A DNA stretch of 18,142 nucleotides from Thainema sp. (GTDB lineage: Bacteria; Cyanobacteriota; Cyanobacteriia; Phormidesmidales; Phormidesmidaceae). Of the stretch, positions 1 through 18,142 are shown piece after piece (within the stretch, counting starts at the first letter, position 1; the number at the start of each line of letters is the position of its first letter). The stretch covers positions 1 to 18,142 of the forward strand of contig JBQLZK010000099.1 of NCBI GenBank assembly GCA_052168235.1, written 5' to 3'. A program made the translations under genes and the position numbers. The notes beneath the pieces were generated by a model, which was not told the DNA's origin, ran no database searches, and saw only the letters and a list, made by a program, of their open reading frames with translations.

Positions 1-37
1 TTGTTTTGTAGCGCGGCTCCGCCGCGCTACAAAACAA
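1..37. repeat. REP-like perfect palindrome, 17-bp arms, 3-nt loop (may extend beyond the window)
   Basis: TTGTTTTGTAGCGCGGC-TCC-GCCGCGCTACAAAACAA. Confidence 0.85.
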
Positions 38-74
38 TTTCCGATAAAGTCTAGTAAAGATTGCCAGCATTGCC

Positions 75-106
75 TTGACATTGACATTGATGTCAATGTT
101 TATCCT
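75..106 (+). promoter_or_regulatory. MerR-type (CoaR-like) promoter/operator of the P1B ATPase
   Basis: -35 TTGACA (75-80), 20-bp spacer, -10 TATCCT (101-106). A perfect dyad ACATTGACAT-TG-ATGTCAATGT (78-99) lies over the spacer, which is the MerR-family promoter architecture. Confidence 0.8.
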
Positions 107-136
107 GAAACGGTTGATTGATGGATTTTAGACGGT

Positions 137-2122
137 ATGGCTTGCAGTTTTCCAACTTTGGGACAGCGGCGGTTGCGGGATTGGGTGCAAACCTATGCAG
201 ATGCGATCGCAGCCGCGACGTGTGGGCTGCTCACCCTGTTGGGATGGTTGGCCCTAGGGGGCAACTGGATTAGCGTGGGAATTTGGGTTTTACTGGCGGC
301 TTACGTGATCGGCGGATTTGATAGCGCCCGTGAAGGCTTGACCACCCTCTGGCAGGAACGGGAACTGGATGTTGACCTGCTGATGATTGTTGCGGCAGTG
401 GGGGCGGCAGTGCTTGGGCTGTGGCAGCAGGAGTATTATCTGCTGGTGGACGGAGCAGTCCTAATTTTGATTTTTGCCATCAGCGGGGCACTGGAAAGCA
501 TTGCCACGCATCGGACGGAGCGGAACATCCGCAGTTTGATGCAGCTGACGCCAGATACGGCGAGGGTGATCGCGCAGGGACAAGAGCAAATGGTGGCAAC
601 CCAGCAGTTGCAGGTGTGCGATCGCATTCTTGTTAAACCGGGTGAACTGATTCCCACAGACGGTTTGGTTCAGGAAGGACACAGTGCCGTGAATCAGGCT
701 CCCATTACCGGAGAATCGATTCCGGTGGAGAAAACAGTGGGTGATGAGGTGTTTGCCGGCACCATCAACGGCAATGGAGCCTTGACCATTGACCTGCACA
801 AGCCGCCGGAGAGCAGCCTGATTCAGCGGGTGATTCGGCTGGTGGAGCAAGCTAAAACCTCTGCGCCGCCGTCTCAGCAGTTTCTAGAAACCTTTGAGCG
901 AGGCTATGCCAAAGTGATTGTGGGAGTAGGACTGCTGTTGGCGACTCTGCCGCCCCTGCTATTGCAGTGGGACTGGGAGACAACCATCTATCGGGCGCTG
1001 ATTTTTTTAGTGGTGGCCTCTCCCTGCGCGCTGATGACGGCGATTATGCCGACGCTGCTGTCTGGAATTGCGCGAGGGGCACGGCAGGGCATTTTGTTTA
1101 AAGATGGGGCGCAGCTAGAAACAGTGGGGCAGGTGCAGGCGATTGCCTTTGATAAAACCGGCACACTGACCACGGGTGTACTTCAGGTGAGCGATCTGAT
1201 TCCAGCACCCGGTGTCGATGCGAATCGAGTGCTGCAGATTGCGGCATCTTTAGAAGTTTATTCAGAACATCCCATTGCGGAAGCCGTGGTACAAGCTGCG
1301 CAGCGGCAGCAACTGCCATTGATTGCAGCTCAAGCGGTGCAAGCGGCAGCCGGCCAAGGCATTTCTGGCCTGATTGAAGGAGCCACTGTTCGTTTAGGGA
1401 AGCCTGAATTTGTCCTGATTAACCGAGCAACCGCAACCCTTACTAAAGGCTCATCACCACAACGCTTGGAGGCTGATCCCGCGATCGCACCTGATCTGTT
1501 CCAGACTGGCCAGCGACTTGAACAGGCTGGCAAGACAGTGATTTGGGTGAGTCAACAACAGCAGGTGCTGGGCTTACTGGCAGTTGCGGATCAGGTGCGT
1601 CCCACGGCCCCAAATTTACTTGAAAAACTACGGCAATTGGGCATTGCTGTGACGGTCATGCTCACAGGAGACAATGATGCCACGGCTCAGACCGTGGCTC
1701 AATCCGTCGGCGTCGATACCGTTTACGCCAACCTGCTGCCAGAGGATAAAGTCAGCGTGATTCAACAACTTCAGCAGCAGTATCGGACGGTTGCGATGGT
1801 AGGAGATGGCATCAATGATGCGCCCGCTCTGGCTCAAGCGTCCGTGGGTATTGCAATGGGGAGCGCAGGCAGCGATGTAGCGCTGGAAACCGCTGATATC
1901 GTGCTGATGGCTGATCGACTGGAAAAGCTGGAGCAGGCCATCCAAATTGGTAAAAAATCTCAGCGCATTATTCGGCAAAATATTGCGATCGCGCTTACGT
2001 CTATTGCTCTATTAATGGTGGCCAATTTCCTGGGCGAACTAACTCTGCCAGCTGGTGTTTTGGGCCATGAAGGCTCGACTCTGTTGGTGACGCTGAATGG
2101 GTTGAGGTTGTTGAAGGGCTAG
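137..2122 (+). CDS. coaT: Heavy-metal-translocating P1B-4 ATPase (CoaT/CadA-like, Co/Zn/Cd export)
   Basis: TGES, SPC, DKTGTLT, EHP, GDGINDAP and HEGST motifs, with no N-terminal metal-binding domain. The symbol is tentative and rests on subtype plus the MerR-type promoter. Confidence 0.9.
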   Translation: MACSFPTLGQRRLRDWVQTYADAIAAATCGLLTLLGWLALGGNWISVGIWVLLAAYVIGGFDSAREGLTTLWQERELDVDLLMIVAAVGAAVLGLWQQEYYLLVDGAVLILIFAISGALESIATHRTERNIRSLMQLTPDTARVIAQGQEQMVATQQLQVCDRILVKPGELIPTDGLVQEGHSAVNQAPITGESIPVEKTVGDEVFAGTINGNGALTIDLHKPPESSLIQRVIRLVEQAKTSAPPSQQFLETFERGYAKVIVGVGLLLATLPPLLLQWDWETTIYRALIFLVVASPCALMTAIMPTLLSGIARGARQGILFKDGAQLETVGQVQAIAFDKTGTLTTGVLQVSDLIPAPGVDANRVLQIAASLEVYSEHPIAEAVVQAAQRQQLPLIAAQAVQAAAGQGISGLIEGATVRLGKPEFVLINRATATLTKGSSPQRLEADPAIAPDLFQTGQRLEQAGKTVIWVSQQQQVLGLLAVADQVRPTAPNLLEKLRQLGIAVTVMLTGDNDATAQTVAQSVGVDTVYANLLPEDKVSVIQQLQQQYRTVAMVGDGINDAPALAQASVGIAMGSAGSDVALETADIVLMADRLEKLEQAIQIGKKSQRIIRQNIAIALTSIALLMVANFLGELTLPAGVLGHEGSTLLVTLNGLRLLKG

Positions 2123-2140
2123 AGGGCTAATACCGAGTTC

Positions 2141-2217
2141 GTGACAAAGTAGCCGAGTAATGTTGTAAAAGCCGCGCTGAGCGCGGCTTTTACAACATTA
2201 CTCGGCTACTTTGTCAC
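2141..2217. repeat. Perfect 37-bp-arm palindrome (REP/MITE-like) between convergent genes; may also act as a terminator
   Basis: 2141-2177 is the exact reverse complement of 2181-2217; loop TGA. Confidence 0.9.
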
Positions 2218-2218
2218 T

Positions 2219-2311
2219 TATAGTGATTCCAGTTAAGAGTGAGAAAACGAGAGAGGAGAGTGCCTCAAGATGAGGCACTCTCCTCTCTCGTTCTTACCTA
2301 GAACCGCTATA
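2219..2311. mobile_element. 93-bp MITE-like element with IS630-like TA-flanked ends and an internal 22-bp palindrome
   Basis: Terminal inverted repeats match at 16/20 (TATAGTGATTCCAGTTAAGA / TCTTACCTAGAACCGCTATA). Internal perfect IR at 2246-2292. The right end is identical over 12 nt to the reverse complement of 18091-18102. Confidence 0.6.
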
Positions 2312-2329
2312 TTTTGTTACTGAACTTAA

Positions 2330-3478
2330 CTATTTACTGAGGACTTCACTTGCCGCAGCGATGCCTGCGCCGGAGGTAAAGCCATCGTGACCTAATTCAA
2401 ACAGAGTGGCTTCTAAAGCTGCGATCGCAGTTAGGATGTCGCGATCGTTGACAAAGCCCAGATGACCAATCCGGAAGATCTTGCCTTTCAGGTGATCCTG
2501 GCCACCCGCCAGGGCAATGTCGTACTTCTTCTTCATGATGCCGCGTACGGCTTCCGCGTCTACGGACTGGGGCATCACAGCCGTAATGGCGGGGCTAGCG
2601 CAGTCGTCACCACCAAACAGCGGTAGGCTCATGGCTTTCATAGCGGCACGGGTCGCGGTCTTATGGCGAGCATGACGCGCAAAGATCGACTCTAGTCCTT
2701 CTGCCTTCATCATCTCTAACGCAGCGTGTAGACCGAAATAGAGATTAATTGGCGGTGTAAACGGTGTGGAATTCTTAGCAGCCGCTTTGCGGTACTTGCC
2801 CAAATCAAGATAGAACTTAGGCAGCGTAGCAGTTTCATAGGCTTGCCACGCTTTTTCGCTCACGCTTACGAAACCGAGTCCTGGCGGCATCATAAAGCCT
2901 TTCTGCGAACCGGAACCGACTACGTCTAAGCCCCACTCATCGATGGAGATGTTATAAGCGCCCAGGCTGGTAACTGCATCCACGATAATCAGCGCACCGT
3001 GGGCTTTCACATAGCTATTGATGGTCTCCAGGTCGTTCAACACACCCGTTGAGGTTTCGCTGTGGGTGATGATGACGGCTTTGATGGATTTGTCGGTGTC
3101 AGCTTCTAGGGCTTGACGGAATGCTTCTGGATCGAGCGGTTTGCCCCATTCGGCGGAAATGACTTCGGTGTTCACACCGTAGGCTTGACAAATCTTGGCC
3201 CAGCGATCGCCAAATTTGCCATTGACGCCGACCAACACGCGATCGCCTGCACTCAAAAAGTTAATAATACCGGCTTCCATTGCGCCAGTGCCGCTAGCGG
3301 CCAGCGTCAGCACGTCGTTCTTTGTCTGGTGAAGCCACTGCAGACTGGCGTTAATCTCGCCAATCATGGCGCTAAATTCACCGCTGCGATGGCCAATGGG
3401 GTGTTTTGCGATCGCACGCAGTACTGTTTCGGGCACGGGCGTGGGACCCGGAATCATCAGCATCAGCTTGTCGTCCAT
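2330..3478 (-). CDS. Class V PLP aminotransferase, alanine-glyoxylate/serine-pyruvate family (cyanobacterial 'soluble hydrogenase 42 kDa subunit' type)
   Basis: MDDKLMLMIPGPTPVP start (ATG at 3478), plus HSETSTG, DAVTS, SGSQKG and FRIGHLG motifs. Confidence 0.92.
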   Translation of the reverse strand: MDDKLMLMIPGPTPVPETVLRAIAKHPIGHRSGEFSAMIGEINASLQWLHQTKNDVLTLAASGTGAMEAGIINFLSAGDRVLVGVNGKFGDRWAKICQAYGVNTEVISAEWGKPLDPEAFRQALEADTDKSIKAVIITHSETSTGVLNDLETINSYVKAHGALIIVDAVTSLGAYNISIDEWGLDVVGSGSQKGFMMPPGLGFVSVSEKAWQAYETATLPKFYLDLGKYRKAAAKNSTPFTPPINLYFGLHAALEMMKAEGLESIFARHARHKTATRAAMKAMSLPLFGGDDCASPAITAVMPQSVDAEAVRGIMKKKYDIALAGGQDHLKGKIFRIGHLGFVNDRDILTAIAALEATLFELGHDGFTSGAGIAAASEVLSK

Positions 3479-3833
3479 GTGTCTGTCCTGCTTGTACAAT
3501 TGTGGGTCAAATTTTTGGCGTACTATCCAGGATCGCACAAGTTGCTCAGGTCAGACGACTGAGATATCTGCTAGATGTCAACAAGGCATGAGTAAGCTGA
3601 GATCGCGCTGCAATCTCTGCGGTTTGTTGGCAAAGTTCCGATAGCATCGACTACTCAGCCATCATGTGTAGAGAATAGGCGAGTAACTTACAACGTCTAA
3701 TATGCCTAAATTATTGCCGTTTACTGCATCGATTAACGTATGTGAGCATTCGTAATGCATAACATCGATTGACCTGGGGTAAGAGCCGATAGGATAGTTG
3801 ACAGTGCGTTTTACTCAATAGCCAGGACAAACT

Positions 3834-5171
3834 ATGACGCCTGCCACTTCTTCTGCGATTAATCTCGACCCGTTTTGGATGCCGTTTACCGCCAATCGGC
3901 AGTTTAAGGCCAAACCCCGTATGCTGGTGGCAGCCAACGGCATGTACTACACCAGTGACGATGGTCGTCAGATCCTAGACGGTACGGCTGGATTGTGGTG
4001 CGTCAATGCGGGGCACTGTCGTCCCCGGATTGTGGAAGCGGTGCAGCGGCAGGTGGCGCAGATGGACTATGCGCCGACGTTTCAGATGGGGCATCCGGCT
4101 CCGTTTCAGTTGGCGGAACGCTTGGTGGACATGCTGCCGGAGGGCTACAGCCAGGTATTCTATGCCAATTCCGGGTCAGAGGCAGTGGATACGGCGCTGA
4201 AGATTGCTTTGGCCTATCATCGGGTGCGGGGTGAAGCTTCGCGTCAGCGGCTGATTGGGCGTGAACGCGGCTATCACGGGGTTGGGTTCGGCGGCATTTC
4301 AGTGGGCGGCATTAGCGGCAATCGTAAACTGTTCGGTAGCTTATTGACTGGAGTAGATCACCTGCCGCATACGCATAACCTGGAACAGAATGCCTTTAGT
4401 CGGGGACAGCCTGCTTGGGGGGCTCACCTGGCGGATGAGCTGGAGCGGATCATTGCGCTGCACGACCCGTCGAATATTGCCGCTGTAATTGTGGAACCTG
4501 TCGCGGGTTCGACGGGCGTGCTGATTCCGCCCAAGGGATACTTAGAACGGCTGCGCCAGATCTGCGATCGCACAGGTATTCTATTAATTTTTGACGAAGT
4601 AATCACCGGATTCGGTCGGCTGGGAAGCAGTTTCGCCACGGACTATTTTGGCGTAAAGCCGGATTTGATCACCGTCGCCAAGGGGATTACCAACGGCACG
4701 ATTCCGATGGGCGCGGTGTTTGTTCGGGAAGGGATTTATGAAGCGTTTCTAGAGAGTACGGCGACCGGGATTGAGTTTGCTCACGGTTATACCTATTCGG
4801 GGCATCCGGTTGCCTGTGCGGCGGCGATGGCGACGCTGGATGTGTATGAAGAGGAGCAGCTCTTTCAGCGAGCGGCGGATCTGTCGGACTATTTTGCCGA
4901 TGCAGCCCATGCGCTGCGGGGTTTGCCGCATGTGATTGACATTCGCAATATTGGTTTAGTAGCGGCAATTGAGCTAGAGCCAATCCCTGGGCAGCCATCA
5001 GTTAGAGCGATGACGGCCCTCCAGCGCTGCTTTGAGCAGGGGCTCCTGATTCGCACGACCGCTGACATCATTGCCCTGTCGCCGCCGCTGATGATTGATA
5101 AGTCACAAATTGATCAGATGTTCGATACGCTGGCAGCAGTGCTGCGGGATTTACCCGCCGATTCTGATTGA
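3834..5171 (+). CDS. Class III PLP aminotransferase, omega-amino acid/beta-alanine:pyruvate type
   Basis: FWMPFTANRQF, GLWCVNAGH, NSGSEAVDTALK, FDEVITGFGR, AKG and HGYTYSGHP motifs. Confidence 0.92.
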   Translation: MTPATSSAINLDPFWMPFTANRQFKAKPRMLVAANGMYYTSDDGRQILDGTAGLWCVNAGHCRPRIVEAVQRQVAQMDYAPTFQMGHPAPFQLAERLVDMLPEGYSQVFYANSGSEAVDTALKIALAYHRVRGEASRQRLIGRERGYHGVGFGGISVGGISGNRKLFGSLLTGVDHLPHTHNLEQNAFSRGQPAWGAHLADELERIIALHDPSNIAAVIVEPVAGSTGVLIPPKGYLERLRQICDRTGILLIFDEVITGFGRLGSSFATDYFGVKPDLITVAKGITNGTIPMGAVFVREGIYEAFLESTATGIEFAHGYTYSGHPVACAAAMATLDVYEEEQLFQRAADLSDYFADAAHALRGLPHVIDIRNIGLVAAIELEPIPGQPSVRAMTALQRCFEQGLLIRTTADIIALSPPLMIDKSQIDQMFDTLAAVLRDLPADSD

Positions 5172-5328
5172 CGCTGTAGGAGTGGCCGAATGTGCATCAA
5201 CTCTAACTGTCGCGGTGCATGTAATGTAACCGACTGTATGAGGCAATCCCGAATTTGAGCCAATCAGGAGATAATCGGAACAATCCAGCAGCGATGCTGA
5301 TTACGTTCTCCTGACTCTCCTCAGTCCT

Positions 5329-6519
5329 ATGAATCGCTTTTTGCTTTCTCCACCTCGACTTCGAATTGGCGAAACGGCTGAAAATCAGCCGCGTCATGCC
5401 ACCTGGCTTGAACTGTTCTACGACTTGGTCTTTGTAGTTGCCGTTTCGCAGCTTGCCCATGAACTGGGGCAAAACGTGACGATAGCCGGATTTGCGGGAT
5501 TTGTGGCACTGTTCATTCCAGTATGGTGGGCCTGGATTGGCACCACGTTCTATGCCAATCGGTTTGACAGCGACAACGTGGTGCGACGGGTGCTAATGGG
5601 GCTGCAAATGCTGGCGATCGCATCTCTGGCGGTCAATGTGCATCACGGTTTGGGAGAGTCATCGGCAGGGTTTGCCTTATCCTACACAGCGGCACGATTT
5701 GTGCTGGTGCTGGAATATCTCTGGGCGGGCTGGTGCATTCCGGTGGCACGGGGACTGGCGACGCGATATTCGATTGGATTTGCGATCGCGGCCACGCTGT
5801 GGCTAGTTTCAGCCTTCCTGCCAGTGCCGTGGCGGTTTGTGCTCTGGGGCGCAGGACTGGTAATTGATTTCGCGACACCGTTCACAGCGCTCCAGTTTCA
5901 GCGTCAGCTCCCGCCCCATACGGAGCATTTGCCGGAGCGGTTTGGCCTGTTCACAATCATTGTCTTGGGAGAGGCGATTATTGCGGTGGTCAATGGCGTT
6001 TCGGAAGTTGAGTGGACGTGGATGAACGGCTTGACGACTGTGTTTGGCTTTGTGATGGCGTTTTGCCTGTGGTGGCTCTACTTTGAGAACGTCAGCGGGA
6101 CGGCATTGAATCAGCTCCGATCTTCTGGAAAGCTGTTTTGGGCGCAGGTCTGGCTGTATGTGCATCTGCCGCTGGTGATTGGCCTAGCGGCGGCAGGCGT
6201 TGGCGTGGAGCAGATGATTGTCAGCCAGGATGCCGTAGCTCTGCCGACGCCGGAACGCTGGCTAATCTGCGGCTCTGTCGCACTGTACTATCTGGCGCTG
6301 TCTATCCTGCACCGCTCCGGCATTATCTACTTCTGCAAAGCCCGCACCAAGCACCGCTTAGCAGCTGTGATGATTTTGCTGGTACTTGCGATCGCAGGCG
6401 TGTCGCTGCTGCCAATTACGGTAATGGGGCTGATTGCGCTGATCAGCATTGTGCAGGTGATGCTGGATATTTACCAAGGAAAGGCCGTTGTTCCATCACC
6501 CAGCTTGGCGAGTGAGTAA
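5329..6519 (+). CDS. Low-temperature requirement protein A (LtrA) family membrane protein
   Basis: ATWLELFYDLVFV and HLPERFGLFTIIVLGE signatures; multiple hydrophobic helices. Confidence 0.88.
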   Translation: MNRFLLSPPRLRIGETAENQPRHATWLELFYDLVFVVAVSQLAHELGQNVTIAGFAGFVALFIPVWWAWIGTTFYANRFDSDNVVRRVLMGLQMLAIASLAVNVHHGLGESSAGFALSYTAARFVLVLEYLWAGWCIPVARGLATRYSIGFAIAATLWLVSAFLPVPWRFVLWGAGLVIDFATPFTALQFQRQLPPHTEHLPERFGLFTIIVLGEAIIAVVNGVSEVEWTWMNGLTTVFGFVMAFCLWWLYFENVSGTALNQLRSSGKLFWAQVWLYVHLPLVIGLAAAGVGVEQMIVSQDAVALPTPERWLICGSVALYYLALSILHRSGIIYFCKARTKHRLAAVMILLVLAIAGVSLLPITVMGLIALISIVQVMLDIYQGKAVVPSPSLASE

Positions 6520-6562
6520 GAAACCGGGTTTCTTTGAAATGCATGTGCTTTTTGCATCACTA

Positions 6563-6678
6563 GGAGATCCCCCGCTGTCGCCGCCCCCTTAAAAAAGGGG
6601 CTATTCACAGGTTGGCTCAAAGTTTCCCTTTTTCTAGGCGGAGCCATGCCCGAAGGGCTATAGGGAGATTTGGAGCTC
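6563..6678. repeat. Cyanobacterial CCCCCTTAAAAAAGGGG-type intergenic repeat carrying a 26-nt double-hairpin (SDR-like) insert at 6635-6660
   Basis: CCCCCTT-AAAA-AAGGGG hairpin, then TTTCCCTTTTTC [TA GGC GGA GCC AT GCCC GAA GGGC TA] TAGGGAGATTTGG. Confidence 0.6.
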
Positions 6679-6722
6679 ACAACATGCAACGCCAAACAGG
6701 TGCTTTGACACCCGATTTCTAA

Positions 6723-7730
6723 TCAAAAATGCTGAAATCCGGTTTGTAAGTCTAAAACTAAATCATCATATTTACCCGATTGATCTCGCACAACAACTTC
6801 CGGCTGTGTCGTTGTGTGACCGACAATTGCCGCACCGTTACCCAGTTTTTCAACCAGCGCTTCGGCTAAGGACGAGTCCAGACAGAACACCAGTTCAAAA
6901 TCTTCGCCGCCGTAGAGCGTCCAGTCTACCGCTTGTTCAGCCGATACCCAATCTATTAAGGCAGGCGGAATCGGCAACTGCGATCGCACTAGTTCAGCGC
7001 CCACTCCACTGGCGGCACAGATTTGCAAAACGGCATTGGCCAATCCGTCACTGCTATCCATTGCGGCAACTGCGGTTTTACCAAATTGTCCCTCTTCAGC
7101 CAGCAACTGGCGCAAACACTGGACGGCATCAAAACGAGGGATGGGTCGCTGGTGGGCTTGAATGAAGGTCTGGCGATTGGCAGGCGTTAGCTCTGAACTG
7201 CGATCGGGATGAAGCAAGAGTTCCAACCCCGCCCGTGAGGCACCGTGAACTCCAGTGACAACAATCGCCTGCTCAGGCTGAGCTGCATCGCGTCGCCAAA
7301 CCTGATCAGGCTGAACCGTGCCCAGTGCTGTAATTGCCAACGTGATTAGCGGTGCCCGACAGATATCGCCACCGAGAATTGCGCCGCCGTGAGCCGCTAA
7401 GCAGTCAGCCATGCCCTGATACACCTGAGTAACCCATTCCACGTCAGTATCTCCGGATAGACTCAGGCCAACGGTAATCCCTAGCGGTGCGGCTCCCATT
7501 GCGGCCAGGTCGGATAAATTCGCTGCCGTGGCTCGCCAGCCGATATCGGTTGGCGATGTGGTGCGATCGCTAAAATGAACGCCATCGACTAGCACGTCTG
7601 TGGTGACAACGGTAGATTTTCCAGCGGGAATATCAATGACAGCGGCATCATCACCAACCAAGTCGGCAGCGCAAAACGGTTGGATGCGCTTGAGCAGTCC
7701 TAGTTCGCCAATATCTTTAACTAAAGTCAC
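6723..7730 (-). CDS. thiL: Thiamine-monophosphate kinase
   Basis: GE..LL, VGDDAA, DVLVDGVHF, NLSDLAAMGA, GGD, MDSSDGL, GGEDFEL motifs and C-terminal GFQHF. Confidence 0.96.
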   Translation of the reverse strand: MTLVKDIGELGLLKRIQPFCAADLVGDDAAVIDIPAGKSTVVTTDVLVDGVHFSDRTTSPTDIGWRATAANLSDLAAMGAAPLGITVGLSLSGDTDVEWVTQVYQGMADCLAAHGGAILGGDICRAPLITLAITALGTVQPDQVWRRDAAQPEQAIVVTGVHGASRAGLELLLHPDRSSELTPANRQTFIQAHQRPIPRFDAVQCLRQLLAEEGQFGKTAVAAMDSSDGLANAVLQICAASGVGAELVRSQLPIPPALIDWVSAEQAVDWTLYGGEDFELVFCLDSSLAEALVEKLGNGAAIVGHTTTQPEVVVRDQSGKYDDLVLDLQTGFQHF

Positions 7731-7796
7731 GGGTCATCTTCCCATAGGATTCACGCTTGATACCTGGTGAAGCAAGGCTCCAGTTGAAAACCCATG

Positions 7797-7847
7797 ATTT
7801 ATTGTTTGCGAAACGCTTGCTAAGCAAGCGTTTCGCAAACAATAAAT
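7797..7847. repeat. REP-like perfect palindrome, 24-bp arms, 3-nt loop
   Basis: ATTTATTGTTTGCGAAACGCTTGC-TAA-GCAAGCGTTTCGCAAACAATAAAT. Confidence 0.85.
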
Positions 7848-7877
7848 TGGGTCCTTATACGCGGCTTCTCAATAACT

Positions 7878-9374
7878 ACACGACTTGGCAATCTTCTCAT
7901 TTTTAGAGCTAGAGAGAATCATGGCTTAAGCAGGCATGAGCACCTCCACGACTTGCGCAACCGATTGGCCCTGGGCAAAGAGTGACTGGCATAGCTGCAC
8001 GAGGGGATGAAAGGCTTGGCGAGTCAATCCATAGAGCTTCTGGCCAATGCTTGGCGTTGTGCTTGCAAAGCTCAACTTTTCAGATGTTCCCCCAGCCACC
8101 GGAGCAGTCTGGAGGAACGACTGCGCCAAGCAACTTAAACAGACGTGGCGGTTGACCGCATCCTCGTTGCGGAGCTGAGCCGATTCCAGGCCACAGATGG
8201 CTTTGGTAAACTCATGAAAAATCTCACAGGGCCAGCGATAGCTCCAGGTGATGGCAATGCGCTAGACATCCCAGTGTAGGGCATCGGTCACTAAAAAGCG
8301 GGGGGAATCGGTCAATTCCTGGGTTTGATGAACAATGACAATCCGTTTGCGTCCGATTGTCTTGAGGCGTACGACTTTGCTAAAGGCCCAAATCTCTTTC
8401 ACTTCGCCGTTGCGTTGGCGGATACGGTAATGCCGAAACAACTGGGCAGATTCGGTACGAAGCTGGTGAGCCACTTGGTCAATACGAGTCCATTGGTTGT
8501 GCCAGAGACCGAGCGATTATAGGCCAGTTCACTCACCCAATGCTTCCCCAACCCCTCAATGAGAGTCGTTAACTCTGCCGCACACACGCCTGCATCAAAG
8601 GCATAATCGGCGGTGGGAAACTGCCCTTCTGCTTCGATTTGCCTGACCATCGCCATCAGGAGTTCTGTGCGGGTTTGATACGCCTCTCGATTCCGCTGGT
8701 AGGCGACCAACTCACTCAATCGCTCCATCACGGCGGCGATACTGTCGTACTCGTCTGGATGAGTCATCGTCAGATAGTCCAGTTCTTCGGCTTCCCATTT
8801 GGCCGCTTGCACGGCTACCGCTATGCCATCGTGTCGCTCTCGATTGGCGACCACGGCAGTCAGAATCGTCTGATAGTGGCTCATGCATCCCTGGACATAA
8901 TCGTACTGGCGTTTGACTCCATAAATTTGTTTGCCCCGTTCATGATGCCCCAATGTCCAATCTAGGCTAATCACCAAGCGCTCGGTCTCGCTATGCTGCT
9001 GCCCCACCTGCTGACGGTAGCGCGTCATTAACGACTCCCACTCCCACGGCGACTCGAAGACCCCAGCGGGCATCGCTCGGCGACCGGAGAGCGGGCGTTC
9101 TTCTGTCGAAACAAACTGGCTGTCAATCCCTTGCAGGGTTTTGTTCTCGCTCAGCAGTAAACCGCTGATGTATCGGCTGACATGCTCAAATCCGGCTTGA
9201 CGAGCAAAGAGATCTCGGTAGGCCGCCATCCCGGCTTCAATCGTGCTGGGTATCCCGACTAGTGGAAGCATCGGTTTCTGCGGTGTTTAACTCTACTATC
9301 TGCATCATCGCTGATTGCGATCGCTCCTAGAGACACATCTTCGGTTTATCTCACTAAACTTTGCCAAGTTGTGT
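7878..9374 (-). mobile_element. IS701-family insertion sequence (about 1.5 kb), inactivated
   Basis: Terminal IRs ACACGACTTGGCAA (7878-7891) and TTGCCAAGTTGTGT (9361-9374) match at 13/14 and enclose a DDE transposase. No matching target duplication is visible. Confidence 0.75.
7926..9271 (-). pseudogene. IS701-type DDE transposase pseudogene
   Basis: YISGLL..NKTLQGI, LDWT, FDAG and YRWPCEIFHEF motifs are split across ORFs by a frameshift near 8505 and an in-frame TAG at 8262-8264. Confidence 0.8.
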
Positions 9375-9727
9375 GAGTACATCCTCGTTCAAACACAGAG
9401 TGGGTGAATTGCGCCCCAGTCAAATTTTGTTCACCTATGGCATTGGTGAGATCGCAGATTTGCCCAATCTTTCGGTAATGGTCATGGGGTTAGAGGGTTG
9501 GGACAAAACGCACACCACTAAATTGAATGAGGAACGATTGCTGGCAGCCGTACGCCAGGAGTTGGGAAACCAGGTTAAAGACCTACGCTCTCCACCCATT
9601 CCTCCAGATACGGATGTTGCCTATGATCCGTTTGATGAAGCAGTTCGTATTGGGATTCCAGTCGCACCATTTCCTACTTGGATGGTTTGTCCCCGTTGCC
9701 GTTTACTGGCCCCTTTGCAATCTCTTC
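9373..9727 (+). pseudogene. drmB: 5' fragment of a DISARM DrmB-like (DUF1998 family) gene, truncated by the IS3 element
   Basis: VGELRPSQILFTYGIGEIADLP..SVMVMGL.GW...EERL...GIPVAPFPTWMVCPRCRLL matches the DrmB N-terminus as recalled. Similarity stops at the IS3 end (9728). Confidence 0.7.
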
Positions 9728-9870
9728 TGAAGTGGACCCGGAAAACTAGACAAGGGGCTAAGCTCTGAACCACTCAAAGAATGATAGGAGTAGTTCATGA
9801 GCAACAAACGCAAGCAGTACAATTCAGAGTTCAAGGCCAGAGTGGCTTTAGAAGCGGTTCGGGGGGAGAA

Positions 9871-10174
9871 AGGGATACACCTGATGCTCAGGGTGGGCTT
9901 GGCTGAGCCGAGGCTTGGGATAAATCGCCTCCAACCCGAGTTGGCGCATCAACCGTTGAACTCGTTTGCGATTGACTACATAGCCTTGCTGACGCAGCAC
10001 AACAGCCATCCGACGACTGCCATAAAACGGCGTTTTCAGGTACTGCTGGTCAATCAACCGCAGTAGACTCAACTCCTCATCCGATGAACCTTGAGCTTGA
10101 TAGTAGAAGCTCGAACGGGCTACCTTGAGCAGTTCACATTGGCGGCTAATCGTTAATTGGGGATGGTCAGTCAC
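9871..10174 (-). pseudogene. IS3 OrfB N-terminal fragment with no DDE integrase core
   Basis: LTISRQCELL..ARSSFYY, PFYGSRRM, VNRKRVQRLMR..GLEAIYPKP; ends at ..HQVYP where the inverted left end starts. Confidence 0.85.
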
Positions 10175-10494
10175 GACCAGGGCTTTTCGGGCTTTAGCCC
10201 CAACTGTGCTGACCTGGTGGCTAAAAAATCCCGTTCCACCTTCAACTGGCCAATCTGTCGATACAACTCGTCTAGTTGAGCCTGCTGATTGGTCTGGTTG
10301 TTTTTGGCTGTCTCCGTGCCCTTCTCAAACAGGCTGCTGGCTCCCTCCGTTAACTGTCTTTTCCAGTTATTGATGACGGTGGGATGCAGTTGATACTGGC
10401 TGGCCAGTTCGGAGGTTGTCTTCTCCCCCCGAACCGCTTCTAAAGCCACTCTGGCCTTGAACTCTGAATTGTACTGCTTGCGTTTGTTGCTCAT
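10171..10494 (-). CDS. IS3 OrfA (HTH)
   Basis: KRKQYNSEFKARVALEA...LYRQIGQLKVERDFL. An in-frame T_TTT_TTA -1 slippery site (10222-10228, minus strand) opens into OrfB. Confidence 0.9.
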   Translation of the reverse strand: MSNKRKQYNSEFKARVALEAVRGEKTTSELASQYQLHPTVINNWKRQLTEGASSLFEKGTETAKNNQTNQQAQLDELYRQIGQLKVERDFLATRSAQLGLKPEKPWS

Positions 10495-10615
10495 GAACTA
10501 CTCCTATCATTCTTTGAGTGGTTCAGAGCTTAGCCCCTTGTCTAGTTTTCCGGGTCCACTTCAAACCTTTATCAGGAAAGGGTTTTAGCATGAGAAGTGA
10601 AGCCTTTTCAAAATA

Positions 10616-10786
10616 GACATTGATTGTGACGCAAGCTTAAAGAAATGACATCGATTGTGACGCAGTCTCAATTATCTCTTATTTCGCATATCAAATACTT
10701 GTATCGCCTACTGCATAAAGATTTTGAGAGCAGGCAAGATAGTGACATGCAAAGTGACGGGCGGACATGTAATTTGACGCTCAACA
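10616..10786. mobile_element. Putative Tn7-like transposon end (element body to the left)
   Basis: Four same-orientation GACAT-N6-TGACG sites at 10616, 10647, 10744 and 10764. The terminus reads TGTTGAGC... on the minus strand from 10786. Confidence 0.65.
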
Positions 10787-10822
10787 CATCCGTAATCGTC
10801 ACAGGTCAATCTGTATCTTTAG

Positions 10823-10869
10823 TGGACAATATATTACATGTGTAATACATTGTCCTAAGCGTGTAATAC
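10823..10869 (+). promoter_or_regulatory. Sigma70-type promoter overlapped by a dyad operator (candidate TrcR-type)
   Basis: TGGACA-17 bp-TACATT. Dyad GGACAATATATTACA-TG-TGTAATACATTGTCC (10824-10855), with an extra half-site TGTAATAC at 10862. Confidence 0.6.
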
Positions 10870-10886
10870 AAATAATACGTTTCGTC

Positions 10887-11126
10887 ATGTTGCACAATTT
10901 GACTACTGCACCCTATAGCGCCGCCGAATGCTGTCCCACTGAGGGGACGGGCAGATCGTCCATGCTATGCAGCTGGCTATTGGGATGGGGCGAGATGTAT
11001 CGACTTTTTGATGCTAAAGCTGTTCGCCATACTGCTGTCAGCTTCATCATCACAGGGTTAAAACCGAATCGGTTAATGAATGGTTTATTCAAAAGCGGTA
11101 GGAGCAGGTTCAATCCTGTTTCGTAG
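10887..11126 (+). CDS. Putative leader/small ORF upstream of the HNH gene (79 aa; start could be an internal ATG)
   Basis: Position between the promoter and the terminator; no recognised domain. Confidence 0.35.
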   Translation: MLHNLTTAPYSAAECCPTEGTGRSSMLCSWLLGWGEMYRLFDAKAVRHTAVSFIITGLKPNRLMNGLFKSGRSRFNPVS

Positions 11127-11150
11127 ATAGGAAAAGCATATGAACTGCTT

Positions 11151-11190
11151 CAGCCCCCGCTTTTAGTGATCAAAAGCGGGGCTGTTTTGT
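11151..11190 (+). terminator. Intrinsic-terminator-like hairpin directly ahead of the HNH ribosome binding site
   Basis: CAGCCCCCGCTTTT-AGTGATC-AAAAGCGGGGCTG followed by TTTTGT, then GGAGG at 11191. Confidence 0.7.
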
Positions 11191-11200
11191 GGAGGAAAGA

Positions 11201-11734
11201 ATGATGCCCGTTCGACAACAGAGCCAATCATCTTCAGTCTTACAGCGCCAGGTAGTGGTGTTTTCTAAAAACTACCTGCCGCTGATGCGAATCAATACCA
11301 AGCGTGCGATCGCACTTCTGGTCACAGGTCAAGCCGAAGCCCTTGATTTTGGGAATGCTCAGCAGTGGCAAGTCCGCTCACCCAATCTTGTACTACAGGT
11401 TTCTGAGCACATTCGCTTGGTGGGTAGTAATCCCGAACGGCAGTGGAAAGTGCCACCCGTTAACCGTCGGGAAGTCTTCCGCCGCGATAACCACACCTGC
11501 CAGTACTGCGGCAGCACCAAGCACCTGACGATTGACCACGTCATTCCCCGCTCCAAAGGCGGTACCCATACTTGGGATAACGTTGTCGCTGCTTGTAGTA
11601 CCTGTAACTCGGCCAAGGGCGATCGCTTACTGCATGAAATCAGCATGACGCTCAAGAGCAAACCCAAGGCACCTATCCATCCTGCGATCGCATTTGCCGA
11701 GCAGTTCTGGATCGAAAACGATTGGAATTCATGA
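11201..11734 (+). CDS. McrA-like HNH endonuclease associated with the tRNA array
   Basis: RD..CQYCG...TIDHVIPRSKGG...WDNVVAACSTCN..KG motif; GGAGG RBS precedes the ATGs at 11201 and 11204. Confidence 0.93.
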   Translation: MMPVRQQSQSSSVLQRQVVVFSKNYLPLMRINTKRAIALLVTGQAEALDFGNAQQWQVRSPNLVLQVSEHIRLVGSNPERQWKVPPVNRREVFRRDNHTCQYCGSTKHLTIDHVIPRSKGGTHTWDNVVAACSTCNSAKGDRLLHEISMTLKSKPKAPIHPAIAFAEQFWIENDWNS

Positions 11735-11800
11735 GTTGCGATCATGAGTTGCGATCGCAATTATCGCAATTAAGGGAACTGATAGCTCAACAACGCATGT

Positions 11801-11919
11801 ATACTACAAGCTTCAGTTCCCTCCTTAAACTCTTGTACAGCAAGCATTTCAAGCTTTTTTCAAAAATGTAGTATAAACCCCTTGACAACTGCGTGCTACA
11901 TATACTACAAATGTAATAT
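11801..11919 (+). promoter_or_regulatory. tRNA-array promoter region with repeated ATACTACA/TGTAGTAT operator half-sites
   Basis: ATACTACA at 11801, TGTAGTAT at 11867, dyad ATACTACA-AA-TGTAATAT at 11902-11919, TTGACA at 11882. The -10 assignment is uncertain. Confidence 0.6.
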
Positions 11920-11941
11920 GACAAGCCAATGAGCACTACCA

Positions 11942-12136
11942 ATGACAACTAGCTCCCTAGTATTACTCAAACGAACGGCAGTCAAACTCAAGTTGAGCAA
12001 AGCAGATCATCAATCTTCTTCCTCACCTTTAGAGAATTCGCCGGAGCACAGCCTTCAGTCTCATCGCTTGAACCAAACTCAAGCCCTCCGCGATCTGAGG
12101 CAAACCTATTACCTGGAGCGACGCAGCTTTCTGTAG
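11942..12136 (+). CDS. Putative small leader ORF of the tRNA operon (64 aa)
   Basis: ATG-initiated ORF filling the gap between the promoter and boxA; no recognised domain. Confidence 0.35.
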   Translation: MTTSSLVLLKRTAVKLKLSKADHQSSSSPLENSPEHSLQSHRLNQTQALRDLRQTYYLERRSFL

Positions 12137-12157
12137 TCCCTGCTCCAAGCCCACTCT

Positions 12158-12175
12158 GAACCTTGACAACTGAAT
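12158..12175 (+). promoter_or_regulatory. rRNA-operon-type boxA antitermination motif
   Basis: GAACCTTGACAACTGAAT resembles the cyanobacterial rrn boxA (GAACCTTGAAAA) and lies about 70 nt before the first tRNA. Confidence 0.6.
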
Positions 12176-12246
12176 GCCACCTTTAAAGATTGTGGTTTTC
12201 TGGATGTGAGAGCGGAACGCTCACAACCCGAAAACCACTACTACTT

Positions 12247-12322
12247 GGGGATGTAGCTTAGTCCGGCTCAAAGCAGTCGCCTGTCGAGCGAAAGATCGTG
12301 GGTTCAAATCCCATCATCCCCG
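12247..12322 (+). tRNA. trnD: tRNA-Asp(GTC)
   Basis: Acceptor GGGGATG/CATCCCC, loop CT-GTC-GA, T-loop TTCAAAT. Confidence 0.92.
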
Positions 12323-12325
12323 TGT

Positions 12326-12399
12326 AGCCGTGTGGACGACTAGATAAGTCGCTGTGATTCTCAGTCACAGAGAAGCGAGTGCAACTCTCGTCACGGCTT
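12326..12399 (+). tRNA. trnE: Atypical tRNA with CTC (Glu) anticodon
   Basis: Acceptor AGCCGTG/CACGGCT, loop TT-CTC-AG, T-loop TGCAACT, D-loop lacks GG. Confidence 0.7.
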
Positions 12400-12464
12400 T
12401 ATTGCCTTCAATGTTTTTTGTTGTGTGAACTTAGCCCACACAACAAAAAACATTGAAGGCAATA
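12400..12464. repeat. Perfect 28-bp inverted repeat spacer
   Basis: TATTGCCTTCAATGTTTTTTGTTGTGTG, 9-nt loop, exact reverse complement. Confidence 0.9.
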
Positions 12465-12468
12465 CTGA

Positions 12469-12544
12469 CTCCAGGTCGCCAAGTGGGAAGGCATTGGTCT
12501 GCAAAACCGATTACTCGCGGGTTCGATTCCCGCCCTGGAGTCCA
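12469..12544 (+). tRNA. trnC: tRNA-Cys(GCA)
   Basis: Acceptor CTCCAGG/CCTGGAG, loop CT-GCA-AA, U discriminator, CCA. Confidence 0.92.
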
Positions 12545-12549
12545 ATCAC

Positions 12550-12625
12550 TGCAGCGTAGCTTAACTGGCAAAGCCCCAAGTTCATACCTTGGTAATTGCG
12601 GGTTCAACTCCCGCCGCTGCGACCA
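12550..12625 (+). tRNA. trnM: tRNA with CAT anticodon (Met; Ile2 not excluded)
   Basis: Acceptor TGCAGCG/CGCTGCG, arm CCAAG-TTCATAC-CTTGG, CCA. Confidence 0.85.
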
Positions 12626-12728
12626 GTGCCTAAATATATTTTTGAGCAAGCGAGGTGCTTTGCGAAAGCAAGTCACAAATTTAGTCTCTGCATTCTACGG
12701 TGTCTTTCACAGTAGAACGCTTAATCCT

Positions 12729-12805
12729 GGTGCCGTAGGCAAATTGGTAAAGCCACAGGTCTTTCACACCTGCGTTTGCGGGTTCAACTCCCGTCGGCAC
12801 TGCCA
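12729..12805 (+). tRNA. trnE: tRNA-Glu(TTC)
   Basis: Acceptor GGTGCCG/CGGCACT, loop CT-TTC-AC, CCA. Confidence 0.92.
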
Positions 12806-12815
12806 ACTTTTTTGT

Positions 12816-12900
12816 GGGTCGGCTCGCCTATTGGCGTAGGCAACGGTCTGTAAAACCGCCGCATATTGCGTTGCTGGTTCAATTCCAGCCCGGCCTACCA
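12816..12900 (+). tRNA. trnY: tRNA-Tyr(GTA)
   Basis: Acceptor GGGTCGG/CCGGCCT, loop CT-GTA-AA, long variable arm, CCA. Confidence 0.9.
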
Positions 12901-12981
12901 ATTATCGAACACGTGATCTTTGCGCGGCAGTGCCGCGTCAAGACTCACTCAAAACATCAAGCACGAGTTGACAAGAACAAT

Positions 12982-13062
12982 GGAGAGTAAACCGATTAGG
13001 CAATCGGCGCTGTTTGCTAAACAGATGGATGAACAATTGTGGTTCGAGTCCACTGCTCTCCG
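12982..13062 (+). tRNA. trnS: Atypical tRNA-Ser(GCT) with extended D-stem
   Basis: Acceptor GGAGAGT/GCTCTCC, D-arm CCGATT-AGGC-AATCGG, loop TT-GCT-AA. Confidence 0.8.
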
Positions 13063-13120
13063 CCTTCATCTAACTTTACGAAAGGCTTGCCCCGCAAGCT
13101 TTTCATAAACAAATCAGCAT

Positions 13121-13198
13121 GAGGACGTGGTGTAACTGGATAAACATCTCAGACTACGAATCTGAAGAGTGGGGGTTCAAGTCCCTCCGTCCTTGCCA
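13121..13198 (+). tRNA. trnR: tRNA-Arg(ACG)
   Basis: Acceptor GAGGACG/CGTCCTT, arm TCAGA-CTACGAA-TCTGA, CCA. Confidence 0.92.
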
Positions 13199-13202
13199 AT
13201 TT

Positions 13203-13288
13203 GGAGAGTACCGCTGAATGGTCGGCAACTGGTCTTGAAAACCAGGGTAGCTCTCGGGCTAGGGGTTCGATTCCTCTACTCTCCGCCA
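13203..13288 (+). tRNA. trnS: tRNA-Ser(TGA)
   Basis: Acceptor GGAGAGT/ACTCTCC, arm CTGGT-CTTGAAA-ACCAG, long variable arm, CCA. Confidence 0.9.
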
Positions 13289-13291
13289 AAT

Positions 13292-13412
13292 GGGAAGTTG
13301 GTGAAGCTGGTGCTCACGTGCCGCTGTTGGCGAAGCCTGTCCAAAGGACATAGACGGCGAGATGGCAGTTCGTTCGCAAAGCGTCTCCGAAGGAGAATCC
13401 TGTCACTTCCCA
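13292..13412 (+). pseudogene. tRNA gene interrupted by two 24-nt inserts (anticodon loop and T-loop); possibly the former tRNA-Phe
   Basis: Acceptor GGGAAGT/ACTTCCC and D-stem GTGA/TCAC. Removing 13327-13350 and 13373-13396 restores the 7-nt loops CTGTAGA and TTCGATC. Confidence 0.8.
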
Positions 13413-13481
13413 CTCAGGTGGTCTTTAATTTCTGGTTGCATGGGTTCCACTCAATCAGAAGTTGAAAACTATCCCATTCGT

Positions 13482-13557
<76 letters not shown>

Positions 13558-13613
13558 TTGATTTAACTGTGAAAAGCTTGCTGCGCAAGCTTTTCACAAA
13601 ACACAGATATCAC

Positions 13614-13690
13614 TGCCGAGTAGACGACATGGAAAGTCGCTGTGACTCTGAATCACGGAGATGCTAGTTCGAATCTAGCCTCGGCATCCA
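13614..13690 (+). tRNA. trnQ: tRNA-Gln(CTG)
   Basis: Acceptor TGCCGAG/CTCGGCA (U1-A72), loop CT-CTG-AA, CCA. Confidence 0.9.
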
Positions 13691-13691
13691 A

Positions 13692-13763
13692 TGCCCTGTG
13701 GTGTAACTGGCAACACCCCGCCCTTTGAAGGCGTAGTTCTAGGTTCGAATCCTGGTGGGGCAG
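13692..13763 (+). tRNA. trnQ: tRNA-Gln(TTG)
   Basis: Acceptor TGCCCTG/TGGGGCA, loop CT-TTG-AA. Confidence 0.88.
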
Positions 13764-13872
13764 TTGGGAGGTAAACAGTCGCCTGGGTCAAATTGCTGCG
13801 CGCCTCCCATTTCATAAAAAGGATAGTGTGTCGCGTGCGATGCACACGACACACTTCACAAAACAGATTTTT

Positions 13873-13946
<74 letters not shown>

Positions 13947-14050
13947 CTGTGGCGATAGTTATTAGATTCAGGTCTTTTACGGAGCGGTTAGCCATTCCAT
14001 AAAAGACCAATCCAAATTGCGATCGCAACTATTACAACTACCGCAACTAT

Positions 14051-14123
14051 CGGGATGTAATTCAGTGGTCAGAAGCCTTGGTTTGGGACCAAGGAGTCGT
14101 AGGTTCGAATCCTACCGTCCCGA
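14051..14123 (+). tRNA. trnP: tRNA-Pro(TGG)
   Basis: Acceptor CGGGATG/CGTCCCG, loop TT-TGG-GA. Confidence 0.92.
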
Positions 14124-14138
14124 TTTATCCATCCTCAG

Positions 14139-14216
14139 GCACCGGAGGCGGAAGTGGTGGACGCGCACGCCCGATAAGCGTGTTACTAGCAGGTTCGACT
14201 CCTGCCCGGTGTACCA
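14139..14216 (+). tRNA. trnI: tRNA-Ile(GAT), with non-canonical C33 and A8
   Basis: Acceptor GCACCGG/CCGGTGT, arm CACGC-CCGATAA-GCGTG, CCA. Confidence 0.82.
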
Positions 14217-14271
14217 CTTGATGGGGTTGTATCTGAGCCATACGTGGCTCAGATACAACCAGGCTGGATGA

Positions 14272-14343
14272 GGGTCGTTGGCAGAGCGGATATGCAGCCG
14301 CCTTTTAAGCGGAGAGATCCAGGTTCAACCCCTGGGCGACCCA
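14272..14343 (+). tRNA. trnK: tRNA-Lys(TTT)
   Basis: Acceptor GGGTCGT/GCGACCC, loop CT-TTT-AA. Confidence 0.9.
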
Positions 14344-14345
14344 CT

Positions 14346-14420
14346 GGATTTTGGATTGGCGATTTTGGATTGCGGATTCTGCCCCCTTATTCAAAACCTA
14401 AAGTCATCGATCCGAAATCC
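14346..14420. repeat. Degenerate heptamer (GATTTTG/AATCCAA, STRR-like) fold-back repeat
   Basis: GGATTTTGGATTGGCGATTTTGGATT ... ATCCGAAATCC. Confidence 0.65.
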
Positions 14421-14425
14421 CCCTT

Positions 14426-14498
14426 GGGCTGTTAGCTCAGTTGGCAGAGCAGCCGCCTCTTAAGCGGAAGCGAGTAGGTTCGAAACCTACACAGCCCA
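14426..14498 (+). tRNA. trnK: tRNA-Lys(CTT)
   Basis: Acceptor GGGCTGT/ACAGCCC, loop CT-CTT-AA. Confidence 0.92.
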
Positions 14499-14501
14499 CT
14501 T

Positions 14502-14555
14502 GGATTTTAGATTTTAGATTTTGGATTGTGCCCACCAATCCAAAATCTAAAATCC
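14502..14555. repeat. Heptamer (GATTTTA/G, STRR-like) fold-back repeat
   Basis: GGATTTTAGATTTTAGATTTTGGATTG...CAATCCAAAATCTAAAATCC. Confidence 0.8.
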
Positions 14556-14559
14556 TTAA

Positions 14560-14633
14560 GCCCCTGTGATGCAAACGGTAGACATAGCTTGCTTAAAACA
14601 AGTTTGTTGCGAGTTCGATTCTCGCCAGGGGTA
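14560..14633 (+). tRNA. trnL: tRNA-Leu(TAA), intronless, short variable region
   Basis: Acceptor GCCCCTG/CAGGGGT, arm GCTTG-CTTAAAA-CAAGT, variable region TTGTT. Confidence 0.86.
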
Positions 14634-14634
14634 T

Positions 14635-14710
14635 TGCGGGGATGGAGCAACAGCGGCTCGGAAGGTTCAACCCTTCAAATCAGTGAGTGCAATTCTCACC
14701 CCCGCGACCA
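14635..14710 (+). tRNA. Aberrant initiator-Met-like tRNA with a 6-nt anticodon loop (pseudo or non-canonical)
   Basis: Acceptor TGCGGGG/CCCCGCG-A-CCA, D-stem GAGC/GCTC, arm GAAGG-TTCAAC-CCTTC, T-loop TGCAATT. Confidence 0.65.
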
Positions 14711-14713
14711 AAT

Positions 14714-14788
14714 GCTGGTGTGGCTCAACGGTAGAGCAACTGTTTTGTAAACAGTCGGTTGCAGGTTCAAATCCTGTCACCAGCCCCA
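14714..14788 (+). tRNA. trnT: tRNA-Thr(TGT)
   Basis: Acceptor GCTGGTG/CACCAGC, loop TT-TGT-AA, CCA. Confidence 0.92.
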
Positions 14789-14791
14789 TTT

Positions 14792-14865
14792 GCGAACGTG
14801 ATGTAGCGGTAGCATCTGAGTCTGCCAGTCTCAGCGTATGGGTTCAAATCCCATCGTTCGCTCCA
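14792..14865 (+). tRNA. trnG: tRNA-Gly(GCC)
   Basis: Acceptor GCGAACG/CGTTCGC, loop CT-GCC-AG, U discriminator, CCA. Confidence 0.9.
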
Positions 14866-14866
14866 A

Positions 14867-14941
14867 AGTCCTGTAGCTCAACGGGAGAGCAAGCGCCTTA
14901 CAAGCGAGAGGTTGCGGGTTCAAATCCTGCCAGGACTACCA
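14867..14941 (+). tRNA. trnV: tRNA-Val(TAC)
   Basis: Acceptor AGTCCTG/CAGGACT, loop CT-TAC-AA (anticodon stem has only 3 Watson-Crick pairs), CCA. Confidence 0.87.
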
Positions 14942-14948
14942 AAATTAC

Positions 14949-15022
14949 GGGAGTGTCGCCTAATGGATGAGGGCATCGATCTTCTAAATCGATAGGTGTA
15001 GGTTCGAATCCTACCACTCCTG
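14949..15022 (+). tRNA. trnR: tRNA-Arg(TCT)
   Basis: Acceptor GGGAGTG/CACTCCT, arm TCGAT-CTTCTAA-ATCGA. Confidence 0.92.
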
Positions 15023-15029
15023 CTAGTCC

Positions 15030-15058
15030 GCGTAGTGCTTGCTAGGTAAGCATTGCGC
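15030..15058. terminator. Hairpin between the array end and the convergent rfbA
   Basis: GCGTAGTGCTTGC-TAG-GTAAGCATTGCGC (with G-U pairs); no strong U tract on the + strand. Confidence 0.4.
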
Positions 15059-15073
15059 AAGAGATAAACGCAA

Positions 15074-16150
15074 CTATTCAACCAGCTCAATTTGGCTGTC
15101 ATCTCCCACCATAAAGCGGAGAGCTTTAGGGCGTTTGGACGTGGCGACGACTCTGGCACGTTGACCAATCAGGCTATCCACAATGCGCTGGTGAATGCCG
15201 GAAACGGTTGCACCTTCTAGCACCACGCTGTGGTCAAGGTCAGCATCAATCAGCGTCACCCGATCCGCAATGCTGCTGTAGGGGCCGATGAAGCAGTTTT
15301 CAACATGGCAGTCTTTACCAATAATCACTGGGCCACGGATGGAGCAGTTGACAATTCGTGAGCCTGCGCCAATTTTGACCCGACCGATTACGCGGCTGTC
15401 GCTGTCCACAGTGCCGTCACAGGTGACGAGGGGACATTCGTCGAGGATGATGCGATTGGCTTCCAGCAGGTCATCTTTTTTACCTGTATCGAGCCACCAG
15501 CCTTGGAGTTGACAGGCAACGACAGACTTTTGGTGATCAATCAGCGTTTGAATGGCGTCGGTGATTTCCAATTCGCCGCGAGCCGAGGGTTGAATGCGTG
15601 CGATCGCATCATGAATTGTGGGTGCGAAAAAGTAAATACCGACCAGGGCCAAGTCTGACGGCGGCACTTTGGGCTTTTCGACCAGTCCCACGACTTGACC
15701 ATCGGCCATCACTTTGGCGACACCAAAGGCGGTGGGATCATTTACCTGCTTGAGCAGAATCAGTGAATCAAGCTGGTTTTGATGAAACTGATCCAGAAAA
15801 TCATGCAGCGGATCTTGAATTAGGTTGTCGCCCAGGTACATGACAAAGGGCGTTTGCCCCAGAAAAGGCTGAGCGGTTTTGACCGCGTGAGCCAGTCCAC
15901 CAGGATGTTCTTGCAGAATGTAGGTGATTTGCACGCCAAAGCGAGAACCGTCGCCCGTTTTGTGGCGGATTTCGTCACCTGTTTCCGGATTAATGATGAT
16001 GCCGATGTCCGTAATCCCAGCCGCAGCAAGGCTTTCGATACCGTACCAGAGAATCGGCTTGTTGGCGACGGGCACAAGCTGTTTGGCCCCCGTATGAGTC
16101 AGAGGCCGCAGGCGAGTACCTTTACCGCCGGAGAGAATCAGCGCTTTCAT
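15074..16150 (-). CDS. rfbA: Glucose-1-phosphate thymidylyltransferase (long form)
   Basis: MKALILSGGKGTRLRPLT..AKQLVPVANKP, YLGDN, EKP, SARGELEITDA and WWLDTG motifs. Confidence 0.95.
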   Translation of the reverse strand: MKALILSGGKGTRLRPLTHTGAKQLVPVANKPILWYGIESLAAAGITDIGIIINPETGDEIRHKTGDGSRFGVQITYILQEHPGGLAHAVKTAQPFLGQTPFVMYLGDNLIQDPLHDFLDQFHQNQLDSLILLKQVNDPTAFGVAKVMADGQVVGLVEKPKVPPSDLALVGIYFFAPTIHDAIARIQPSARGELEITDAIQTLIDHQKSVVACQLQGWWLDTGKKDDLLEANRIILDECPLVTCDGTVDSDSRVIGRVKIGAGSRIVNCSIRGPVIIGKDCHVENCFIGPYSSIADRVTLIDADLDHSVVLEGATVSGIHQRIVDSLIGQRARVVATSKRPKALRFMVGDDSQIELVE

Positions 16151-17042
16151 GGGCTTGGACATAGTCGCGGAGCATCTGCCGTAATGACTGCCGCCAGTGG
16201 GGAGGCGACGTTCCCAAAACTGTAGCTATTTTGGCACAGTGCAGAACCGAGTAGGCCGGACGACGGGCGGGCGTCGGATAATCCGCAGTCGTAATCGGCG
16301 TCACCTGCTGTACCTGGAGCGGCAAACCCAGCTCTTGAGCTTCCTCAAAGATAGCTACCGCAAAGTCATACCAACTGGCGATGCCGCTGTTGGTGAAGTG
16401 ATACGTACCGTATAGGTCTGAAGCCTGATTGGTCATGAGTTTGGGAATGAAATGTGCGATCTCACTTGCAATCTCTCGCGCCCAGGTGGGACTACCAATC
16501 TGATCGGCCACGACCCTCAGTTCCTCGCGTTCTGCGCCGAGTCGCAGCATGGTTTTGACAAAGTTGCCGCCGCCTTCCGTGCCATAGACCCAAGCCGTAC
16601 GCAGAATGATAAACCGCTGAGTGCGATCGCAGATTTTCTGCTCACCCAAAAGCTTGGTTTTACCGTACACGCCGAGCGGATCGGTTGGATCAGTCTCGCG
16701 ATAGGGCGTACTCTGCTGGCCGTTGAACACATAATCAGTTGAGACGTGAATCAGCGGAATCTCTAGATCCTCTGCTGCCTGTGCCAGTTGAGCTGGAGCT
16801 TCTGCATTGATCCGATGCGCCAGATCCGCTTCTGTTTCGGCCTTGTCTACGGCAGTGTAGGCAGCGGGATTGATAATTAGGTCCGGTTGCAAAGGTGCGA
16901 TCGCATCTTCAATCTTGTCCGGCTGGAACAAATCCAACGCTTGCCGATCCAGCCCGATTACCTGATAGCGGGCATCGTCACTGAGCAAGCGGTTCAGCTC
17001 CGCCCCCACCTGTCCGGTAATCCCCGTTAAAACAATCCGCAT
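16122..17042 (-). CDS. rfbD: dTDP-4-dehydrorhamnose reductase
   Basis: TG.TGQVG, AAYTAVDKAE, STDYVF, YGKTK, DQIGSPT and RPAYS motifs. Confidence 0.95.
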   Translation of the reverse strand: MRIVLTGITGQVGAELNRLLSDDARYQVIGLDRQALDLFQPDKIEDAIAPLQPDLIINPAAYTAVDKAETEADLAHRINAEAPAQLAQAAEDLEIPLIHVSTDYVFNGQQSTPYRETDPTDPLGVYGKTKLLGEQKICDRTQRFIILRTAWVYGTEGGGNFVKTMLRLGAEREELRVVADQIGSPTWAREIASEIAHFIPKLMTNQASDLYGTYHFTNSGIASWYDFAVAIFEEAQELGLPLQVQQVTPITTADYPTPARRPAYSVLHCAKIATVLGTSPPHWRQSLRQMLRDYVQAHESADSLRR

Positions 17043-17590
17043 GGTTCAAATACGTCTGCTTCCTGTAGGCGCTGTCCGGTTTGATCTTTGGCGGAAAGAA
17101 TCGGCTCCACGTCCTCCAGCGGCCAATCAATGCCAATCGCCGGATCGTTCCACAAAATGCAGCGCTCGTGCTGCGGCGCATAGAAATCGGTTGTTTTGTA
17201 GAGGACTTCGGCGGTGTCGGACAAAACTAGGAAGCCGTGGGCAAATCCGGGCGGCACCCAAATCTGATGCTTATGCTCGGCATCCAAAACGCAGCCGATC
17301 CACTCGCCAAACGTAGCGGAGTCTTTGCGAATATCAACCGCCACATCGAAAATTGCGCCCTGCACGACGCGAATCAGCTTACCCTGAGCTTGGCGAACCT
17401 GGTAGTGCAAGCCGCGCAGGGTGTGCTGTTTGGACTGGGAATGGTTGTCCTGAACGAAGTCAACGTCAATGCCAGTCTGTTCAGCAAAGCGCTGGCGGTT
17501 GTAGCTTTCCAGAAAAAAGCCGCGATGGTCGGCAAAGATTTTGGGCTTGATCAGCAATACGTCGGGAATGCGAGTTGGAATAATCTCCAT
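17027..17590 (-). CDS. rfbC: dTDP-4-dehydrorhamnose 3,5-epimerase
   Basis: D.RGFFLES, FVQDNHS, LRGLHYQ, QGKL and P.GFAHGF motifs. Confidence 0.96.
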   Translation of the reverse strand: MEIIPTRIPDVLLIKPKIFADHRGFFLESYNRQRFAEQTGIDVDFVQDNHSQSKQHTLRGLHYQVRQAQGKLIRVVQGAIFDVAVDIRKDSATFGEWIGCVLDAEHKHQIWVPPGFAHGFLVLSDTAEVLYKTTDFYAPQHERCILWNDPAIGIDWPLEDVEPILSAKDQTGQRLQEADVFEPCGLF

Positions 17591-17689
17591 GCGTAGAGAG
17601 ACAGCTCAGTAATACGTCAAGGGGATTATCGCATCTTTGGGGTGAAGCGTAAGGGGAAAGAGCGTGAGGTGCGTGAGGTGCGATCGCAA

Positions 17690-17800
17690 TTATTCTTGAT
17701 TCTTCTCACTCTCTCCAGCTTGCTGAAGGATTTTTTGGATTAGCGGGTCGTTCAACCACATACCGCAGCTTTGCAGTTGCTCAATGTAGTGATCAGGCAT
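17690..17800 (-). pseudogene. Internally deleted DUF3368-like (PIN-type) partner of the UPF0175 gene, 36 aa
   Basis: The ATG overlaps the UPF0175 stop (ATGCCTGA). Product: MPDHYIEQLQSCGMWLNDPLIQKILQQAGESEKNQE. Confidence 0.55.
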
Positions 17801-18044
17801 TCTCAACGTCTTGTTCAAGTTCTGCGGCTGTCATCTGGAATGGAGAGACATGATAGCGCCCTAGAGTCATCGGGAAAGTGGCTCTAGACATTCCTGCCAA
17901 CTGAGCTGCACGACCAGAGGATAGCTTGCCCATTTCAAACAGCTTGACTGCGGCTAACGTCGCTAGTTCCTGTGCAATGCTCTCTGGCGTTTCTTTCAGG
18001 CTAATCAAAACTTCTTCAGGAATTTGAACTTGAATAGTAGCCAT
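17793..18044 (-). CDS. UPF0175 family protein (putative antitoxin)
   Basis: AAVKLFEMGKLSSGRAAQLAGMSR..F signature, 83 aa. Confidence 0.85.
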   Translation of the reverse strand: MATIQVQIPEEVLISLKETPESIAQELATLAAVKLFEMGKLSSGRAAQLAGMSRATFPMTLGRYHVSPFQMTAAELEQDVENA

Positions 18045-18090
18045 AGAACTAACGGGCTAAGTATGCAATTATTCTAAGCTACGTGTCGAA

Positions 18091-18142
18091 TATAGCGGTT
18101 CTCATTCGAATGAGGTACAGTAGCAGTCGTTTATGAACCAGT
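18091..18142. mobile_element. Probable terminus of an IS630-type element or MITE continuing beyond the window
   Basis: TATAGCGGTTCTCATTCGAATGAGGTACA; shares 12 nt with the MITE end at 2300-2311. Confidence 0.45.

Follow-up and report, generated by a model that had tools for sequence, protein, structure and literature searches.

The leader between the promoter and the HNH endonuclease gene (340 nt) contains a real conserved cis element, a variant on a known type of control for which the literature searched gave no description. Judged from sequence comparison, there is about an even chance that this leader acts as a transcription attenuator that depends on a leader ORF and its ribosomes and is layered on repression by TrcR. 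The components of such an attenuator found among the related loci are a terminator (79 of 81 sequences), an antiterminator exclusive with it (65 of 76 leaders) and a conserved ORF that overlaps a strand of the predicted switch (76 of 81 sequences), while regulatory codons or a stalling motif were not found in the consensus leader peptide. An earlier sequence-only reading of this DNA had known of no description of the element; this holds for the literature searched, but an 'orf1' is drawn beside all8564 in the supplement of PMC8421152.

Genomic context and related loci

The window (the whole 18,142-nt stretch of DNA analysed) carries a cyanobacterial L-type tRNA array with an HNH gene upstream, the same context as that of the all8564/trn operon of Anabaena. 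ARAGORN located 22 tRNA genes on the plus strand between positions 12246 and 15023, 18 of which pass the Rfam tRNA threshold. The protein encoded at 11201-11734 contains the Pfam domains HNH and HNH_5 (E ~1e-17) and is 79% identical to the product of the delta-plasmid gene of Nostoc PCC 7120. Transposase fragments (DDE_5 and HTH) are present among the neighbouring window ORFs scanned, and no Y1 or IS200/IS605 transposase was found among them. The features of the region are as follows.

10823..10851, plus strand: promoter from a consensus scan, with -35 element TGGACA (10823-10828), 17-nt spacer and -10 element TACATT (10846-10851)
10831..10879, no single strand: repressor-box-like repeats TGTAATAY at 10831-10838 (minus strand), 10841-10848 and 10862-10869, then AATAATAC
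10887..11126, plus strand: leader ORF of 79 codons with stop codon TAG at 11124-11126 and without a Shine-Dalgarno sequence, from the ORF list and relatives
11091..11098, plus strand: 5' strand of the predicted antiterminator, AAAAGCGG, inside the leader ORF; mostly AGCGGG(A)GG in relatives
11101..11122, plus strand: hairpin P2 (the 'T-arm mimic' of the earlier reading), 8-bp stem and 6-nt loop TTCAAT, from the fold and relatives
11155..11190, plus strand: predicted intrinsic terminator, stem-loop 11155-11181 followed by TGTTTTGT, from scan, fold and conservation
11191..11195, plus strand: Shine-Dalgarno sequence GGAGG of the HNH gene; a similar word precedes the HNH ATG in 80 of the 81 sequences
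11201..11734, plus strand: HNH endonuclease gene, all8564 homologue, 177 aa from the ATG at 11201, with a second ATG at 11204

One scan of genome contigs gave 551 relatives of the HNH protein, of which the best 80 (70-96% identity; titles naming cyanobacteria or MAGs) were compared. The HNH start at each locus was located by tblastn and the DNA upstream of it was compared, so that the 81 sequences mentioned below are the window and 80 related loci, and the 76 leaders are those with an ORF. Within the window by itself, none of the promoter, terminator and fold signals exceeds chance, and their support comes from the relatives: two terminator-like sites were observed against 1.7 +/- 1.5 in shuffled sequences, two promoter-like sites against 2.8, and the fold of the 331-nt leader has a z-score of -1.69, equally good folds being obtained in 4 of 100 shuffles.

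At least five tRNA genes lie downstream at 48 of the 80 loci and none at 25, of which 18 have ~4 kb of downstream sequence. Since the module is present both with and without tRNA arrays, it is the HNH gene, not the array, that it accompanies; the chromosomal gene pair asr0855-alr0856 of Anabaena (PMC10272220) is probably its array-less form. An nhmmer profile of the switch matched 80 of the 81 sequences and detected no second copies in the window or the flanks of the 80 loci, the only other matches being the palindromic hairpin itself on the opposite strand. In the single case of a more distant homologue, the Acaryochloris pREB6 gene (37% identity), no such leader is found upstream.

Promoter and repressor boxes

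A promoter followed by a 79-aa ORF had been reported by the sequence-only reading, and both were confirmed at 10823-10851 and 10887..11126, the ORF recurring in 76 of the 81 sequences. The relatives have the same promoter layout 5' of the leader ORF (TGGACA or TAGACA, 17-18 nt, TAGTAT or TATTAT), and the window layout agrees with that of P(all8564) of Anabaena, which was mapped by 5'-RACE (PMC8421152, supplement). By alignment, transcription in the window would start near 10858. The -35 element TAGACA and the -10 element TATTAT of P(all8564), given in Supplementary Fig. 9 of PMC8421152, place the start in Anabaena ~30 nt before the ATG of the leader ORF.

The repeat TGTAATAY has four matches in the window, three at the HNH promoter and one at the promoter of the tRNA array (11912-11919), against 0.43 expected. 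Since at least four were reached in none of 200 shuffles, this repeat is an exception to the rule that signals of the window alone do not exceed chance. The boxes resemble the 9-nt repeats and TrcR sites known for all8564 and trn, which suggests a TrcR-type promoter with candidate TrcR sites. The TrcR repressor binds both promoters, of all8564 and of the trn operon, and deletion of trcR alone raises all8564 17-fold without antibiotic (PMC10272220); read-through into the HNH gene is therefore appreciable in the absence of stress, an observation that counts against an attenuator. Chloramphenicol induces all8564 along with the trn operon (PMC8421152, PMC10272220), and in the Anabaena literature the regulon is inducible by elongation inhibitors and not by kasugamycin. 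Such induction agrees with attenuation, yet it is at least partly explained by the loss of TrcR.

Terminator in front of the HNH gene

Terminators were called as hairpins of at least 8 bp with dG <= -12 kcal/mol, followed by at least five T in 9 nt and lying no more than 75 nt upstream of the HNH ATG. The GC hairpin with a U tract that had been noticed directly before the HNH Shine-Dalgarno sequence was recovered at 11155-11190, immediately followed by GGAGG (11191-11195), and its counterparts are present in 79 of the 81 sequences with a median dG of -23.2 kcal/mol, the two exceptions being L037, which has a different upstream region, and L056, which has a weaker hairpin. In the window the stem comprises 10 pairs (6 GC), the loop 7 nt and the tail is CTGTTTTGTG. 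In alignment A1 (80 rows) the terminator consists of 13 pairs with 94.9% of the cells paired, against 45-62% when the pairing is slid, and double changes occur at 7 pairs. Termination at the window hairpin is a prediction.

The 3' end of the hairpin lies 16-25 nt from the HNH ATG, with a Shine-Dalgarno-like word in the gap in 80 of the 81 sequences. Because only these 16-25 nt are available, no promoter can fit after the hairpin, and since the conserved terminator abuts the HNH ribosome-binding site, the HNH mRNA must be a read-through product of the upstream promoter. The view that the HNH gene is reachable only through the hairpin is thereby upheld.

Leader ORF

To count as a leader ORF, a frame had to start with ATG, have at least 60 codons, span the small hairpin and end 0-50 nt ahead of the terminator. 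Such an ORF is open in 76 of the 81 sequences, the exceptions being L037, L047, L053, L056 and L063. The ORF most often has 72 codons (25 loci) or 71 codons (16 loci); its length takes at least 24 different values between 52 and 121 codons. Preceded by ...ACTACAgccttcc, the conserved ATG is in frame with the conserved 3' element throughout, which means that insertions and deletions come in multiples of three; in the two alternative frames the median number of stop codons is five, and it is never zero. A codon alignment was made of 66 of the 76 leaders, after removal of ORFs with fewer than 60 or more than 85 codons and of the poorly aligned L021, L025, L043, L057, L058 and L063. Here, differences at codon positions 1, 2 and 3 amount to 30%, 30% and 40%, the column entropies are 0.80, 0.81 and 1.04 bits (Mann-Whitney p = 4e-4), and the median dN/dS, 0.51 in the leader frame, rises to 0.98 and 0.86 when the same columns are read out of frame. 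As the frame is kept, dN/dS is 0.51 and the third positions are more variable, the leader frame is under selection, and the ORF looks translated.

The peptide itself is loosely conserved, its mean column identity being 42% against 75% for the HNH protein of the same loci. It belongs to no Pfam or NCBIfam family, its 58 database matches are all 'hypothetical protein' or nameless, and its AlphaFold2 model has a mean pLDDT of 48.6 with no residue reaching 70. These data bear on the possibility of an ordinary two-gene operon, in which a small protein, maybe a partner or inhibitor of the nuclease, is produced together with the HNH protein, a leaky terminator sets their ratio and the alternative helix has no role. 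We rate such an operon as unlikely. It would account for a conserved, coding-like ORF that carries the annotation 'hypothetical protein' in numerous genomes of cyanobacteria, as the database matches illustrate, and for the 17-fold rise of the HNH gene in the unstressed trcR mutant (PMC10272220), but the poor conservation of the peptide relative to the HNH protein, the dN/dS of 0.5 and the low-confidence model argue against it. So do the synonymous positions of the segment AGC GGG AGG TGC, which are 94-97% conserved and point to a constraint on the RNA, and the location of the predicted antiterminator at one fixed place in 72 of the 76 leaders.

A Shine-Dalgarno-like 4-mer precedes the leader ORF in 4 of the 76 leaders, and inspection of the consensus leader peptide alone revealed no runs of regulatory codons or stalling motif. 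The absence of a Shine-Dalgarno sequence, a length that is great for a leader peptide and the lack of a regulatory codon run are features that count against an attenuator. The same applies to the position of the stop codon, which is not fixed: it lies 23-28 nt before the terminator, that is, between hairpins P2 and P3, in 58 of the 76 leaders, and 1-2 nt before the terminator in 11. Ten of the 11 make up a Nostoc group, and none of these ten loci is accompanied by a tRNA array. With the stop codon so close, the 5' arm of the terminator would be hidden under a terminating ribosome, and the opposite outcome of the switch is predicted. Another candidate, a tiny ORF from the ATG at 11140 to the TAG at 11164-11166 (MNCFSPRF) with its stop in the terminator loop, was rejected, the ATG being ATC or AGC in the relatives.

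Alternative folding of the leader RNA

The segment AGC GGG AGG TGC of the leader ORF resembles the 3' arm of the terminator and is complementary to its 5' arm. The predicted pairing between them, which excludes the terminator, is conserved; it is new here and was absent from the sequence-only model. Nascent RNAs of the 76 leaders were folded up to the terminator loop, i.e. before the 3' arm, and in 65 of these folds the 5' arm is base-paired to the element further upstream in the ORF. The window is not counted among these 65, yet its own nascent fold shows the pairing: AAAAGCGG (11091-11098) pairs with CCGCUUUU (11157-11164), so that the 5' arm of the terminator doubles as the 3' strand of the antiterminator. 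When a 16-nt window was slid over the whole leader, the best complement of the 5' arm was found at -80 to -55 in 72 of the 76. The upstream strand is located ~60 nt 5' of the terminator arm, in the last third of the leader ORF, and the helix closes a domain of two hairpins, P2 with the outer stem GGUG/CACC and P3 with the stem GGGAA/UUCCC.

In alignment A1 this domain comprises 25 pairs, which are 81.2% paired (39-52% with a shifted partner). Double changes affect 18 pairs, and none of 500 shuffles reached any of the five measures, the shuffle controls of these pair counts being inflated by the relatedness of the sequences. The outer antiterminator pairs covary (e.g. UA 26, CG 23, UG 13), while the six core pairs are invariant and therefore provide no evidence of covariation. 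The extension of the helix uses different letters in different lineages (the window, L001 and L007). At equilibrium the terminator form is preferred in 74 of the 76 leaders by a median margin of 5 kcal/mol, which implies that the switch would be kinetic, the choice being made during transcription. Further covarying helices occur in the 5' half of the ORF, including a composite 18-pair hairpin with 85-92% canonical pairs and seven compensatory pairs; these additional helices inside the ORF are superfluous to an attenuator and count against it.

The suggestion of a structured RNA instead of a peptide fails as an either/or, since a coding-like frame and covarying helices are both present. The comparison of peptide with structure conservation, proposed in the sequence-only reading, gave a dN/dS of 0.51 in frame together with covariation of the outer antiterminator pairs. 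Neither a lack of ORF or structure conservation nor an independent downstream HNH promoter, both of which had been envisaged there, was encountered: the ORF is kept in 76 and the terminator in 79 of the 81 sequences, and the gap after the hairpin is too short for a promoter.

Hairpin P2 is formed by the arms GGAGCAGG (11101-11108) and CCTGTTTC (11115-11122) around the loop TTCAAT (11109-11114). The element GCAGG-TTCAAT-CCTGT, previously described as a tRNA T-arm mimic, is the core of this conserved hairpin, whose outer stem is kept in 71-73 of 80 sequences per pair; the hairpin was thus correctly recognised, but the mimicry is not borne out. A functional T-arm mimic, recognised for example by enzymes that process or modify tRNA, would be favoured by the similarity of GCAGGTTCAAT-CCTG to the T-arms of the window tRNAs (e.g. 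13528-13548, family D1), from which it differs by one loop deletion and one substitution. However, the loop has 6 nt instead of 7, neither ARAGORN nor the Rfam tRNA model matches at P2, and T-loop-like letters occur in one of the 76 leaders, that of the window, with GCAAU, GUUAC and other sequences in the loops of relatives. The comparison has in effect already refuted the idea, to which we assign next to no probability, and the T-arm likeness is best regarded as an accident of the lineage of the window. A search of positions 10500-12300 with Rfam release 15 (E <= 10) gave three matches, none inside the leader (10887-11200), where the T-box, HEARO and tRNA models had no match at this threshold; tRNA-like, T-box and HEARO identities were rejected on the lack of a model match and the variability of the T-loop.

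The architecture of the domain might also be that of a riboswitch-like sensor, in which the fold depends on whether a small molecule, uncharged tRNA or a protein linked to translational stress has bound to the three helices, the ORF being secondary. A closing helix with two hairpins and nearly invariant junctions (AGCGGGAGGUGCA, CACC, AUAGGG), the overlap of the domain with the terminator, as in ON-type riboswitches, and the linkage to a tRNA array at 48 of the 80 loci are consistent with such a sensor, but the hairpin loops are variable, the reading frame is maintained throughout the domain, neither the T-box nor any other Rfam family matches at E <= 10, and 18 loci with ~4 kb of downstream sequence have no array. 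This makes a riboswitch very improbable.

Proposed mechanism and the Anabaena locus

In the ribosome-dependent attenuator that we favour, the antiterminator would form first in the nascent RNA, because both of its strands are made before the 3' arm of the terminator. A ribosome pacing the polymerase would unwind the antiterminator and come to sit at the leader stop codon; the freed 5' arm would then enter the more stable terminator and transcription would stop, yielding a leader RNA of ~330 nt. With slow or absent translation, caused by elongation inhibitors or tRNA shortage, the antiterminator would persist and allow read-through into the HNH gene, which would then be translated from its own strong Shine-Dalgarno sequence. 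We infer that the speed of the ribosome decides between the folds, the direction of the switch being the least certain step.

The delta plasmid of Anabaena PCC 7120 (locus L081) has the same order of elements: promoter, 72-codon ORF (1142-1360), terminator, AGGAG and the ATG at 1438. The PLSDB listing of RefSeq shows no annotation for this ORF. In Supplementary Fig. 9 of PMC8421152, 'orf1' is marked beside all8564, without comment, and RACE products measuring 836 and 320 bp are given. Between all8564 and the first tRNA gene, the plasmid holds no ATG ORF that reaches 45 aa, and the 836-bp product fits a start near position 1113 together with a primer inside all8564 (1438-1974). Taken together, and going by the text of the figure, these two observations suggest that orf1 is the leader ORF and that the HNH mRNA starts upstream of it; the fit of the product size would also indicate that read-through takes place in vivo in Anabaena. 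The main texts of PMC8421152 and PMC10272220 do not mention a leader, terminator, hairpin, attenuation, riboswitch, uORF or orf1.

The trn operon with its HNH neighbour is a model for the cyanobacterial response to ribosome-targeting antibiotics, and TrcR is the sole control so far described. If the proposed mechanism is true, a leader that reads the speed of translation would represent a second, independent sensor within the TrcR regulon, and would be among the few leader-peptide attenuators proposed in cyanobacteria. Anabaena PCC 7120 has the same architecture, so the model is directly testable there.

HNH protein

The HNH domain is closest to those of IscB and Cas9: the NCBIfam model guided_IscB gives 67.6 bits, for the HNH part only, and a search of the PDB with the family profile found TbaIscB at E 1e-18. 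An IscB/Cas9-type HNH domain within 177 aa and the absence of RuvC in every search correspond to the described IshB family (PLMP + HNH, ~180 aa), while the IS200/IS605 association of that family was not seen among the neighbouring window ORFs scanned. Two-domain relatives of ~170 aa abound, with 4797 cluster representatives at E <= 1e-10. The N-terminus, NYLPLMRIN...RAIALLVTGQAEAL, resembles by eye the PLMP sequence printed in the IsrB paper, and the predicted order of its elements is beta-beta-alpha-beta-beta with a PLM motif (model mean pLDDT 61). Searches for PLMP with the single sequence gave noise only (E at least 0.46), and two profiles run against the PDB aligned the HNH part alone. Foldseek with the pLDDT-61 model gave no match at E <= 0.001, its E-values being 1.1 for IsrB and 1.3 for mitochondrial IF3; the Pfam family RRXRR is touched by one of 67 family members (E = 0.0086), and in an Atlas search with residues 10-92 the top score was 0.77, a lead at most. 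The N-terminus is possibly PLMP-like.

The IsrB PLMP domain is in contact with two elements, the hairpin at the end of the omega RNA and the Shine-Dalgarno sequence just 5' of its own gene. By analogy, the HNH protein could have the leader as an RNA partner or as a target for autoregulation: the N-terminal domain of the protein would bind the ~330-nt RNA or the terminal hairpin of that RNA beside the Shine-Dalgarno sequence, either in feedback or with the RNA as an omega-RNA-like subunit. The kinship of the HNH domain with IscB and Cas9, the PLM motif, the IsrB contacts, the described IshB family and the several covarying helices along the whole leader lend this reading a small probability. 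Against it stand the coding signature and the frame held through in-frame length changes, neither of which a pure guide scaffold needs, the lack of an Rfam match, HEARO included, at E <= 10, and the weak PLMP assignment, with its HNH-only alignments, Foldseek values of 1.1 for IsrB and 1.3 for IF3, and pLDDT of 61; nor did the scanned window ORFs include an IS200/IS605 transposase. Binding of the leader RNA by the HNH protein, in whatever role, has an equally small chance or a slightly smaller one. It is quite unlikely that the protein is an IshB-type IscB relative with the ~330-nt terminated leader as its RNA subunit; the tRNA-array module would in that case encode an RNA-protein nuclease induced by translation stress, with the ORF and the switch timing its assembly. 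Should the protein prove to be a relative of IscB, the leader would be relevant to the IshB branch, which has been little studied.

Comparison with known systems

Leader-peptide attenuators include those of the trp, his and pyrBI type as well as the antibiotic-responsive leader-ORF attenuators of resistance genes. The window shares with both groups an upstream ORF, a predicted intrinsic terminator and an antiterminator that excludes the terminator and has one strand accessible to the translating ribosome. It differs from them in that the ORF has ~72 codons rather than 14-30, without a regulatory codon run or a Shine-Dalgarno sequence, and in that the predicted antiterminator is a three-helix domain containing the stop codon, the regulated gene encodes an HNH nuclease and the hosts are cyanobacteria.

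With the omega RNA of IscB and IsrB and with HEARO, the window has in common a structured RNA directly 5' of an HNH-family gene; in the omega RNA the terminal hairpin lies beside the Shine-Dalgarno sequence of the gene and is contacted by the PLMP domain. The window departs from these elements in having no Rfam match, no RuvC and no IS200/IS605 context seen, and in the conserved ORF that runs through the RNA. The system with TrcR and 9-nt repeats in Anabaena has the same gene pair and promoter layout, with boxes at both window promoters, whereas the main texts of the TrcR papers describe no leader, terminator or attenuation and 'orf1' appears solely as a label in Supplementary Fig. 9. In Escherichia coli, the uORF of topAI-yjhQ senses several classes of ribosome-targeting antibiotics (PMC12121999), and the window is similar to it in that a leader ORF precedes a potentially harmful gene and would report translation stress.

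Leader module without a tRNA array

The entire leader-terminator-HNH module is kept in a group of Nostoc loci (L036, L046, L065, L067, L072-L074 and L077-L079, all among the 80 best relatives of 551), and at every one of these the tRNA array is absent. The leader ORF of this group is longer by about 24 nt and ends in the tail ...R.KVSTT, and the terminator directly adjoins its stop codon. According to PMC10272220, asr0855-alr0856 of Anabaena adjoins trcR, the gene of the repressor of all8564/trn; this gene pair is probably the counterpart of the array-less Nostoc module.

Further features of the leader RNA

In the consensus of the 80-row leader alignment (A1), most leaders carry two copies of the word AUCAAC (e.g. 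L007, 3812-3994). The first copy lies immediately 5' of the antiterminator 5' strand, which pairs with the 5' arm of the terminator, and the second is located in the loop of the enclosed hairpin P3, immediately 5' of the antiterminator 3' strand. The duplicated word might serve as a paired binding site, or it might have arisen twice by chance. In the consensus fold of the leader alignment, CCUUCC directly before the leader ATG pairs with the HNH Shine-Dalgarno sequence about 330 nt away. This helix comprises four pairs, 84.8% canonical (70% when slid by one) and with zero compensatory changes, and is a weak candidate for a long-range pairing.

DNA flanking the leader and the tRNA array

The following features surround the leader and the HNH gene in the window:

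9728-9870 and 10421-10563, perfect inverted repeats of 143 nt each
10616-10671 and 10740-10800, direct repeats GACATYGATTGTGACGCA with more GTGAC/TGACG words, immediately upstream of the leader promoter
11880-12246, region with the second promoter, that of the tRNA array, which has a TGTAATAY box at 11912-11919
11942-12136, 64-aa ORF downstream of the array promoter
12192-12238, additional hairpin with 19-bp arms
12400-12464, perfect inverted repeat of 28 nt with a 9-nt gap, between tRNA-Glu and tRNA-Cys
13568-13598, 13825-13855 and 14225-14260, other hairpins between tRNA genes

ORFs with transposase HTH domains lie between the 143-nt repeats, and region 9728-10563 is an insertion sequence; about 260 nt separate it from the leader promoter downstream. 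The second promoter, which carries the same box as the leader promoter, drives the tRNA array. The C-terminus ...QALRDLRQTYYLERRSFL of the 64-aa ORF is also present in L001, L004, L019 and L054; in other loci this region contains a 128-aa ORF or no ORF. Most loci carry a box GAACCTTGAMAACTGAAT..GCCACC upstream of tRNA-Asp, and in the window the 19-bp hairpin is inserted 3' of it.

Relationship of the HNH protein to known nucleases

No connection between IshB, a described family of PLMP and HNH proteins of about 180 aa, and a cyanobacterial tRNA array was found in the literature searched. The array-linked HNH protein (11201-11734) appears to be an IscB-related protein that lacks RuvC. Because its HNH domain is closest to those of IscB and Cas9, and its N-terminus contains a PLM motif resembling the PLMP domain, it would be an IshB-like protein.

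Follow-up and report, generated by a model that had tools for sequence, protein, structure and literature searches.

The window, by which we mean the whole stretch of 18,142 nt analysed here, carries a dense cluster of tRNA genes in which a gap of 121 nt (13292-13412) holds an interrupted tRNA gene; the sequence and coordinates of this gap are exactly those given in an earlier note on this DNA, and the features mapped are listed in Table 1. With at least 20 dense genes, a gene order also common to the related genomes G001, G012, G013, G034 and G037, and an HNH endonuclease gene upstream, the cluster is a typical cyanobacterial long tRNA array (L-array). According to the available part of PMC8421152, the L-arrays of Anabaena and Nostoc comprise more than 20 dense tRNA genes, are patchily distributed and often plasmid-borne, occur in genomes that encode RtcB and include some pseudogenes (3 of 26 members in Anabaena); the same holds for the arrays considered here, some of which lie on plasmids. 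The same source, as far as it was available, reports frequent insertions, duplications and deletions in L-arrays, but in that part of its text mini-repeats in tRNA loops are not named as a cause of pseudogenes, whereas here such repeats are found inside the loops. An HNH gene upstream of a tRNA array is also reported there (PMC8421152, available part), and annotations of Nostoc plasmids show one in the same place. The HNH ORF of the window, directly 5' of the array, belongs to this genomic context, and a link to the inserts was not indicated.

Table 1. Features of the L-array region and of the interrupted tRNA gene in the window
Feature	Position	Strand	Description
HNH endonuclease ORF	11189..11734	+	Pfam HNH_5 and HNH, E ~1e-17
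Long tRNA gene array (L-array)	12246..15023	+	22 ARAGORN tRNA calls plus the interrupted gene; 2.8 kb
Upstream neighbour trnS(TGA)	13203..13288	+	ARAGORN
Interrupted tRNA-Phe(GAA) gene	13292..13412	+	121 nt: 73-nt body plus two 24-nt inserts
5' part	13292..13326	+	Acceptor 5' strand, D arm, anticodon-stem 5' strand, loop C32 U33 G34; from the ARAGORN cloverleaf after in-silico excision and alignment to intact orthologues
Insert 1	13327..13350	+	SDR5-like, subtype GGC/GCC + TGTCC/GGACA; between G34 and position 35
Junction base T, tRNA position 35	13351..13351	+	A in empty genes
Middle part	13351..13372	+	Rest of anticodon loop, anticodon-stem 3' strand, 4-nt variable loop, T-stem 5' strand, T-loop TTCG
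Insert 2	13373..13396	+	SDR5-like, subtype CGC/GCG + TCTCC/GGAGA; clean insertion between G57 and A58 (TTCG↓ATC; arrow, point of insertion)
3' part	13397..13412	+	T-loop ATC, T-stem 3' strand, acceptor 3' strand, discriminator A
Downstream neighbour trnN(GTT)	13482..13557	+	Slot-defining

The earlier note had described a tRNA gene split by two inserts of the same length and fold, and its coordinates, sequences and layout proved exact. Each insert consists of TT followed by a 3-bp stem with a 3-nt loop and a 5-bp stem with a 3-nt loop; the two are identical at 18 of 24 positions, with two compensatory stem changes among the differences, and their consensus matched two sites only in the window at three or fewer mismatches, 200 shuffles giving an expectation of 0.00. 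In the intact 121 nt, ARAGORN called no tRNA and the Rfam tRNA model remained silent, and removal of either insert alone gave no plain ARAGORN call. When both inserts were excised in a script, ARAGORN returned a 74-nt call, comprising a 73-nt cloverleaf and one additional base; all stems were paired, the variable loop had 4 nt and the anticodon was GTA, so that precise removal does restore a complete cloverleaf, as had been proposed. The minimum free energy fold of the 121-nt RNA was not a cloverleaf (-42.4 kcal/mol, versus -35.7 kcal/mol for a cloverleaf with four hairpins); this says little, because such folding is uninformative for tRNAs. It was also correct that neither insert is flanked by a target duplication, insert 2 nevertheless starting with TTCG, the same four bases that precede it.

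The identity of the interrupted gene became clear from the slot between trnS(TGA) and trnN(GTT) in related arrays, a comparison suggested earlier. A sample of 41 related genomes was searched with the region and the best loci were annotated, and an exact 22-nt D-arm anchor yielded 39 more stretches from named assemblies of Leptolyngbya, Oculatella, Myxacorys, Pantanalinema, Phormidesmis, Scytolyngbya, Nodosilinea, Stenomitos, Elainella and other hosts; with four anchor loci being duplicates of sampled genomes, 41 non-duplicate arrays remained. Empty, singly filled and doubly filled genes were all found: the slot held an intact 73-nt tRNA-Phe(GAA) gene in 27 arrays (for example, in G037 and G013), a gene with the T-loop insert alone in 6, one with the anticodon-loop insert alone in 4 and one with both inserts in 4. 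Apart from A35T and sites that vary among arrays, the body of the interrupted gene is that of the 73-nt GAA genes of the same slot, and by this comparison the gene is a tRNA-Phe(GAA), namely the Phe gene that had been noticed as missing from the array. The Tyr anticodon previously read from the restored gene is, however, an artefact. Empty genes have the anticodon loop CTGAAGA (TTGAAAA in G013), and position 35 is T in all 8 arrays with insert 1 and A in all 33 without it; since the T at 13351 accompanies insert 1 and the empty genes read A35, GTA is a by-product. Of the 29 arrays with the T-loop TTCGAT(C/T), 10 had insert 2, as against none of the 12 with TTCAATC, a relation that is only suggestive because the arrays are related to one another.

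We found that the inserts belong to a dispersed family. The pattern TTSGCNNNGCSTSTCCNNNGGASA gave 117 matches in 29 of the 41 related genomes, with 1 to 16 copies per genome, and the reversed control pattern gave none in the same 41 genomes. Flanks were taken for 110 distinct copies; one duplicate context had been collapsed, and six copies of G018 that lie at contig ends and look identical were left out. Stem positions 3-11 were complementary in 107 of these copies and positions 13-23 in 109, and the loops varied freely, both GAA and TTC loops being present. In addition, a search with HIP1 flanks as its only constraint (GCG-TT-N21-A-ATCGC) gave 291 matches, far more than the controls, and among the 150 HIP1-flanked matches listed many had the same layout and different compensating stems, such as CAC/GTG, CCC/GGG, TGC/GCA, TGGCC/GGCCA, TAGGC/GCCTA, TCACC/GGTGA and TCTCG/CGAGA, a hand tally of these listed matches giving at least 8 types of stem 1 and at least 9 types of stem 2. 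Further copies in the same genome as the window are few: C11:17493 and C136:879, each at an exact HIP1. The copy at C11:17493 lies in frame in an ORF for a periplasmic-binding protein and adds 8 residues that are absent from five homologues; other members of the family lie in heptamer repeats, and in L089 a second element is nested in a loop of insert 1. The inserts are thus SDR-type mini-elements, as had been suggested, with the short dispersed repeat, the two-hairpin fold and the HIP1 landing bond expected of this type, and their mobility, which had also been proposed, is borne out by other genomic copies and by empty orthologous sites.

A scan of the same genome for the bare 3/3/3+5/3/5 fold was not enriched, with 269 matches versus about 230 expected, and the fold alone is therefore no marker of the family; a scan that required RAA loops revealed nothing new, mostly an unrelated abundant palindrome. 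The lack of enrichment of the bare fold is the one observation in line with a reading in which the inserts are not mobile at all and represent local hairpin expansions or chance similarity. Against it stand the 117 sequence-specific copies versus 0 in the control, the precise pairs of filled and empty sites and the copy nested inside insert 1 in L089, and we regard it as extremely improbable. Family copies and filled/empty pairs refute the non-mobile reading.

The flanks of the 110 copies define the landing site. The base before the element was G in 108 copies, so that the earlier remark that both inserts follow a G describes a rule of the whole family, and the base before that was C or T in 108; the first base after the element was A in 85 copies and T in 15, and the second was A or T in 105. 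An exact GCGATCGC was split after its third base (GCG↓ATCGC) by 21 copies, with 12 more at one mismatch, and 77 copies lay at non-HIP1 sites that fit YG↓AW, including T-loops, heptamer repeats and others. The target of the family is therefore YG↓AW, with HIP1 as its best case. Both inserts of the window lie outside HIP1, and the target in the anticodon loop is not HIP1-like, an observation that counts against the explanation preferred below.

Seventeen of the 110 copies lie inside tRNA genes, 8 in sense and 9 in antisense orientation. The 9 antisense copies occupy T-loops without exception and are distributed over 6 different tRNA genes; the sense copies are in the trnF anticodon loop, the trnF T-loop, the D-loop of a trnS gene (the trnS(TGA) orthologue of G013, with the insert-1 subtype) and a HIP1 site of tRNA-Ala(CGC), a gene that has a natural HIP1 site at the junction of its anticodon stem and loop. 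Read along the element, the tRNA-embedded junctions are all TCG↓AAC, TCG↓ATC, TTG↓AAC or CTG↓AAG. With TTCG↓ATC, the T-loop resembles the HIP1 core, which makes tRNA genes natural targets, and since the T-loop DNA is nearly palindromic as well, T-loops can be struck in either orientation. A target rule of YG↓AW with HIP1 as its best case thus accounts for T-loops being struck either way.

The base that directly follows the element is often changed. Among events whose empty site is known or inferable, A had become T in the trnF anticodon loop, in the trnS D-loop of G013, in a T-loop of G001, in trnS(GCT) of G037 (not of G034) and in one tRNA-Ala copy of G003, and in tRNA-Trp of G034 the base after the element had become G instead. 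This recurrent footprint at the junction must be explained by any proposed mechanism; it is predicted by no simple cut-and-paste model and counts against the preferred explanation.

The element most similar to that of the window is SDR5. Elhai, Kato, Cousins, Lindblad and Costa are said to have described SDR1-8 of Nostoc punctiforme and its relatives in Genome Res in 2008, and SDR5 reportedly lies, according to the abstract, exclusively within HIP1. A Nostoc flagelliforme plasmid served as a point of reference: at least 15 of its 60 GCG-N21-ATCGC matches (control, 13) were one 21-nt element, which we take as SDR5 from its length and landing bond rather than from a published consensus. This element shares 10 of its first 11 nt with the present one, the first hairpins thus being almost identical, and has a shorter and different second hairpin. 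Both SDR5 and the present element are tiny, keep a two-hairpin fold by compensatory changes, occur inside heptamer repeats and as nested copies, produce no target duplication and insert between the third and fourth bases of HIP1, the present element doing so exactly in 21 of 110 copies. The insertion bond of SDR5, GCG↓ATCGC, is given in the available part of PMC4390886, and its length of 21 nt in that of PMC13756078 (2026). The present element, in contrast, is 24 nt long, with a longer second hairpin (5 bp), and only 33 of 110 copies lie at HIP1 or at one mismatch from it, the general target being YG↓AW; here it also sits inside tRNA gene loops. Furthermore, SDR5 has its hosts in Nostocaceae, whereas the present element occurs in Leptolyngbyaceae, Oculatellaceae and other non-heterocystous lineages, with Leptolyngbya, Oculatella, Myxacorys, Pantanalinema, Phormidesmis and Scytolyngbya among its hosts. 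On these comparisons of sequence and fold, we consider the window element to be related to SDR5 at a length of 24 nt, its target being looser and its hosts different. SDR-like repeats had not been found outside Nostocaceae, according to the accessible part of PMC5861425 (2018), which summarises a 2008 survey, and the sources of our literature search, some available in part only and Elhai et al. 2008 not among them, reported SDR-type repeats neither from tRNA genes nor from Leptolyngbya-like cyanobacteria. This type of element thus has a wider host range, reaching well outside Nostocaceae.

Other short hairpin elements, such as REP/REPIN with RAYT and derivatives of IS200/IS605 (PMC3116915, available part, and general knowledge), are likewise inserted in an orientation-specific manner beside a short fixed sequence and without target duplication, but the present element is much smaller and no associated Y1 transposase is evident. 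Matches to the Y1_Tnp profile were present in 35 of the 41 genomes whatever their load of elements, and are uninformative for that reason; G035, with 4 copies, had no match. No mobilising enzyme was identified with this profile in the 41 genomes, which counts against the preferred explanation.

We consider it probable that, as a whole, the locus is best explained as a tRNA-Phe(GAA) gene of an array interrupted twice, at the DNA level, by an SDR5-like element. The host gene would belong to a horizontally mobile long tRNA array, and a miniature mobile element of 24 nt with two hairpins would have been inserted into its DNA in two copies, landing in one orientation at YG↓AW(Y) without target duplication, with the anticodon-loop site CTG↓AAG fitting the looser form of the motif. 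Insert 1 may have come first and later have moved from one array allele to another, probably through recombination or gene conversion, and insert 2 appears to have been gained or lost recently and repeatedly. The gene is redundant, and most likely no decoding tRNA is now made from it. Targeting of a DNA sequence is argued by the fact that 9 of the 17 tRNA-embedded copies are antisense and that one motif is used also in ORFs, repeats and HIP1.

The same facts bear on the idea of the earlier note that the inserts arrived through RNA, by ligation into cleaved tRNA loops and then reverse transcription; in the form considered here, an element RNA would be ligated into the loops and the chimera reverse-transcribed and recombined into the gene. 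In its favour, four matches lie in single-stranded tRNA loops (anticodon, T and D), the covariation of the stems implies that a folded single strand matters, and RNA intermediates are reportedly favoured for the mobility of SDRs in the abstract of Elhai et al. 2008. However, the copies antisense to the tRNA (9 of 17) do not agree with such a route, nor does the use of the same YG↓AW junction in ORFs, in heptamer repeats and in HIP1, a DNA palindrome, and the site of insert 2 tracks the DNA letter G57, with 10 of 29 genes filled where it is present and 0 of 12 where it is absent. Ligation into cleaved loops followed by reverse transcription thus found no support, and we consider it very unlikely. 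A looser model, in which an RNA copy is reverse-transcribed into a DNA target, is compatible with the data.

Returning to insertion at the DNA level, we found pairs of loci that differ in the presence of the element and have nearly identical flanks, which indicates recent movement. For example, L054, with insert 2, and L073, which is empty, are 99.3% identical over 715 nt of flanks and have identical gene bodies; L076, with insert 2, and the empty L081 are 98.0% identical over 684 nt. In addition, a tRNA gene of G001 that lies about 2.5 kb from rtcB has an element in its T-loop, and the orthologous site of G000 is empty. Few proposed mobile elements are smaller than SDR-type repeats, and the locus bears on how they move by providing clean before-and-after pairs with flanks of up to 99.3% identity.

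The distribution of the inserts on a tree of the locus was more complex. A quick maximum-likelihood (ML) tree of flanks and insert-free bodies (632 columns), in which 17 of 37 inner branches were unresolved, required at least 7 changes of state for insert 1 and at least 8 for insert 2. These numbers would fit a history in which each insert arose once and then spread by short-patch recombination among trnF alleles that reside in one genome or are exchanged. The same reading is supported by the TGTCC/GGACA hairpin and the following T, which are common to all 8 copies of insert 1; by an allele of insert 1 with a 1-nt deletion that is found in G034, L083 and L089, three arrays placed apart on the tree; by G012, which has insert 1 and the adjacent TAG on a body otherwise like that of the empty G013; and by L054 and L076, two arrays of one genome with near-identical copies of insert 2, whose nearest relatives elsewhere are empty. 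For insert 1, the evidence suggests a single origin followed by passage between alleles through recombination. The stems of insert 2, however, differ (TCCCC/GGGGA, compensated, in L066 and L070) and 25-nt forms also occur, and these differences in stem and length would fit separate insertions as well. The poorly resolved locus tree and the transposition of the family to unrelated sites also speak against a general role of conversion. For the two inserts together we rate such a history as a serious possibility, falling somewhat short of even probability; it complements the explanation by a DNA-level element rather than competes with it.

The remaining question is whether the interrupted gene still gives rise to a tRNA. 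Three biofilm metatranscriptome runs of a single study, and one DNA run as well, contained a strain related to that of the window, at about 95% identity. Each of these runs had one contig that spanned 12728-14052 without interruption, with both inserts and no joint, at a depth of 216-917 for RNA and 24 for DNA, and no contig that skipped 13327-13350 or 13373-13396 was found in the three RNA runs and the one DNA run, contigs being assemblies that drop rare variants. The RNA runs were not small-RNA libraries and their contigs leave room for a rare spliced form; nor are the unspliced contigs certain proof of transcription, since DNA may contaminate an RNA library. Removable micro-introns, the other proposal of the earlier note, thus found no support in the RNA-library contigs, which contain the unspliced form only and are compatible with a rare spliced one. 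A housekeeping tRNA-Phe(GAA) gene is present elsewhere in the genome, on contig C27, so that the trnF of the array is redundant and dispensable. The decoding function of the interrupted gene was likely lost, and the locus is probably a redundant and inactivated array gene with an SDR5-like element outside Nostocaceae. Insertion of such elements would thus provide a concrete cause for some of the pseudogenes in cyanobacterial tRNA arrays.

The bodies of the filled genes showed little decay, a point against the preferred explanation: all stems were kept in 12 of 14 filled and 26 of 27 empty genes, a stem mismatch being present in 2 and 1, respectively. Between G000 and G001, both doubly filled, the T-stem differs by a compensatory pair and the inserts by three differences, all in loops. 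An intact body together with differences confined to the loops of the inserts could reflect continued selection on the RNA fold; the same pattern could equally result, without selection, from recent conversion by intact alleles and frequent flipping of the hairpin loops. We give only a slim chance to the possibility that the tRNA body and the stems of the inserts are under selection and that the transcript is processed around them, for example through excision and religation by RtcB. If true, these would be the first bacterial micro-introns in the T- and anticodon loops of a tRNA or, alternatively, a switch through which a stress-induced tRNA stays silent until repair.

That a working tRNA would be made in this way, with RtcB, for example, joining the halves once the hairpins have been cut from the array transcript, agrees with the intact stems of 12 of the 14 filled bodies and with the compensatory differences between filled alleles. 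RtcB was encoded in 6 of 6 array-bearing genomes versus 7 of 35 others (41 sampled genomes that are mutually related), and in Anabaena rtcB is co-regulated with the array, according to the available part of PMC8421152. The co-occurrence with RtcB that the earlier note had asked about therefore exists for the arrays, but a link to the inserts is not indicated. Against splicing, removal of insert 1 leaves GTA on a Phe body with a short variable arm rather than the ancestral GAA; the same element is also found in ORFs, in repeats and, in antisense orientation, in T-loops, sites at which splicing would be senseless; tandem copies of tRNA-Ala(CGC) that bear the element adjoin an intact copy and are pseudogene-like; and the RNA-library contigs (three RNA runs of one study) have the unspliced form only. 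We know of no bacterial pathway for such micro-introns, and find their excision very unlikely.

Known tRNA introns, of group I or of the archaeal bulge-helix-bulge type, also interrupt the anticodon loop. Bacterial group I introns are found in the anticodon loops of tRNAs, and archaeal bulge-helix-bulge introns occur at non-canonical positions as well, including T or D loops. The catalytic core of a group I intron, however, cannot fit in the 24 nt of the present inserts. Moreover, tRNA introns are spliced, whereas the present inserts appear without splicing in the RNA-library contigs, and, unlike such introns, the present sequence is also found in antisense orientation and outside tRNA genes.

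The SDR5-like element, the 24-nt two-hairpin repeat, is found not only in tRNA genes but also within a protein gene. Specifically, one copy in the genome that supplied the window (contig C11:17493-17516, corresponding to 1994-2017 of the retrieved stretch L001) is in frame within a Peripla_BP_2 gene, where its insertion point is an exact HIP1 octamer; the reading frame remains open, with eight additional residues that are absent from five homologues. HIP1 is also a natural part of the intact tRNA-Ala(CGC), at the junction of the anticodon stem and loop. This tRNA gene occurs in tandem copies at three loci of related genomes, L030 (G003:C12, approximately 1314000-1314300), L039 (G013:C136) and L040 (G015:C454). 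At L030 and L040, the element was found at the HIP1 of copies or fragments adjoining an intact copy, and at least one copy at each of these two loci carries an antisense element in the T-loop. At L039, no intact copy was found by ARAGORN.

An occupied and an empty T-loop site could be compared in a small tRNA cluster located about 2.5 kb from rtcB. One tRNA of this cluster contains an antisense element in the related genome G001 (C33:49869-49892, L048), whereas the site is empty in the window's genome (C38:26012-26085), and this empty version scores 47.6 bits against Rfam. The base directly after the element in G001 is T, whereas A is present at that position in the empty site. In the same cluster, ARAGORN called a tRNA with a CTA anticodon at C38:26305-26377 of the window's genome, labelled Pyl, and this anticodon would read the amber stop; the gene at the matching position in G001 was called Arg(CCT).

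In a Scytolyngbya MAG (L089, contig JAHHIA010000001.1), a second 24-nt element, with the stem GCCCC/GGGGC, is nested in the second-hairpin loop of trnF insert 1. In the related genome G018, a single variant of the element recurs close to contig ends in eight copies without any sequence difference (at positions 60-83 of C23, C44, C146, C158 and C171, and others), five of the eight being at positions 60-83. A larger repeat probably surrounds this variant and may be the end of an insertion sequence.

RtcB was present in all six genomes possessing this type of tRNA array versus 7 of the 35 others among the 41 related genomes, in agreement with PMC8421152, where rtcB and the trn operon of Anabaena are described as being regulated together. 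Transposase remnants (see table), situated upstream of both the tRNA array and the HNH gene, are consistent with location of the array in a mobile region. A related strain in the biofilm sequencing runs X2-X5 differs from the window at 12300-12524 and 12625-12728, with 223 nt of the array missing and 25 other bases in their place, and with 101 different bases in one array spacer; the two arrays differ through cassette-like indels.

Transposase remnants and copies of the palindromic repeat
Feature	Position	Strand	Location
Transposase remnants (DDE_5, HTH_Tnp_1)	window 8399-9271 and 10171-10494	both (-)	upstream of HNH gene and array
Palindromic hairpin repeat, one copy	window 13567-13598		array spacer
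Palindromic hairpin repeat, further examples	C17:82416, C2:3499		window's own genome

The sole matches in the array spacers at 12407-12457 and 14506-14558 were to Rfam miRNAs and were judged to be spurious. A palindromic repeat with a hairpin stem of about 14 bp, TTTGTGAAACGTTTGC-NNN-GCAAACGTTTCACAAA and variants, is unrelated to the SDR5-like element and occupies dozens of sites in the window's genome.
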